Notes: generated by a model not told the origin, from the sequence alone. Numbered from the stretch's first letter, positions 1 through 64,000 are shown. The stretch is 64,000 nucleotides of DNA from Clostridia bacterium (GCA_017410065.1 JAFQRL010000005.1:23536-87535); one strand, 5' to 3'. Program-made: numbers and translations.

Positions 1-1
1 T

Positions 2-112
2 ATCGAGCACGGCGCGTATATCGCAATGAAGCTTAAGGAAATAGAGAAAAGCGATGCCGAGATAAAGGCGGCGGCTGAAAGGTCCTCTGCCGAGAGCGGC
101 GACGAGAGCTGA
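2..112 (+). CDS. 3' end of an unidentified CDS truncated by the window start
   Basis: Open frame from position 2 (IEHGAYIAMKLKEIEKSDAEIKAAAERSSAESGDES) ends in TGA at 110-112, immediately before the rimI ATG. Confidence 0.45.
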   Translation: MEHGAYIAMKLKEIEKSDAEIKAAAERSSAESGDES

Positions 113-113
113 T

Positions 114-548
114 ATGGAGATCAGGCGCGCTAATCCTAACGATATTCTCGGCATTGAGAAGATAGAGGAGCTATCCTTCGGCGACCCTTGGGACAGAAAG
201 ACTATCTCGGGCTACGTCTGCTCCGAGGACGGAATGTGCTTCGTTGCCACAGACGGCGGCGAGGTGATAGCATACGTCATCGGCAGAATTATCGCACCCG
301 AGGGCGAGATATACAGGATCGCCACTCACCCCGACCGCCGAGGCAGAGGCGTTGGCTTCAGGCTTATTTCCTACTCCCTCAAAACCGAGCGCGGCAGAGG
401 ACTTGAAACCACCTTCCTTGAGGTGAGATCGAGAAACCTCCCCGCCATCTCCCTCTATAAAGCTTACGGCTTTGAGGTGGTTGGCAGAAGGTCAGGCTAC
501 TATAAGGACCCCGCCGACGACGCCATCGTTATGATGCTGGGTAAATAA
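114..548 (+). CDS. rimI: Ribosomal protein S18-alanine N-acetyltransferase (GNAT)
   Basis: GNAT motifs RIATHPDRRGRGVG, FLEVRSRNLPAISLYKAYGF and C-terminal RRSGYYKDPADDAIVM; lies next to tsaD. Confidence 0.9.
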   Translation: MEIRRANPNDILGIEKIEELSFGDPWDRKTISGYVCSEDGMCFVATDGGEVIAYVIGRIIAPEGEIYRIATHPDRRGRGVGFRLISYSLKTERGRGLETTFLEVRSRNLPAISLYKAYGFEVVGRRSGYYKDPADDAIVMMLGK

Positions 549-627
549 TTCGGATATCAAAGCTATCAATTAATTCACAAATAAAAGCTATCGACTAATT
601 CACATATCAAAAAGCATTGGAGAAAAA

Positions 628-1710
628 ATGAACGTACTCGCCTTTGAAAGCTCCTGCGACGAAACGAGCGCGGCGGTCGTCTCTTGCGACGCCGAAGGTA
701 AATTCACCGTAAGATCCAATATAATAGCATCCCAGATCGAGACCCACCGTCTCTATGGCGGTGTCGTTCCCGAGATAGCAAGCCGAGCACACGCAGAGGT
801 GATATCCTCTATCACTTACGAGGCTTTGGAGGCGGCAGGTGTCTCAATTTCGGATATTGACCTGGTTGCCGTCACCTCAAACCCGGGGCTTATCGGCGCA
901 CTGCTTGTCGGCGTTAATTTCGCAAAAGGACTTGCCGTGGCAAACGGTATTCCTCTTGTCGCGGTGGATCATATCAAGGGGCACACCGCCGCCGCTCTCC
1001 TTCTGGACGAGCCCCCGAAGCCACCCTATCTCGCCCTCACCGTGTCGGGCGGTCACACGGCTATATATCACGTCACCGACTACACCGACTTCACCCTCAT
1101 AGGCACAACGCGAGACGATGCCATCGGCGAAGCCTTCGACAAGATCGGCAGACTTATCGGCATCCCCTACCCCGCAGGTCGCGGCTTTGATCAGCTCTCC
1201 CGAGAGGGCTTCATCCTCGCCACGGGCGACGAGCAGGACTTCTATAAAAAATACAAAAGCTGTGCCGCATATAAGGATAAGGAGATGACTCTCCCCTCCC
1301 CCGCACTCTCCGACGGCTCCCTTGATTTTTCCTTCTCGGGACTTAAGACCGCGGGAGTTAATCTTCTTCACAAATACGAGCAGCACGGAAGGGCTGTCCC
1401 CCGCGAGCTTTTCGCCGCAAGATACACCTTTGAGGCGGTTGAGGCGGTGGCAAAAAAGATAAGTCTCGCGCTAGAGAGATACCAAGGCTGCGACCTCGTT
1501 TTAGCGGGCGGTGTTGCGGCAAACTCCCACCTTCGCGCAAGGCTCTCCGAGGTGTGCAGGTCGGCAGGGGTGTCTCTGTTTATGCCTCCCGTGGAGCTCT
1601 GCGGCGACAACGCGGCAATGATCGCCGCGGCGGGCTATTATGAATTTATCAAGGGAAATCTCTCGGATTCCTCCCTCAACGCAAGCGCACTTGATTCTAT
1701 CACGAGATAA
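628..1710 (+). CDS. tsaD: tRNA N6-threonylcarbamoyltransferase TsaD
   Basis: ESSCDET, YGGVVPEIASRAH, SGGHT, DDAIGEAFDK, FSFSGLKTA, GGVAAN and DNAAMIA motifs. Confidence 0.97.
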   Translation: MNVLAFESSCDETSAAVVSCDAEGKFTVRSNIIASQIETHRLYGGVVPEIASRAHAEVISSITYEALEAAGVSISDIDLVAVTSNPGLIGALLVGVNFAKGLAVANGIPLVAVDHIKGHTAAALLLDEPPKPPYLALTVSGGHTAIYHVTDYTDFTLIGTTRDDAIGEAFDKIGRLIGIPYPAGRGFDQLSREGFILATGDEQDFYKKYKSCAAYKDKEMTLPSPALSDGSLDFSFSGLKTAGVNLLHKYEQHGRAVPRELFAARYTFEAVEAVAKKISLALERYQGCDLVLAGGVAANSHLRARLSEVCRSAGVSLFMPPVELCGDNAAMIAAAGYYEFIKGNLSDSSLNASALDSITR

Positions 1711-1741
1711 ATTATTCTGAAAACAACCGAAAGGATAAAAA

Positions 1742-2458
1742 ATGGAAAGCATTGATAAGGTACACGGCACCTTTGAGCGCCGCGTTATGGAAACAAAGGA
1801 TACCGACGTTCCCACCGCCGTTATAAAAAGACTTCCCCGATACCACAGATACCTCGGCGATCTTCTTGAAGCAGGCAGACTTCGTATATCCTCCTCCGAG
1901 CTTTCAAAAATTATGAACGTCACAGCCTCCCAGATCCGTCAGGACCTTAACTGCTTCGGAGGCTTCGGTCAGCAGGGCTACGGCTACAATATAAAATATC
2001 TTTTCTCAAAGATCAGCGAGCTTCTCGGAGTTGCCGAGGGATACGACTGCGTTATCGTGGGAGCGGGCAACCTCGGACGAGCCCTCGCCTCCACACGTAT
2101 GTTCGGCAGGCGCGGCATAAACCGCATAGCCCTCTTTGACGTCAACCCCGAGATCGTTGGCACCGAGATATACGGCATACCCGTTTACCATATAGACGAG
2201 CTCTACGACTTCTGCAAGCACAAGCGGGTCAACATCGGCGTTCTCACCGTTCCCAAGTCCGCCGCATACGACGTGGCGCGTACTCTCGCCGCCGCAGGCG
2301 TTAAGGGTATATGGAATTTCGCGAATATGGAATTGAAGCTCGACGACGACTCCGTTATAGTTGAAAACATCCATCTTGGAGATTCTCTTATGACTCTCTG
2401 CTATAAGGTCAAGGTGAAAAACGACCAGATAAAAAAGAGCGCAGAGGGCGAAGAATAA
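1742..2458 (+). CDS. rex: Redox-sensing transcriptional repressor Rex
   Basis: RLPRYHRYL, SQIRQDLNCFGGFGQQGYGY, GAGNLG and GIWNFA motifs; an alternative start exists at 1787. Confidence 0.96.
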   Translation: MESIDKVHGTFERRVMETKDTDVPTAVIKRLPRYHRYLGDLLEAGRLRISSSELSKIMNVTASQIRQDLNCFGGFGQQGYGYNIKYLFSKISELLGVAEGYDCVIVGAGNLGRALASTRMFGRRGINRIALFDVNPEIVGTEIYGIPVYHIDELYDFCKHKRVNIGVLTVPKSAAYDVARTLAAAGVKGIWNFANMELKLDDDSVIVENIHLGDSLMTLCYKVKVKNDQIKKSAEGEE

Positions 2459-2584
2459 GAAAAAGACCCCACCCTGTGTCTCATTTTTAAGGTTTTCTTA
2501 AAAAAATCAAAGAGTCCCGAACCAAAAAATTGAAGCGGTGCAAAATCTTTTCACCGCAAAAATCCTTCACACACGGAGTATTAA

Positions 2585-3547
2585 ATGAAAAGCTTTTACA
2601 TAAAGGCGCATCCCACCGCCGCAAGCCTCTCCGAGAGCTTCAGGGAAGCAACCGCAGAGGAGCTTCGAGTGCTGGTTTGTATGATCGCTCTGGACGGAAA
2701 ATGCGTCACCGCCGAGGAAATTTCAAAAAGAGCGGGCACCTCGCTCAACCGAGCTCGGGCGTCCATCACCCTTTGGGAGTCGGAGGGCGCAATAAGCATC
2801 TCCACAGAGGAGAGCAATATTATAGATGAATTTGATCCCGACACCGAAACTGTCGAAGCAAAAAAGACCGCCGAGACCATCAGGCAAGAGGGGCTTCGTG
2901 AGCTCCACGAGGAGATAGCCTCCATCATCGGCAAGCCCGCCCTTGATAGGGAGGAGATCGCACGCATCACCGCCCTCTATTCGGAGCTTGCTCTCTCGGA
3001 GGAATATATCATCACCCTCGCTCACCATATAAAGGCTCGCCACGAGGCGGCGGGTAAGGAAACGAGGCTTCGCGTTGGAAATATCGTCACCCGAGCAAGG
3101 GCTCTCGTTGAAAAGGGCGTGGACTCCCTTGAGCTTCTTGAGCACTATATCGAAACGGTTGAAAACGACACGAAGGACGAGCACATAATCCGCCGTGTCC
3201 TCGGCATCTGGAACAGACGCATCTCAAAATCCGAGAAGGATTATTTCCGCAAGTGGACCGACGAATTCTGCTTCGGCGAGGAGATAATCTCCGAGGCATA
3301 CGACATCGCCGCCCTTAAGGCAAACGCATCCTTAAGCTATATGAATAAGGTGCTTGCATCCTGGCACGAGGCGGGCTGCAAAACCGTTGAGGAATGTAAA
3401 AATTACGACACCTCCCGCCTCCAAGCGAAAAAATCTCGCGGCGGCAACCAAAAATCCAAGACCGAGCCCCAAACCCCGAAATACGGAAACTTCGACCCCA
3501 CGGCGGCACTTGAAGCAGCCATCAAGCGTTCCTTTGATAAAAAATAA
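2585..3547 (+). CDS. DnaD/DnaB-domain replication protein
   Basis: N-terminal wHTH-like region, C-terminal SLSYMNKVLASWHEAGCKT (DnaD YIxxILxxW motif); sits directly upstream of a DnaC-like ATPase. Confidence 0.85.
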   Translation: MKSFYIKAHPTAASLSESFREATAEELRVLVCMIALDGKCVTAEEISKRAGTSLNRARASITLWESEGAISISTEESNIIDEFDPDTETVEAKKTAETIRQEGLRELHEEIASIIGKPALDREEIARITALYSELALSEEYIITLAHHIKARHEAAGKETRLRVGNIVTRARALVEKGVDSLELLEHYIETVENDTKDEHIIRRVLGIWNRRISKSEKDYFRKWTDEFCFGEEIISEAYDIAALKANASLSYMNKVLASWHEAGCKTVEECKNYDTSRLQAKKSRGGNQKSKTEPQTPKYGNFDPTAALEAAIKRSFDKK

Positions 3548-3564
3548 AGAAACAGGAGAAGGAT

Positions 3565-4515
3565 ATGTATAGCTACGAAAATTACCATAAGGTAAAGGAA
3601 GAAATAGAAGCTCGCAGAAAGAAGGCTATTGCCGATGCGGATGCAAGAGACGAAAAGCTCCGCTCTATCTCCGAGGAAATAAGAGAGATCGACGGCGAGC
3701 TCTCCAAAACAGGACTTATTATCTTCAAGGCGGCTTGCACAGGTCAGGATATTGCACCCATCAAGGAGCGTAATAAATTGCTTCGCGCAAAGCGAGCGGA
3801 GGTCCTTCGCAGTCTCGGCTACCCCGAGGACTATTCCGACGTTAAGTACCACTGCCCTATATGCTCGGACAGCGGATATATAAACGGCGCGAAAATGTGC
3901 TCCTGCTTCCACGAGGCTCTCGTTAAGGCGACCATCGCATCCTCGGGCATCGGAGATCTTATCGAGGAGCAGTCCTTCGATAACTTCGAGCTGGATAGAT
4001 ACAAAAAGGATCCCGCAGTATACGAGCAAATGTCGGGCGTGCTTGCCAAGGCAAAGGAATATGCAAGCTCCTTCAGAACCAACAAAACCAACATTCTTAT
4101 GATCGGCACCACGGGCACAGGTAAGACCCACCTCTCCACCGCGATCGCAAGAGAGGTGATCAAGCAGGGCTACGACGTTATCTACGACAGCATCCACAAC
4201 ATCATCTCCGACTTTGAGGAGGATAAATTCAAGAGCGGCTACGGCCCATACGAGCCGAAAACAGAAAAATATCTTGAATGTGATCTGCTTATCATCGACG
4301 ATCTCGGCACCGAATTTTCAAATCAGTTCACCGTCTCCTGCATATATAATCTTATCAACACAAGAATGAACCACGGCAAGGCAACCATCATTTCCACAAA
4401 CCTTGATGCCGAGGAGCTTTCAAGAAAATATGAGGGCAGGATCTATTCGCGCCTTGTTGGCAGATCGATCATTCTTCCCTTCGCGGGCAGAGACCAACGC
4501 CTCGGCGGCTTTTAA
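3565..4515 (+). CDS. DnaC/DnaI-like helicase loader ATPase
   Basis: Zn motif CPICSDSG...CSC, Walker A GTTGTGKT, LLIIDDLG, IISTNL, RIYSRL. Confidence 0.9.
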   Translation: MYSYENYHKVKEEIEARRKKAIADADARDEKLRSISEEIREIDGELSKTGLIIFKAACTGQDIAPIKERNKLLRAKRAEVLRSLGYPEDYSDVKYHCPICSDSGYINGAKMCSCFHEALVKATIASSGIGDLIEEQSFDNFELDRYKKDPAVYEQMSGVLAKAKEYASSFRTNKTNILMIGTTGTGKTHLSTAIAREVIKQGYDVIYDSIHNIISDFEEDKFKSGYGPYEPKTEKYLECDLLIIDDLGTEFSNQFTVSCIYNLINTRMNHGKATIISTNLDAEELSRKYEGRIYSRLVGRSIILPFAGRDQRLGGF

Positions 4516-4741
4516 AAAGAGCGAGTGTGGTGACCCAAGGTAGGAAACCGTCCCGCAAAAGCTGTCGCTTCAGATAATTAACCGAGCTCTCCCTCCCGAA
4601 ATAATTTTTCCGCAAAAGAGGGCTCCCATTTATAAAAAGATAGCTCCCATTTATAAACCGAAAATCATAAAAAAACAGAGCAAGAACACAAAGGAATTTG
4701 GATCTTCCCCGAAGCATCTCGCCTCGGCAGATCTTCTCTTC

Positions 4742-4840
4742 CCTTATTCTTGCTCTGCTTTTTATTTGGTTTTTCCTTATTCCTGCTCTGATTTTTATTT
4801 GGGTATTACCTTATTCCCGCTCTGATTTTTATTCGGTTTT
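4742..4840. repeat. Three tandem ~33-bp imperfect repeats
   Basis: CCTTATTCYYGCTCTGMTTTTTATTYGG starts at 4742, 4775 and 4809. Confidence 0.8.
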
Positions 4841-4928
4841 TGGGGAACACAAACCCGCAAGGCGCAATAAATTGTTCCCTAATTATCTGAAAAATCGGGA
4901 CACAGGGTGCCACTTAATGCAAAAAAAC

Positions 4929-5279
4929 TTAAATTGCCTTGCCTGTTACCACCACGTCGACCCCTGTGCCGAGCACGTCGGAGATGACTGCGTCGCCGAT
5001 AGAAAGACCGTCGGGTGCAACCACCGAATTTATCTCGTCCATACAAGCAAACACCAGTTCCTTCGGGATAGCCGCAGAGGTCTTAACAGGCTGAAGTCTG
5101 CCCGACTCGGTGCGCACGGTGCTCGTCACCGATCTTTTCGGATGGGTACATTCATCCTCTGCATAGGTCTTGCCTCTCGGGCAAGCATTACCATCCACCG
5201 AGATAAGCTTTCCATCATCGAGGTAAAGCGTCATATCACAGCCTCTCGGGCAAATAATACAAGTCAGCTTTCTTTCCAT
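4929..5279 (-). CDS. DUF1667-type small Cys-rich (Fe-S/Zn) protein of the G3P oxidoreductase cluster
   Basis: CIICPRGC, GNACPRG and SVTSTV motifs; third gene of the operon; ATG at 5279 follows a GGAGG. Confidence 0.85.
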   Translation of the reverse strand: MERKLTCIICPRGCDMTLYLDDGKLISVDGNACPRGKTYAEDECTHPKRSVTSTVRTESGRLQPVKTSAAIPKELVFACMDEINSVVAPDGLSIGDAVISDVLGTGVDVVVTGKAI

Positions 5280-5281
5280 CC

Positions 5282-6547
5282 TCACACCTCCTCAAGAGAG
5301 AGTCTGATCTCTCCGACCTTTGCCTCGGCAATATCCTTTGCGGATAGCTTCACGGTCTCCATCTCACCAGGCGCAAGCTTCAGCTTTCTTTTGGAAAGGA
5401 TAACTCTATCGCCAAGCCTTGCAACGATCTTCTTATCGCGGAATACGTCGCTCACTCTGAAATAAACAGTTGTATCCTCCGCTTTATGCAGTATGTGGGG
5501 TACCGTGTAGCGAATTTTGCCATCTGTGACTATCTTAACCTTGATCAAATCACCTTTTGCGACGCCTCCCTGGAGGGCATATTCCGCCGCCGCTCGACCC
5601 GCGATCACCGCCTCCTCGGAAACGTAGTCCACAAGGTCGTGAACGTGAAGCACGTTGCCGCAAGCAAATATTCCCTCCTCCGAGGTCTGCCTGTCGCCGT
5701 CGACTATCGCACCGCCCGTCACCCTGTCCATATCGATACCGCAGGAGACGGTAAGCTCGTTTTCGGGAATAAGTCCGCAGGAAAGAAGCAGGGTGTCGCA
5801 CTTGATATATTCCTCGCTCCCCGCAATAGGTCTGCGATTTTCATCCACCGCCGACACCGTCACCCCCTCAAGCCTTTCCTTGCCGTGGATCGCCGTGACA
5901 GTGTGAGAAAGCTTCAAGGGAATATTATAATCATTAAGGCATTGCTCAATATTTCTTGCAAGACCGCCCGAATAAGGCATCAGCTCGCACACCGCGTGGA
6001 CCTTCGCACCCTCAAGGGTCATTCGCCTTGCCATAATAAGCCCGATGTCGCCCGAGCCGAGAATTACCACCTCGCGACCCGGCATATATCCCTTCATATT
6101 AACGAACTTCTGCGCAAGACCGGCGGTATATATTCCCGCAGGACGAGTGCCCGAAATTCCAAGCGCACCCTTGGGTCTCTCGCGGCAGCCCATCGCAAGC
6201 ACGATAGCATCAGCCTTCACGGTGAAGATGCCGCGCTCGGAGCTCATCGCAGTTACGGTCTTGTCCTTATGCAGCTCTATAACCATAGTGTTCAGCATAA
6301 AGTCGATCCCCATCTCACGCACTCTCGCCTCATACCTTGCGGCGTATTCGGGGCCCGTGAGCTCCTCGCCAAAGGTATGAAGACCAAATCCGCCGTGAAT
6401 ACATTGGCGAAGAATACCGCCGAGCGAATCGTCTCTCTCCAGAATAAGAATATCGGATACTCCTGCCTCACGCGCCGCAATTGCCGCCGCCATTCCCGCA
6501 GGTCCGCCGCCGATTATGGCAACGCTTGTTTTAATTACATTCTCCAT
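5282..6547 (-). CDS. NAD(P)/FAD-dependent (pyridine nucleotide-disulfide) oxidoreductase
   Basis: GGGPAG, GGILRQCIHGGFG, AMGCRER, GSGDIG and GNVLHVHDLVD motifs. Confidence 0.9.
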   Translation of the reverse strand: MENVIKTSVAIIGGGPAGMAAAIAAREAGVSDILILERDDSLGGILRQCIHGGFGLHTFGEELTGPEYAARYEARVREMGIDFMLNTMVIELHKDKTVTAMSSERGIFTVKADAIVLAMGCRERPKGALGISGTRPAGIYTAGLAQKFVNMKGYMPGREVVILGSGDIGLIMARRMTLEGAKVHAVCELMPYSGGLARNIEQCLNDYNIPLKLSHTVTAIHGKERLEGVTVSAVDENRRPIAGSEEYIKCDTLLLSCGLIPENELTVSCGIDMDRVTGGAIVDGDRQTSEEGIFACGNVLHVHDLVDYVSEEAVIAGRAAAEYALQGGVAKGDLIKVKIVTDGKIRYTVPHILHKAEDTTVYFRVSDVFRDKKIVARLGDRVILSKRKLKLAPGEMETVKLSAKDIAEAKVGEIRLSLEEV

Positions 6548-8058
6548 TACGCATTGCCTCCATCTGCATTTTTAACGGTTTTCGCCTTATTATGCAAACT
6601 ATTATTTGCATTTTCGTTATTTTTCCAAAGCTTTTCCTTTGTCCTTGAAATATTGAGGAAGGATTTTCCGCCGCTCTTTGTTACGTCAAGATAATCAATT
6701 CCTCTCTCACGGGAGAGTATCTCCACGATATAAGGCGTGCAGAAGCCGCCCTGGCATCTGCCCATAGTTGCTCTCGTTCTGCGCTTTATTCCGTCGACGG
6801 TCACAGGGCGAGGCTCGGTCCTTATAGCCTCAATTATCTCCCCCTCTGTCACAAGCTCGCAACGGCAGATGACCCTTGCATATTCGGGGTGCTCCTTGAT
6901 TATTTCGTTCTTTTCTTCCTGTGTGAGTTCCTTGAAATAATGCATCGGGCGACGTGTGGGAACGAAGTCCTCTCTTTCCTTAAGCGGTGCTCCAACCCCC
7001 GAAAGAAGCTCGCAAACGTACTCCGCAATAGCAGGCGACGCCGAAAGCCCCGGGCTCTCAATTCCCGCCGCGTTCACAAATCCGTCCTCGGTTACGTTTA
7101 TGATAAAATCGCCTGTTGAGCCGCCCGCGCGAAGACCTGTGAAATTAGTGATGGTCTTGCCGAAATTGATACCCTTCACCTGCTCGGATGCAAGGGCGCG
7201 CACCCTTGCCTGACCCGCCGCCGTTGTGCTTAAGTCGGTCTTGTCGTCAATATCCTCCGCCGTGGGTCCTATAAGAAGGTTGCCGTCCACCGTTGGCGTA
7301 ACGAGCACGCCCTTGCCCATTTTTGAGGGGCAACGGAAGATGGTCGAGCCAACGTGGTCGCCGCACTCCTTGTCAAGCAAAATATATTCTCCGCGACGTG
7401 CTCTCACGGTGAAGCCATCGTCGCCCGCAAGCCTTGCGACCTCATCCGAATAAAGCCCTGCGCAGTTCACAACGTACCTTGCCGAAACCGACTTATCGGC
7501 GGCTCCTATAATAAATCCGCCATTAGCTCTTTCAATTTTATCCACCTTGAATTCAAGGCGAAGCTCCGCGCCGTTATCGATCGCGTTACCCACCGCCGCC
7601 ATACAAAGCTCGTATGGGCAAACGATAGCACCCGTGGGTGCGTGAAGCGCACAGCTCACGCCGTCGCCAAGGTTCTTTTCAATTTTGCGAGCCTCCTCGC
7701 CCGAAAGAAGCTTGAGCCCACGAACGCCGTTGCTCTCGCCCCTTTTGAGAAGTGCCGCAAGCGTTTCGCGATCCTCCTCGCTAAAGCCGACCACCATCGA
7801 GCCGCAACGCTTATACTTAACGCCAAGCTCCGCGCAAACAGACTCCATCATCTCCGAGCCGCGAACGTTGAGCTTTGCCTTAAGCGAGCCCTCCTTTGCA
7901 TCGTATCCCGCGTGCACTATTGCGGAATTTGCGCGAGTGGCGCCGAGGGCAACGTCACTCTCCTTTTCAAGAATAACCACCCTCATTCCGTTTTTCACGA
8001 GAGCGCGCGCCACAAGTCCGCCAACAACTCCCGCACCGATAACAGCAACGTCAAACAT
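6547..8058 (-). CDS. FAD-dependent oxidoreductase with C-terminal BFD-like [2Fe-2S] domain (glycerol-3-phosphate dehydrogenase/LhgO-like)
   Basis: GAGVVG, NSAIVHAG, GIESPGLSASPA, ICRCE...GRCQGGFC; start placed at MFDVAVIG, which follows a GGAGA RBS. Confidence 0.88.
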   Translation of the reverse strand: MFDVAVIGAGVVGGLVARALVKNGMRVVILEKESDVALGATRANSAIVHAGYDAKEGSLKAKLNVRGSEMMESVCAELGVKYKRCGSMVVGFSEEDRETLAALLKRGESNGVRGLKLLSGEEARKIEKNLGDGVSCALHAPTGAIVCPYELCMAAVGNAIDNGAELRLEFKVDKIERANGGFIIGAADKSVSARYVVNCAGLYSDEVARLAGDDGFTVRARRGEYILLDKECGDHVGSTIFRCPSKMGKGVLVTPTVDGNLLIGPTAEDIDDKTDLSTTAAGQARVRALASEQVKGINFGKTITNFTGLRAGGSTGDFIINVTEDGFVNAAGIESPGLSASPAIAEYVCELLSGVGAPLKEREDFVPTRRPMHYFKELTQEEKNEIIKEHPEYARVICRCELVTEGEIIEAIRTEPRPVTVDGIKRRTRATMGRCQGGFCTPYIVEILSRERGIDYLDVTKSGGKSFLNISRTKEKLWKNNENANNSLHNKAKTVKNADGGNA

Positions 8059-8217
8059 CAATAATTCTCCAATCAAAGCGTCATCTTTTTCCTGTTTATT
8101 ATATATCAGATCATATTATAATTCAAGCACTTTAAAAAAGTTTGATAAAAATTAATCAAATTATTCCTGTTTTCAAAATAAAAAATCAAAAAATCGATAT
8201 AATAGTAAGAACCTCAC

Positions 8218-8246
8218 TTGACTAACCGTCCTCGCGGTGTTAAAAT
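8218..8246 (+). promoter_or_regulatory. SigmaA-type promoter of the M16 peptidase gene
   Basis: TTGACT-17 bp-TAAAAT. Confidence 0.6.
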
Positions 8247-8290
8247 AATATTATATTATTTTCAAAGCACCCCAATCGAAAGGATAAAAA

Positions 8291-11170
8291 ATGAAGATCA
8301 ACGACACCCTCTACGGCTTCAAGGTCAAAAATATAGAAAACGCCGAGGATGCCCACGGCACGCTCTACACAATGGAGCACGAAAAGACAGGCGCGCCTCT
8401 CACCTTCCTTCAGCGCGACGATAGCAATATGACCTTCTCCATTGCCTTCCGCACTCCCCCGAAGGACGACACGGGCGTCTTCCATATCATCGAGCACTCG
8501 GTGCTCTGCGGCTCAAGAAAATATCCTGTGAAGGACCCCTTCGTTGAGCTGCTTAAGGGCTCGCTCAACACCTTCCTCAACGCCCTGACCTACGAGGACA
8601 GAACGGTTTATCCCGTCTCCTCCCGTTGCGAAAAGGACTTCCTTAATCTGACGGATATATATCTTGACGCGGTGTTTCACCCCCGTATGCTCTCGGATGA
8701 GCGTATCTTCCTTCAGGAGGGCTGGCACTACGAATACGATGAAAATAAAGACACTCTCTCCTATAACGGCGTGGTCTATAACGAAATGCGCGGAGCCTAT
8801 TCCTCTCCCGAGGAGATAGCGAGCAACGCCCTCCGCTCCGCCCTTTTCCCCACGACCGTTTACCGTCACGACTCCGGCGGCGACCCCGACGCCATCCCCA
8901 CCCTCACCTACGGCGAGCTCCTACGCGCTCACAGCACTTATTATCACCCATCCAACTCAATGATATTCCTTGACGGCTCGGTGGACCTTGATAAGCTGCT
9001 GCCCCTTATCGCCTCCTATCTTGACGAATACGACCGCCTTGATATAAGCGTTATCTACCCCGAGGAGCCTGCCACAGACGGCGGCTGCACCGAGGTCGAA
9101 TTCGAGCCGGGCAGCGACCCCCTCGCAAGAGTGCTGTTCGGCTACGTTTATTCCTCTCCCGAAAACAAGGCAACCGACTATGCCCTCGCCATTCTTGATA
9201 ACACCATAGCCTCCACCAACGACACCGCCCTTAAGCGCGCAATGCTTGACAGCGGACTTTGCGAGGATATGTCAACCTACGTCTACCGCTCGCGCCAGAC
9301 CCAATACACCGTCGAGCTTATCGGCGTTAAGGAGGAGGATATCCCCAAGGTCGCCGAAGCGCTTGAGGGTGCCATAAGAGATATCGCAAAGGCGGGTATA
9401 GACAAAGAAAGGCTCGCCGCCACCCTGAATAACGACGAGCTCCGAATGAAGGAAGGCGACGACGGCTCCTATCCGAGAGGCGTCTCAAACGCACTTGTCG
9501 CTTATTCCTTCCAGAACTACGGCTTCCCTGTCTCCAAGGCGCTCAGCTATTCGGACGATATCGAATTTGCAAGAGCCTCCCTTGATAGCGATTTTTACGA
9601 GCAGCTCCTCCTTTCGGCAACCGTGGATAACCCCCACAGAGCCTGCGTCGTTATGCGCCCGAAGGAGGGCCTTGGAGAAAAGCAGGCAGAAGCTCTCCGA
9701 GAGAGGCTCTCAAATATAAAAAGCTCCCTTTCGGCAGAGGAGCTTGAAAAAATAAAGGCGTGCGCTCTGTCTCTTAAGGAATTTCAGGACACCCCCGACA
9801 CCCCCGAGGCAATAGCCACCCTTCCGCGCCTCGCGCTTTCGGATATCGAGCCCCGCCCCTCAAAGGTAAAAACTCAAAAGGAGGTGGCAGAGGGTGCGAC
9901 CGTTCTTTGCCACGGCATCGAGACTCGCGGCATAACCTATCTCACCCTTGCCTTTGAGGCAAACGACCTGACAGACAGCGAGCTTCAGAAGCTCTCCTTC
10001 GCCGCAAGCCTCTTTAAAAACCTGAATACCGCCGAGCACTCGGTCTCCTCGCTCCAAAGCGAAATAAAATCCAAGCTCGGCTACCTCAACTTCTCGCTCA
10101 CGCAATTCCCCTTCTGCGACGGCTCGGGCAGAGCGAGAGTCACCCTCTCCGTTACGGCTAACGCCCTTGAAAGATGTGCCCACGAAATAGTGAAGCTTGC
10201 AAGAGAGGTGCTCCTCACCACCGATTTCAGCGACACCGCCCAGATCGAAAGACGGCTTATTCAGCGCCGCTCGGTAATGGACGAGGCTCTCACCTCCGAT
10301 TCCTTAAGCTTTGCCCTCGCAAGAGTCAATTCCTCCCTCTCCGAGTCGGGCAGAATATCCGAGCTCACAAGCGGCTACACCGCCTATAAATGGATAAACG
10401 AAATAACGAAAAACGCAAAGGAGACGGCGAAGGCTCTCTCCGAGGAGCTGCCCGAGCTTATCTCGCGCATCGCGGTTAAGGAAAGGCTCACCGTGAGCCT
10501 CGCCTCGGAAAAGGACGAGGCCCTCATATCTGCTATCCTCTCCGCATTTCCCTCGGGCAAGCCCTCTCCCGAGCCAAAGAGCTTCTCGGGCGAGCCTCTG
10601 CGCCACGGTATACCCATCCCCGCAAAGGTCTCCTATGCAGTCACGGGTGCTATCTCCGAGGAGTGCTGTAAGAATAACGGCGCAATGCGCGTTGCTCGCT
10701 CCATCCTCAACTACGAATACCTTTGGGGAGAGGTGAGAGTCAAGGGCGGCGCATACGGCACGGGCTTTATCACCAGAAAAACAGGCGAGATGATGTTCTA
10801 TTCCTACCGCGACCCCTCTCCCGAAGCCGCCCTGTCGGTCTATGAAAGAGCCCCCGCCTTTCTCCGCGAGCTTGCAAGGGATAACTGCGACCTCACCAAA
10901 TTCATCATCGGCGCATACGGCGACTACGATATCCTCTCCACCCCGAGGACAGAGGCTTCCCAAGCCCTCTACGATTATATGACAGGCTGGTCCGCCGAAA
11001 AGGAGCTTGCCTTAAAGGAGGGTATCCTCTCGGCAAACGGCGAGAGCCTCCGTCTCGCCGCGGATATTATCGAGGGTGCGTTTGTCCGCTCCTCCACCTG
11101 CGTTATCGGCGATAGAGCCGCCGTCGGTCGAGTAGCTCCGCCCCTCACCGAGCTTAAAACCAAATTTTAA
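8291..11170 (+). CDS. M16C (presequence-protease/insulinase family) metallopeptidase
   Basis: Inverted zincin motif HIIEHSVLCGS, FLNALTYEDRTVYP, GVVYNEMRGAYS, VRVKGGAYG, YSYRDP. Confidence 0.93.
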   Translation: MKINDTLYGFKVKNIENAEDAHGTLYTMEHEKTGAPLTFLQRDDSNMTFSIAFRTPPKDDTGVFHIIEHSVLCGSRKYPVKDPFVELLKGSLNTFLNALTYEDRTVYPVSSRCEKDFLNLTDIYLDAVFHPRMLSDERIFLQEGWHYEYDENKDTLSYNGVVYNEMRGAYSSPEEIASNALRSALFPTTVYRHDSGGDPDAIPTLTYGELLRAHSTYYHPSNSMIFLDGSVDLDKLLPLIASYLDEYDRLDISVIYPEEPATDGGCTEVEFEPGSDPLARVLFGYVYSSPENKATDYALAILDNTIASTNDTALKRAMLDSGLCEDMSTYVYRSRQTQYTVELIGVKEEDIPKVAEALEGAIRDIAKAGIDKERLAATLNNDELRMKEGDDGSYPRGVSNALVAYSFQNYGFPVSKALSYSDDIEFARASLDSDFYEQLLLSATVDNPHRACVVMRPKEGLGEKQAEALRERLSNIKSSLSAEELEKIKACALSLKEFQDTPDTPEAIATLPRLALSDIEPRPSKVKTQKEVAEGATVLCHGIETRGITYLTLAFEANDLTDSELQKLSFAASLFKNLNTAEHSVSSLQSEIKSKLGYLNFSLTQFPFCDGSGRARVTLSVTANALERCAHEIVKLAREVLLTTDFSDTAQIERRLIQRRSVMDEALTSDSLSFALARVNSSLSESGRISELTSGYTAYKWINEITKNAKETAKALSEELPELISRIAVKERLTVSLASEKDEALISAILSAFPSGKPSPEPKSFSGEPLRHGIPIPAKVSYAVTGAISEECCKNNGAMRVARSILNYEYLWGEVRVKGGAYGTGFITRKTGEMMFYSYRDPSPEAALSVYERAPAFLRELARDNCDLTKFIIGAYGDYDILSTPRTEASQALYDYMTGWSAEKELALKEGILSANGESLRLAADIIEGAFVRSSTCVIGDRAAVGRVAPPLTELKTKF

Positions 11171-11186
11171 AAATAAAAAATAGCTA

Positions 11187-11215
11187 TTGACTTTTGGTTT
11201 TTCTTATGCTAAAAT
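11187..11215 (+). promoter_or_regulatory. SigmaA-type promoter of guaB
   Basis: TTGACT-17 bp-TAAAAT with an extended -10 TG. Confidence 0.65.
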
Positions 11216-11259
11216 ATATGCTATATAATTTATAAAATAAAAAAAGAGAGGAAACAAAA

Positions 11260-12765
11260 ATGGCAACTTATTTCTCCGAGCCCTCCCATACCTTCAGCGA
11301 ATACCTTCTCATTCCCGGCTACACCGACGAAAGATGTATTCCCGCTAACGTATCGCTTCGCACCCCCCTTGTTAAGTACAGAAAGGGCAGCGAGGAATGT
11401 CCTATTATGATGAACATTCCTATGACGAGCGCGATAATGCAGTCGGTTTCAGACGATAAGATGGCCATAGCTCTCGCAAAGGAGGGCGGCATTTCCTTCA
11501 TATACGGCTCCCAGTCGGTTGAGGACCAGGCGGCAATGGTCGCAAGAGTTAAGAATTATAAGGCAGGCTTCGTTGTGAGCGATTCAAACCTCACCCCCGA
11601 CAGCACCCTTGCAGACGTTCTCGCCCTCGTTGAGGAGAACGGACACTCCACTATGGCTGTCACCTCCGACGGCACCGCTCACGGCAAGCTTCTCGGCATC
11701 GTCACAGGCAGAGACTACCGCGTGAGCCGTATGTCCACAGACGAGCTTGTTAAAACCTTTATGACTCCCATAGATAAGCTTATAACCGCACCCGAGGGCA
11801 CCACCCTTAAGGCGGCAAACGATATCATCTGGGATCATAAGCTCAATTCCCTCCCCATCGTTGATAAGGATGGCAACCTTAAGTATTTCGTATTCCGCAA
11901 GGACTACTCCCAGCACAAGGAAAATCCCCAGGAGCTTCTTGATAAAAACAAGAGCTATATCGTGGGCGCAGGCATCAACACCCGCGACTACGAGGAGAGA
12001 GTTCCCGCTCTCGTTGAGGCAGGAGCAGACGTCCTTTGCATAGACGCCTCCGAGGGCTACACGATTTGGCAGAAGCGCACCCTTGATTTCATCAGGGCAA
12101 GGTACGGCGATAGCGTTAAGGTCGGCGCGGGCAACGTCGTTGACAGAGACGGCTTTATGTTCCTTGCCGAGGCAGGCGCAGACTTCATCAAGATCGGTAT
12201 CGGCGGCGGCTCCATCTGCATCACCCGTGAGCAGAAGGGCATCGGTCGCGGTCAGGCAAGTGCGGTCATCGAGGTCGCCGCTGCGCGTGACGAATACTTC
12301 AAGAAAACAGGCGTGTATATTCCCATCTGCTCGGACGGCGGTATCGTCCACGATTATCATATGACTCTCGCTCTCGCAATGGGCGCAGACTTTATGATGC
12401 TCGGCAGATACTTCGCAAGATTCGACGAATCCCCCACACCCAAGATTATGGTTAACGGTCAGTACGTTAAGGAGTATTGGGGCGAGGGCTCCAACCGCGC
12501 GAGAAACTGGCAGAGATACGACCTCGGCGGCAAGGCAAAGCTCTCCTTCGAGGAAGGCGTTGATTCCTACGTAACCTACGCAGGCCCTCTTCACGATAAC
12601 GTTGAAAAGTCTCTCTACAAGGTAAAATCCACAATGTGTAACTGCGGCGCCATCACCATCGAGGAGCTCCAGGAAAAGGCAAAGATGACCCTCGTCTCCG
12701 CCACAAGCATCGTCGAAGGCGGCTACCACGACGTTATGCTCCGCTCCACCTCCTCCGTGAAGTAA
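11260..12765 (+). CDS. guaB: IMP dehydrogenase with CBS domains
   Basis: Catalytic [33 protein letters not shown] motifs and a CBS pair. Confidence 0.96.
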
Positions 12766-12847
12766 TTAAAAAACCCGCACAAAAAGCATTAAGGAAAAAT
12801 ATCTTATCCAAAATGCTTTAAAGAAAATAAATATCTCACCACCAAAA

Positions 12848-12898
12848 AGGGATGGCTACGGCGCACCTGCTTTATTGCAGGTCGCCGTAGCCATCCCT
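12848..12898. repeat. Long hairpin downstream of guaB
   Basis: AGGGATGGCTACGGCG pairs with CGCCGTAGCCATCCCT (16 bp) around an inner ACCTGC/GCAGGT stem; 40 bp of it is repeated at 13193-13232. Confidence 0.85.
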
Positions 12899-12925
12899 AC
12901 CGTAAAGCAGTTTTTCATCAATATC

Positions 12926-12954
12926 AAAAGGGACGAGAAAATCTCGTCCCTTTT
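12926..12954. terminator. Bidirectional intrinsic terminator candidate
   Basis: AAAAGGGACGAGA-AAA-TCTCGTCCCTTTT. Confidence 0.7.
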
Positions 12955-13019
12955 GCACACTACCTTGCTATGCAAGGTATAGTGTGTTATACTGTATTTT
13001 ACTTTCGGGCGGTAAAGAA

Positions 13020-13192
13020 GTGATGTTTTTGCTTACGCAAAAGTGATGTTACTCACTTCGCTCATAATGATGTTGCTCCCTGCGGTCGCAATGATGTGAT
13101 GTTTGCCCACTGTGCCGCAGGCACACATCATTGCCGTAGGCTACATCATTAGGCGAAGCCGACATCACTTGCCCGTAAGGGCAAACATCATT
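13020..13192. repeat. Linker-plus-mini-hairpin array, family B
   Basis: TGATGT at 13021, 13044, 13068, 13092, 13097; its reverse complement ACATCA at 13125, 13143, 13162, 13185; short hairpins lie between most linkers. Confidence 0.85.
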
Positions 13193-13288
13193 CGGCGCAC
13201 CTGCTTTATTGCAGGTCGCCGTAGCCATCCCTTTCACTTTTCATATACATCATAAAGCGCACGCCTCTATCTGTAAAAAACAGCAAAG

Positions 13289-13328
13289 CACGAAGAAAAC
13301 ACGAAGAAAACACGAAAGAAACACGAAA
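13289..13328 (+). repeat. Four CACGAA motifs at an exact 11-bp period
   Basis: CACGAA at 13289, 13300, 13311, 13322, just upstream of the -35 box. Confidence 0.85.
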
Positions 13329-13344
13329 TTTTCACTTAGTTCTA

Positions 13345-13373
13345 TTGATTTTTTTAAAGCCCTGTGGTATAAT
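13345..13373 (+). promoter_or_regulatory. SigmaA-type promoter of the XRE-AAA gene
   Basis: TTGATT-17 bp-TATAAT with an extended -10 TG; GAGGTG RBS follows. Confidence 0.65.
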
Positions 13374-13391
13374 AACATCGAGGTGATGATA

Positions 13392-15113
13392 ATGACACTA
13401 AAGGAATTAAGAATATCCAAGGGGCTAAGTCAAGTCGAATGTGCTGAATATCTTGGAATGTCTGTAAGAAATTATCAGAATTATGAGAGCGGCAAAAACA
13501 GCAGAGCCACCGCCAAATATAACGCGCTCTATAAAAAGCTTGAAGCATACGGCGACAACTCTTTCTCCGCCGCCACAGACCGTATCGAATACAAAACGAA
13601 TATTGTAATGGGTGATGGACTTCAGGATCTTATTTGCGGAGTTGCAAAATATCAAAAACGCGATTGCTTTGCCCTGTTACACAGATATGTTACAACTCCA
13701 ATCGATGGAAAAATCTGTACACTTTACGGTCTGCGCCGAACAGGCAAAACGACGCTCTTATTCCAAATGATCAACGAGCTCCCATTAAACAAGACGGCAT
13801 ATATTAAGATCAAAAACTCCGATAATATGTCTATGCTGACTAAAGATCTGGGTGTGTTATATGATAAAGGATGCAGATACGCGTTTATCGACGAGGTAAC
13901 ACTGATGGATGATTTTATCAACACCTCTGCACTCCTCTCGGATCTATTCGCAACTATGGGTATGAAAATCGTGGTATCAGGAACAGACTCTCTCGGTTTT
14001 GCGATGGCAAATCGCGACGAGCTCTTTGACAGAAACATTATGATACACACCTCCTTCATTTCCTTTAAGGAGTACGCGAGATTGCTCGGCATTGATTCGG
14101 TTGACAAATACATTGAGTACGGCGGTACTTTGAAGATGGAAAATATGGGCTTTGAAGATCCTGACTCCACCTTTGACGACGTGTCATTCCGTGATGATGA
14201 AAGTACGCGAAAATATATTGATTCGGCTATCAGCCGTAATATTCAGCATTCGCTGAAAAACGATAGCTTTGGTGAGTATTTTAACCAATTACGCGATCTC
14301 TACGAAAAAGGCGAGCTGACCAACGTGATCAACCGAATAGTGCAGAATATGAATCATCAGTTTCTCCTTAGGGTTGTTCGCGAGAATTTCAGGTCCTCCG
14401 ACTTCGGCTCTGCGCGAAATCTGCTCCTTCACGATCTACCCAACAAAAGAGCGCACGTTCTCTACGATGTAAACGAACAAGAGATCATTGAACGCTTAAA
14501 GGCTATTATTGATGTCAAGGAAAGAAATGAAACCGCGATAGAGGTCACGCAAGAGCATATTGATAAGATCAAAAAATACCTGTTTATGCTTGACCTTCTT
14601 GTTGATTGCACGGAGCGTTACGAAAACCGCGGTCAATCAAATTACACGCTGTTTTCACAATCGGGAATGCGCTATGCAATTGCCAAAGCACTTGTCTATT
14701 CTCTGAAGCAAGACGATTATTTTGCAACACGCCCCGAAAGCGATAAAGCATATATCATAAATAAAATACTCTATGATGTGAAGGGCAGAATGCTTGAGGA
14801 TATTGTCCTCCTTGAAACCAGCAAGGCTTGCCCACGAGATCACGAGGCCTTCAGATTCAAGTTTGAAGAAGGTGGCGAATACGATATGGTGGTGTATAAC
14901 AAGACAGATTGCAATTGCTGCGTTTACGAAATCAAGCATAGCGACAAGATCGTAGAACAGCAAACAAGATATCTGCGTGATGAAAGCAAAATCTCCATCG
15001 TTGCACATAGATTTGGAAATGTCGTAGGAAAATACGTGATCTATCGAGGCGCAACACAGGATGTCGGCGATATTCACTATGTCAATGTTGAGGAATATTT
15101 GAAAAGCTTGTAA
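13392..15113 (+). CDS. XRE-HTH + AAA ATPase + probable C-terminal PD-(D/E)XK (DUF4143-like) nuclease-fold protein
   Basis: MTLKELRISKGLSQVECAEYLG HTH; Walker A GLRRTGKT; Walker B FIDE; C-terminal EYDMVV...YEIKHS. Start moved to the RBS-supported ATG (13386 or 13392). Confidence 0.8.
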   Translation: MTLKELRISKGLSQVECAEYLGMSVRNYQNYESGKNSRATAKYNALYKKLEAYGDNSFSAATDRIEYKTNIVMGDGLQDLICGVAKYQKRDCFALLHRYVTTPIDGKICTLYGLRRTGKTTLLFQMINELPLNKTAYIKIKNSDNMSMLTKDLGVLYDKGCRYAFIDEVTLMDDFINTSALLSDLFATMGMKIVVSGTDSLGFAMANRDELFDRNIMIHTSFISFKEYARLLGIDSVDKYIEYGGTLKMENMGFEDPDSTFDDVSFRDDESTRKYIDSAISRNIQHSLKNDSFGEYFNQLRDLYEKGELTNVINRIVQNMNHQFLLRVVRENFRSSDFGSARNLLLHDLPNKRAHVLYDVNEQEIIERLKAIIDVKERNETAIEVTQEHIDKIKKYLFMLDLLVDCTERYENRGQSNYTLFSQSGMRYAIAKALVYSLKQDDYFATRPESDKAYIINKILYDVKGRMLEDIVLLETSKACPRDHEAFRFKFEEGGEYDMVVYNKTDCNCCVYEIKHSDKIVEQQTRYLRDESKISIVAHRFGNVVGKYVIYRGATQDVGDIHYVNVEEYLKSL

Positions 15114-15415
15114 TACTCCCGCCAAAACAATTCGCGAAATTTGCAAAACCTATTGTGAAAAACAATCGGGAGGTCATCAAATATGGATGAAAATATGAAA
15201 TTTTCGGATAGTTTATTTATAATGATTATAGAATATCGAAAAGGCAAAAAGCCTTTTCGCGGCTGATTTTTCAGCCGTTGCAAAAAGCAAATAACTGCTT
15301 TTTGCTTCTATATCATTGCAACAGAAATCGAAAAATTTCTTTTTGAAATTTGTTCGCAAATCTTTGATTTGCCGTCGAAATTCTAGAATTTCGACTTTCG
15401 ATTGTAGTTATAACG

Positions 15416-15453
15416 AAAAGAGACCAAGGCTCGCCGCCTTGGTCTCTTTTTTT
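15416..15453. terminator. Bidirectional intrinsic terminator
   Basis: AAAAGAGACCAAGGC...GCCTTGGTCTCTTTT between convergent genes. Confidence 0.8.
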
Positions 15454-15501
15454 GCGTGCTTTTGCGCGCTGTTTGCTAACTTAAGTTTATGTTAACGGTG
15501 A

Positions 15502-16020
15502 TTATTTGCCGTTAGAAGCTTCGATGGCAAGCTTTGTACCATACCAGATGGTCTTGCCCTTTCTTCCGAGTATGAATTCATCATCATAGGTAGCGAGAGC
15601 ATCCTCATACTCCTTAATATCATCCTCGTAATCTGCGATCTCGGAGGTGGAGAGCTCATCTCTGTACGTCTTGAGAAGGTGCTCTGTGAGCTCGATCTGA
15701 TATTCAAGGTTCTCCTTGCTCTGCTTCTTTATTATCTCCTGCTCCTCAAGCGCGATCTTCGCGGTCTTGGTATTGTCGAAAACAATTATATTGAGATACT
15801 GACCCTCGTCGGAATAAAGTCCGTCATAAGCGGTAAGCTTCTGCACAATGCCCTCGGAGAGGTAGTCTTTGTTTGTCTGAAGAATTACGGTGAAGCCTTT
15901 AGCTTCAAGATTGGACTTTGCGGTTGCAAGATCAAGCTCGGGTCTTGAGCAGGACGCGAGAGTGAAGACGCAGCCCACAAGCATTATAAAAACAAGAATG
16001 GACGATAGGATCTTTTTCAT
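15502..16020 (-). CDS. Uncharacterised lipoprotein, paralog 1
   Basis: Signal peptide with LASC lipobox; aligns by eye with the neighbouring ORF along its full length. Confidence 0.8.
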   Translation of the reverse strand: MKKILSSILVFIMLVGCVFTLASCSRPELDLATAKSNLEAKGFTVILQTNKDYLSEGIVQKLTAYDGLYSDEGQYLNIIVFDNTKTAKIALEEQEIIKKQSKENLEYQIELTEHLLKTYRDELSTSEIADYEDDIKEYEDALATYDDEFILGRKGKTIWYGTKLAIEASNGK

Positions 16021-16067
16021 CGTTTATTCTCCTTTACTTAAATTAAATTTTATTTTAGTGGGTGATA

Positions 16068-16583
16068 TCAGCCTTTGGAAGCCTCAACAGCTGCCTTTGT
16101 GCCATACCAAACGGTCTTGCCGCTTCTGCCAACGATGAAGTCTTCCTTCATAGCCTCAAGTGCTTCCTTGGCCTCCTCGATCTCCTCGTTGTAATCCTCT
16201 ATCTCGTCTGCGCTGAGCTCATCCTTATAGGTCTTTACCATATGCTCAGCCTTCTTGATCTCATATTTGATGTACTCGATCTGACGCTCCTTCGACATCT
16301 CCTGCTCCTTGATATAGAGCTTTGCTGTCTTGGTCTTATCGAATTTAGCGATAATGATCTCCTCGCCGTCGTCGTTTTCAGCCTCAAGAACCTCAACAAG
16401 TCCGAGATAGCCAAACGACTTAAGCTCTTCAGCCTTCGCGGAATACTCTACGTCGTAACCTGCCGCCTCAAGATTTGCTTTTGCCTTTTCGAAGTTAAGC
16501 TCAGGCTTTGCGCAGGACGTGAGAGTGAGAGCGCAGCCGATAAGCATAACGAGCACCAAAAGTGCGGATATGATTTTTTTCAT
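16068..16583 (-). CDS. Uncharacterised lipoprotein, paralog 2
   Basis: Signal peptide with LTSC lipobox; shares PELxxxxAKxNLEA and GRxGKTxWYGTKxAxEAS with paralog 1. Confidence 0.8.
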   Translation of the reverse strand: MKKIISALLVLVMLIGCALTLTSCAKPELNFEKAKANLEAAGYDVEYSAKAEELKSFGYLGLVEVLEAENDDGEEIIIAKFDKTKTAKLYIKEQEMSKERQIEYIKYEIKKAEHMVKTYKDELSADEIEDYNEEIEEAKEALEAMKEDFIVGRSGKTVWYGTKAAVEASKG

Positions 16584-16705
16584 TGATGATCTCCTTTAGT
16601 TTATTTTACTTACCGATCGGCACCCAGTGCCTTTCTTAAAGCTATTCTAATTATATAGCTTTAGTTCATATTTTGTCAATATATTTAAGCTATCTTTTTA
16701 ACAAT

Positions 16706-17194
16706 TTAAGAATTTTTAATTTTTCCAAGAGCCTCAATATATTCTGCCACCCTTGTTGGCAAAAGTGAGGAAAGAGCCTCTCTGTCCCCCGAAGCCATAG
16801 CCTCTCTCGCCGCCGTTGAGCTGATATTTTCAAAGCCCTCCGCGCACTTGATTAGCCTGGTTTTATATCCGCCGTGAGCCTCGTTCCATTCGGCTTGCTT
16901 CATCTCCCAGGGAAGGTCGGCATCGGTGCGATAGCCTTTCACGATAAGCTCAATACCCTTCTCCCTCATATAGTCCACCACAAGCCCCGAGGAAAAGTCC
17001 ACACTCACGCACCCCATCCCCTCCGTGGCAAGCCTCAACATATCAAGCTTCTCCTCGGGAGAAAAGGCGTATTCCTTCTCGGGATTTATAAAGGCAACGG
17101 CAAACACCTCGCCGTATTCTCTCGCCGCCCTCTTAATAATTTCTAGATGACCAAGGGTTATTGGGTCGTAGCTACCTGGCAAAATAACCTTCAT
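16706..17194 (-). CDS. coaD: Phosphopantetheine adenylyltransferase
   Basis: PGSYDPITLGHLEII, IVKGYR, ISSTAARE; lies downstream of rsmD. Confidence 0.93.
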   Translation of the reverse strand: MKVILPGSYDPITLGHLEIIKRAAREYGEVFAVAFINPEKEYAFSPEEKLDMLRLATEGMGCVSVDFSSGLVVDYMREKGIELIVKGYRTDADLPWEMKQAEWNEAHGGYKTRLIKCAEGFENISSTAAREAMASGDREALSSLLPTRVAEYIEALGKIKNS

Positions 17195-17772
17195 CTCTCC
17201 CCGTCCTCTCTGCCTCTGTAAAAGAGAATATTAACAGCCGTTTTCTTGCCGTAGCTTTGAGATTTTATCACCTCGTAGCCGCGAAGCCTATCGTCGCTTG
17301 CCTCGATCCTCTCCTCCCCCGATTCAAGCACCACGATAGCCCCTGGGATGATCACGCCGTATGCGGCAAGAGCATCCGCCATATCAACACAGCACTCCAG
17401 CGCATAAGGCGGATCTATGAAAACAAGATCGTACCTCTCTCTGCCCGAAGCCTTCCTCAAATAATTTTTCGCATCGCTCACAAGATAGTGGCACCTATCC
17501 GAAAGCTTTGTGCTTATAGCATTTTTCTTAACTATCTCCATAGCCTCGCGGGAGGAATCTATAAAGGTCGCCCTCACAGCCCCCCTGGAGAGTGCCTCAA
17601 GCCCCATCTGTCCCGAGCCCGCAAAAAGATCAAGCACCACCCTTCCCTCGCACTCAAACTGAATGGAGGAGAAGATCGCGCCCTTTATTCTCTCCGAGGT
17701 AGGGCGAGTTGCGTCGCCCTCAAGGGTCTCAAGCCTTCTGCCCTTGGCAGTGCCCGTAATTATTCGCATCAT
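17191..17772 (-). CDS. rsmD: 16S rRNA m2G966 methyltransferase RsmD
   Basis: MRIITGTAKGRRL, RPTSERIK, LDLFAGSGQMGLEALSRGA, VFIDPPY. Confidence 0.94.
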   Translation of the reverse strand: MMRIITGTAKGRRLETLEGDATRPTSERIKGAIFSSIQFECEGRVVLDLFAGSGQMGLEALSRGAVRATFIDSSREAMEIVKKNAISTKLSDRCHYLVSDAKNYLRKASGRERYDLVFIDPPYALECCVDMADALAAYGVIIPGAIVVLESGEERIEASDDRLRGYEVIKSQSYGKKTAVNILFYRGREDGER

Positions 17773-17823
17773 TATAATAATTCCTGCTTTCTGTTTTAGG
17801 TTTTTAGTGTCTATTAGACTTCT

Positions 17824-19650
17824 TTACTTTTTTCTTTTGCCAAAATAGGAGGCTATCCTCTCCGCGTCGGCTCTGCCGATGCCCTTCACCGAGCAAAGCT
17901 CCTCCACCGTCGCAGACTTTATTTTGCCAAGCGGCATTGCCGAAAGGAGAGCGCGCGCCTTTGCGGGACCTATGCCCTCAATTTTTTCAAGCACCGAATG
18001 TGTGAGAGTTTTTGTCTTCGCCTTTTGGGAGGACTTCACCGCAAATCTGTGGGCTTCCTCCTGCAAATTGTAAACAAAACCGTACACATCGAACTCTTTT
18101 GCAATAGATATCTCATATTCTCCGCTTGTGAGAGCTCGCGTTTTATGGAAGTCGTCCTTCACCATTCCAAACACAGGCACCTCAAGCCCAAGCTCGGAAA
18201 GCACCGACCTCGCCACACCCACGTGAGCATCACCGCCGTCCACAAGGATAAGGTCGGGTGCCTCGCCGAGAGATGGCGTGCCGTCACCGATATGAAGAAG
18301 ACGGCGGCGAAGCACCTCGCGCATAGAGCCGTAGTCGTCGGCACCTTCGGTGGTCTTAACGGAGAACAAGCGGTAGTCGCTCTTTTTAAGTCTTCCGCCC
18401 TGCCAAACCACCATTGAGCCAACTATATTTTCGTTTCCGATATTTGAAATATCGTATCCCTCTATCCTTGAGGGAAGCTCGTGAAGCCCGAGAAGCTCGG
18501 AAAGTCTTTTGATGTTTTTATCCTCTCTCTCTCCCTCAAGCCTGTGTTGCCTTGCAGACTCCCTCGCGTTTTCCATCGCCATATCGCAAAGTGCCCTGCC
18601 CTCGCCGCGCTCGGGTATCTTGACCGCCACCTTATAGCGAGTGCCAAGCGAAAGATATTCGGAGAGAAGCTCTCTGTCCTCCTCGCTGATGGGGAAATCA
18701 AGCATAATTTCCCTCGGCACGTTGCCCCATTCGTCGTAATGAGCCGCAATAAGCGAGGTCAGCTCCTCGTCGCTTGCCGCATCGGCGGCAGAAAGAATGA
18801 ATTCGTTTTTATTGATCAGCGCACCTCCGCGCACCGAAAGCATCGCAAGAGCAGAGGCGGTCTCCGAAATGTAAACGGCAAAAACGTCGCGGTTTACCTT
18901 GCCGTCCGCCACAACCTTCTGCTTTTCTGAAAGCTTATCAAGAGCCGCAATACTGTCTCTGTATGCCGCCGCCCTCTCAAATTCAAGAGCCTCGCTCGCC
19001 CTTTCCATCTCCTCGGTAAGATACGCCTTCGCCTCCCCCGAATTGCCTCCAAGCACACGCTCGGCACCGCGCACAAGCTCTCTGTATTCCGCGCCGTCTA
19101 TTCCGCCCGCACAGGGAGCAATGCATCTGCCCATATCCCTGTATATGCAAGGGCGATCCTTGCCGATGTCCTTCGGGAAGCTCCGCTTGCAGCTTGGCAG
19201 AGAGAATATCCTCATCACCGCCTCCAGAGCCGCGTGTGCCGCCCGAGTGCCGCTATACGGTCCGTAATACCTGCCCTTGTCGCTCCGCCTCTCGCGGGTA
19301 ACGAGCAGTCGCGGATATTCCTCCGCCGTCACCTTGATATAAGGATAGGACTTTGCATCCTTCAATTTGATGTTGTATTTCGGAGAATGTCTCTTGATAA
19401 GCACGTTTTCAAGAGCAAGTGCCTCAATCTCCGTTGAGCAAACTATATAATCAAAATCTCTCACAAGAGAGACCATTCTGCCCGTCTTGACCGAGTGATG
19501 GCTACCAACGAAATAGCTCGTCACGCGGTTTTTCAGCTTTTTCGATTTTCCAACGTAAATTATCTTCCCCTCGGCATCCTTCATAATGTAAACGCCGGGC
19601 TGCATCGGCAAGGAATTCGCCTTGTCCCTGAGCCGCTCTATCACCGTCAT
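17824..19650 (-). CDS. uvrC: Excinuclease ABC subunit C
   Basis: GIY-YIG region PGVYIM...IYVGKSK, PKYNIKLKDAKSYPY, RIEGYDISN, DEAHRFA-like QEEAHRFA, and C-terminal HhH. Confidence 0.97.
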   Translation of the reverse strand: MTVIERLRDKANSLPMQPGVYIMKDAEGKIIYVGKSKKLKNRVTSYFVGSHHSVKTGRMVSLVRDFDYIVCSTEIEALALENVLIKRHSPKYNIKLKDAKSYPYIKVTAEEYPRLLVTRERRSDKGRYYGPYSGTRAAHAALEAVMRIFSLPSCKRSFPKDIGKDRPCIYRDMGRCIAPCAGGIDGAEYRELVRGAERVLGGNSGEAKAYLTEEMERASEALEFERAAAYRDSIAALDKLSEKQKVVADGKVNRDVFAVYISETASALAMLSVRGGALINKNEFILSAADAASDEELTSLIAAHYDEWGNVPREIMLDFPISEEDRELLSEYLSLGTRYKVAVKIPERGEGRALCDMAMENARESARQHRLEGEREDKNIKRLSELLGLHELPSRIEGYDISNIGNENIVGSMVVWQGGRLKKSDYRLFSVKTTEGADDYGSMREVLRRRLLHIGDGTPSLGEAPDLILVDGGDAHVGVARSVLSELGLEVPVFGMVKDDFHKTRALTSGEYEISIAKEFDVYGFVYNLQEEAHRFAVKSSQKAKTKTLTHSVLEKIEGIGPAKARALLSAMPLGKIKSATVEELCSVKGIGRADAERIASYFGKRKK

Positions 19651-19692
19651 ACCTATCCCTCATCTCCTTTTGAATATTGCACCGCAATATTC

Positions 19693-19971
19693 AATCACGG
19701 CTCCGCCGTGTATATCATCAGCCCTTTGGGCTGTATATTTGCTATTCGTCGGTCGTACACGCCGAATAACGCAAGATACCGTTAAAAACGGTATGCATCA
19801 CGGCGAAAGCCTTGTATATCATCAGCTCTTTGAGCTGTATATTTGCTATTCGTCGGTCGTACACGCCGAATAACGCAAGATACCGTTAAAAACGGTATGC
19901 ATCACGGCATAGCCGTGTATATCATCAAGGCGAAAGCCTTGTATATCATCAGCCGCAGGCTGTATGGAATC
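19693..19971. repeat. Linker-plus-mini-hairpin array, family A, with two 68-bp modules
   Basis: TGTATATCATCA linkers and seven hairpins; identical 68-bp modules at 19732-19799 and 19836-19903. Confidence 0.9.
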
Positions 19972-20135
19972 CGTGCAATCCTCCGTCCTTTTCTGCTCGT
20001 GCCCGAAGGTGCTGTAACTCGGCAAATCTCCTCAATTTCCCGTAAGCATTGCCAACTTTCTCCTCAAAATATCCCTTTATCCTTTCATCAAAACTATGCA
20101 ATATATCACCTTTTGCCTCTTACTAGCCTAAAGTT

Positions 20136-22817
20136 CTATGCGTTTTGGTCGCTTATCATTTGTGCATCATCGCGAACATTCGCTTTCTTCAAAAAGGCCT
20201 CGTTCCAACGGCGAACAACTCTGTTGCAAACAACATATTGCAAAGACTTGATTATTCTTGATGGATAATACATCTGATGATTATTAAGCAAATCAATATC
20301 AATCAAGGGTTGCTCTACTTTTTTATGAGCCATCTTCGTTGTTGATCCGTTAGATTGTAGCGTTTGTAATTCACCCAAACCCAAACTGATATTATAAGCT
20401 TCTTCTAAATCAGGACGATGTTTTTGTAACAGTTTTCCAACTGTTTTGTATACAGATCTCACTCCCATATACGGAGAATAATAAGGTGTTGCTTCACCGT
20501 TGAACGGATTCAAATAGATGTGCGAATAAAAATCTATATCAACAATACATCCGTGAATGTTTCCCACACCACCAAACCGTTTCACTTCATTAGCAATATC
20601 CTGCAATGCTCTTTGATAAGGTTCCAAAAACCGCTCTATCGCAGCACAGTAGCTCGGCAAGTTTTCGTAATAATACTCAATGTCTTGGTTATCCGCAACT
20701 CGTGTATATCCGCCCTCCAATATGTAAAGCTTTTCTTTACTACTTGGTTTAAATAAAAACATATAATATCCGAATCGTTTCAGCATATAAATAGATCCCT
20801 TTTGGTTGCAACCATAAGATAATATCCCTTTTGCGATATTAAATTCGCGATATTCGTTCGAGGAAATTAAATGTATGCCGTCCAAAAGGCTATCAAACAT
20901 CTCATATGAGTTGTCGATTGTGAAAGATTTCAAATTTAATTTTCTTGCTTTATAACCAATCTGGTTGTCAGCTAAAACAACTGCACCATCATCGTCAGTA
21001 TAGGCTTTATTTATATGGTCGTGCCCGCACACATATATCCAATTTTTATTGAGTAATTGACTCGTCCAATCTTTCGGTTGCATATGAGTAAGCACTACAA
21101 GGTTTTTATCCGATGCAACGGATGAAATCTTTTTATATAATTTCTCGAACCTTTTCGATAGATCGCGCTCACTCTCTCTTCTTGTTACAGCATCTTTATA
21201 TAAGCCACAAGTAGAGTTATAGCGTGAGTTAAGACCTGCAAATCCCGTTCCTCCAAATACTGCCAGACTGGACATTTTGATAGCTTCCCTGAGAACTTCA
21301 TTTGATATATTCAATAAATCGTTTTCAGTTAGAACAACATTATACACATTTTTATAGTGCAAAAAAAGCGAATTGTTTAAAAGAAATATTTTGTTCCGTG
21401 CGGAATATCTGACTTGATCAACGTGCTGATATTTTGTTACTATTTCGTCGATTGCAAGAGTGTTTCCTTCTTCATCATAGCAGTCCCAAAGCTCGTGGTT
21501 TCCTAGAGTGTAAATGATTTTTCCTCTCCACTTATTTGACAAATTTGATATAAAAATGTCCACCAGCTTTTTTGAACAAGCTACATCTCCCGCGATCATA
21601 AGTGTTGCAGTATTATCAGGGCAACTTGTAATAATTTCTTGCACCTTTTGATTTATACATTCTTCGAGTTCATCATCGGAAAGTTTAACGTCAAACAATT
21701 CAAACTGATGTTCTAGATGAATATCGGATATGTAATAAATCAATCTATTCGTTTCATCACTGTTTGAAAAATCATATGCTACCACAGAATTCGTGTCTAA
21801 TGCATCATTTGAATTTTGCGCTTCGGGCAAAGCGCAGCGTTCACGGTTGATAAAATTGCCTCTTTGGACCTTGGTCTCCAAATGCTTTATAGCTTTTTCG
21901 GAAAGACTTTTGTAATGTGCCTCCCCAAAATCCGGTTTACTGTTGCGAACTATATTATCCCAACGAATAATTGTATTAGCAGGAATATGCAGCATTAGTT
22001 TATTCAAGAAATCGGTGTTTTCCCTAATGGCAACGGGTATCGAACAAAAATCTTTAAAAGAAAATTTATCCGCTATTTTTTCGATAAAACCCAAACACAT
22101 ATTGAGGTTTTTATATTTTGATGGAATATATTGAAATGCATTTATGTTTTCTTTAAAAATCTGATTGCATTTTTCTTTGTTCAAAAAAGACTTTGGAATC
22201 ATTTTTAATGCCTCAAGATAAACAGAAATTGCAATGTCAACCAAATCAGAATTGACAAATTCCTCTGGAACAAATTCAATTGCTCTACCATCCAAACTCA
22301 CAGCCTTTTTGCATAATTTTTCGTTAATAAATTCTTTTGTCACAAATTTTAGACAGCAGGGTGTGTAAGCAACAGCCTCTTCAATCAACTCTTTGGTTAT
22401 TAATCTGCGCGGAATATGATTAATCGGGTGCGAATAAACATCATTAAATTTCTGTCTAACCGCAACAAAAGCAAGTTCTTCATCGATTAGACTTTTGTCA
22501 ACATATTCAATTGCTTTACCATTTTTCAAAACGGCGGTAAAACATACTTTTTTTGTTTTAAGTTTTTCTGGGATAAAACGAAGATCTGAAGCACTTCTTG
22601 AAACGACTATGCAACACAACTCCTCGGTTAAAAACCGGGTAGAAATGTGTTTAAACTCTACGCTATTTTCTGTAATGTATCTATGAACGTCTTCTGCCGT
22701 CTGTTCCAACTTTGGAATTATTTTTTTATTCGGACGGCGTTTGTTAATATATTCTTCTTCAAATTTTGAAATATGCACCGAAAGAGTATTTATAACAATA
22801 GAATTTTCGTTTTTCAT
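20136..22817 (-). CDS. AT-rich 893-aa protein: N-terminal DUF4116-like repeats, calcineurin-like metallophosphoesterase, unknown C-terminal domain
   Basis: Repeats such as AVSLDGRAIEFVPEEF; motifs ISDIHLE, IAGDV, LGNHE, LTH, CGHDH. Confidence 0.8.
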   Translation of the reverse strand: MKNENSIVINTLSVHISKFEEEYINKRRPNKKIIPKLEQTAEDVHRYITENSVEFKHISTRFLTEELCCIVVSRSASDLRFIPEKLKTKKVCFTAVLKNGKAIEYVDKSLIDEELAFVAVRQKFNDVYSHPINHIPRRLITKELIEEAVAYTPCCLKFVTKEFINEKLCKKAVSLDGRAIEFVPEEFVNSDLVDIAISVYLEALKMIPKSFLNKEKCNQIFKENINAFQYIPSKYKNLNMCLGFIEKIADKFSFKDFCSIPVAIRENTDFLNKLMLHIPANTIIRWDNIVRNSKPDFGEAHYKSLSEKAIKHLETKVQRGNFINRERCALPEAQNSNDALDTNSVVAYDFSNSDETNRLIYYISDIHLEHQFELFDVKLSDDELEECINQKVQEIITSCPDNTATLMIAGDVACSKKLVDIFISNLSNKWRGKIIYTLGNHELWDCYDEEGNTLAIDEIVTKYQHVDQVRYSARNKIFLLNNSLFLHYKNVYNVVLTENDLLNISNEVLREAIKMSSLAVFGGTGFAGLNSRYNSTCGLYKDAVTRRESERDLSKRFEKLYKKISSVASDKNLVVLTHMQPKDWTSQLLNKNWIYVCGHDHINKAYTDDDGAVVLADNQIGYKARKLNLKSFTIDNSYEMFDSLLDGIHLISSNEYREFNIAKGILSYGCNQKGSIYMLKRFGYYMFLFKPSSKEKLYILEGGYTRVADNQDIEYYYENLPSYCAAIERFLEPYQRALQDIANEVKRFGGVGNIHGCIVDIDFYSHIYLNPFNGEATPYYSPYMGVRSVYKTVGKLLQKHRPDLEEAYNISLGLGELQTLQSNGSTTKMAHKKVEQPLIDIDLLNNHQMYYPSRIIKSLQYVVCNRVVRRWNEAFLKKANVRDDAQMISDQNA

Positions 22818-22961
22818 ATATGCTCCAAATTTTGAATTTTATTTGTACTCTATTGTCAAAAACAGCCAAAGTCCACATAAAAACAAAAGGCAACAGCCAC
22901 GAATCTGCTTTCGATTCCGGCTGCCGCCCTTGTTTCTCAAAACGGCTTATGCCGCCAAAGA

Positions 22962-23231
22962 TTAATTCTTCTCTCCGAATTCGCTTTCAACAAGCGTTGC
23001 AAGTCCTTCAATAGCCGCGGACTCATCCTGACCGTCTGCGATAAGGGTGATCTCGGTTCCCTTGGAGATACCAAGAGAAAGAACGCCAAGAAGGCTCTTC
23101 GCATTCACACGGCAGTCGTCCTTCTCAACCCATATAGAGCTCTTGAAGCAATTTGCCTTCTGAACGAAAAAGGTTGCGGGTCTCGCGTGAAGACCAACGC
23201 TATTTGAAATAGTTACGTTACGAGTAATCAT
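22962..23231 (-). CDS. ptsH: Phosphocarrier protein HPr
   Basis: GLHARPA (His15) and NAKSLLGVLSL (Ser46) motifs. Confidence 0.93.
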   Translation of the reverse strand: MITRNVTISNSVGLHARPATFFVQKANCFKSSIWVEKDDCRVNAKSLLGVLSLGISKGTEITLIADGQDESAAIEGLATLVESEFGEKN

Positions 23232-23403
23232 AATGCACTCTCCTCGTGTTCATTTAGAACTTTATCATATCAAGTATACCAAATTAAGCATTAAAAATCA
23301 ATAGTTTTTCGGAAAAACTCCGTTAAACTTTTTTAATTGAAATTGACTTTTTTTAGTAATTATGCATAAAAATCTACAAATTATTATGAATTATGCATAA
23401 AAT

Positions 23404-25239
23404 TCAGCGCAGATCTATGTCTATTGCGGAGAAATCCACGTCTCGGGTGTCCTCATAATAGAGGGTCCTGTCGTCAACCTCCTTTTTCGCTACCCTCAGC
23501 ATCGCGCTTCCGATACCGAACACGCAGAAGAAAAGATAGAAGGAGGTGCCCTGCGACCAAATATACTCGGTCGCACCAAAAGAGATAAGAGCAAAGGTCG
23601 CCGCCGCAGTGTACGGAGCAAGCGAGCCCATCTCGGTCTGCTTAAGATATATCCCGTAGCTCGCCCTGTGCCTTATGCGCACCATAAATATCAGGGCAAG
23701 AATAACCAAGGCAAAAACGCCTGCCTCAAGCCCAAGCTCGATAAAAATGTTTTGAGAATTTGTGTAGCCGAAGATGCCCTGCTTTGCCATCTCCTCCGCA
23801 AAGCTCTGCTCTCCCATACCTGCGCCAAACCAGATGTTTTCCTTAAAGGCAAGGATGGATGCGCTCCACACCTCGCGAAGCTCCGCCGTACCGTCAAAGC
23901 CGGGGATGTACCGAGCCACCGCCTCTGCCACGCCGTCGGGAATAAGCATTATTGAATATGGCACAAGAGCAAGAATAATTGCAACAGGTGCCGACGCCCA
24001 TCCAAGCCGCGTTGCAAAATACATAGCACCGCCCAGCACAAGCGCGAGAATAGCAAAGCTCTCTCCCGTGAGAAGGAGTGCCACCGTATTAAGCGCCGCA
24101 ACCGAGCCGTAAAGCACGGAGAGCGCGCCCGAGGTATGCTTTGCAAGTGCCACCGCAAAAACGATGGAAACGATAAGGAATATAGCGCATTCCGCCCGCG
24201 ACGCGAAGGTGGAGGAGAAATTCAGCTCTCCGCTAAAGGGACCCTCCGCCGCAATGGCGAAAATGAAGGTGTAAAGAGAATATGCCGATGCGGGAATAGA
24301 TGAAATAACCAGCGCGTTAAGCGAGCACTCCGCAAGGCGGCGGTTGGTTATAAGATTGCCCGAAAGGGTATAGCCAAGTGCCATCGCGATCATCACAAGC
24401 GAGCTCAAAAAGGACTCCGTTCCCTTCATAAATATGCCGCTCACAAGGAAGCTGACCGCAAGAAGCCCGATGAGCAGATCGTATTGCTCAAAGAAAATAA
24501 CTCTCTTGCCGCAAACCACCTTTCTGATAAAGGAGATCACCGTCAGCAAGGCAAGTGCCGAAAAAACCGCATCCGAATAAGGAATAAGCCTGATATAAGG
24601 AAGTGCCATCAGGGACAGCAGGAAGGTGCTTTCGGGGGATAGGAAGGCAAGAAATATAATGAGCAGAGCAACCACCGACACCCCGACTATCCAGGAGGGA
24701 ATGATAAATCCAAGCCCGCCGAGCACAGCTCCAACGATAAGCAGCACCGCAAAGGGTATGGGCTTCGTTTTCTCCGAGGAATGAGGCCTCTTTATGCAGA
24801 AGAACTCAAAGCAGATGAAATCCACCACCCTGTTGCCCTGAAGCACCGCCGCAAGCGGCTTATCCGAGAACAGAAACGGCAAAGCTATAAGCACAGCACT
24901 TATTCCAACGAACACCGAATATCCGCCGTTTTCAACGGGGATGGAGAAATAATCTATAAGAAAATAAGCAAGGAAGGTGATCGCGCCGTAAGCGAGGAGC
25001 CCCGCACCGTAGGCGTTTGAGGCGGTGAAGGAAAGCATATCTGTTATTCTGTTTCCAAAGCTAACAGATCTTTTCAGCACGGCTCCGCCGCTTCGCGTTA
25101 CAGACCCCGAATAGCTCCTTGAGAAAAATCTCTTGCCGCCCGAGGATTTTATTCCGTGCTTTTTATCGCTTTCGTATCCGTCAAGAAAATCAAAAAACGA
25201 TGATTTTGCCAAGTCGCACCACACCCCTTTCTTCTTCAA
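23404..25239 (-). CDS. O-antigen ligase-like polytopic membrane protein
   Basis: Many hydrophobic segments; REVWSASI...WFGAGMG and NIFIELGLEAGV resemble the Wzy_C region; start uncertain. Confidence 0.65.
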   Translation of the reverse strand: MKKKGVWCDLAKSSFFDFLDGYESDKKHGIKSSGGKRFFSRSYSGSVTRSGGAVLKRSVSFGNRITDMLSFTASNAYGAGLLAYGAITFLAYFLIDYFSIPVENGGYSVFVGISAVLIALPFLFSDKPLAAVLQGNRVVDFICFEFFCIKRPHSSEKTKPIPFAVLLIVGAVLGGLGFIIPSWIVGVSVVALLIIFLAFLSPESTFLLSLMALPYIRLIPYSDAVFSALALLTVISFIRKVVCGKRVIFFEQYDLLIGLLAVSFLVSGIFMKGTESFLSSLVMIAMALGYTLSGNLITNRRLAECSLNALVISSIPASAYSLYTFIFAIAAEGPFSGELNFSSTFASRAECAIFLIVSIVFAVALAKHTSGALSVLYGSVAALNTVALLLTGESFAILALVLGGAMYFATRLGWASAPVAIILALVPYSIMLIPDGVAEAVARYIPGFDGTAELREVWSASILAFKENIWFGAGMGEQSFAEEMAKQGIFGYTNSQNIFIELGLEAGVFALVILALIFMVRIRHRASYGIYLKQTEMGSLAPYTAAATFALISFGATEYIWSQGTSFYLFFCVFGIGSAMLRVAKKEVDDRTLYYEDTRDVDFSAIDIDLR

Positions 25240-25281
25240 AATTCAAATAAATATGTGTAAATGTAAATAATTGTTAGTATT

Positions 25282-26037
25282 TTATTGATTTTCAGCCGAT
25301 CTTTTGCGCCTTTTCTTTTCCTTCGGCTTCAAGGATTCTTCAATCTCGGGATGAGAGAGGAGCATATCTGGCCTGCGCTCCTTCGTTATGCGCACAGCCT
25401 CCTCCAGCCTCCATCGCTCGATTTTCTTATGGTCTCCCGAAAGAAGCACCTCGGGCACCTCTCTGCCCATAAACTCTCTCGGCTTTGTGTATTGAGGGTA
25501 TTCCAGAATGCCCGATGCGACCGACTCGCCCTCATAGCATTCGCTCGATGCAAGCACGCCCTCCTTAAGCCTTGCCACCGCGTCAATAACGATACAAGCG
25601 GGTATCTCTCCGCCTGTGACAACGTAATCTCCGATAGAGATCTCCTCGTCAACTATCTCGTCAAGCACCCTTTGATCAACTCCCTCGTAATGGCCGCAAA
25701 GGAAAATGAGATTATCATATTCCGCAAGCTCGCGCGCCACCTCGTGAGAGAAGATCCTTCCCTTGGGAGACATATAAATGACCCTTGTTCTCTCCCCCTC
25801 GGGAATAGACGAGATAACGCTCTTATAGCAATCGTAAATAGGCTGGCAGGTCATCACCATACCAACGCCGCCGCCATAGGGAGTATCGTCCGTTTTTCTG
25901 TGCTTGTCGGTGGAAAAATCTCTTATATTATGGCACTTAACGCTGATAATTCCCGCCGTCTGTGCTCTGCCGATTATGCTCTCCGAGAGCACGCCCTCGC
26001 AAAGCGCGGGAAAGAGTGTTAATATATCAAACCTCAT
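25282..26037 (-). CDS. trmD: tRNA (guanine-N1)-methyltransferase
   Basis: DDTPYGGGVGMV, LCGHYEGVDQR, SIGDYVVTGGEI, LEYPQYTKP, VPEVLLSGDH. Confidence 0.97.
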   Translation of the reverse strand: MRFDILTLFPALCEGVLSESIIGRAQTAGIISVKCHNIRDFSTDKHRKTDDTPYGGGVGMVMTCQPIYDCYKSVISSIPEGERTRVIYMSPKGRIFSHEVARELAEYDNLIFLCGHYEGVDQRVLDEIVDEEISIGDYVVTGGEIPACIVIDAVARLKEGVLASSECYEGESVASGILEYPQYTKPREFMGREVPEVLLSGDHKKIERWRLEEAVRITKERRPDMLLSHPEIEESLKPKEKKRRKRSAENQ

Positions 26038-26626
26038 CAGCCTCATCAAAGAAGCCCGAAATGGGAAGCACCCTCATTCCGTTCTCCTCGCTAATCTCCT
26101 TTATAAATTCGGGCACGTCGGGAAGCAGTACCTCGCCGCCCTTGTGCTTCACGGTGTATATTCTTCTGCCCGCAACGTCGGATACCTCGGATATCTCCCC
26201 GAGCCTCTCGCCGCTTTCCGCGTGATACACAGGCAGACCTATCATATCAGCTATGAGCATTGCCCCCTTTGCCACGGGAATATCCTCTCTGGCAAGATAG
26301 ATCGCTCTGCCGCGCAGAGCTATGGCATCCTCTCGGCTGTCTATTCCCTCAACCGTCATTATAACGAATTGACCCGAAACCGATGCTGAAAGCACCTTGT
26401 ATTCAACAAAGGTCTCAATAGGCGCACCGTTACGTGAGCCGCTCGGCGAAGCAATATCCCTCGCACCGATAGCCCCGCAGGGGCGAAGATAGCCGCGCTC
26501 GGCAAAATATATTCGCTTTTGCTTCGCAAGTACCGAAGGACTGTCGCAAAAATGCTCAACCTTCAGCGCACCGCGAACTCCGTGAGCCGTGCAGATCCTT
26601 CCTGCCTCAAGATATTCCGCCTTCAT
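26027..26626 (-). CDS. rimM: Ribosome maturation factor RimM with an apparent ~25-aa insertion
   Basis: HGVRGALKV, GIDSREDAIALRG, and PRC barrel DMIGLPVY...LLPDVPEFI; overlaps trmD; GGAGG precedes the ATG at 26626. Confidence 0.9.
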   Translation of the reverse strand: MKAEYLEAGRICTAHGVRGALKVEHFCDSPSVLAKQKRIYFAERGYLRPCGAIGARDIASPSGSRNGAPIETFVEYKVLSASVSGQFVIMTVEGIDSREDAIALRGRAIYLAREDIPVAKGAMLIADMIGLPVYHAESGERLGEISEVSDVAGRRIYTVKHKGGEVLLPDVPEFIKEISEENGMRVLPISGFFDEADEV

Positions 26627-26734
26627 ACGCCCTCCATATCCTCGCATAAAATTATCGTCTTAAAACCGTCTCTTTATATTCTACCACATATTTAAAATAA
26701 AATCAAGCCTTCTTTTTTGCGCGTCAGCGCGCGC

Positions 26735-26892
26735 GGTAGCGCAACTTTCGCTTCGCGAAAACTTCACTTGTGCAAAGCACAAACTTCACCTGCGCGTCAG
26801 CGCAACTTTTTGCTATTGCAAAAAACTTCACTGCAAAGCAACTTCACTTGTGCATAGCACAAACTTCACTTTCGCTTCGCGAAAACTTCACC
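26735..26892. repeat. Linker-plus-mini-hairpin array, family C
   Basis: ACTTCAC at 26761, 26783, 26825, 26841, 26863, 26885, separated by hairpins such as TTGTGC-AAA-GCACAA and TTTCGC-TTC-GCGAAA. Confidence 0.88.
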
Positions 26893-27045
26893 AAAAAAAG
26901 ACCCCGAAGCAAGAGAAAAAAACGCTTTTCCTTTTTCCTGCCTCAGGGTCTGTTTTCTATTCAGTTATAAATTTGGCTTTGCCAAGCGTTTAGATTTTGC
27001 TGTTCGCAAAAGCTATGAATTCGCAGAGCGAACGTTATGATATGA

Positions 27046-28059
27046 TTAATTCACGTCGCAGAGGCAGAGATCAGCGTCCTCGCCGTTGACGATAACGTGG
27101 CACTCAACAAGATCCACCGCGTCGCTGTCGGAGGAATCTGTGAGAAGCTCCATAAAGTTATCAACGGTGATAAGAGTGTCGCCGTAGTAGCAGTCGGTGA
27201 AGGAGATATTAAGGGGAGTGCCGTCCTCGAAGCCGTCCGCATTAACGCCGAGCTTGAAGCCCTCCTCAAACTTACAGCCAACGAAGGTGCTGTCGTCGTA
27301 CATTCTCAGGTAGGAGTAATCGGTCTCGCCCTGACCGAAGGTCACGTTCTCAAAGTATGCAAGCCCAAGACCCGAATAGCTGCTCCAGCCGTAAAGGGTC
27401 GAATCGTAAACGTAAAGGTTGTTGCCCTCGCCGCCGCCAATGTTGATAGCATAAGTGCCGCCGTCTACGCCGACATTCCTGAGAATAAGATTATCCTCAA
27501 GCTTATAGGTGCCTGAGCTGCCTGTGCCGATACCGCGAGGTCCGCCGTAAAGTCTCACGTTGGAGACCGTTCCGCCAAGGGTGGTGATCATACAGTTGTA
27601 ATAGCTGTTCTCAATTGCCGTGCCGTCTACCGTGAGCCCCGCGCCGTCAAAGATACCGCCGCGCATAAGCACGTTCTCGCTTACGTTGATATTAGCTCCG
27701 AGAAGAATACTCTCGCCTGCGCCAAGTGCCGCCGCAAGCTGCTCCTCGTTGATGACCGCCTCGGGTGCCGCAGTCCTCGTCACAGAGCTTGAGCCGTCGT
27801 TATAGCAAATGGTGAATACGGTGTATACCTTACCCGTCGCGTCAGCCTCATAGCCAACCTTAACGTCGGAAACGCTCTTTGCCTTAAGAGAATTGAGCCA
27901 TTCGCGCTCGGTTCCCTCAAAGCCGTTCGCAACGGCAACCTCGTATGCCGAATCTCCGTCCTCATAGCTATGTAAATTAACAGTACAGCTCGTGAGAGCT
28001 CCTATGGCAACCACCGAGGTTATTGCAAGTGCCAAAATTTTAGAAATCGCTTTTTTCAT
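27046..28059 (-). CDS. Secreted lipoprotein with a GDSAYEVAVANGFEGTEREWL motif and a probable beta-helix domain
   Basis: MKKAISK...ALTSC lipobox (start moved from 28179 to 28059); Gly/Asn-rich beta-strand pattern. Confidence 0.7.
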   Translation of the reverse strand: MKKAISKILALAITSVVAIGALTSCTVNLHSYEDGDSAYEVAVANGFEGTEREWLNSLKAKSVSDVKVGYEADATGKVYTVFTICYNDGSSSVTRTAAPEAVINEEQLAAALGAGESILLGANINVSENVLMRGGIFDGAGLTVDGTAIENSYYNCMITTLGGTVSNVRLYGGPRGIGTGSSGTYKLEDNLILRNVGVDGGTYAINIGGGEGNNLYVYDSTLYGWSSYSGLGLAYFENVTFGQGETDYSYLRMYDDSTFVGCKFEEGFKLGVNADGFEDGTPLNISFTDCYYGDTLITVDNFMELLTDSSDSDAVDLVECHVIVNGEDADLCLCDVN

Positions 28060-28322
28060 TGTGTTTTTCTCCTTTGTTTTCGATCTTTCACCACGTCTTT
28101 TTCGGGGTGCTTTCATATTACTAATCAAGGAAAAAACAGTTTTATCGCAGAAAAAACGAAAAAATTTGTAAAAATCCAAATTTTTATTTATCCAAGTTTT
28201 GCACCGCCCAATAATAAAAACCGAAGAAAAAGAAAACGCATTGTCAGGATCTTCATATGCCGTGTGGCACCATAGATCAAGCCATGCGTTTGCTTCATCA
28301 AATATATATATTACGATTAAAT

Positions 28323-29366
28323 TTATTTATCTATTTGATTATATCTTCCTACAACCAAATCAACAATAACCTGTGACTTAACCTTCATATTCAATTTTAT
28401 AATCACAGTTCTTACCATATCCTCAGTAACCACGGGAATATAAGACTTATACTCAGGATGCTCCTCAATAAGCTCATTGAACAACGAAATCAGCATATCC
28501 TTTGCACCGGGTTTTGAAGGATATCCACGCGAAATCAATGCCATGTTGTTATCATAGTTCGGCGCGAATCCAATGAGCTTTCCTGTTTTAACATCACGCA
28601 AAAGTCCAAAGTTATTTGTATGTCTATCAGGATTCGCACAAATAGTATCCATAAAAATCATTCGGATATAATCCGGAATAGCTTCTGGACAAATCTTTTC
28701 CAGTGTCTGAACTACATCAGAATAATCTTCGTTATCACCCATAAAAGTCGAAGCAGGCTCAAAATTTACACTTGCTCCATCGGTGAAATCGAGGGATTTA
28801 ATGCATCCTTCTCCACGCTCGTAAACAGCCATATTCATTCCAAGTGCGCGTCCAAGCTCATAGATAAACAGTTCCGAGAACATTTCATTGTGAGATGCCT
28901 TTTTTAACATCCACCACTTTCCATCACGAAGTTTCCAACACTTTTCAAAGCTTCCTACATTGGTAAGTTCAGGAGTCTTGGAACGCTTGCTGTTAGCGGC
29001 ACGATTAAAGCTATCGTAGTTTCCCTTTAAAGCAAGGTTGGAGAAGTAGTCGTCCGAGAATTTAACATCACTATAGGTTAAATTTGAGCCGATCTCGCGT
29101 ATCCAATAATTGTCCGTGATCGTCGCACCGTTGACATGAATAACAGTAGAGATATCGTCCTTCTCTACAAGACGAAGAGCCTTCTTCAAAAGACGCGAGT
29201 TAGCACGGTGACTGTCTATCGCACGGGTTTCAAGCCAAAGATCTGCATTCTGATTTTTCTTCAGATATAAAGGAAGCAAAGCTTCATTAAGAATATCCAA
29301 TTTGTTATCTTGCCATACGGCCACTACTGTATCACCGCTTAAGATTCCATAATTTCTATTAGTCAT
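28323..29366 (-). CDS. HipA-like kinase (putative toxin)
   Basis: GSFEKCWK, ELFIYELGRALG, ANPDRHTNNFG, FAPNYDNNMAL; ATG at 29366 overlaps the upstream HTH stop. Confidence 0.85.
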   Translation of the reverse strand: MTNRNYGILSGDTVVAVWQDNKLDILNEALLPLYLKKNQNADLWLETRAIDSHRANSRLLKKALRLVEKDDISTVIHVNGATITDNYWIREIGSNLTYSDVKFSDDYFSNLALKGNYDSFNRAANSKRSKTPELTNVGSFEKCWKLRDGKWWMLKKASHNEMFSELFIYELGRALGMNMAVYERGEGCIKSLDFTDGASVNFEPASTFMGDNEDYSDVVQTLEKICPEAIPDYIRMIFMDTICANPDRHTNNFGLLRDVKTGKLIGFAPNYDNNMALISRGYPSKPGAKDMLISLFNELIEEHPEYKSYIPVVTEDMVRTVIIKLNMKVKSQVIVDLVVGRYNQIDK

Positions 29367-29592
29367 TAGCCCCTCCCTCCTTTTCTTCATCTTCAGGAAT
29401 GAACTCCATAATATCATCAAGCGTGCAGTTCAACGCTTTGCATATCTTTCCAAGTACCTCAACGGTTACGTTATTTCCCGCACTCAACTTGCTTATCGTA
29501 AAACTACTGATTCCTGCAAGCTCAGCGAGTTCCTTCTTTTTCATATCTCTATCTATTAATAATTTCCAAAGTTTTTTATAGCTAACAGCCAT
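29359..29592 (-). CDS. Cro/C1-type (XRE) HTH protein, putative antitoxin or regulator
   Basis: MAVSYKKLWKLLIDRDMKKKEL...LGKICKALNCTLDDIME. Confidence 0.9.
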   Translation of the reverse strand: MAVSYKKLWKLLIDRDMKKKELAELAGISSFTISKLSAGNNVTVEVLGKICKALNCTLDDIMEFIPEDEEKEGGAND

Positions 29593-29751
29593 TTTGCACC
29601 TCAAAATATGTATTTCCGTTTTATGTATTCATTATACCACACAATTTCACTGCTGTCAATAAATTATTTTAGCGATGGCAATATTATTTGACTTTTTAAT
29701 GCTACAAAATTGAATTTTGAATTATCTATGTAAATTTCCCATGCATTTCAA

Positions 29752-29782
29752 AAGCCGCACCATTTCTGATGCGGCTTGAATT
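29752..29782. terminator. Intrinsic terminator candidate after the vWA gene
   Basis: AAGCCGCA-CCATTTCTGA-TGCGGCTT; followed by TTTGA on the minus strand. Confidence 0.55.
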
Positions 29783-29863
29783 ACTTTAAAACGAAAGAGG
29801 AAATTTCTCCTTCAATTCTTACTTCGGTTTTTGAATTTTAATTAACTTTTGCTCCTCGGAGCA

Positions 29864-31369
29864 TTAATTCACAACGTCCTCGTAGATGATCGGAACAAGT
29901 GCATCTTTAAGATTGGTTGCAAAGCTATCGTTGCTGATGTTGATCTGAACGCCGCCTGTGGAGGTGAAGCAGCTGTAATGGCTGTAATAGCCTGTGGGAC
30001 AAACAACACTTACGTTAACGCCGTTCGCCGCAAGTATGTCGGAGCACTCCTGCATACTGCCAACTCCGTAGTGGTTGTTTACCTTACTGTCTATATCGGT
30101 GAGAAGTATATAGAATACTCTCGCATCCTGACGGGTGGAAAGAGTGTTTGCAAGAAGAAGACCGTCAACGCCGCACTCGGGAGCATCTCCGCCGTATGCA
30201 AGCTGAATTTTTCCGATAGCGGATGCCGCCTCGGATGCGGTTACGTACCAATCGGACGCGCCGTTCTTAATAACCTGTGTCTCCTCCTTGGAATCGCCGG
30301 GAACGTCTACGTAGTCGCTATAAGTAATAATACCCCAACGAGCGGAAACGCCCTCGTTTTCGATAGCCTGTGCGAAGGAGGAAAGGTTGTTCTTAACGTT
30401 TGCGATATACTCTCCCATAGAGGCCGAAACGTCAAGCACGAAGACGATATCCGCCGTACCCTTCATATATTCAACTATCTCAATGCTTGCCTCGACCGCG
30501 GAGGAAACACCCTCGGCAAAGCGAAGCTTACCTGCCTGAACGTGACCCTTGATGGTGTACTGACCCGCAACCGCCTTGTTGTAGCCCGAAAGATCCCAGG
30601 AAATGGGAAGCTGATGCTTTGTGCCGTCTGCGGTGTAAACGTTGATCTCTGCGGGAAGACCGATAGCGGATTCAAGAGTACCGAGAGCAAACTTACCAAG
30701 GGCGGGAACCGCGTCAACGCTCACGATGTTAACGCTGTCAAGCACGGTGCCGCACTTGTCGCAATAGCCGTCAACAAAGTTATGCGATGCGGGGATCTGC
30801 ACGTCGTACATCTTGTTCTGACCGTTCTTATCGGTGTAATACTCATCGCAAGCCTCGCAATAGTAGTGAGCCTTGTTGCCTGCCTCCTCGCAGGTAGCTT
30901 CCTTTGCCGCAACGTAAATAAGATTATGATTTACGTTAATAACAACGTTGATACTGCCGCGGTATACGTCTGTTCCGACCTGAACCGCATCGGGCATAGT
31001 AACGCTTTCAAGCTGTACGCAGTCGGAGAAAGCCTTGTCTCCAACCTTAACGATGGTTGCGGGAAGCTTGATCGAAATAATATCCGGATTGCCCGCAAAT
31101 GCGCGCTCTGCAATCTCGGTTACAGGCTTGCCCTCGTGCTCCTCGGGAACGATTACCTTCTTATCTCTGCATTCGCCCATACCGCTAACGGCATACTCCT
31201 CGTCGGAATTGATAAGCGCATAATCGAGACCCTCGGAGGGCTTCTCCGCACCTTCACCCTCGGTGGAGGGCTTCTGCTCCTCGCCGCCTATGCCATCAAA
31301 GCAGGAAACAAGCGATCCCACGCAAAGCATAAGCGCAAGAATAAGTGAAATGATCCTTGAGATTTTCAT
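29864..31369 (-). CDS. Lipoprotein with BspA-type LRR, Cys/His repeat, Ig-like and C-terminal vWA domains
   Basis: LVSC lipobox; VTEIAERAFAG...VGDKAFSDCVQLESV LRR; TCEEAGNKAHYYCEAC; vWA DIVFVLDVSASMG (MIDAS), GGDAPE, LLTD. Confidence 0.85.
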   Translation of the reverse strand: MKISRIISLILALMLCVGSLVSCFDGIGGEEQKPSTEGEGAEKPSEGLDYALINSDEEYAVSGMGECRDKKVIVPEEHEGKPVTEIAERAFAGNPDIISIKLPATIVKVGDKAFSDCVQLESVTMPDAVQVGTDVYRGSINVVINVNHNLIYVAAKEATCEEAGNKAHYYCEACDEYYTDKNGQNKMYDVQIPASHNFVDGYCDKCGTVLDSVNIVSVDAVPALGKFALGTLESAIGLPAEINVYTADGTKHQLPISWDLSGYNKAVAGQYTIKGHVQAGKLRFAEGVSSAVEASIEIVEYMKGTADIVFVLDVSASMGEYIANVKNNLSSFAQAIENEGVSARWGIITYSDYVDVPGDSKEETQVIKNGASDWYVTASEAASAIGKIQLAYGGDAPECGVDGLLLANTLSTRQDARVFYILLTDIDSKVNNHYGVGSMQECSDILAANGVNVSVVCPTGYYSHYSCFTSTGGVQINISNDSFATNLKDALVPIIYEDVVN

Positions 31370-31592
31370 TTTGTTTTTTCTCCCTTTTATATTATATATT
31401 GAGAGTCAGATTCCTTTGCTGTCATTACTTTAACCAAATTATAGCACCGCACAGCGGCTCTGTCAACAGCCAAAATAAAATAATAAATTAAAGATAATTA
31501 AAATATTTAGACTGATTTTAAATTTGCTCCGAAAAATACTCATCGGGCGCCAAATACGGCGCCCGATATACAGTTCTCAAATTGATATTATT

Positions 31593-32267
31593 TTAGGGAA
31601 CGATAACACCCGTGGTGTCTGCATTGCCCTGAACCGCCTCGATTCTGACGGTGATCTGGCAGGTCTTGCCCTGGAAAGCATTGTCGTGCTCGGGCGTGCC
31701 GTTGGGGAAGAATACGTTCACGGTGAGAGGGCCGAAGCTGTCAAGCTCGTCGACGTCGATAGATCTCCAGTCCGAAGCGATAACGACCGCATCGGTGGCA
31801 GAGTTCGAATCAACGGGAATATTGATAGCGTTGGTGCTTGCCGCATCGGTAACGGTGGATGTAAGAGCAGGAGCAAGCTCGCCCTTAACGGTGAGAACAA
31901 CTCTGTACTGAATAGCAACGTTTGTCTCGGTGTTATCAATGTTGATCTTAAGCTCAAGACCGTCACCGGGAGTCATATTAGCTATATCCAGGTTGTGGCC
32001 GTCGTTAAGCTTCGCGTAGCCGCCGTTCTCAAAGAGAACGTTGCCGTTTGCATCTGCGGTGCTGTTCTCATAGGAAACAACGCCGCTCTCCAGCTCTGTG
32101 TATACCTTGAGGTCGTCTGCCGTAGCAACGAGCTTAACCGTTGCGGAGTTGGCAGCAATATTAAATTGATCGGAGCTTGTGAAGATCGCATAGGTAGATC
32201 CCGCAATAAGGCTCACGCAAAGCGCGATGGTGAGCACCGCGGAAACGATCAGGTTTCTTCTTTTCAT
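31593..32267 (-). CDS. TasA/camelysin-like protein with a SipW-type signal peptide
   Basis: GSTYAIFTSSD, NMTPGD, and C-terminal NAFQGKTCQITVRIEAVQ. Confidence 0.8.
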   Translation of the reverse strand: MKRRNLIVSAVLTIALCVSLIAGSTYAIFTSSDQFNIAANSATVKLVATADDLKVYTELESGVVSYENSTADANGNVLFENGGYAKLNDGHNLDIANMTPGDGLELKINIDNTETNVAIQYRVVLTVKGELAPALTSTVTDAASTNAINIPVDSNSATDAVVIASDWRSIDVDELDSFGPLTVNVFFPNGTPEHDNAFQGKTCQITVRIEAVQGNADTTGVIVP

Positions 32268-32348
32268 TTCTTTTCTCCAAGCTTTACAAGCTTTATATGT
32301 ATTTTTTTATTGCTTACTTTAAAAAATTCTTTTCGCTTTCAGCCGAAA

Positions 32349-33020
32349 TCACTTCGTTCTCTGAACCGCCTCGATAACGATATCGAAATAGAAGCTCTTG
32401 CCCTGTGCCTTGTTGTTTGTGGTGCCGAGCACCGTGTCTGCATCGGGGCCCTTATCGTAGTCCTTGAACTGAAGCTGAACGGTGAAGGTTTCAGCAGGAT
32501 CGCCAACGAGCATAGAGCCTGATGCAATAACGTAGTTATTCAAGCCGATCTCGCCAAAGGTCTTGGAGTAGGTGCCCTCCTCGGTAACAGCCGTGAAAAC
32601 AAGCTGTTCGCCAAGAGCATTCATAGCACCTGCCGCGTCCCCCTTAACAACAAGCTTTATGTTGTAGGTGAAGGCAATATTTCCGCCGTTCGTGAGCCTT
32701 AAGGTTGACTTGCAGTCAAGCCCGGGAACTATAAGCTCATCGGTGCCGAGACCGAGAACGTTGACCGTATTCTTGCCCGTGTACTCAATAACCGAATTAT
32801 CCACAGGATAGGTCTCAAGCAGACCGTCGCTGTTAAGACCTGTTTTTTCAAGCTTGGTCCTCTCAAGCTTAACGTTAAGAGTGCCTGCCTCAAGATGATT
32901 TTCAACAAGCATACTGCTCGTGAACACCGCAAGAGTGCTGGCAGTAACTATACCGACGCACACAACGATGGTGAGCACGGCGATGACAATTGACTTTAAA
33001 TAATCAGACTTTTTGACCAT
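32349..33020 (-). CDS. TasA/camelysin-like protein with a SipW-type signal peptide
   Basis: ASTLAVFTSS, LEAGTLNVKL, IVPG...LTNGGNIAFTY, NKAQGKSFYFDIVIEAVQ. Confidence 0.8.
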   Translation of the reverse strand: MVKKSDYLKSIVIAVLTIVVCVGIVTASTLAVFTSSMLVENHLEAGTLNVKLERTKLEKTGLNSDGLLETYPVDNSVIEYTGKNTVNVLGLGTDELIVPGLDCKSTLRLTNGGNIAFTYNIKLVVKGDAAGAMNALGEQLVFTAVTEEGTYSKTFGEIGLNNYVIASGSMLVGDPAETFTVQLQFKDYDKGPDADTVLGTTNNKAQGKSFYFDIVIEAVQRTK

Positions 33021-33102
33021 AACGAATCCTCTCTGTCAGTCTAAAATGGTTGCTTTTGATTTATGATAAAAATTATTATCCAATGAGAGAAGCCCTACGG
33101 GC

Positions 33103-33891
33103 TTATTTCTTATCCTCGGACGAATTCCCTTTCGATAGCTCCGCGATCTGCCTTTCAAGCTCGGCTATCCTATCGTCCTTTTCCTTGTGCACCTCGCCAA
33201 TCCTTCTGCGCTTTTCCTCGCCGACCACGCGCGCGATCTTCACCGCCTCAAGCGCAATAATAAGCAGACAGGGCAAAATGATGATCAGAGCCATTCCGAG
33301 AGGCTCCTTAACACAGGATATAAACCAGCCGAAAACAGGGCTCACGTGAACCACCTTGCCGATAACGTAGTTTGTGGCAACGGCTCTGTCCGTGGTGGTG
33401 TTTATCTTCTGCTGATCGCCGCCGTACTCCGCTGTGTTGTTGTCTCCCTCAAGGGTGATGATCCAGCCGCCCTCCACAGCCTCGCGATCCACGATGCGGT
33501 GGGTGATCACCTCGGAGGTGCTGTAAACGTATCTGAAGGTGAGAACGTCTCCCTCTCTCAACCCATCGTACCAGGCTTTAGCCTCGGCGGGGTCCTCGGG
33601 GACGGTCTCTATAAATACCATAGCCTTTCTCGGTATGGATTTTATCTCAAAGCCCGAAACGTCGGTCTGCTCGCTCTTTTCCATAGAGCCTGTGAGAACT
33701 GTGCGCATCTGGTGCCCGAAAACGGTTATCGCTCCGTCGTTTGCATCTTTTTTGCCAACGATAACGATTATCACCGCAAGAATACAAAGGGCAATAAAGA
33801 AATACTGCACAACCGTGAGGGCTATCCGCAATATCCGCTTTCCGAGCGGAGGCTTTGCCTCCGAACGAGATACCTCAATGCTATCAGACAT
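33103..33891 (-). CDS. SipW-like (ER/archaeal-type) signal peptidase I
   Basis: VLTGSME (catalytic Ser), ITHRIV (His), EGDNN, VIGKV; two membrane segments. Confidence 0.88.
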   Translation of the reverse strand: MSDSIEVSRSEAKPPLGKRILRIALTVVQYFFIALCILAVIIVIVGKKDANDGAITVFGHQMRTVLTGSMEKSEQTDVSGFEIKSIPRKAMVFIETVPEDPAEAKAWYDGLREGDVLTFRYVYSTSEVITHRIVDREAVEGGWIITLEGDNNTAEYGGDQQKINTTTDRAVATNYVIGKVVHVSPVFGWFISCVKEPLGMALIIILPCLLIIALEAVKIARVVGEEKRRRIGEVHKEKDDRIAELERQIAELSKGNSSEDKK

Positions 33892-34402
33892 TCAGCGGTG
33901 CTCCCTTCTCAGAGACCATAAGCGTCATATCAAAATCCGCGAAGGTACCCATCGCCTCGTTGCCGACCTCTATCGGCATAGCATAGGTGATAACAAGATC
34001 AACGCTCTCTCTTGAAAAGGATACGGGCTCGCCGTATATCACAGCCTCGCCAAGGAGCACCTCCTTGAGGCTTCCCTCGTAGAGCACCTTGTCGTCCAGC
34101 ACGATCTTAACGTTGATAAATTCCTTAAGTCCTCCGTCTCCCTCGGGCTTTTCAACCATCCTGAGACCGACCTGATATTCTCCCTTGTCTCTGCATTTAA
34201 GCTTGAAGCTGTAATCCCTTTCGTCACCGGGCACAAGTGCTAACCCCTCGATGAAGACCGTCTCGTGGAAGCCCTCGGCGTCGAAATCAACCTCTTTATC
34301 GTCGGAGAAATTATTGACGATCATCCAAACGACAAAGCCGAGAATGATAATGAGACAAATGAAAAAGACCTTGGCAGTTAAAGTGTCGTCGCGGCGCATC
34401 AA
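33884..34402 (-). CDS. Membrane-anchored protein heading the sipW operon (weakly TasA-like)
   Basis: N-terminal TM; LVPGD motif and C-terminal GNEAMGTFADFDMTL resemble the other two subunits. Confidence 0.6.
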   Translation of the reverse strand: MMRRDDTLTAKVFFICLIIILGFVVWMIVNNFSDDKEVDFDAEGFHETVFIEGLALVPGDERDYSFKLKCRDKGEYQVGLRMVEKPEGDGGLKEFINVKIVLDDKVLYEGSLKEVLLGEAVIYGEPVSFSRESVDLVITYAMPIEVGNEAMGTFADFDMTLMVSEKGAPLNV

Positions 34403-34558
34403 CCAAATCCTCCTATCAAAGAAATCTTAATTAACTCAAAAGATATAAATAAAATAAACACACCTAGTTAATTTATTTTATCATAGCTTTTATTATTTTT
34501 CAAGCAAAATTAGTTATATTTACAATTTGTTCACATTTGCGCGTAAGAAATTCCCGTA

Positions 34559-34685
34559 TAATCTGCGCATAGCGCAGTATGGAATCCGTGCTCTGCACGG
34601 TATGGCATCAGCCCCTTTTTGCGAGCGAGAAGCGAGCAAAATCAAGGCGCAAGCCTTGTATATCATCAGCCGCAGGCTGCATACT
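34559..34685. repeat. Family A array variant
   Basis: Linkers GTATGGAATC, GTATGGCATCA, TGTATATCATCA with hairpins TGCGC-ATA-GCGCA, CGTGC-TCT-GCACG, AGGC-GCAA-GCCT, GCC-GCA-GGC. Confidence 0.8.
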
Positions 34686-34897
34686 TGTCATCCTGAGCCT
34701 GTCGAAGTTTTGTGAGCGAGAAGCAAGCAAAACCGAGGAGCAAAGCGACGAAGGGATCTCGCCCGTCAACCCTCTCGGGATAAAGAAAACTAACGTCAAA
34801 TCAGCTTGCCGAGCTGCATCTATCCGTCCGAGATCCGACCGCGAGCGGTCGCCCTTCGGGTTTCGGCTTCGGGCTCCGCCCTCCGCTCAAGATGACA
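34686..34897. mobile_element. MITE-like palindromic element (family E), 212 bp
   Basis: Terminal inverted repeats TGTCATCCTGAG and CTCAAGATGACA; the right part recurs at 55596-55670. Confidence 0.65.
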
Positions 34898-35224
34898 GCG
34901 GACGGTGCGTACCTTGCAGGATAAACCAAACTAACTCCAAATATGATATTTTGACAATAATTATTTACATTTTCGCTCAAATTTCACATTTTTCACCTAC
35001 ATCCCCCCTTTTATCCATCTGCCGTTTTATTCTCTGATTTTTTCGTTTTTTCCATCTTTTTTCTCTTGTTTTTCCCTCGCGAATACCCGCAAAATTTGTA
35101 AAAAAATTTGGGCAAATTCATTCAGTTTTACAATTAGTATAAATTTGCGAATAAAAATGTTCACAAATGTGATTTATAATTATTTTAGGAAAGTTTTTAA
35201 ATCTATAAAAAAGAGAGAAAAAAG

Positions 35225-38095
35225 ATGCTCGAATTAAGAAAAATTTCAAAGGATTACGTGACATCTTCGGAAACAGTCAAAGCTCTCAAGGAGGTCGATC
35301 TCACCTTCCGCGATAAGGAGTTCGTTTCTATCCTCGGTCCCTCGGGCTGCGGCAAGACGACTATGCTCAATATCGTTGGCGGTCTCGACCATTATACCTC
35401 GGGCGATCTGATCATCAACGGCAGAAGCACCCGCTCCTATAAAGACAGAGATTGGGACGTTTACAGAAACCACAGGGTGGGCTTTATCTTCCAAAGCTAC
35501 AACCTTATCCCCCACCAGACCATACTCGGCAACGTTGAGCTTGCCCTCACCATCTCGGGCATAGGAAAATCCGAGAGAGTGGCACGCGCCAAGCGCGCCC
35601 TCGACCGTGTCGGTCTTTCGGGTCAATACAACAAAAAGCCAAATCAGCTCTCGGGCGGTCAGTGCCAGAGGGTGGCTATCGCTCGCGCCCTCGTCAACGA
35701 CCCCGAGATACTTCTTGCAGACGAGCCCACGGGAGCTCTCGACACAGTTACCTCGGTGCAGATAATGGACCTTATCCGCGAGATCGCCGACGAGCGACTT
35801 GTCATAATGGTAACTCACAACCCCGAGCTTGCCGAGCAGTATTCCACAAGGATCATCCGCCTGCTTGACGGCAGAGTTGTTGAGGATTCCAACCCTGTCT
35901 CAAAAGAGGAGCTCGACGAATACACCGCTCGCCTCGAGGCTGAAAAGAGCCGCACCGTAAGCATCCGTCCTTTAAGGACGGCGCGTGGCGAGGTCTCCAC
36001 GGTTGCCGACGCAAAGCAAAAAAAGAAAAAGGATAAAAAGGCACCGAAGGGCGCGCGCCGCGAAAAGGCAAAGATGTCCTTCTTCACCGCCTTCCGTCTC
36101 TCCGCAAAGAATCTTATTTCCAAAAAGGGCAGGACCTCGATGGTCGGCTTTGCGGGCTCTATCGGCATAATCGGCATAGCAATGGTGCTTGCCTTCTCCT
36201 CGGGTATCAAGGGCTACGTTAAGTCTATGCAGGACGATATGCTCTCGGGCAACCCCATTCAGATCACCGAGACCACCTACGACCTTGAAGCCCTCACGGG
36301 TATGATGTCCACAAGCGAAAAGGTGGAGATCATCAAGGAGCCCGGCAAGGTATACATCAATTCCCTCGTTGAGTACATCGCAATGATGAGCGACCGTATG
36401 AACTCCCTCATCATCAAAAACGACATTTCGGAAAACTATATAAAATACGTCACCGAAATGCCCGAGGAATACTATTCGGCAATGCTCCTCGATTACGGCA
36501 TAGATATGTCAAACAGCATCTACACCGAGTTTGAGGCAAAGGGAGAGAAAAAGCCCCTTTCCATAAGCGCCCTCACCAATATCTATACCTCCATTCTCCA
36601 AAGCACCGAATATTCGGCGTACGCCTCCTACATCACCCAGATAGTCCCCTCCTTCAAGCAGGCACCCAATAATAAGGACTATCTCGCGGCGCAGTACGAC
36701 GTTATCGGCGAGATAGCCGACGAATACGACGAGGTTATGCTCGTCCTCGATAGAAACGAGGAGATCTCCGACCTCCTTCTTGCTCGCCTCGGCTATTATT
36801 CCGAGGAGGAATTCTTCGCAATAATCGATAAGGCTGTTGCGGGAGAGGATGCAGAGGGCGGCGAGCACTACCGCAAGTATTTCACAAACGAGGAGCTGCT
36901 CGGCAAGACCTTCACCTGGTACCCCAACGACGAGATCTTCAAGAAAAACGAGATCTCCTTCGGCGGCACCACGATGATAAATCCTCAAAACCCCTTCTCC
37001 TATGCGTATAACGCAGAGGGCACAGACCCCGCAGAGGGCGTCAATCTCAAGGTCGTCGGTATTCTATACGCCAACGAGACCACCACCTACGGCTGCCTCA
37101 CCTCGGGCATCTACTACACCGAGGCTCTCACAGAGCACGTGCTCGAAAAAAATATGAGCTCGGATATCGTTGAGTACCTTCTTCTCGATACCACCGCAAA
37201 CAACCAGATCACCTCAATGAACGTGAGCGGTATGAATATCGGTATCTATTATAACTACGACTTCACCGCCTACGGCGGCGAGACCAAGACCGCAACCGCC
37301 TTCGTTGGCTCATCCCTCGGCATAGACGATATGCTCGGCAGTATGGGTAATATGGGCGGCGGTGGCTCCTCGGGCGGCGGCTCTGGCGGAGCAGGCGGCG
37401 GTATGGGCTCGGGCGGAAGCATCGACGTTTCCCTCATCGGCTCAATGAAGACCCTCAGCGCAAGAGACGTTGGCGGAGTTGACGTTGCAAACGCCGTCTC
37501 CATATACCCCATCAGCTTTGAATCCAAGGACCTCGTTACAAACTACCTCGATAAATGGAACGGCAAGGGCGACATCACCCTCGGTAAGGGCACCCCAAGC
37601 GAGCTTGTCATCACGGCAAGCGAGCGCAGCGACGTCACCTACACCGACGCCCTGGAGCTTGTTATCAACCTTATCAACGGAATGATAGACGTAGTCTCCG
37701 CGGCTCTCATCGCCTTCACCTCTATCTCTCTTGTGGTATCCACGGTTATGATAGGAATTATAACCTACGTTTCGGTTGTTGAGAGGATCAAGGAGATCGG
37801 CGTTATCCGCTCCCTTGGCGGAAGAAAGAAGGACGTCAGCCGTCTGTTCACCGCAGAGACCTTTATCATCGGTCTGCTTTCGGGACTTATCGGCATCGGA
37901 GTCACCTTCCTTCTCTCACTCCTTGCAAGCTTTATCATCAAGTCCCTCTTCGGCATACCCAATATCGCGACCCTTGAGCCGATGCACGCAATAATCCTCG
38001 TGCTCCTCAGCATAGTTCTCACCCTATTCTCGGGAGTTATGCCCGCAAGAAGTGCCGCGAAGAAGGACCCCGTGGTAGCTCTGCGAACCGAATAG
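35225..38095 (+). CDS. ABC transporter, fused ATP-binding and FtsX/MacB-type permease
   Basis: GPSGCGKT, LSGGQCQR, LADEPTGALD, ERIKEIGVIRSLG, DPVVALRTE. Confidence 0.93.
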   Translation: MLELRKISKDYVTSSETVKALKEVDLTFRDKEFVSILGPSGCGKTTMLNIVGGLDHYTSGDLIINGRSTRSYKDRDWDVYRNHRVGFIFQSYNLIPHQTILGNVELALTISGIGKSERVARAKRALDRVGLSGQYNKKPNQLSGGQCQRVAIARALVNDPEILLADEPTGALDTVTSVQIMDLIREIADERLVIMVTHNPELAEQYSTRIIRLLDGRVVEDSNPVSKEELDEYTARLEAEKSRTVSIRPLRTARGEVSTVADAKQKKKKDKKAPKGARREKAKMSFFTAFRLSAKNLISKKGRTSMVGFAGSIGIIGIAMVLAFSSGIKGYVKSMQDDMLSGNPIQITETTYDLEALTGMMSTSEKVEIIKEPGKVYINSLVEYIAMMSDRMNSLIIKNDISENYIKYVTEMPEEYYSAMLLDYGIDMSNSIYTEFEAKGEKKPLSISALTNIYTSILQSTEYSAYASYITQIVPSFKQAPNNKDYLAAQYDVIGEIADEYDEVMLVLDRNEEISDLLLARLGYYSEEEFFAIIDKAVAGEDAEGGEHYRKYFTNEELLGKTFTWYPNDEIFKKNEISFGGTTMINPQNPFSYAYNAEGTDPAEGVNLKVVGILYANETTTYGCLTSGIYYTEALTEHVLEKNMSSDIVEYLLLDTTANNQITSMNVSGMNIGIYYNYDFTAYGGETKTATAFVGSSLGIDDMLGSMGNMGGGGSSGGGSGGAGGGMGSGGSIDVSLIGSMKTLSARDVGGVDVANAVSIYPISFESKDLVTNYLDKWNGKGDITLGKGTPSELVITASERSDVTYTDALELVINLINGMIDVVSAALIAFTSISLVVSTVMIGIITYVSVVERIKEIGVIRSLGGRKKDVSRLFTAETFIIGLLSGLIGIGVTFLLSLLASFIIKSLFGIPNIATLEPMHAIILVLLSIVLTLFSGVMPARSAAKKDPVVALRTE

Positions 38096-38192
38096 TAGCA
38101 GGCAAAAGAAAACCCAAAGCATTAATAAAACTCTGCAAAACTCTGATTTTGTAAATTGTTATTTACATTTCTTGTCGTTTTGCAAACACATT

Positions 38193-38226
38193 GAGCGAGC
38201 CCTCGCAAGTCGGCTCGCTCTTTTTT
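38193..38226 (+). terminator. Intrinsic terminator
   Basis: GAGCGAGCC...GGCTCGCTC-TTTTTT. Confidence 0.8.
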
Positions 38227-38268
38227 ATAATCAAAACGAACTATATATAAAAATAAAACCGTCCTTTC

Positions 38269-38297
38269 TTGACAATCAAAATTCGTTATGCTATAAT
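38269..38297 (+). promoter_or_regulatory. SigmaA consensus promoter
   Basis: TTGACA-17 bp-TATAAT with an extended -10 TG. Confidence 0.8.
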
Positions 38298-38379
38298 TTA
38301 AAATGGTAAAATTTTATAGTATTTCGTAAGGCGAGCTTATCGCCCAAGGCTTTAATTGAAAGGGATTTGAAGAACTGCT

Positions 38380-41300
38380 ATGAAAAAAAGACTGTTGACA
38401 ATTTTATCACTCGCGCTTGCACTATGCGCTCTGCTTGCTATGCTTTCGGTTTTCGCATCGGCAAGCGGCACAGCCGAGGAGAGCGAGGGCGAGACGACCC
38501 CCGCCGCGCCCGAAATAGTGAGCAAGAACGTGAGCTACGCATCAAAGCTTCATCTTCTATACGCCATACCGAAGGAGCAGGTGCCCGAGGGCTCCTCGCT
38601 CTGCCTTAAGGTAAGCTCGGCAAACCCGACCACCGAGGCATACACCCTCACCGAGCCCACCCTTATGACCATAAGTGCCATCACGGGCGAGGCGAAGGAA
38701 TACTACGTTTTCTATTCCAAAGGAATAGCGGCGAAGGATCTCGCCACTCCCATATACGCAACCCCCGCGCTCATAGATAAGGGGGGAGTCGAGACCCTCG
38801 GCAAAACCGAGGAATACAGCGTTATAGAATATTGCTACGAGCGACTTATGCACGACGGCTTCATAAACGTGGAGGGCGAGGACACACAGGACCTCCGCCG
38901 CCGCAGGCTCTACGAGGCGCTTATCGAATATAATTCAAAGGCTTACGCCGTGTTTGGAGACGAAAACGCAACCGACCCCGATAGCCTTGCATACGCCTCG
39001 GTTAAGGGCTCTTATTCGGACTTCTTCTCCCCCGTCGATCCCACGGACACTATAACCGTCACCTACGATCCAAGCGCCATTCCGAAGGACTATCTTTTTG
39101 TGGGCTGGAGGATCATCGTCACAGGTGCGGACGGCAGTATCACCGAAACTCTCTCCGAGCTTTCCACCGTCACCGTCAGCCTCTCAAAGGGCGCGACCTC
39201 GCTTGCCGCCGTCTACGTTAAGGATCCCGACGTGCTCCTCGGGGAGCAGATCGCCGAGGCAGAGATAAGAGACGCGGCAAACAGGGCGGCAGAATGGGCA
39301 GCTCTTGAAGAAAGAATGATCTCAAAGCTTGGCTATTCCGAGGAAAACGCGAAAAAGATCACCGACGAAATGAAAAACCTCTACACCCTCTACGGTCCCG
39401 AGCTTGTGGACTGGGTGGCAAGCCTTTACGCAAAGGGCTTTATGGACCTTGAAAACGGCATCTGGGCGGGCGGCTTCTACGCAACCGTTGCGGGAAGGGA
39501 TGCCTACGGCTTCGGCCCCGACCTTCAGTGCACCGTTCAGCTCCTCAGATTCCTCCAGCAATCGGGCGTTATCTCCTCTATTTCCAAGGATATCCCCGAG
39601 TGGATGCAGATCGAAATGGTCTACTTTGCAAAATCCCTTCAGCACGAAAACGGCTACTTCTACCATCCCCAATGGGGCAAGGAATTCACAGACGAGCATA
39701 TATCCCGCCGCGGCAGAGACCTCGGTTGGGGAACGTCGCTTCTCTCGGATTTCGGCGCAAAGCCCCAATACGACACACCGAACGGCGTTAAGGGCGACGG
39801 CGTGAGCGCAGACGAATACCTTGCGTCTCTCGGTATAATAAAGCCCACCTTCGGCGTGACTCTCACCTCACATCTCGGCGAAAGCACCGAAAGCAGAGTT
39901 CGCCTCGCCACCCTCGTGGCAGCCGAGGAGGATGCAAGCACCGCATATCTCAAAACTCTCCCCGCATTTATAAATTATCTTCTCACCGTTATTGAGCCGG
40001 GAATGAAGACCAATCAGTACAGCACAGGTAATACCCTCAACGCCACCGACGGTCAGATCTCCTATTACAGCAATCTTAACGGCACCTACACCTACACCGA
40101 GGGCGACGAGGCTCTCACAGACGGCGCGACAGCCGAGGATTACAAGCAGTTTGAGGGCTTGACGATGATGGAAATGGTCATCAAGGTGCTCATCGACGTT
40201 ATAAATCCCAAAACGGGTCTCTACGGCGGCTACAACGAGGACGGCACCTGGAGCGACACCCTAAACTTCTCCCATTCCAACGGCTTCTTCAAGGTCATCT
40301 CCATTATCAACGGAGAGGGTGTTGCATATCCTTATGCGGCAGAGGCGGCGGTCAGCCTTATTGATAACCTGACAAATCCCGACCTCCCCTCCCGAGGCAA
40401 TGCCTGCGAGGTCTATAATGTTTGGAACGCTATTAATTCCCTTGATTCCAACCCCGCAAAAACCAATACCGTTTACGCCGTAGTCACCGAAGATGACGTG
40501 ACAGTTGCCAAGGAGGGCGACGAGGGCGCGGTGGAAATGACCGTATCGCAGTTTATAGCAAAGAGCCTTGAGGTCCGCGGAGCGGATGCCGTGCGCATCA
40601 CCTTCGATAAGATAAAGGGCTACCAAAAGGCAGACGGCTCCTTCTCCCACAGCTACACCTCGGGCGGCACGATGCATCAGGGCTGTCCCGTTGCTCCCGC
40701 AGGAAATATGGGCGGCGACGTTGACGCGACCTGTATCTCCTCAACGGGACTTGTGCGCAGTATGTTCAACGCCTTCGGGCTTGACAGCTACCGTCCCGCC
40801 TTCTTCGGCGAGGCAGATTATATCCGCTTCATTCACACCCTTGAAGTAATGGAGCCTGTTCGCAAGGTAGACGAGGATAAGCTTATAGAGGACTTTGAGG
40901 ACGGTCTCTATAAAAATAATATTGAGGGCGACTTCGCCGTTGAAAACGGTAAGCTTAATATCTCGGGCGAGGCAAGCATCTCCCTCTCCGAGCTTTCCAC
41001 CAAGGGCACAAGGCTTGCTGTAAGCGCAAGCATCACCCTCACAAGCTCTGTCCGCCTCAACGTCCTCTCGGGCAACGAAGTGATAGACACCCTCACCCTC
41101 TACGTCGATAACGGAGTCTGCGCTCTCGAAAGAGAGTCCACGGCAAGCACGGCTTATCCCGATATATCGGGAGGCGAGGTGAAGCTTCATCTCCTTTATT
41201 ATCTTGAGGACGGTGCTCTCGTGTCCGAGCTTCTCTCAAACGGAGCGCTCCTTATGAAGGAGAAGCAGAGCGCGGATATTTCCTCTCTTTCCGATATCAC

Positions 41301-43143
41301 CTCTCTCGCTATTGCCTCGGAGAGCACGACCCTTGATAATATGACCTTCGCCCTTATCACTCCCGAAAGCTCTATAATCAACGATAACGGCTTTATAGAT
41401 TTCAGCGGCTTTACGGTCGGCGAGCTTGACGTCGGTCTTGCTTCAAGCGGTATCAACTTCACCAACCAGACCGCAGACGGGCCGACCAAGTCCTATGCTC
41501 TCATAATCTCCGAGAACAGCAACAAGTATCTGCGCCTTGACGATAATTGCTCATCTCCCGATGGCACCCAGAATTACTTTGATTTCAAGAACGGAGATAA
41601 CAAAGCGGCAACCGTTGTTTTCGAAACGAGAATGAGGATAAACCGCGAGGCAGGCGGTGTTATTCCCATCACCGTTCGCAGTGCAAGCGGCGGCGCGTAC
41701 TACGGCGGACTCAATATTGTGAGCGGCTACCTGTACGCAGGCGTTGAAAACAAAAAATCAGGTCTTGCTTCAACTCTTATAGCAACCGACGTTAAGGAAA
41801 ACGAATGGTTCACCTTAAGAATGGAATATACGGCGGCGGCAACCTATTCGGAGGACAGCTTCCTTTGCTCTATTTACATCAACGGCAAGCTCATTGATTC
41901 GGACACAAGAAAGTGCGACGGACTTGTTTATGCTCCTGCGGCGTCCGTTCTCTCCTTCAGAATGGCGTGCGACACGAACTGGCTCGGCACTCTGGACTAC
42001 GACGATATCTATGTCGGCAGTCTTGAAGACTACGGCGGCAACAGCTCGCCTACCTCTCACACTCACCTCACCGATACCGAGATCACCGACGTTATAGACT
42101 CCACCTGCACGGAGGACGGAAGCTACGTTCTCAAAACCTTCTGCTCCGATTCAAGCTGCGGCAAGGTATTATCGAGAGTGGTCCTCCCGATCCCCGCAGG
42201 CCATAAGCCCGCTACCAAGGAAGAAAACCGCATAGAGCCCACCTGCACGGCAGAGGGCAGCTTTGAGCTTGTCGGATACTGCTCGGGCTGTGGCTTGGAG
42301 CTTTCAAGAGAGCTCTGCATTCTCCAAATGACGCCTCACAGCGTTGTTAACGACCGTTGCACCGAATGTGGCGTCGAGGGCTTCGTTGCGGAAGGTCTTA
42401 TTGACTTTGAGGATATGGAGGCACAGTCCTTCCTCACCCCCGATGGTACGGTAACAAATGCGAATCTTCCTGTCGCCCTAAACGGTAGCTATATCCATCT
42501 TTACGCCCCAAAGGCCCACGCAAATATGGCGGTAGTCACCGAGGACGGAGACAAGATCCTCTCCTGCGAGAAGGTCATCAACACCACGAACAGCAACACC
42601 TGGGTAGACTTTATAAGAGACACCTCTGTGTCTGCCGACACGATACACTTCGAGACCCGCTTCAAGTACGACAGCACGGCTCTCGGCGGCGGTATCTACG
42701 TCCGTCTCTACACAGGCAGGAACACCTCGGGCGGCGGCACGAGAGTAACCTATCACGTCCTCAAAACAAGCAGCGGTTATCTCACCTATCAAGGTGCCGA
42801 GACCCACGTGAAGTCGGGCGAATGGTGCACCTTGAGGATAACTCTTGAAAAGACCGACACAGGCTATCTCTATTCCTTCCTCGTTAAAAACGAGACGGGC
42901 AGCAGCATAACCTCAGGCGGCACAAGCTATGGAGTCGGCGAGTTTATTCCCTACTACGTCACCTCCGAGCTCCTCATCGAGCTTGAGGATATCAACGACG
43001 TAAACGCCATCACCTTTATGCACTCCACAGGCTGTCTCACCAACCTGAGCTTCAATAATTGCTACTTCGGCGGAACGCCGCGCTATGTGCTTAAGGGCGA
43101 GCAGCAAAATCTAAATGTTTGGCGAAGCCAAATTTATAACTGA
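38380..43143 (+). CDS. 1587-aa secreted multidomain protein of unknown function
   Basis: Signal peptide ending VFASA; central region with QxxxG(Y/S)F motifs; Cys/His-rich TCT...G repeats; beta-rich C-terminal modules. Confidence 0.85.
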   Translation: MKKRLLTILSLALALCALLAMLSVFASASGTAEESEGETTPAAPEIVSKNVSYASKLHLLYAIPKEQVPEGSSLCLKVSSANPTTEAYTLTEPTLMTISAITGEAKEYYVFYSKGIAAKDLATPIYATPALIDKGGVETLGKTEEYSVIEYCYERLMHDGFINVEGEDTQDLRRRRLYEALIEYNSKAYAVFGDENATDPDSLAYASVKGSYSDFFSPVDPTDTITVTYDPSAIPKDYLFVGWRIIVTGADGSITETLSELSTVTVSLSKGATSLAAVYVKDPDVLLGEQIAEAEIRDAANRAAEWAALEERMISKLGYSEENAKKITDEMKNLYTLYGPELVDWVASLYAKGFMDLENGIWAGGFYATVAGRDAYGFGPDLQCTVQLLRFLQQSGVISSISKDIPEWMQIEMVYFAKSLQHENGYFYHPQWGKEFTDEHISRRGRDLGWGTSLLSDFGAKPQYDTPNGVKGDGVSADEYLASLGIIKPTFGVTLTSHLGESTESRVRLATLVAAEEDASTAYLKTLPAFINYLLTVIEPGMKTNQYSTGNTLNATDGQISYYSNLNGTYTYTEGDEALTDGATAEDYKQFEGLTMMEMVIKVLIDVINPKTGLYGGYNEDGTWSDTLNFSHSNGFFKVISIINGEGVAYPYAAEAAVSLIDNLTNPDLPSRGNACEVYNVWNAINSLDSNPAKTNTVYAVVTEDDVTVAKEGDEGAVEMTVSQFIAKSLEVRGADAVRITFDKIKGYQKADGSFSHSYTSGGTMHQGCPVAPAGNMGGDVDATCISSTGLVRSMFNAFGLDSYRPAFFGEADYIRFIHTLEVMEPVRKVDEDKLIEDFEDGLYKNNIEGDFAVENGKLNISGEASISLSELSTKGTRLAVSASITLTSSVRLNVLSGNEVIDTLTLYVDNGVCALERESTASTAYPDISGGEVKLHLLYYLEDGALVSELLSNGALLMKEKQSADISSLSDITSLAIASESTTLDNMTFALITPESSIINDNGFIDFSGFTVGELDVGLASSGINFTNQTADGPTKSYALIISENSNKYLRLDDNCSSPDGTQNYFDFKNGDNKAATVVFETRMRINREAGGVIPITVRSASGGAYYGGLNIVSGYLYAGVENKKSGLASTLIATDVKENEWFTLRMEYTAAATYSEDSFLCSIYINGKLIDSDTRKCDGLVYAPAASVLSFRMACDTNWLGTLDYDDIYVGSLEDYGGNSSPTSHTHLTDTEITDVIDSTCTEDGSYVLKTFCSDSSCGKVLSRVVLPIPAGHKPATKEENRIEPTCTAEGSFELVGYCSGCGLELSRELCILQMTPHSVVNDRCTECGVEGFVAEGLIDFEDMEAQSFLTPDGTVTNANLPVALNGSYIHLYAPKAHANMAVVTEDGDKILSCEKVINTTNSNTWVDFIRDTSVSADTIHFETRFKYDSTALGGGIYVRLYTGRNTSGGGTRVTYHVLKTSSGYLTYQGAETHVKSGEWCTLRITLEKTDTGYLYSFLVKNETGSSITSGGTSYGVGEFIPYYVTSELLIELEDINDVNAITFMHSTGCLTNLSFNNCYFGGTPRYVLKGEQQNLNVWRSQIYN

Positions 43144-43212
43144 AAAAAAGACCCCGAGCGAGGATTTAAGAAGCCAGTTTTTCTTAAATTTCAGGCTCGG
43201 GGTTTATTTTTT
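43144..43212 (+). terminator. Long hairpin terminator
   Basis: CCCCGAGC...ATTTAAGAA/TTCTTAAAT...GCTCGGGG followed by a T tract; the last 19 bp are duplicated directly downstream. Confidence 0.7.
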
Positions 43213-43241
43213 TGCGTTGGGGTTTATTTTTTTGCGTCCTA

Positions 43242-43270
43242 TTGACAAATAAAATATTTTATGCTATAAT
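43242..43270 (+). promoter_or_regulatory. SigmaA consensus promoter of pyrC
   Basis: TTGACA (43242-43247)-17 bp-TATAAT (43265-43270) with TG. Confidence 0.85.
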
Positions 43271-43330
43271 ACTAAAGATAAAAAACAAGCGCGGCGCGTG
43301 CGCCCGCTTTAAAGTATTAGGAGGTTTGGT

Positions 43331-44572
43331 ATGAAGGCTATTCTTCGCGGTGCACAAATATATACTGACGGCACTATGAAAAAGTCCGATTTGCTTCTTG
43401 ACGGCACCTCCCTCTCCGTTTTTGAGGGTGACGTATCCGCCCCCTCCGCTATTCCCGTTTTTGATAATATAGCTGTTTTGCCCGGTTTTTGTGATGTTCA
43501 CGTACATCTCAGAGAGCCGGGTTTTTCTTATAAAGAGACCATCGGGACAGGCTCTCTTGCGGCGGCTCGCGGCGGCTACACCTGCGTGCTTTCTATGCCA
43601 AATCTTGCCCCGACTCCCGATACCGAGGAAAACCTGAAGGTCCAGCTTGATCTTATCGAAAGGGACGCGGTAATAAAGGTTATCCCCTACGGCACTATAA
43701 CCAAGGGTGAGGGCGGCTTGGAGCTTTCCGATATGGCGGCTATGAATGAGCAGGTTGCGGGCTATTCGGACGACGGCAGAGGTGTTCAGAGCGAGGAGAT
43801 GATGCTCCGCGCGATGGAGCTTGCGGCAAGCCTCGGCAAGCCCATAGTTGCTCATTGCGAGGATAATTCCCTGCTCCGCGGCGGCTATATTCACGATGGC
43901 GAATACGCAAGAGCTCACGGCCATAGAGGTATATGCTCCGAGAGCGAATGGGGTCCCATAAAAAGAGATATCGAGCTCGTGAAAAAGAGCGGCTGCTCCT
44001 ATCACGTCTGCCATATATCCACCAAGGAAAGCGTTGAGCTTATAAGGCGGGCAAAGGCGGAGGGCGTTGATATCACCTGTGAGACCGCCCCGCATTATAT
44101 TCTTCTTGACGATAGCTCAATGGAGGAGGATGCCCGCTTCAAAATGAATCCCCCCTTAAGAAGCGCGGAGGATAGACTCGCCATCCTTGAAGGAATTAAG
44201 GACGGCACGATAGACGCAATAGCCACAGACCACGCGCCCCACTCCGCCGAGGAAAAATCCCGCGGACTTGAAAAGAGCGCAATGGGCGTCGTCGGAATAG
44301 AAACGGCCTTCCCCCTTGTATACACCTATCTTGTAAAAACAGGCGTAATAACTATGGAGCGAGCAGTTGAGCTGCTGTCCATCTCCCCCCGCAGAAGATT
44401 CGGTATAACCTCGGACGTGGGCTTCTCAATCTGGAGGCTCGGCGAGAAAAAGCCCATCGACGCAAAGGACTTCCTCTCCAAGGGCAAAAGCACCCCCTTC
44501 CTCGGCACCCCCGTCGAGGCTGAATGTCTGCTCACCGTCTACGAAGGCAAAGCAGTATATTCTGCCCTCTAA
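43331..44572 (+). CDS. pyrC: Dihydroorotase
   Basis: DVHVHLREPG, MPNLAP, HVCHIST, KMNPPLR, ATDHAPH, NSPF-like STPFLG. Confidence 0.95.
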   Translation: MKAILRGAQIYTDGTMKKSDLLLDGTSLSVFEGDVSAPSAIPVFDNIAVLPGFCDVHVHLREPGFSYKETIGTGSLAAARGGYTCVLSMPNLAPTPDTEENLKVQLDLIERDAVIKVIPYGTITKGEGGLELSDMAAMNEQVAGYSDDGRGVQSEEMMLRAMELAASLGKPIVAHCEDNSLLRGGYIHDGEYARAHGHRGICSESEWGPIKRDIELVKKSGCSYHVCHISTKESVELIRRAKAEGVDITCETAPHYILLDDSSMEEDARFKMNPPLRSAEDRLAILEGIKDGTIDAIATDHAPHSAEEKSRGLEKSAMGVVGIETAFPLVYTYLVKTGVITMERAVELLSISPRRRFGITSDVGFSIWRLGEKKPIDAKDFLSKGKSTPFLGTPVEAECLLTVYEGKAVYSAL

Positions 44573-44888
44573 ATCGCGGCGCAGCCTTGCATATCACCAA
44601 CCTCGCAGAGGTTGTATATCATCAACACGCAAGTGTTGTATATCATCCGCCAACGGCGGTATATCATCAGCTCTCCGAGCTGTATATTTGCTATTCGTCG
44701 GTCGTACACGCCGAATAACGCAAGATACCGTTAAAAACGGTATGCATCAAGGCGAAAGCCTTGCATATCATCAACCTCAAAGAGGTTGTATATCACCAAC
44801 CTCGCAGAGGTTGCATATCATCAGCTCTCCGAGCTGCATATCATCACGGCACAGCCGTGTATATCACCAACCTCGCAGAGGTTGCATC
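44572..44888. repeat. Longest family A linker-plus-mini-hairpin array
   Basis: Eleven hairpins on TGYATATCAYCA linkers, plus one 68-bp module at 44681-44748. Confidence 0.92.
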
Positions 44889-44954
44889 CCCCTTCTGCGG
44901 CTTTTTTAAGAAAAGCAAAGAATTTTGAATTAATTAACACGGAGGAATATAAAA

Positions 44955-47900
44955 ATGGCAAAGAGAACAGACATCAAAAGAGTTATGATCATCGGCTCAG
45001 GTCCTATCGTTATAGGTCAGGCGGCTGAGTTCGACTATGCGGGCACGCAGGCTTGTCTTGCGCTTCGCGAGGAGGGCTACGAGGTCATACTCGTCAACTC
45101 AAACCCTGCCACCATTATGACAGACACCACCATAGCAGACAAGGTCTATATGGAGCCTCTCACCCTTGAATATATCGCAAAGATAATCAGGTATGAAAGA
45201 CCCGACGCAATAGTACCCGGCATCGGCGGTCAGACAGGACTTAATATGGCAATGCTTCTTGAAAAGAAGGGCATCCTTAAGGAGAGCGGCGTTGAGCTGC
45301 TTGGCACCTCCTCGGAGAGCATTGAGAGAGCCGAGGACAGAGAGCTCTTCAAGGAGCTTTGCGAATCCATCGGCGAGCCTGTTATCCCCTCGGATATAGC
45401 GAACACCGTGGAGGAGGCGGTTGAGGTTGCAGACCGCATCGGCTACCCCGTAGTCCTTCGCCCCGCATTCACCCTCGGCGGCACAGGCGGCGGCTTTGCC
45501 TACAATGAAAAGGAGCTGCGCGAGACAGCGCGTGGCGCGCTTGCCGAATCCCCGGTCAGCCAGGTCCTTGTGGAAAAGAGCGTTAAGGGCTATAAGGAGA
45601 TAGAGTTTGAGGTAATGCGCGACTCGGCAGACAACGCCATCACCATCTGCGGTATGGAGAATATCGACCCCGTCGGCGTTCACACAGGCGACAGTATGGT
45701 AGTTGCTCCCATCCTCACCCTCTCCGACCACGATAAAAAGATGCTCAACGATAGCGCGATCAAGCTTATCAAGGAGCTTAAGATAGAGGGCGGCTGCAAC
45801 GTTCAGTTTGCTCTTAACCCCAATTCCTCCGAATATTACCTCATAGAGGTAAACCCCAGAGTTTCAAGATCCTCCGCCCTCGCCTCCAAGGCTTCGGGCT
45901 ACCCCATCGCGAGAGTTACCGCAAAGATCGCTCTCGGTATGACCCTTGACGAGATCGAGGTCGCAGGCACCAAGGCTTCCTTTGAGCCCAGCCTTGATTA
46001 CATCGTTGCAAAGTTCCCCCGATTCCCCTTCGATAAGTTCACCTCGGTTCCCAATAAGCTCGGCACCCAGATGAAGGCAACAGGCGAATGTATGGGCATC
46101 GGCTCAAATCTTGAGGAATGTATTCTCAAATCGGTAAGATCTCTTGAGATCGGCGTTTGCCATCTCTATATGAGCAAGTTTGACACAAAGACCACAGAGG
46201 AGCTCCTCTCCTATCTCGGAGAATTCCACGACGACAACGCCTTCGTTATTGCAGAGCTTCTCCGCCGCGGCGAGACGGTTGAAAAGATCGCCTCCATCAC
46301 AGGCATCACCCCCTATTTCCTTGAGTCCTTCAAGAGGATCACCGATATGGAGGCGGCTCTTAAGGCGGCACCTCACGAAAAGGAAGTCCTCCGTGCGGCA
46401 AAGCTTATGGGCTTTGCGGATAAGTATATAGCAAAGCTTTGGGGCTGCACCGAGCTTGACGTCACTCGCGACAGAAAGACCCACGGCATTATCCCTGTGT
46501 TCCGTATGGTAGACACCGCCCACGTCGGCGCATATACCCCCTATTTCTATTCCTCCTATTCGGGAGAAAATCAGTCCAGACTCTCCTCGGGCAAAAAGAA
46601 GATAGTTGTGCTCGGCGCAGGTCCTATCCGTATCGGTCAGGGCGTTGAGTTCGACTACTCCACCGTTCACGCGGTAAACACCATCAGAAAATGCGGCTAC
46701 GAGGCGATCATCATAAACAACAACCCCGAAACCGTTTCCACAGACTACACCACCTCCGATAAGCTCTACTTCGAGCCCCTCACCGCAGAGGACGTTATGA
46801 GCGTTATCGACTACGAGCAGCCCGACGGCGTTATCGCCTCTCTCGGCGGTCAGACGGCTATCAACCTTGCCGAGCCTCTCGCGTCCCGCGGAGTTAAGAT
46901 CATCGGCACAGACTGCGAGGCTATCGACAGAGCCGAAAACCGCGACGCCTTTGAGAAGATCCTCTCATCCCTCGGTATTCCTCAACCCAAGGGACAGGCT
47001 GTCACAAAGATCGAGGACGGCGTCAGGGTCGCAGAGCAGGTTGGCTACCCCGTGCTCGTTCGCCCCAGCTTCGTGCTCGGAGGCAGAGCAATGCAGCTCG
47101 TCGGCAATGAAAAGCAGCTTCGCCACTATTTGAGAACGGCGGTTGAGATAGACGAGGACAAGCCCGTTCTCGTTGACCATTATATCCAGGGCAAGGAGGT
47201 AGAGGTCGACGCCATCTGCGACGGACACGACGTGTTCGTTGGCGGTATTATGGAGCTTGTTGAGCGCACAGGCGTTCACTCGGGCGACTCCATCTCCATC
47301 TATCCCTCCTTCTCCATCTCGGATAAGGTAAAGGGCAAGATCCTTCAGTATTCCAAGATGCTCGGTCTCGCCATCGGCATTGTTGGTCTGTTCAACATTC
47401 AGTTTATAGTTGATTCAAACGACGACGTTTATATCATCGAGGTAAACCCCCGCTCCTCAAGAACGGTTCCCTTCCTCTCCAAGTCCACAGGCTATTCGCT
47501 TGCGGATATCGCCACAGAGGTAATTCTCGGTAAGTCCTTAAAGGAGCTGGGCATCTTCTCCATCTATCCCGAGGAGAAAAAGAGATGGTATTGCAAGGTT
47601 CCCGTATTCTCCTTCAAGAAGATCAACGGAATCGATGCATATCTCTCCCCCGAAATGAAGTCCACAGGCGAGGCTATCGGCTACGACGACGACCTCTACC
47701 GCGCATTCTATAAGGCACTTCAGGCATCGGGAATGAACGTTCAGAACTACGGCACAGTCCTTGTCACCATCGCGGATAAGGATAAGGAGGAGGCACTTCC
47801 TCTTATTCGCCGCTTCTATAACCTCGGCTTCAACATTGAGGCGACCGAGGGCACCGCAAGATTCCTTAAGGAGCACGATATCAAGACCCGTGTTAAGAAA

Positions 47901-48131
47901 AAGATCTCCGAGGGAGCAAACGATATCCCCGAATCTATGAGACAGGGTCATATCGCCTACGTTATCAACACAAGCGACGTCGGCGCGGGCGAGCATCAGA
48001 TGGACGGATATGAGATCCGCCGCCTCGCAACCGAAACAGGCACCACCCTCTTCACCTCTCTCGACACCGTCAGAGTTCTCCTCGACGTCCTTGAGGATAT
48101 CACGATCACCATTTCCACAATAGACAGCTAA
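44955..48131 (+). CDS. carB: Carbamoyl-phosphate synthase large subunit
   Basis: GSGPIVIGQAAEFDYAG, NSNPATIMTD, EVNPRVSRSS, duplicated ATP-grasp domains and MGS domain. Confidence 0.98.
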   Translation: MAKRTDIKRVMIIGSGPIVIGQAAEFDYAGTQACLALREEGYEVILVNSNPATIMTDTTIADKVYMEPLTLEYIAKIIRYERPDAIVPGIGGQTGLNMAMLLEKKGILKESGVELLGTSSESIERAEDRELFKELCESIGEPVIPSDIANTVEEAVEVADRIGYPVVLRPAFTLGGTGGGFAYNEKELRETARGALAESPVSQVLVEKSVKGYKEIEFEVMRDSADNAITICGMENIDPVGVHTGDSMVVAPILTLSDHDKKMLNDSAIKLIKELKIEGGCNVQFALNPNSSEYYLIEVNPRVSRSSALASKASGYPIARVTAKIALGMTLDEIEVAGTKASFEPSLDYIVAKFPRFPFDKFTSVPNKLGTQMKATGECMGIGSNLEECILKSVRSLEIGVCHLYMSKFDTKTTEELLSYLGEFHDDNAFVIAELLRRGETVEKIASITGITPYFLESFKRITDMEAALKAAPHEKEVLRAAKLMGFADKYIAKLWGCTELDVTRDRKTHGIIPVFRMVDTAHVGAYTPYFYSSYSGENQSRLSSGKKKIVVLGAGPIRIGQGVEFDYSTVHAVNTIRKCGYEAIIINNNPETVSTDYTTSDKLYFEPLTAEDVMSVIDYEQPDGVIASLGGQTAINLAEPLASRGVKIIGTDCEAIDRAENRDAFEKILSSLGIPQPKGQAVTKIEDGVRVAEQVGYPVLVRPSFVLGGRAMQLVGNEKQLRHYLRTAVEIDEDKPVLVDHYIQGKEVEVDAICDGHDVFVGGIMELVERTGVHSGDSISIYPSFSISDKVKGKILQYSKMLGLAIGIVGLFNIQFIVDSNDDVYIIEVNPRSSRTVPFLSKSTGYSLADIATEVILGKSLKELGIFSIYPEEKKRWYCKVPVFSFKKINGIDAYLSPEMKSTGEAIGYDDDLYRAFYKALQASGMNVQNYGTVLVTIADKDKEEALPLIRRFYNLGFNIEATEGTARFLKEHDIKTRVKKKISEGANDIPESMRQGHIAYVINTSDVGAGEHQMDGYEIRRLATETGTTLFTSLDTVRVLLDVLEDITITISTIDS

Positions 48132-48138
48132 AAAGCAA

Positions 48139-48160
48139 AAGCCGCACCGCATTTGCGGCT
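48139..48160. terminator. Hairpin after carB
   Basis: AAGCCGCA...TGCGGCTT; the T tract is weak. Confidence 0.45.
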
Positions 48161-48219
48161 TGTGGAAAGGATGGGGGAAGATCACCCAAAATAAAAACTG
48201 TCGGAAAGGAAGACCCACA

Positions 48220-48951
48220 GTGAAGGACATTATATTTAAGGTCATATCAAACGAGCTGATAGCAAAAAACACCTACGAATGTAAGCTCTCGGGAGATATC
48301 TCGGATATCACAGCCTCGGGTCAATTCGTTAATATAAAGCTTGACGGCTTCTACCTTCGCAGACCCATCTCGGTGTGCGACGCGGAGGGCGGAGTGCTCA
48401 CCATCATCTATAAGGTGGTCGGCGAGGGCACGGAGGCTATGTCGAGGGCAGAGGCGGGCACAGAGTGGCTCACCCTCACAGGTCTCGGCAACGGCTACAA
48501 CACATCCCTCTCGGGAGATAAGCCTCTGCTTATCGGCGGCGGCGCGGGAGTACCCCCTATGTATATGCTTTGCAAAAAGCTTATCTCGGAGGGCAAGGCT
48601 CCCACAGTCATTCTCGGCTTCAACACCGAAAATGAAGTATTTTACAAGGAAAAGTTTGAAGAGCTCGGCGCAAAGGTCATAGTCGCCACCGCAGACGGCT
48701 CGGTGGGTGTGCGCGGCTTTGTCACCGATGCTATGGCAGGTCTTGACTACACCTACTTCTACACCTGCGGTCCCGAGCCAATGCTCAAGGCTGTGTATAA
48801 CGCAAGCGCGACCTCGGGTCAGTTCAGCTTTGAGGAGCGTATGGGCTGTGGCTTCGGCGCTTGTATGGGCTGCTCCTGCAAAACGAAATACGGCAATAAG
48901 CGCATCTGCCGCGACGGCCCTGTTCTTGTAAAGGAGGAAATTATCTGGTAG
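48220..48951 (+). CDS. pyrK: Dihydroorotate dehydrogenase electron transfer subunit
   Basis: LRRPISV, GGGAGVPP, TCGPEPM, CGFGACMGC...C; GTG start after AAAGGA. Confidence 0.92.
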   Translation: MKDIIFKVISNELIAKNTYECKLSGDISDITASGQFVNIKLDGFYLRRPISVCDAEGGVLTIIYKVVGEGTEAMSRAEAGTEWLTLTGLGNGYNTSLSGDKPLLIGGGAGVPPMYMLCKKLISEGKAPTVILGFNTENEVFYKEKFEELGAKVIVATADGSVGVRGFVTDAMAGLDYTYFYTCGPEPMLKAVYNASATSGQFSFEERMGCGFGACMGCSCKTKYGNKRICRDGPVLVKEEIIW

Positions 48952-48993
48952 CTTTAAGGAAGCCTCGGCTTCTTCTGCCGTGATAAAACAAGT

Positions 48994-49905
48994 ATGATAA
49001 ACACAAAAGTCAATTTATGCGGAGTGGAGCTGGATAACCCCATTATCCCCGCAAGCGGCACCTTCGGCTTCGGCTATGAATTTGCCGAGCTCTACGACAT
49101 CAATATGCTTGGCTCATTCTCCTTTAAGGGCACGACCCTTGAGCCTCGCTTCGGCAACCCCACCCCGAGAATTGCGGAGTGCTCGTCGGGTATGCTTAAC
49201 GCGGTCGGACTTCAAAACCCGGGCGTTGATAAGGTCATCTCCGAGGAGCTCCCCAAGCTTCGCCGCGTGTTCCATAAGCCCGTTATGGCAAACGTCTCAG
49301 GCTTCTCGGTCCACGAATACGTTGAGACCGTAAGACGGCTTGACGGAGAGGGAGATATCGGCTGGTTTGAGGTCAACATATCCTGCCCCAACGTACACGG
49401 CGGCGGTATGAGCTTCGGCACCTCCCCCGAGCTCGCCGAGCAGGTAACGAGAGCGGTGAGAGAGGTCACCAAAAAGCCTATCATCATAAAGCTCTCCCCC
49501 AACGTCACAGACATCGTCTCCATCGCAAAGGCATGCGAGGCAGGCGGAGCAGACGGCGTGAGCCTTATCAATACCCTTATGGGTATGAGAATAGACCTTA
49601 AGAAAAGACGCCCCATTATCGCAAATAAAACAGGCGGCTTCTCGGGCCCCGCTATCAAGCCCGTCGCCGTGAGAATGATATATCAGGTCTACGAGGCAGT
49701 TAAAATTCCTATCGTCGGTATGGGCGGCGTCGCCACCGCCGAGGACGTCATCGAGCTTATGCTCGCAGGTGCCACCGCAGTCGAGGTCGGCGCAGAAAAC
49801 CTCGTCAACCCCTACGCCTGCCGCGATATCATCGAAGCACTCCCAAAAGCAATGGAGAAATACGGAATAGAATCGATCGACAATATCATCGGCGCGGCGC
49901 ACTAG
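48994..49905 (+). CDS. pyrD: Dihydroorotate dehydrogenase 1B catalytic subunit
   Basis: ASGTFG, LNAVGLQNPG, NISCPN, KLSPNV, INT, GGFSGPAIKP. Confidence 0.95.
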   Translation: MINTKVNLCGVELDNPIIPASGTFGFGYEFAELYDINMLGSFSFKGTTLEPRFGNPTPRIAECSSGMLNAVGLQNPGVDKVISEELPKLRRVFHKPVMANVSGFSVHEYVETVRRLDGEGDIGWFEVNISCPNVHGGGMSFGTSPELAEQVTRAVREVTKKPIIIKLSPNVTDIVSIAKACEAGGADGVSLINTLMGMRIDLKKRRPIIANKTGGFSGPAIKPVAVRMIYQVYEAVKIPIVGMGGVATAEDVIELMLAGATAVEVGAENLVNPYACRDIIEALPKAMEKYGIESIDNIIGAAH

Positions 49906-49924
49906 CTTTTTCGTGATTTTAGGC

Positions 49925-50142
49925 GAGGACACTTCGGTCGAGAACGACCTCACTTTTCGCCGAATTTACCGTCTTGCCGTATTCATATACTCCTTGCGAG
50001 CATCGCCGATACTCGGCGGCACTACGTGCATCTTCGGTGAGACCGAAGTGCTCGCGGAGCAACCTGCGTCAGCCTTGCTTGCAAGCGAGCTTGCAGACAA
50101 GTCTTGACTTGGTTATATGGCGGCGCAGTAAATTACGACGAA
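49925..50142 (-). repeat. Family D element loaded with cargo 1 (left arm of the inverted repeat)
   Basis: Reverse complement reads TCGTCGTAATTT...TATA[124 bp]TATATGAATAC...AAATTCGGCGA. Confidence 0.85.
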
Positions 50143-50334
50143 CCTCATCCAAAAATCCCTGAAAAAGAGAATTTAAAACGAAATAATTTTTCCGCGAATA
50201 AAAGAAAAATTAGAAAAGGAAAGGATTTTCCAATTATTTTCAGATGCGATTTGTTGTAATTCGAGGTGCCGCTTGTATACAACAGCATAATTAAAAACAA
50301 TAATTAAAAAAATAAAAAGCAGTATTTTTTGATG

Positions 50335-50563
50335 GATTTGGAGCGAGAATCGTCGTAATTTTGTGAGCCGACGTATAACCAAGTCAAGACTTGTCTGCAA
50401 GCTCGCTTGCAAGCAAGGCTGACGCAGGTTGCTCCGCGAGCACTTCGGTCTCACCGAAGATGCACGTAGTGCCGCCGAGTATCGGCGATGCTCGCAAGGA
50501 GTATATGAATACAGCAAGACGGGAAATTCGGCGATAGACGAAGTCGGTCTCGCCCGAAGACGC
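50335..50563 (+). repeat. Family D element loaded with cargo 1 (right arm)
   Basis: 50374-50511 is the exact reverse complement of 49980-50117. Confidence 0.9.
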
Positions 50564-50585
50564 AAAAAAGACGGAGGTAATTAAG

Positions 50586-51281
50586 ATGGGTAAGGACGTC
50601 ATCATCGCCTGCGACTTCGCAAGCGCAGAGGAAACATTCGCTTTCCTCGATAAATTTGAGGGCAAGAAGCCCTTCGTTAAGATCGGAATGGAGCTCTACT
50701 ATGCAGAGGGCCCCGAAATCGTTCGTGAGATAAAGAAAAGAGGACACAAGATCTTCCTCGACCTTAAGCTTCACGATATCCCCAACACAGTAAAAAAGGG
50801 TATGGCAGTGCTCTCTCGCCTGGACGTTGATATGACAAACCTTCACGCCTCGGGCACCAAGGCAATGATGGAGGCAGCTCTTGAGGGTCTCACAAGACCC
50901 GACGGCACACGCCCCATACTCATCGCCGTCACACAGCTCACCTCCACGAGCCAGGAGAGAATGGAGTCAGACCTTCTTATCAAAGCACCCATAGACGAGG
51001 TAGTTATGCACTACGCTTCCTGCGCAAAGGAAGCAGGGCTCGACGGCGTTGTTTGCTCTCCCCTTGAGGCAGGTAAGGTCCACGACAGATGCGGCAAGAG
51101 CTTTATAACCGTTACCCCCGGTGTAAGATTTGCAGACGGCAATAAGGGCGACCAGGTCAGAGTTATGACCCCCGAGGAGGCAAAGAAGATCGGCTCCGAC
51201 TATATCGTTGTGGGCAGACCCATCACCGCCGCGGAGGATCCTGTTGCCGCATACAACCGCTGCTGCAAGGAATTTCTGTAA
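50586..51281 (+). CDS. pyrF: Orotidine-5'-phosphate decarboxylase
   Basis: [37 protein letters not shown]. Confidence 0.96.
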
Positions 51282-51315
51282 TTTTCGGGTAGATCGCGGC
51301 TGGCGCGCACGCCGC

Positions 51316-51381
51316 CGTCTATCGCCGAATTTTCCGTCTTGCTTTATTCATATAAAGCGGCGCAGAAAATTACGACGATTC
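51316..51381 (-). repeat. Family D element, empty
   Basis: Reverse complement reads AATCGTCGTAATTTTCTGCGCCGCTTTATATGAATAAAGCAAGACGGAAAATTCGGCGATAGAC. Confidence 0.85.
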
Positions 51382-51518
51382 TACCTCGAAAATTCCTAGA
51401 AATTCAGAGTTTTAAGAGCTTTAATAAATTTGAATTTCAGCAAATCCCATCTAAAATTTATTAAAAATCGGACGGAATATCTGTAATTTTATAATTAAAT
51501 CACGAAAAGGACAAAGCT

Positions 51519-52169
51519 ATGCAATCTTATAAAAGAGAATTCATTACATTCCTTGAGAACGCGGGCGTTCTCAAGTTTGGAGACTTCACCGCAAAAAGCG
51601 GCAGAAAGATTCCCTATTTCATCAACGCAGGCGAGATCAAAACAGGCGATCAGATAGCGAAGCTCGGCGAGTTCTACGCAAAGAGCTATCTTGACAAGGT
51701 CGGCAATAAGCGTGCCGTCCTCTACGGCCCCGCATACAAGGGCATTTCCATCGCCGTTGCCACCTCCATCGGTCTCTCCAAGAGCGGACTTGACGTTCCA
51801 TTCTTCTTCAACAGAAAGGAAGCAAAGGACCACGGCGAGGGCGGCATCTTCGTTGGCTGTAAGCCAACCGAAGGCGAGGAGATCGTTATCGTTGAGGACG
51901 TTATCACCGCAGGCACCGCCATCCGCGAAAGTATGGAGATCCTCTCCTCCCTGGACGGCGCAAAGGTCATCGCAACCTTCGTTATGGTAGACAGAAAGGA
52001 AAAGGGCAAGGGCACAAAGTCCGCAATGGCAGAGGTCGGCGAGGAGTTCGGCTTCCCCGTCTATTCCGTCGTTGACGTCTACGACATCATCGAGTACCTC
52101 GAAGAAAACCCCGCCCACGCCGATGACGTCGCCCGCATCAAAAACTACCTCACCGTCTGGGGCGCCTGA
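51519..52169 (+). CDS. pyrE: Orotate phosphoribosyltransferase
   Basis: FTAKSGRKIPYF, GPAYKGI, RKEAKDHGEGG, VEDVITAGTA. Confidence 0.96.
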   Translation: MQSYKREFITFLENAGVLKFGDFTAKSGRKIPYFINAGEIKTGDQIAKLGEFYAKSYLDKVGNKRAVLYGPAYKGISIAVATSIGLSKSGLDVPFFFNRKEAKDHGEGGIFVGCKPTEGEEIVIVEDVITAGTAIRESMEILSSLDGAKVIATFVMVDRKEKGKGTKSAMAEVGEEFGFPVYSVVDVYDIIEYLEENPAHADDVARIKNYLTVWGA

Positions 52170-52202
52170 TCCAATCTGAACCAAATCCCACACCTACACA
52201 AA

Positions 52203-52390
52203 ACACAAATAATCAGCATTTTTTCAGATAATTTTGAGTTGAGAAGCCTCGCTCACCCAGCATCAACAGCTTTATAAAGCAACACAAAAAACACAAATAA
52301 GCAGCATTTTTCAGATAATTTTGAGTTGAGAAGCTTCGCCCACCCAGCATCAACAGCTTCATAAAGCAACACCAAAAACACAAATAAGCA
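52203..52390. repeat. Tandem ~87-bp duplication
   Basis: ACACAAATAA starts at 52203, 52291 and 52378; two nearly identical units. Confidence 0.88.
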
Positions 52391-52403
52391 GGTTTTTTCG
52401 ATG

Positions 52404-52504
52404 GATTTGGAGCGAGAATCGTCGTAATTTTCTGCGCCGCCGTATATGAATACGGCAAGACGGAAAATTCGGCGATAGACGAAGTCGATCTCGCCCGAAG
52501 ACGC
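52404..52504 (+). repeat. Family D element, empty
   Basis: Same core as 50335-50563 without the 124-bp cargo. Confidence 0.88.
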
Positions 52505-52523
52505 GAAAAAACAGGAGAATTTT

Positions 52524-53588
52524 ATGAGAAATTTAGTCAACATCCTCGACCTTTCCGTCGAAGAAATCGACGACCTTATCAAGACCGCCTCGGACATAAT
52601 AGACAACCCCGAGCTATACGTGAACACCTGCCGCGGCAAAATTCTCGGCACGCTCTTTTTTGAGCCGTCAACCAGAACGCGACTGAGCTTCACCTCTGCA
52701 ATGATGAGCCTTGGCGGCAACGTGCTCGGCTTCTCCCAGGCGGCAAGCTCGTCTATCTCCAAGGGCGAAACGGTGGCAGACACCATTCGTATGGTCAGCG
52801 CATACTCGGATATCATCGTTATGCGCCACCCCAAGGAGGGCGCGCCTGTTGTGGCATCGGGTGTCTCAAACGTGCCCATAATCAACGCAGGCGACGGCGG
52901 TCACTTCCACCCCACCCAGACCCTCACCGACCTGCTCACCATCAAAAAGAAAAAGGGTCGCTTCAACGACCTGACTGTTGGTATCTGCGGCGACCTTAAG
53001 TATGGGCGCACCGTCCATTCGCTTATCTCCGCCCTCTGCCGCTACGACAACGTGCGCTTTGTGCTGATCTCCCCCGAGGAGTTGAGACTTCCCGACTACG
53101 TTAAGGACGAATACCTTTTCGGCGGCGGCTGTGAGTACGTTGAAACCGACAACCTTGAACGCGCGATTCCCTCCCTCGATATCCTCTATATGACGAGAAT
53201 TCAGGCAGAACGCTTTGAATCCCGCGAGGAATATGAACGCCTTAAGGACTCCTATATCCTGAACGCGGAAAAGCTGGAGTGCGCAAAGGAGGACCTCTCA
53301 ATTCTCCATCCCCTCCCCCGTGTAAACGAGATCGACGTGGACGTGGACGACGACCCGAGAGCAGATTATTTCGACCAGGCAATGTACGGCAGATATATCC
53401 GAATGGCACTCATTCTTATGCTTCTTAAAACCAAGGGCGTTGAGGATAGCCGCTACCACGGAATAGAAAACCCTCGCCTCGTTTGCAAAAACCCCCATTG
53501 CATCTCCTCCTCCGAGCGCGGTGTCAAGCTCCTCTTTGACGAGGAGAACCGTTGCATCTTCTGCGACCAAACCGCCGAGGAAAGATAA
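52524..53588 (+). CDS. pyrB: Aspartate carbamoyltransferase catalytic chain with a fused PyrI-like Zn domain
   Basis: [30 protein letters not shown]; C-terminal CKNPHC...CIFC. Confidence 0.95.
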
Positions 53589-53746
53589 TTAGCGATTACG
53601 TCGCCCCAAAATCTCCACCCTATAGTTATGTCGCTTTTCGGGAAAAGCTCCGCAAAAGCTTTAAAAATAATTATTGGTAAAAATACCGTATCGCAAGATA
53701 TCACTTTGAAAAAGGATGTTCTGTTAGTGTGACAACTACGCGAGAG

Positions 53747-53778
53747 GTATTCTGCGGTGTCACCTCGCAAGGGGTGAC
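53747..53778. terminator. Hairpin between convergent pyrB and trpB
   Basis: GGTGTCACC-TCGCAAGG-GGTGACACC followed by TTTT. Confidence 0.7.
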
Positions 53779-53882
53779 ACCTTTTGTTTTTAAAAAACAG
53801 CAGAACTCCAAGTTTAGCAGTGAAGCTAAAGCTGAAATTCCGCTGTTTTTTACATTATTTGCAAATAGTAATTTACATTTTA

Positions 53883-55112
53883 TTAGATTTTTTCGGGAAT
53901 AGGATAATTCTCTATAACGTAATCCATATCCTTATCGCCTCTGCCCGAAAGGCAGATAAGCACGGAGCCCTTGTCCATAGTTTTTGCAAGCTTCATACCG
54001 TAAGCTACCGCGTGGGAGCTTTCGATAGCGGGGATAATGCCTTCCAATCTTGCGAGGGTATAGAAGGCGTCGATGGTCTCCTCGTCGTTGATAACGTCAT
54101 ATTTAACTCTGCCGAGATCGCGAAGGAATGCGTGCTCGGGACCCGAGGAGGGATAGTCAAGACCGCTTGCAACCGAATAAACGGGAGCGGGCTCGCCGTT
54201 TTCGTCCTTAAGCATAATGCTGTTGAAGCCGTGCATTATGCCCTCCTCACCGTAGGTAAGGCTTGCGGCGTGGTCGCCAAGCTTTGCGCCTCTGCCGAGA
54301 GGCTCAACACCGTAAATATCAACGGGGTCATTAAGGAAGCCCGAGAACATACCCATCGCATTTGAGCCGCCGCCAACGCAAGCAACCACCGCGTCGGGAA
54401 GCTCGCCTGTCATAGAAACGAACTGCTCTCTTGCCTCAATACCGACAACGCTCTGGAAGTCTCTCACCATCATCGGGAAGGGGTGAGGGCCGAGAACCGA
54501 GCCGATGCAATAGATGGCATCCTTGTACTCTCTTGCATAAGCCGCAAACGCCGCGTCTACCGCCTCCTTAAGAGTAGCAAGACCGTGTGTCACCTCAACC
54601 ACGTTCGCGCCGAGGATCTTCATTCTCTCTACGTTGGGAGCCTGCTTTTTAATATCAACAGAGCCCATATAAATATCACATTCAAGACCGAAATAAGCCG
54701 CCGCAGTTGCAAGAGCAACACCGTGCTGACCCGCACCTGTTTCGGCAATGACCTTCTTCTTGCCCATATACTTCGCAAGAAGTGCCTCGCCCATACAGTG
54801 ATTAAGCTTGTGCGCGCCCGTGTGGTTCAGGTCCTCGCGCTTAACGTAAAGCTGAACGCCTGTGCCGATCTTATTGGAGAGCCTTTCAAGATGGGATATG
54901 GGAGTGGGTCTGCCCTGGAACTCCCTTCTGATCTTGCGAAGATCAGCAATAAATTTAGACGACTTGCAGATCGTCTGATAAGCGTCGGAGATCTCCTTCA
55001 TAGCCACCTGAAGCTCGGGAGAAATATATGCTCCGCCGTACTTGCCGAAGAAGCCCTCCTTTGAGGGATACTTCTTGAAATAAGTGTCAAAATTGATGCC
55101 GTTAAATTCCAT
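53883..55112 (-). CDS. trpB: Tryptophan synthase beta chain, stand-alone
   Basis: [55 protein letters not shown]. Confidence 0.93.
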
Positions 55113-55204
55113 TTTTCTTTCCTCTTTTCTTTTTTTCTTGCGTGTTATGCACGCGTCCTTTGCGTACTTCCCTGCGTTTTACGCATTTTTTCCGCCCGAG
55201 GAAT

Positions 55205-55465
55205 ATAAAAAGCCCCGAGCAATAATAGCTCGGGGCGAATAAATCCGCGGTGCCACCCGATTCGGGACAACGTCCCCTCATGTACTAAAGGGCAACGCCC
55301 CAACCATACATTGTGCAGATAACGGCTGCCTGCCGTCGAAGCCTACTCGCAAAGCTTTCGGTTCGCCCTCGAAAGTCCATTCACCAAAGCGCACTATACC
55401 GCAATCCCACCGCCTGCGGCTCTCTGTGTTAATAACACTATGGCTACTACTCTTTCTCATCGGTT
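55205..55465 (-). ncRNA. Trp-specific T-box riboswitch
   Basis: T-box GGGTGGCACCGCG (reverse complement of 55246-55258); terminator GCCCCGAGC...GCTCGGGGC-TTTTT; Stem I AGAGA and GGTGGGA elements; specifier GAA-TGG (TGG at 55377-55379). Confidence 0.92.
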
Positions 55466-55473
55466 ATGTGATG

Positions 55474-55502
55474 ATTTTACCACACCGCCGCGGCTTTGTC
55501 AA
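55474..55502 (-). promoter_or_regulatory. SigmaA promoter of the T-box/trpB leader
   Basis: Minus strand TTGACA-17 bp-TAAAAT with TG. Confidence 0.8.
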
Positions 55503-55595
55503 TACCTTTTTGAAAAATTTCCCGAAATCCCCCGAAAATTATTTTGGAAAATTCCCCGAATTTTCCTCTTGAAATATCCTCCAAAGCTTCGCTCT

Positions 55596-55670
55596 CCGTC
55601 CGAGATCCGACCGCCGGCGGTCGCCCTTCGGGTTTCGGCTTCGGGCTCCCGCCCTCCGCTCAAAATGACA
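55596..55670. repeat. Partial family E element (right end)
   Basis: Nearly identical to 34824-34897; ends GCTCAAAATGACA. Confidence 0.85.
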
Positions 55671-55697
55671 ACAGACGGAACGTGCCTCGTTTCTCAT

Positions 55698-55893
55698 AAT
55701 CAAGGCGCAAGCCTTGTATATCATCAGCTCTTTGAGCTGTATATCATCAAGGCGTAAGCCTTGTATATCATCAGCTCTTTGAGCTGTATATTTGCTATTC
55801 GTCGGTCGTACACGCCGAATAACGCAAGATACCGTTAAAAACGGTATGCATCGCGGCACAGCCGTGTATATCATCAGCCATTTGGGCTGCATC
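55698..55893. repeat. Family A array with one 68-bp module
   Basis: Six hairpins on TGTATATCATCA linkers; module at 55785-55852. Confidence 0.9.
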
Positions 55894-55902
55894 TCCCTCT
55901 TT

Positions 55903-56463
55903 CTACACAAAAACAGGCCGTATCTGCTCGCCCCTCATAGCCGATAAAAACGCTTCGGGTACTCTTTTCATATCGGCGACCAGCGAGTGCGGCTTGCCCG
56001 TCGGGTCGTCCTGCCGCATCGGCACGAAATAAACCGAACGCCTTGTGATCAGTCTGCCGATGTTGGAGAGATTTTGAGAAAGACCGTCGTTTGTGGCAAG
56101 GGCAATAAGGGTGAGTCTATCCTGCCGCAGGTGCGCCTTTGCCGCCATAGTCACCGCCGTGTCGGTGATACCCCCTGCAAGCTTTGCAAGAGTGTTGCCT
56201 GTGCAGGGTGCGATTATCAGCCCCTCAAGAGGTGCCTTCGGTCCAAGCGGCTCTGCCGCCTCTATGGTGTGTATCACCCTTCTTTTGCAGAGCTCCTCAA
56301 CCTCTCCGATAAAGTCCTCTGCCTTATGAAATCTTGTGTCCTTTGTGTAGGCATTCTCGCTCATTATGGGCTGTATCTCATACCCCATATCAATAAGTGT
56401 GCGAAGTGAAGAAAAAGATGCGCCCATCGTGCAAAACGAAGCGCAAAAAGCATATCCAAGCAT
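55903..56463 (-). CDS. spoVFB: Dipicolinate synthase subunit B
   Basis: GYAFCASFCT, EPLGPK, IAPCTGNTLAKLA, MAAKAHLR, ATNDGL, QDDPTGKPHSLVA. Confidence 0.93.
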   Translation of the reverse strand: MLGYAFCASFCTMGASFSSLRTLIDMGYEIQPIMSENAYTKDTRFHKAEDFIGEVEELCKRRVIHTIEAAEPLGPKAPLEGLIIAPCTGNTLAKLAGGITDTAVTMAAKAHLRQDRLTLIALATNDGLSQNLSNIGRLITRRSVYFVPMRQDDPTGKPHSLVADMKRVPEAFLSAMRGEQIRPVFV

Positions 56464-56475
56464 ATCCCTCTCCCC

Positions 56476-57246
56476 CTATCCGCGCCCTTTGTCGGAGGCT
56501 CTTGAAAGCTTATCCTTAAGGTGCTCGGCGATCCTTCTCGCATAAAGCCTCCCCGCGCTTTGGGGATAATATTTCTCGGGAATCGAGGGTAGCTTCACCA
56601 AGCCCGAAATCCCCTCAAGATATCTCCCCGAGGCAAGATCTATGACCCTCAAGCCACAGCACTCCCTAATCGCTTTCTTTGTAACTATCCTTGCAGGGGC
56701 TGTGTTTATAAGCACGTCAAGCCCCGAAAAATCAGACGAGCCGCGGTAGTCAACAGCCTCAATTCCAAGCTCCGAAAGCTCTCTTAAGGTGGCGGAATTT
56801 CCGCTATAAACCCTCACTCTCGCGCCGAGAAAAAGAAGCAGCCTCAAAAGCCTTGACCCTATCCGCCCATAGCCAACTATCCCGAAGGAAAGCTCCGAGG
56901 GAGAGGCGGGAAGCTCGGTGAGAATATACCCAAGCGCGCCAAGGGCTGTGAGTGTCGCATTTTCGGATATCAGCACCTCGTCAAGAGAGCCGTCGTATAT
57001 AGAGCCGCCAAGCTCCAAGATCTCTCTCGCCACACCCTCGGGTATCCCATACCCCGCAACAAGCGTACCCTCCCTCACCTCTCGGCAAACCTCGGAAAGC
57101 TCCACCTCCGTGCCCGAAACGTGAACGCCGTCTCGGCTGGTGGGAATTGGAAGTATGATAATTCGGCAGTCGCCAACGTAGTCCGCGGCAACCGCAGAGG
57201 AGCACACCCTGAGTCTCTCCCCCATACCGTAAGTTAAAATTTCCAT
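56476..57246 (-). CDS. spoVFA: Dipicolinate synthase subunit A-like protein
   Basis: IILPIP, ENATLTALGA, VGYGRIG, LINTAP, IDLAS; directly upstream of spoVFB. Confidence 0.8.
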   Translation of the reverse strand: MEILTYGMGERLRVCSSAVAADYVGDCRIIILPIPTSRDGVHVSGTEVELSEVCREVREGTLVAGYGIPEGVAREILELGGSIYDGSLDEVLISENATLTALGALGYILTELPASPSELSFGIVGYGRIGSRLLRLLLFLGARVRVYSGNSATLRELSELGIEAVDYRGSSDFSGLDVLINTAPARIVTKKAIRECCGLRVIDLASGRYLEGISGLVKLPSIPEKYYPQSAGRLYARRIAEHLKDKLSRASDKGRG

Positions 57247-57394
57247 ATATATACCTCGTGACGGAAAACCCCGTCAAAATCAGTATATGATATAAGATAA
57301 AAAAAGGAGGCTGTCTCGCATTTGAAACAACCCCGCTTTGTTTGATAGGGGATGGGCAGATCTTATCCTACCCAATATCACATCCCCAAAATTA

Positions 57395-57541
57395 TCATTT
57401 TTTCATCATACTCTTAACGTTCTCAAGCCCTGTTTTCACGAGCCCCTTGGTCTTGTTGTAAAGATTTATCATACTTGCGCCCGCAAGAGTGAAAAGTGCC
57501 AGGGTCGCATAAGGGTGCCGACGCTTCTTGCCGTCCTTCAT
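57395..57541 (-). CDS. Small 48-aa protein missed by the ORF track
   Basis: AAGGAG RBS 6 nt before ATG; MKDGKKRRHPYATLALFTLAGASMINLYNKTKGLVKTGLENVKSMMKK. Confidence 0.6.
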   Translation of the reverse strand: MKDGKKRRHPYATLALFTLAGASMINLYNKTKGLVKTGLENVKSMMKK

Positions 57542-57872
57542 ATATTTCTCCTTAAGAATGTTTTCGGGCGGATAACGCTCCGCGCATTTTTATTTCGTGC
57601 CCTATCCCGAAAAAGGGCTCCTCGCCCAAATGAGAGATAGCTTTGGCACTTAAGCGCGTGAGTTTGCGCCGCGCTTTGCTCTTATTTTGCCACGGCAAGA
57701 AGAAAAGTAAACCACCAAATCCCAAAAAATCAAGCACCATTTATTTCCATCGCCTATAAATTTTAGTTTGTTTCGGGAAGATTTTATATAAAAAGCAGGA
57801 CAATTTACTGTTGCATTTTTTTCTTATTTATTATATAATTATTAAGGCATTGGCAAAGAAACGGAGAAATAT

Positions 57873-58730
57873 ATGAGTAGCTTTGTAAAAATAGTTTTGC
57901 TTATCGGCATAATGGTCGGCACCTCGATCCAATCGGTTTTCAAAAAGGCGTATAACAAGCGCGGTTATAGCAGCGTTTTTATCTTCGGCTCGATCACCGT
58001 GGCTTCGGCGGCGCTTTTCTTCGTCGCATCGGCAAAGTACCCCTTAAGCTTCTCGGCAGACATTCTGCCATACGCCTTCGGCTTTGCGGCGGCTTATTGC
58101 TGCGCAACTATATTCGGTATGCTTGCCATCAACGAGGGCTCCCTTTCCCTCACGTCTCTTGCAACCTCCTATTCCCTGCTTATCCCAACCCTCTGGGGTC
58201 TGCTGTTTTATAACGACACGGCGACCCATTGGTTCTTTATAGGTCTCGCACTCCTTCTTATCAGCCTTGTGCTTATCAACGCAAAGGGCGGCGAAATAAA
58301 GATCACTCTTAAATGGGCGATCTTCGTGCTGCTTGCATTCCTCGGCAACGGTATCTGCTCCACGGTGCAAAGCGGCTACGCAAAAACTCACGCGCAGGGC
58401 ACCTCCGAATTTATGATAATCGCACTTTCGGCGGTCTTCCTTGTGCTGCTTTCCGCCGCCTTCCTCACCGAGCGCGGCTCCCTCGGCACCTCCCTTAAGA
58501 AAAATTGGTACCTGATGGTGCTTTGCGGCGCGGCAAACGGCGCGGTCAACCTTTTCGTCATCCTTCTCTCCCCCAATATGAACACCTCGCTGATGTTCCC
58601 TCTCATATCCGCAGGCGGCATCGTCCTCACCTCCCTCGTCTCCATCTTCATATATAAGGAAAAGCTCTCGCTTCTTCAATATATCGGTATGGTAATGGGT
58701 ATCGGAGCTATCGTATTTATGAATTTATAA
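57873..58730 (+). CDS. DMT/EamA-family transporter
   Basis: About ten hydrophobic helices in two repeated halves; EGSLSLT; IFIYKEKLS. Confidence 0.85.
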   Translation: MSSFVKIVLLIGIMVGTSIQSVFKKAYNKRGYSSVFIFGSITVASAALFFVASAKYPLSFSADILPYAFGFAAAYCCATIFGMLAINEGSLSLTSLATSYSLLIPTLWGLLFYNDTATHWFFIGLALLLISLVLINAKGGEIKITLKWAIFVLLAFLGNGICSTVQSGYAKTHAQGTSEFMIIALSAVFLVLLSAAFLTERGSLGTSLKKNWYLMVLCGAANGAVNLFVILLSPNMNTSLMFPLISAGGIVLTSLVSIFIYKEKLSLLQYIGMVMGIGAIVFMNL

Positions 58731-58792
58731 GGCTTTTTGTAAACAATTATTTTCAAAATTAATAAAAAATAAAACAAAACGGAGAAAAAGCT

Positions 58793-60466
58793 ATGTTGAA
58801 TTGTAAAATCATTTCAGGACTTGATAAGCCCCTTCTCGGCAGTAAAATTGAGGACTACAAGGAGCGCACCAATATATCCGTGCTTCGCGGCGAAAAGGCT
58901 ACCTTCCAGATGATATACACCCTGGATTTCAGGAAAGAGGGAAACTTCTCAAGAAACCTCACCGTAAATCCTTCGGGCGAGCTTGCTAAATATACCACTC
59001 TTAAAGACGTTCAATCGGTGCCTGCGGTGTTTAATTACCGCGGAGATGTTGACGATGATTTTATCACCACAGCACCCTCCCTTATTCCCGACGTTCTGGC
59101 GCCTCTTTCCTTTAACGGCAGACTTGTTGCTTGCTACGGCGCTCTCAAATCCCTTTGGATAGAGATCGAGATACCCGAAAATGCCGAGCTTTCGGGCAAG
59201 GCTGATCTCAAATTGGATCTTGAGATCGAAAAATGGACAGACGAGGTCGAAGGCTCATTCACAAGCTCTCTCGCTCTCTCCGTTGATATAATAGACGCCA
59301 CCCTTCCCGAGCAGGAGCTTATCTTCACTCAATGGTTCCACCACGACTGCCTTGCAAATTATTACAGGGTTAAAAAATGGTCGGACGAGCATTTTGAAAT
59401 AATTGAAAAATTCGCAAAATGCGCCAAAAAGAACGGTATAAATATGCTATTCACCCCAATAATCACGCCCCCTCTCGATAACGCGGCAGACACGCGCGAC
59501 CTCCAGCTCGCCGACGTCACCGTTACCGATAGCGGCTATGAATTCGGCTGGGATAAGCTTGACCGTTGGATCGACATCTGCGATAGAGTCGGAATTGAAA
59601 AATTTGAGATAGGCCACCTCTTTACCCAAGGAGGAGCGGCATACGCAACCAAGGTCTCGGGTGTCAAGAACGGAGTTTACCAAAGACTCTTTGCAAAGGA
59701 CGTTCCCTGCGACGACCCCGAATACGTCAGATTTTTAAGAGCGCTCCTCACCTCTCTCATCGCACATATGAGGGCGCGCGGCGACGATAAGAGAATGATG
59801 TTCCATATCTCGGACGAGCCAAGCGACACCCAGCTTGAAACCTATAATAAAGCAAAATCTGCCGTCGCGGATCTCCTTGAGGGCTATCACATCTTCGATG
59901 CCCTTTCACATTACGATTTCTACGAGCGCGGAGTTGTTAAAAAGCCTGTCGTTATTCTTCATCATCTTGAAGAATTTGCAGAAAAGGGCGTGCCAGGTCT
60001 TTGGACTTATAATTGCTGTGCGCCCGCAGGCGGCTATTCCAACCGCTTTTTGCCGATGACCCTCTCGCGCAACCGTTCTCTCGCCCTTGTTCTTTATAAG
60101 TACAATATTGAGGGCTTCCTTCATTGGGGCTTCAACTTCTATAACACAAGCGGCTCCTATAACGAAATTAACCCCTTCCACGACACAAACTCCGGCGGAC
60201 ACTTCCCCTCGGGCGACGCCTTCTCGGTTTACCCCGGCACAGGCGGCACCCCCCTCGAATCAATGCGCCTCTCCTGCTTTGCAGACGGTCTTTGCGACCT
60301 TCGCGCCTTCAAGCTCTGCGAGAGCCTCTACTCCCGCGACGAAGTCATCTCCGCCCTCGAAGCCTTCCTCGGCGCGCCCATAAAAGCTAATACCTATATC
60401 AATAGCTCCGAGAAAATGCACGCCCTTCGCGAGATGATCAATGAAATGATCAAAGCGAAAATCTAA
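58793..60466 (+). CDS. DUF4091/GH123-like glycoside hydrolase
   Basis: TQWFHHDCLANYY, HLFTQGG, FHISDEP (adjacent DE pair), GFLHWGFNFY, FPSGDAFSVYPG, SMRL...GLCD; no signal peptide. Confidence 0.8.
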   Translation: MLNCKIISGLDKPLLGSKIEDYKERTNISVLRGEKATFQMIYTLDFRKEGNFSRNLTVNPSGELAKYTTLKDVQSVPAVFNYRGDVDDDFITTAPSLIPDVLAPLSFNGRLVACYGALKSLWIEIEIPENAELSGKADLKLDLEIEKWTDEVEGSFTSSLALSVDIIDATLPEQELIFTQWFHHDCLANYYRVKKWSDEHFEIIEKFAKCAKKNGINMLFTPIITPPLDNAADTRDLQLADVTVTDSGYEFGWDKLDRWIDICDRVGIEKFEIGHLFTQGGAAYATKVSGVKNGVYQRLFAKDVPCDDPEYVRFLRALLTSLIAHMRARGDDKRMMFHISDEPSDTQLETYNKAKSAVADLLEGYHIFDALSHYDFYERGVVKKPVVILHHLEEFAEKGVPGLWTYNCCAPAGGYSNRFLPMTLSRNRSLALVLYKYNIEGFLHWGFNFYNTSGSYNEINPFHDTNSGGHFPSGDAFSVYPGTGGTPLESMRLSCFADGLCDLRAFKLCESLYSRDEVISALEAFLGAPIKANTYINSSEKMHALREMINEMIKAKI

Positions 60467-60499
60467 AATTTAAAGCATCTTCCTATAAGAAAAATCAAC

Positions 60500-60543
60500 A
60501 AAAAGCTTGCCCGAGCCACCATCGCCCGAGCAAGCTTTTTATT
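60500..60543. terminator. Bidirectional terminator candidate
   Basis: AAAAAGCTTGC...GCAAGCTTTTT. Confidence 0.65.
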
Positions 60544-60638
60544 TTTATCAATTTCCGAATTTCCAAAAAGATTTTGGATGAGATGCTTTGATTCAGCGCC
60601 TCCGATGAGAATAGATTTTCGAGGGATTTCCCCGATAG

Positions 60639-60799
60639 CATCGTCGTAATTTTCTGCGCCGCCTGTATAAAACAGCATAAATGCTGTGCGTATATTGCTC
60701 GGCGGCGTTAGGGCTTGCCGCCGTTTGCTCCGCAAACCGCAATAGTACGCAATACGTCAAGCCGGGAAATTCGGCGATAGGTGAGGTCGTACTCAACCG
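60639..60799 (+). repeat. Family D element loaded with cargo 2
   Basis: ATCGTCGTAATTTTCTGCGCCGCCTGTATA[~82 bp]ATACGTCAAGCCGGGAAATTCGGCGATAG. Confidence 0.85.
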
Positions 60800-60842
60800 A
60801 ACCGATATATCCAAAAATCACCGAAAAGCACGTTTTCCTTGC

Positions 60843-60944
60843 GAATTCGGAGCGAGAATCGTCGTAATTTACTGCGCTGCTGTATATACATACAGCAAGC
60901 CGGGAAATTCGGCGATAGACGAAGTCGGTCTCGCCCGAAGTCGT
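60843..60944 (+). repeat. Family D element, empty
   Basis: GGAGCGAGAATCGTCGTAATTT...GCTGTATATACATACAGC...GACGAAGTCGGTCTCGCCCGAAG. Confidence 0.88.
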
Positions 60945-60951
60945 AGGAAAA

Positions 60952-61806
60952 CTACACGCCCGAGTAGGCGGAGAATCCCCCATCTATCGCCAACACCACT
61001 CCCGTAATAAACCCTGCCGCCTTCTCATTAAGGAGGAAGAGAAGACCGCCCTCAAGCTCGGAAGCCTCGCCAAATCTGCCCATAGGAGTGGCGGCAAGGA
61101 TCTTGCCTGTGCGCGCGGTGGGAGTGCCGTCGGGGTTAAAGAGAAGCGCCGCATTCTGCGCGGTGGAGAAGAAGCCTGGAGCTATCGCATTCACCCTGAT
61201 ACCAACCTTGGAGAAATGAACGGCAAGCCACTTTGTGAAATTGGAGACCGCCGCCTTCGCGCCCGAATAAGCGGGTATCTTTGTGAGAGGCGTGAATGCA
61301 TTCATCGAGGAAATATTCAAAATACTGCACCCCTCCTTACCAACCATCTGGCGCGCAAACGCCTGTGTGGGAATAAGAGTGCCGAGGAAATTGAGGTTAA
61401 ACACGAAGCCAACGCCTGCGGCGTCAAGATCAAAGAAGCTCTTGGTGTCCGCATCAATGTCGCCCATCTCAAAATATTCCTTGTCGGTGGTCGCCTTAGG
61501 GTTGTTACCGCCCGCGCCGTTCACAAGTATATCGCAGCTGCCAAGCTCTGCGGCAACCGCATCAGCCACCGAGTAGCAAAGCTCCTTATCAAGCACGTTG
61601 CAGGCATACGCCTTGGCAACGCCGCCTTCGGCAACTATCTCGTCAGCATACTGTCTTGCCTTCTCCTCGTTAAGATCGAGCAGCGCAACCTTCGCGCCCG
61701 CCCTCGCAAGCACCTTCGCGAAATGCGAGCACAAAACTCCGCCCGCACCCGTCACCACAACCACCTTGCCCGAAAGATCGGTGTTGAGAACGTTATTGTT
61801 GATCAT
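60952..61806 (-). CDS. uxuB: SDR-family D-mannonate (fructuronate) oxidoreductase
   Basis: TGAGGVL, NGAGGNNP, SSMNAF, YSGAK, NAIAPGFF; lies downstream of uxuA. Confidence 0.88.
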   Translation of the reverse strand: MINNNVLNTDLSGKVVVVTGAGGVLCSHFAKVLARAGAKVALLDLNEEKARQYADEIVAEGGVAKAYACNVLDKELCYSVADAVAAELGSCDILVNGAGGNNPKATTDKEYFEMGDIDADTKSFFDLDAAGVGFVFNLNFLGTLIPTQAFARQMVGKEGCSILNISSMNAFTPLTKIPAYSGAKAAVSNFTKWLAVHFSKVGIRVNAIAPGFFSTAQNAALLFNPDGTPTARTGKILAATPMGRFGEASELEGGLLFLLNEKAAGFITGVVLAIDGGFSAYSGV

Positions 61807-61907
61807 CGATTATCTCCTTATTTTTTCTTTATAAAAACGCTGAAAATCGGCTTTTCGAGGGAGTTTTGGATGAGAAGCTTCGTTTAATGACCGACAGGCA
61901 GTATATA

Positions 61908-61994
61908 ACAGCATAAATGCTGTGCGTATATTGCTCGGCGGCGTTGGGTGTTGCCGCCGTTTGCTTTGCAAACCGCAATAGTACGCAATACGTC
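61908..61994. repeat. Cargo 2 copy without the full family D flanks
   Basis: Nearly identical to 60672-60758; differences fall in loops. Confidence 0.85.
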
Positions 61995-62107
61995 GAGATC
62001 GTTAAACGGAGGTAGGAATTACCGCTCTGAAAATTCACAGCCTACGAAAACTCATTTCGGGAAAACCATTCCTGTCCTCGCCGAAAATCACCGAAAATCG
62101 CCAAAAA

Positions 62108-63154
62108 TCACCGAAAAGCCTTCTCTGTAGCTTCGAAAAGGCCATTTATATACGCCGCCCCCAGCGCCCTATCATAAAGCCCATACCCGGGCTTGCCTGT
62201 CTCACCCCAGATCATTCTGCCGTGGTCGGGGCGAACGTAGCCGTCAAAGCCGTTCTCCACAAGAGCGCGGACCACCTCTGCCATATCCATCGAGCCGCAG
62301 CTTGAAAGATGACCCGACTCCTCAAAGCTTCCGTCGTCAAGCAAGCGCACGTTTCTGATGTGCATAAATGCGATCCTGTCCATCGCGCTGTACTTTCTCA
62401 CCATAGCCACAATATCATTGGTTGCGGCGCATCCGAGCGAGCCTGTGCAAAGGCAAAGACTGTTTGCAGGGCTATCAACTATCTTCAAAAATCTATCAAG
62501 ATTTTCCTCGTTTGTAATTATTCTCGGAAGTCCGAAAATGGGATATGGCGGATCGTCGGGATGTATCGCCATTCTCACGCCGCACTCCTCTGCAACGGGA
62601 ATAACCTTCTTGAGAAATTTCTCAAGATTTGCCCAAAGCCCCTCCTCGCCAAGCTTGCCGTATGCCGTGATAAGCTCGCGTACCTCGTCCTTCGAGTAGC
62701 TTGCATCCCAGCCGGGAAGGTTGATATCGTCAACAAGCGGATCAAGACCGCGCATCTGATCCCAATACATAACAAGGCTCGTGGAGCCGTCCTCTGCCTT
62801 TTTATCAAGTTGAGTTCTCGTCCAGTCGAAAACAGGCATAAAGTTATAAGTCACGCACTTGATGCCGTACTTTGCACAGCGACGCACGTTCTCGCAATAC
62901 ACCTCAATAAGCTCGTCCACGTTGTCTCTGCCGAGCTTAATATTTTCGTGAACGGGTATAGACTCAACGATATCGAAAAGCATACCGTTTGCCTCAACCT
63001 GCTCCTTCATTTTCCTTATAGACTCCTCGGGCCAGACCTCACCGGGCTTCACGTCGTAGACCGCGGAAACGATAGACCGCATATTGGGTATCTGGCGAAT
63101 GTATTCAAGCGGAATGGGATCTCCCTCTCCGTACCATCTGAATGAAAGCTTCAT
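62108..63154 (-). CDS. uxuA: Mannonate dehydratase
   Basis: FRWYG, ESIPVHENIK, YNFMPVFDWTRT, HPDDPP, CTGSLG, RPDHGR, PGYGLYDRALG. Confidence 0.96.
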   Translation of the reverse strand: MKLSFRWYGEGDPIPLEYIRQIPNMRSIVSAVYDVKPGEVWPEESIRKMKEQVEANGMLFDIVESIPVHENIKLGRDNVDELIEVYCENVRRCAKYGIKCVTYNFMPVFDWTRTQLDKKAEDGSTSLVMYWDQMRGLDPLVDDINLPGWDASYSKDEVRELITAYGKLGEEGLWANLEKFLKKVIPVAEECGVRMAIHPDDPPYPIFGLPRIITNEENLDRFLKIVDSPANSLCLCTGSLGCAATNDIVAMVRKYSAMDRIAFMHIRNVRLLDDGSFEESGHLSSCGSMDMAEVVRALVENGFDGYVRPDHGRMIWGETGKPGYGLYDRALGAAYINGLFEATEKAFR

Positions 63155-63369
63155 AAAATCACCTCACAGTTTTTTCTAATATTATTATAAATTATTTTGC
63201 CCAACCCGTCAATAAATAATCTTCATTTAAACTTGCTCTATATTCAGTTTTATTTGCGTTTTTTTACGATTTATCATTTTTCGGTTAATTTTCAGCAATT
63301 AAGGAATACTAATCATAGGCAAAGCAACACCCACGTGTGCTTGCCAAGTAAATCAAAAAGGCTGAATAA

Positions 63370-64000
63370 ATGGAAACAAAAACAAAACGCCCCTTTGGAA
63401 TAAAGGACAAAATAGGATATCTTTTCGGCGACTTCGGAAACGACTTCACCTTTATATTATCCTCTAGCTTTCTTTTAAAATTCTACACAGACGTAATGCA
63501 CGTTTCGGCAGGCATCGTCGGCATCGTTATGATGCTCGCAAGGTTCGTTGACGCCTTCACAGACGTAACGATGGGAAGAATATGCGACCGCCGCAAGCCC
63601 ACCCAAGGCGGCAAATTCAAGCCCTGGCTCCTTCGTATGTGCGGACCCGTCGCGCTCTCCTCCTTCCTTATTTATCAATCCGCCTTTGCCACCTCTCCAC
63701 TTTGGTTCAGAGTTGCCTGGCTCGCCGTCACCTATATCCTTTGGGGCTCGGTGTTCTATACCTCCATCAATATCCCCTACGGCTCAATGGCATCCTCCAT
63801 CTCCCCCGAGCCCGATCACCGTCAGTCCCTCTCCACCTTCCGCTCGATAGGTAGCGTGCTTGCGGGCGTGATAGTCGGCGCGGGAATACCCATCCTCGCA
63901 TACGACACAAGGCTCGTCGACGGCGTGGAAATAGCCGAGCTGAACGGCACAAAATTCACGGTTATCGCAGGCGTCTTCTCAATTCTCGCAATTTTAGCAT
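63370..64000 (+). CDS. GPH-family MFS sugar/glucuronide:cation symporter, truncated by the window end
   Basis: METKTKRPFGIKDKIGYLFGDFGNDF...ARFVDAFTDVTMGRICD...GKFKPW...NIPYGSM; frame stays open to the end of the window. Confidence 0.88.
   Translation, partial: METKTKRPFGIKDKIGYLFGDFGNDFTFILSSSFLLKFYTDVMHVSAGIVGIVMMLARFVDAFTDVTMGRICDRRKPTQGGKFKPWLLRMCGPVALSSFLIYQSAFATSPLWFRVAWLAVTYILWGSVFYTSINIPYGSMASSISPEPDHRQSLSTFRSIGSVLAGVIVGAGIPILAYDTRLVDGVEIAELNGTKFTVIAGVFSILAILA

Follow-up and report, generated by a model that had tools for sequence, protein, structure and literature searches.

A genus-wide family of structured palindromic repeats with insertions nested at the hairpin tip in uncultured gut Clostridia

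Introduction

Among described repeats, the ERIC elements of enterobacteria (also IRU or RU-1) are similar to the elements reported here, which we call family D, in being imperfect palindromes of ~127 bp that lie in transcribed spacers, including those within operons, and occur across several genera. Longer ERIC forms with inserts of ~70 bp at fixed internal sites, together with compensatory substitutions, were reportedly described by Wilson and Sharp in 2006. ERIC elements end in TA, carry 7-bp terminal inverted repeats and show a TA target duplication, none of which is clear in D, whereas D strictly prefers sites adjoining stop codons, in one orientation, carries inserts that are themselves dispersed repeat families, and shares no sequence similarity with ERIC. 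The Correia (NEMIS) elements of Neisseria and the RUP, BOX and SPRITE elements of pneumococcus are, like D, non-coding sequences of 100–200 bp that form long stem-loops when transcribed, and they are co-transcribed with neighbouring genes; RUP also resembles D in nesting within other mobile elements. Unlike D, Correia and RUP show clear terminal inverted repeats, duplicate TA and have candidate transposases (for RUP, IS630), and the nesting of cargoes in D is aimed at a single hairpin tip. Co-transcription and processing have been described for both ERIC and Correia elements (Delihas 2008, PMC2229807), with cleavage of Correia hairpins by RNase III (PMC2229807) and orientation-dependent effects of ERIC on flanking mRNAs (De Gregorio 2005, as cited in PMC2229807), and BOX elements are known to be modular (PMC3049150).

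REP and REPIN sequences share with D the form of extragenic hairpin repeats in which compensatory changes preserve the structure; in REPINs, these changes were read as evidence of single-stranded DNA hairpins (Bertels & Rainey 2011, PMC3116915). Whereas a REPIN is a doublet of short REPs, D is a single long palindrome with conserved boxes inside it, and its genome has no RAYT/Y1 gene. Specific insertion into REP loops is known for IS1397 (Clement 1999, as cited in PMC3116915), which provides a precedent for insertion at a hairpin tip. The YPAL (RU-2) elements of Yersinia, like D, lack TA termini and contain internal inverted repeats (PMC2229807), and they target sites spanning or adjoining regions of dyad symmetry (Delihas 2008, PMC2229807); their 3–26-bp target duplications were not seen in D, however, and the two are unrelated in sequence.

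Here we describe family D in a stretch of 64,000 nucleotides from a Clostridia bacterium (the window) and in related genomes. We regard D as a MITE- or ERIC-like family of selfish structured repeats with tip-nested insertions, and thus as a new example of such DNA, at a probability of roughly 60%.

Results

Family D elements in the window

Six D copies had been reported in the window by an initial annotation, and all six were present where it had placed them. Their re-measured extents and the neighbouring elements are as follows.

49925-50166, minus strand: D copy with cargo A at 49990-50113; tail just past the pyrD stop; E-like leader
50236-50290, plus strand: truncated D3-type left arm joined to the initial 16 nt of module B; a seventh remnant
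50324-50570, plus strand: D copy with cargo A at 50378-50501; a TATA duplication flanks A
51284-51414, minus strand: empty D copy; tail adjoins the pyrF stop; variant tail hairpin
52220-52393, plus strand: two tandem 87-bp leader-like units, each opened by a D/E-type leader (TTTTTCAGATAATTTTGAGTTGAGAAGC)
52393-52515, plus strand: empty D copy in operon sense, ending 9 nt upstream of the pyrB start
60616-60810, plus strand: D copy of subtype D2; module B (60665-60755) occupies the tip, with 81 nt separating GTATA from AATAC
60825-60951, plus strand: empty D copy; tail adjoins the stop (60952-60954) of a convergent 284-aa dehydrogenase gene
61851-62110, plus strand: element of the sister family E with module B (61901-61991) at its tip

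The remnant at 50236-50290, the tandem units at 52220-52393 and the E element at 61851-62110 had not been listed previously. The described division into three empty copies, two with a 124-bp cargo (A) and one with another cargo (B) was confirmed, and the quoted inner hairpins and the outer stem ATCGTCG/CGGCGAT with its U.G pair were likewise correct. The two A-loaded copies are not independent of each other, as they form a 215-nt inverted repeat, with the copy at 49925-50166 as its left arm and the central 138 bp identical. At the locus of the truncated remnant, the sequence of strain X3 continues into B (loose end ATGCTGTGCGTAT). The copy at 50324-50570 ends 16 nt upstream of the pyrF start and supplies the region containing the pyrF Shine-Dalgarno sequence, and the tail of the E element encodes the final codons and the stop (62108-62110) of the convergent uxuA gene.

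Copy number, range and placement

Searches with blastn and nhmmer detected ~15 D copies in this genome, ~9 intact and ~6 split, on six contigs, so the repeat does not arise by chance; with 14 related E elements, the total was ~30. D-like matches were found in 74 of ~200 genomes of the genus, at 0 to ~15 copies per genome, and by BLAST the D sequence itself was matched in just 1 of the 24 genomes compared from the genus. Among 185,579 species genomes scanned for the pattern, only one relative, G003, was matched, besides one chance intragenic match; in G003 a D copy occupies the orthologous gap between uxuA and the dehydrogenase gene. D is one branch of a genus-wide non-coding superfamily of imperfect palindromes of ~125–145 nt that includes family E. 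Family D is a previously undescribed repeat family, hairpin-forming and ~130 bases in length, that spans a genus of uncultured gut Clostridia.

The D and E elements lie in one preferred orientation right after stop codons and occasionally supply the stop codon. In this genome, ~17 of the 19 elements that could be scored had, by our reading, a tail adjoining or overlapping the stop codon of a convergent gene; in other species, the 3' neighbour was convergent at 18 of 25 loci, 8–9 of which abut the stop. Most D copies are antisense to the abutted gene, and copies outside the pyr region lie beside unrelated genes, such as those for the dehydrogenase, uxuA and DegV paralogues.

Fold and covariation

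The D element folds as a single long imperfect palindrome. A T-rich leader (TTTTYGAKGRATTTTGAG) is followed by a long stem that differs among copies, a conserved tip, G(C/G)CGTA-loop-TACG(G/T)C, a box (AACGGCGATAG), a small tail hairpin, and an A-rich tail that pairs back with the leader. The predicted energy of the long helix was −53 to −60 kcal/mol (−56.5 kcal/mol for the copy at 52393-52515), and the forward strand folded better than the reverse by 5–14 kcal/mol in 9 of 9 copies.

Among the 15 copies of this genome, 91% of the cells were paired and 10 pairs were changed on both sides, compared with 34–45% pairing in slid controls. None of 500 shuffles attained the observed covariation score or the observed values for paired and doubly changed cells, and 3 of 500 reached the number of doubly changed pairs; the number of further pair types was not significant (reached in 134 of 500). 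Genus-wide, 90.6% of the cells were paired and 34 of 37 pairs were changed on both sides, values matched by 0 of 500 shuffles, in an alignment (A4) that was fitted to the model and is thus biased toward the modelled structure. The description of the element as structured was therefore borne out, since the covariation strengthened as copies were added and was significant, not lost, in both the 15-copy and the genus-wide sets. On one strand, G.U pairs outnumbered A.C mismatches (58 vs 9 in the genome, 99 vs 25 genus-wide), and the U.G pair of ATCGUCG/CGGCGAU was conserved in 26 of 36 sequences genus-wide. The excess of G.U and the conserved U.G argue for a single folded strand that is subject to selection. 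This wobble pattern is not explained by simple co-transcription, because the favoured strand is antisense to the abutted gene. The covariation pattern is likewise expected for single-stranded DNA hairpins or self-correcting palindromes.

These data bear on a possible, although unlikely, alternative, in which D is an RNA family with a strand-specific function, either as a small RNA or in cis as a 3'-end or antisense element. Selection on the RNA would then keep its helices, and the tip and tail hairpin would be tolerated expansion sites, comparable to the variable arms of other RNAs. The genus-wide covariation, the conserved boxes between variable helices, the G.U excess with its U.G conserved on one strand, the greater stability of the forward strand and the non-random orientation to neighbouring genes all favour such a function. 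However, a scan found no promoter or terminator in or beside the element, and the hairpin carries a 5' U-run and a 3' A-run on both strands, which excludes an intrinsic terminator. Further, copies are gained, lost and replaced among strains, their number varies from none to ~15 per genome, their neighbours are unrelated housekeeping genes, and the alignment favoured the modelled structure. No Rfam family matched D at the gathering score or at E ≤ 10, and the sole metatranscriptome found, which held a single 265-nt contig in pyrE, gave no coverage of it. The earlier proposal of a non-coding RNA thus found no backing in Rfam, and most copies are antisense to the gene that they adjoin. A riboswitch or cis-acting leader was rejected, as no Rfam model matched and the orthologous gaps either contain nothing or are occupied by different repeats.

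Hairpin tip and nested cargoes

At least 12 copies of module B were present, each lying at a hairpin tip between GTATA and AATAC, and the hairpins concerned belong to at least five different families. Cargo A constitutes its own structured motif family with covariation, in four genera, and is flanked outside D by an 11-nt direct repeat, GTATAATnTAT. The cargoes A and B are therefore other small structured repeats nested at the element tip, not payloads of a scaffold. The initial annotation had proposed a loop that accepts different cassettes at one site; this holds as a description of the tip in this species, but the cargoes are independent dispersed families, and the tail hairpin is a second variable site, where, rather than at the tip, length variation occurs in other species.

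The junctions share a motif: the D tip reads GTATA|TGAATAC, B starts with GTATA and ends with AATAC, TATA flanks A within D, and GTATA(A) lies at the left flank and right end of both cargoes. Five copies retaining only the left arm, with at least three independent junction types, break at ...GCGCCGCC|GTAT. With truncations just before GTATA and tip stems swapped among strains (see below), the tip behaves as a hotspot of breakage and recombination. The conserved U.G wobble, the conserved boxes and the covarying helices would fit a class of elements that fold on one specific strand. It is quite unlikely that D and E represent such a class, genus-wide, whose GTATA tip is a dedicated docking site for B, A and perhaps the GTATATCATC-linked mini-hairpin arrays of the same genomes, which would be served by a hairpin-loop-targeting insertion or recombination machinery in genomes lacking the six transposase families considered next.

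Element ends and candidate enzymes

No member of six transposase families (Y1_Tnp, DDE_3, DDE_Tnp_1, rve, IS110 and TnpB) was detected in the 96%-complete assembly, so that no cognate transposase with matching ends, as expected of a MITE, was found among them. Metagenome-assembled genomes often lose insertion sequences. PF01797 (RAYT/Y1 HUH) had no match at E ≤ 0.01 in this genome or in G003, which ruled against membership in the REP/REPIN-RAYT system. The leader pairs with the tail (GTTTTCCTTGCGAATTCGGAGCGAGA with TCTCGCCCGAAGTCGTAGGAAAAC, for example), so that terminal inverted repeats are present, although in an element that is palindromic throughout they are indistinguishable from the stem. 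The D ends showed neither a terminal 5'-TA-3' nor a clear target-site duplication; the one clean empty/filled pair (X3 vs this genome, 51284-51414) exhibited at most an ambiguous AATT repeat and small extra duplications.

It is very unlikely that the elements are recombinase or transposase substrates in the form of folded single-stranded DNA, cut at the tip GTATA, by analogy with IS200/IS605 PATEs, REPIN/RAYT or attC. An enzyme cutting GTATA in a folded strand would explain why the wobble pairs are strand-specific and why the junctions have a motif in common, and such an origin agrees with the presence of GTATA or TATA at all junctions, the direct repeat around A elsewhere, the truncations exactly 5' of GTAT, and the presence of Y1 transposases in all three other genomes that hold an A-like motif. 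Nevertheless, this genome lacks Y1_Tnp and TnpB, G003 lacks Y1_Tnp, and no A-like sequence was found next to the Y1 genes of G056, G071 and G111. The integron attC site was rejected as well, as the outer ends 5'-GTTTT...AAAAC-3' show the reverse of the order R''(RYYYAAC)...R'(GTTRRRY), and the copies alternate in orientation (−, +, −, +) among housekeeping pyr genes with no cassette array.

Strain turnover in the pyr operon

A contig of strain X3 anchored in pyrF and pyrE carries a single C in place of 51284-51414, and the X3 allele of the 49925-50166 copy, likewise on a contig anchored in unique flanking genes, is empty, without cargo A (tip GCTGTATACACATACGGC). In L044 the 51284-51414 copy is present with the tip GACGTAT/ATACGTC instead of GCTTTAT/ATAAAGC, a swap of three paired positions between nearly identical flanks. 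At 52393-52515, L037 has instead the left arm of a D element, part of module B and an E element; at the 60825-60951 junction, X3 and X4 both have an E-type tail; and the metagenome contig L028 has an empty D2. The corresponding pyr gaps of G042 measure only 2, 19 and 32 nt, a compact operon, and in G003, G007 and G010 other palindromic repeats occupy the same gaps. The suggestion that the element is mobile was supported by its confinement to one lineage, by the compact pyr operons of congeners, and by the strain loss of both the 51284-51414 copy and cargo A. These data demonstrate that the pyrD-pyrF-pyrE-pyrB operon was once compact and has since been invaded by D elements.

Because relatives have compact pyr operons or different repeats there, and one strain lacks the 51284-51414 copy, D is, on comparative grounds, not a conserved regulator. 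A pyrimidine-responsive leader (PyrR-type attenuator or riboswitch) for pyrF and pyrB, to which the sense orientation of 50324-50570 and 52393-52515 directly upstream of the ribosome-binding sites might point, can be dismissed, since the PyrR binding site and other Rfam families were unmatched, no alternative terminator/anti-terminator structure was present, other copies follow unrelated genes, mostly in antisense, and the comparative data, with relatives lacking a leader and G042 gaps of 2–32 nt, contradict it.

Discussion

We favour the view that D and E elements are non-autonomous selfish structured repeats of the ERIC, Correia, BOX and bcr1 kind. They have multiplied to ~30 copies in this species, settle after stop codons and come and go between strains. 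Breakage, insertion or short-tract gene conversion would favour the AT-rich tip, since no other part of the extruded hairpin is unpaired and pairing constrains this part least. When co-transcribed, the long helix probably alters mRNA processing and stability, as ERIC, Correia and REP do; in the pyr operon, such an effect would act between cistrons. One point against this view is that the architecture and the conserved boxes persist throughout the genus despite strong divergence of the helix sequences, a pattern that fits an RNA under selection better than a MITE of recent origin.

The D repeats break short-read assemblies, can be misannotated as riboswitches or small RNAs, and create ~630 nt of potential double-stranded RNA within the pyr transcript. 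With strain turnover yet a genus-wide conserved architecture and strong covariation, D is a good system in which to study what maintains hairpins, the candidates being RNA function, a single-stranded DNA intermediate and palindrome self-correction. The GTATA junction, and cargoes that are families in their own right, provide testable handles on repeat nesting and recombination. Fast-changing structured repeats have repeatedly colonised housekeeping operons of these uncultured gut Clostridia, operons which some species have in compact form, and the repeat family that occupies a given gap differs from species to species.

D Copies and Neighboring Repeats in the Window

The window corresponds to C1:23536-87535 (C-numbers denote contigs of this genome) in a 2.37-Mb, 47-contig assembly, and the genes on the + strand around the copies of D, a dispersed stem-loop repeat family, are carB, pyrK, pyrD, pyrF, pyrE, and pyrB. 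All six D copies claimed by the initial annotation were found, and its division into three empty copies, two with the 124-nt cargo A and one with a second, different cargo (B) was confirmed. The inner hairpins and the ATCGTCG/CGGCGAT stem with its U·G pair had also been read correctly from the sequence. The neighboring repeats marked "additional" were absent from that annotation.

D copies and related repeats in the window
49925-50166, minus strand: D copy with cargo A (49990-50113)
50236-50290: truncated D-type arm and 16 nt from the start of B (additional)
50324-50570, plus strand: D copy with cargo A (50378-50501)
51284-51414, minus strand: empty D copy
52220-52393: two 87-bp tandem units with D-like leaders (additional)
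52393-52515, plus strand: empty D copy
60616-60810, plus strand: D copy holding B, with 81 nt between GTATA and AATAC
60825-60951, plus strand: empty D copy
61851-62110: element of the sister family E with a second copy of B (additional)

The two A-loaded copies face each other as 215-nt inverted repeats (49932-50146 with 50345-50559), which are 93% complementary and enclose a 198-nt, AT-rich spacer in the pyrD-pyrF gap. The central 138 bp of the arms match perfectly, whereas the flanking D arms belong to different subtypes, so the second copy acquired cargo A recently, through another insertion event or through gene conversion from one inverted arm to the other. In the sister lineages L039 and L041, this gap also has a D-minus...D-plus pair, whose copies are of other subtypes and lack cargo A. 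Elsewhere in the window, positions 55696-55892 hold an array of mini-hairpins (repeat family D8) joined by the linker TGTATATCATCA and sharing the GTATAT motif of the D and E tips.

Searches of this genome with blastn and nhmmer detected approximately nine intact D copies on C1, C8, C42, C43, and C47, in addition to split copies and left halves, and a leader-based profile extended the set to approximately 35 elements in the two related families, D and E. Both families have the leader TTTTYGAKGRATTTTTGGAKGAG, a GTATA-loop-ATAC tip, and a tail of the form ...CTCGCC(C)GAA...AAAATCA. Each D copy is one long imperfect palindrome including its flanks, with a predicted fold of -53 to -60 kcal/mol, and the forward-strand fold was better than that of the complement by 5-14 kcal/mol in 9/9 copies. 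The densest repeat hotspot met in the genome was C43:1800-7400, on a 10.7-kb contig, where stacks of D, half-D, E, and B lie 3' of each of three DegV-like paralogues (297-298 aa).

Covariation and Strand Asymmetry

D is a structure-conserved repeat family across the genus. Fifteen copies with their cargoes taken out (13 from this genome, one from the relative G003, and one from a metagenome) were aligned within the species; 91% of cells were paired, 10 pairs had changed on both sides, and slid controls paired at 34-45%. The observed values were matched by 0/500 shuffles on three of five measures and by 3/500 for the number of doubly changed pairs, while the count of further pair types was not significant (134/500). 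When these copies were used to build a covariance model, it found matches in 74 of the 201 genus genomes. The compensatory changes claimed initially were not lost with more copies: in an alignment of 37 hits from 28 loci, 90.6% of cells were paired and 34 of 37 pairs had changed on both sides, with 0/500 shuffles matching the observed values. This alignment was fitted to the model, a bias toward the modeled structure, but the conclusion is robust despite it because slid controls paired at only about 40-47% and helix swaps were visible. The helices differ wholly between species, and four boxes (GATTTTGAG, AGAATCGTCGTT, GGCGTA-loop-TACGTCGAG, and AACGGCGATAGAA) are kept across the genus.

On the forward strand, G·U pairs exceeded A·C mismatches by 58 to 9 within the genome and by 99 to 25 across the genus, and the U·G pair of ATCGUCG/CGGCGAU was kept in 26 of 36 sequences of the genus alignment. 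Mutational bias was rejected by reasoning as the source of this excess, since C-to-T changes on the sense strand or lagging template would enrich G·U on the opposite strand; the asymmetry thus points to selection on one folded strand, either RNA or single-stranded DNA. Self-correction of palindromes and co-conversion of the close arms at the tip can mimic compensatory change, but do not easily account for the strand-specific wobble pattern.

Distribution among Species and Strains

By sequence, D was found in just one of 24 sampled congeners, G003, a MAG from roe-deer rectum ("Clostridia bacterium RGIG4707"), whose single copy lies in the uxuA/dehydrogenase gap that in this genome holds E plus B. 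Exact-pattern scanning of species genomes returned G003 alone and one chance match within a gene, a scan of metagenomes yielded one extra D2 copy, and an exact-protein look-up of PyrF matched solely the window's own assembly. The pyr operon of the relative G042 is compact, its gaps measuring 2, 19, and 32 nt. Three other relatives have other palindromic repeats at these positions. The intercistronic sites of this operon look like recurrent landing places for unrelated palindromic repeats.

Repeats in the pyr gaps of relatives
G003 (L022), pyrE-pyrB gap: 14-unit mini-hairpin array with GTATATCATC linkers
G007 (L023), all three pyr gaps: GAGGAATTAG/CTAATTCCT arrays
G010 (L025), pyrE-pyrB gap: 200-nt palindrome

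The mobility proposed initially was borne out by gain and loss of D between strains. The species is present in many goat, cattle, and other gut metagenomes. Of two contigs from run X3, one, with anchors in both pyrF and pyrE, has a single C in place of 51284-51414; in the other, anchored by pyrD and the unique spacer, the 49925 copy carries no cargo and its tip reads GCTGTATACACATACGGC. At the dehydrogenase stop codon, the strains of X3 and X4 carry an E-type tail where this genome has D. Two close relatives in ENA also differ: L044 has the tip GACGTAT/ATACGTC instead of GCTTTAT/ATAAAGC in the 51316 copy, amounting to three paired swaps between nearly identical flanks, and the pyrE-pyrB locus, where D is intact here, is occupied in L037 by the left arm of a D, part of a B, and an E element. 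D is mobile and fast-changing, not a conserved regulator, and we consider it unlikely that D is a functional RNA family, even with the wobble pairs conserved on one strand.

Cargoes, Tip, and Tail Hairpin

The D tip carries nested modules that are dispersed independently. Module B occurs in its own right in at least 12 copies on C1, C23, C30, C35, and C43; the copies are approximately 90 nt long, 90-96% identical, and predicted to fold into a multi-branched structure. Every time, B is bracketed by GTA(T/C)A and AATAC and sits at the tip of a hairpin, with no fewer than five different hairpin families serving as hosts, and a variant with a different right end (..CCGCAAAAYTACCGCCGTATAAWAYCAAAC) stands directly 5' of E elements. 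No copy was detected in the 200 other genomes of the family that were searched. Cargo A belongs to a structured motif of its own, undescribed and approximately 125 nt long, in which a 5' hairpin precedes a closing helix (GCUCCGCGAGC/GCUCGCAAGGAG) that encloses three hairpins with covariation. Besides four more copies in this genome, there are others in three other genera; the closing helix, which contains a Shine-Dalgarno-like GGAG, is invariant, with compensated changes in the other genera.

Copies of module B and of the A motif
Module B, window: 60665-60755 and 61901-61991
Module B, genome: C1:5591; C23:4639; C30:37126 and 37286; C35:64649; C43:1891-2496 and 4816
A motif, genome: C2:26698-26778 (minus); C11:680-759 (plus); C11:18567-18649 (minus); C5:41326-41421 (minus); C22:79533-79576 (plus)
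A motif, further loci: L051:1501-1583; L052:132-214 and 394-475; L053:352-430

Outside D, copies of A follow closely on TATAAT boxes and precede mutS2, a tRNA gene, and a gene for a serine hydrolase; they end in GTATAA, and at two loci an 11-nt direct repeat, GTATAATnTAT, flanks both sides. Within D, the flanks of A are TATA. A search of the A-homologue loci against Rfam (gathering score and E<=10) gave only chance hairpin matches; candidate identities for the motif are a mobile leader cassette and a novel cis-regulatory RNA. Y1 genes are present in the other genomes that have the A motif, though none has A-like sequence next to it, and a link of cargo A to IS200/IS605 was not supported by this comparison.

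Five D copies with the left arm only, of at least three independent junction types, all break between ...GCGCCGCC and GTAT. Cargoes and truncations thus have the tip as their common junction. The earlier claim that inserts occupy the same loop stood within this species; there is, however, a second variable site, the tail hairpin, where a longer GC-rich hairpin replaces GACGAAGTC in the 51316 copy and other subtypes, and where, rather than at the tip, length variation sits across the genus.

Placement at Gene Ends

D and E elements have a preferred position and orientation at the 3' ends of genes. By our reading, approximately 17 of 19 scorable elements of this genome have a tail that directly adjoins a convergent gene's stop codon or overlaps it. 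The last three bases of the tail end, ...AAAAT(C/T)A, are the reverse complement of TGA or TAA, and the last three codons and stop of uxuA fall within an E tail. Only 50324-50570 and 52393-52515 are sense-oriented, ending 16 and 9 nt before the starts of pyrF and pyrB, respectively. In other species, the 3' neighbor is convergent at 18 of 25 loci, 8-9 of which adjoin the stop. The genes beside the elements are unrelated, housekeeping ones.

Searches for RNA Class, Signals, and Mobilizing Enzyme

The suggested Rfam check of the elements (both loci; gathering score, E<=10) returned only chance hairpin matches. The only curated RNA family in the window was a T-box leader at 55228-55469 on the minus strand (RF00230, 105 bits). 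Comparison of the relatives' pyr gaps ruled out a PyrR/pyrimidine leader, and consensus scans revealed no promoter or terminator at the elements. On either strand, a U-run lies on the 5' side of the helix and an A-run on the 3' side, which indicates that D is not an intrinsic terminator. The one metatranscriptome located gave essentially no coverage.

No mobilizing enzyme was found in this genome among the transposase families searched, and Y1_Tnp, DDE_3, DDE_Tnp_1, and rve gave no hits. A weak IS110/RuvC-like match (24.8 bits, below the family cut-off) at C41:29351-29596 (L045) falls at the start of a 1462-aa open frame, which may, as a guess, encode a Cas9-like protein. The weak match to the TnpB zinc ribbon traced to a protein of 431 aa that carries zinc-ribbon repeats and is not TnpB. 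That D is part of a single-stranded DNA recombination system, a reading consistent with a folded strand under selection and a recurrent junction at the tip, appears less probable still than a functional RNA.

Nature of the D Family

We favor the interpretation that D is a selfish repeat, with a probability of about 60%. The elements would spread as non-autonomous selfish DNA, and the unpaired AT-rich tip would be the favored site of insertion, breakage, or short-tract conversion. By analogy with ERIC, Correia, and REP elements, whose helix-bearing transcripts are processed or stabilized (PMC2229807), D transcripts with the long helix would probably be handled likewise. The nearest known kinds are ERIC/IRU, Correia/NEMIS, BOX/RUP, YPAL, bcr1, and REPINs, which D resembles in size, palindromic fold, intergenic or intercistronic location, compensatory changes, and nesting. 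Unlike them, D has no TA termini, no clear duplication, and no identifiable transposase found; it adjoins stop codons in one orientation, keeps its boxes and fold genus-wide while the helices diverge, hosts other repeat families at its tip, and conserves wobble pairs on one strand. Read-through of the pyr operon, if real, would turn the inverted repeat between pyrD and pyrF into a hairpin of approximately 630 nt within the pyr mRNA.
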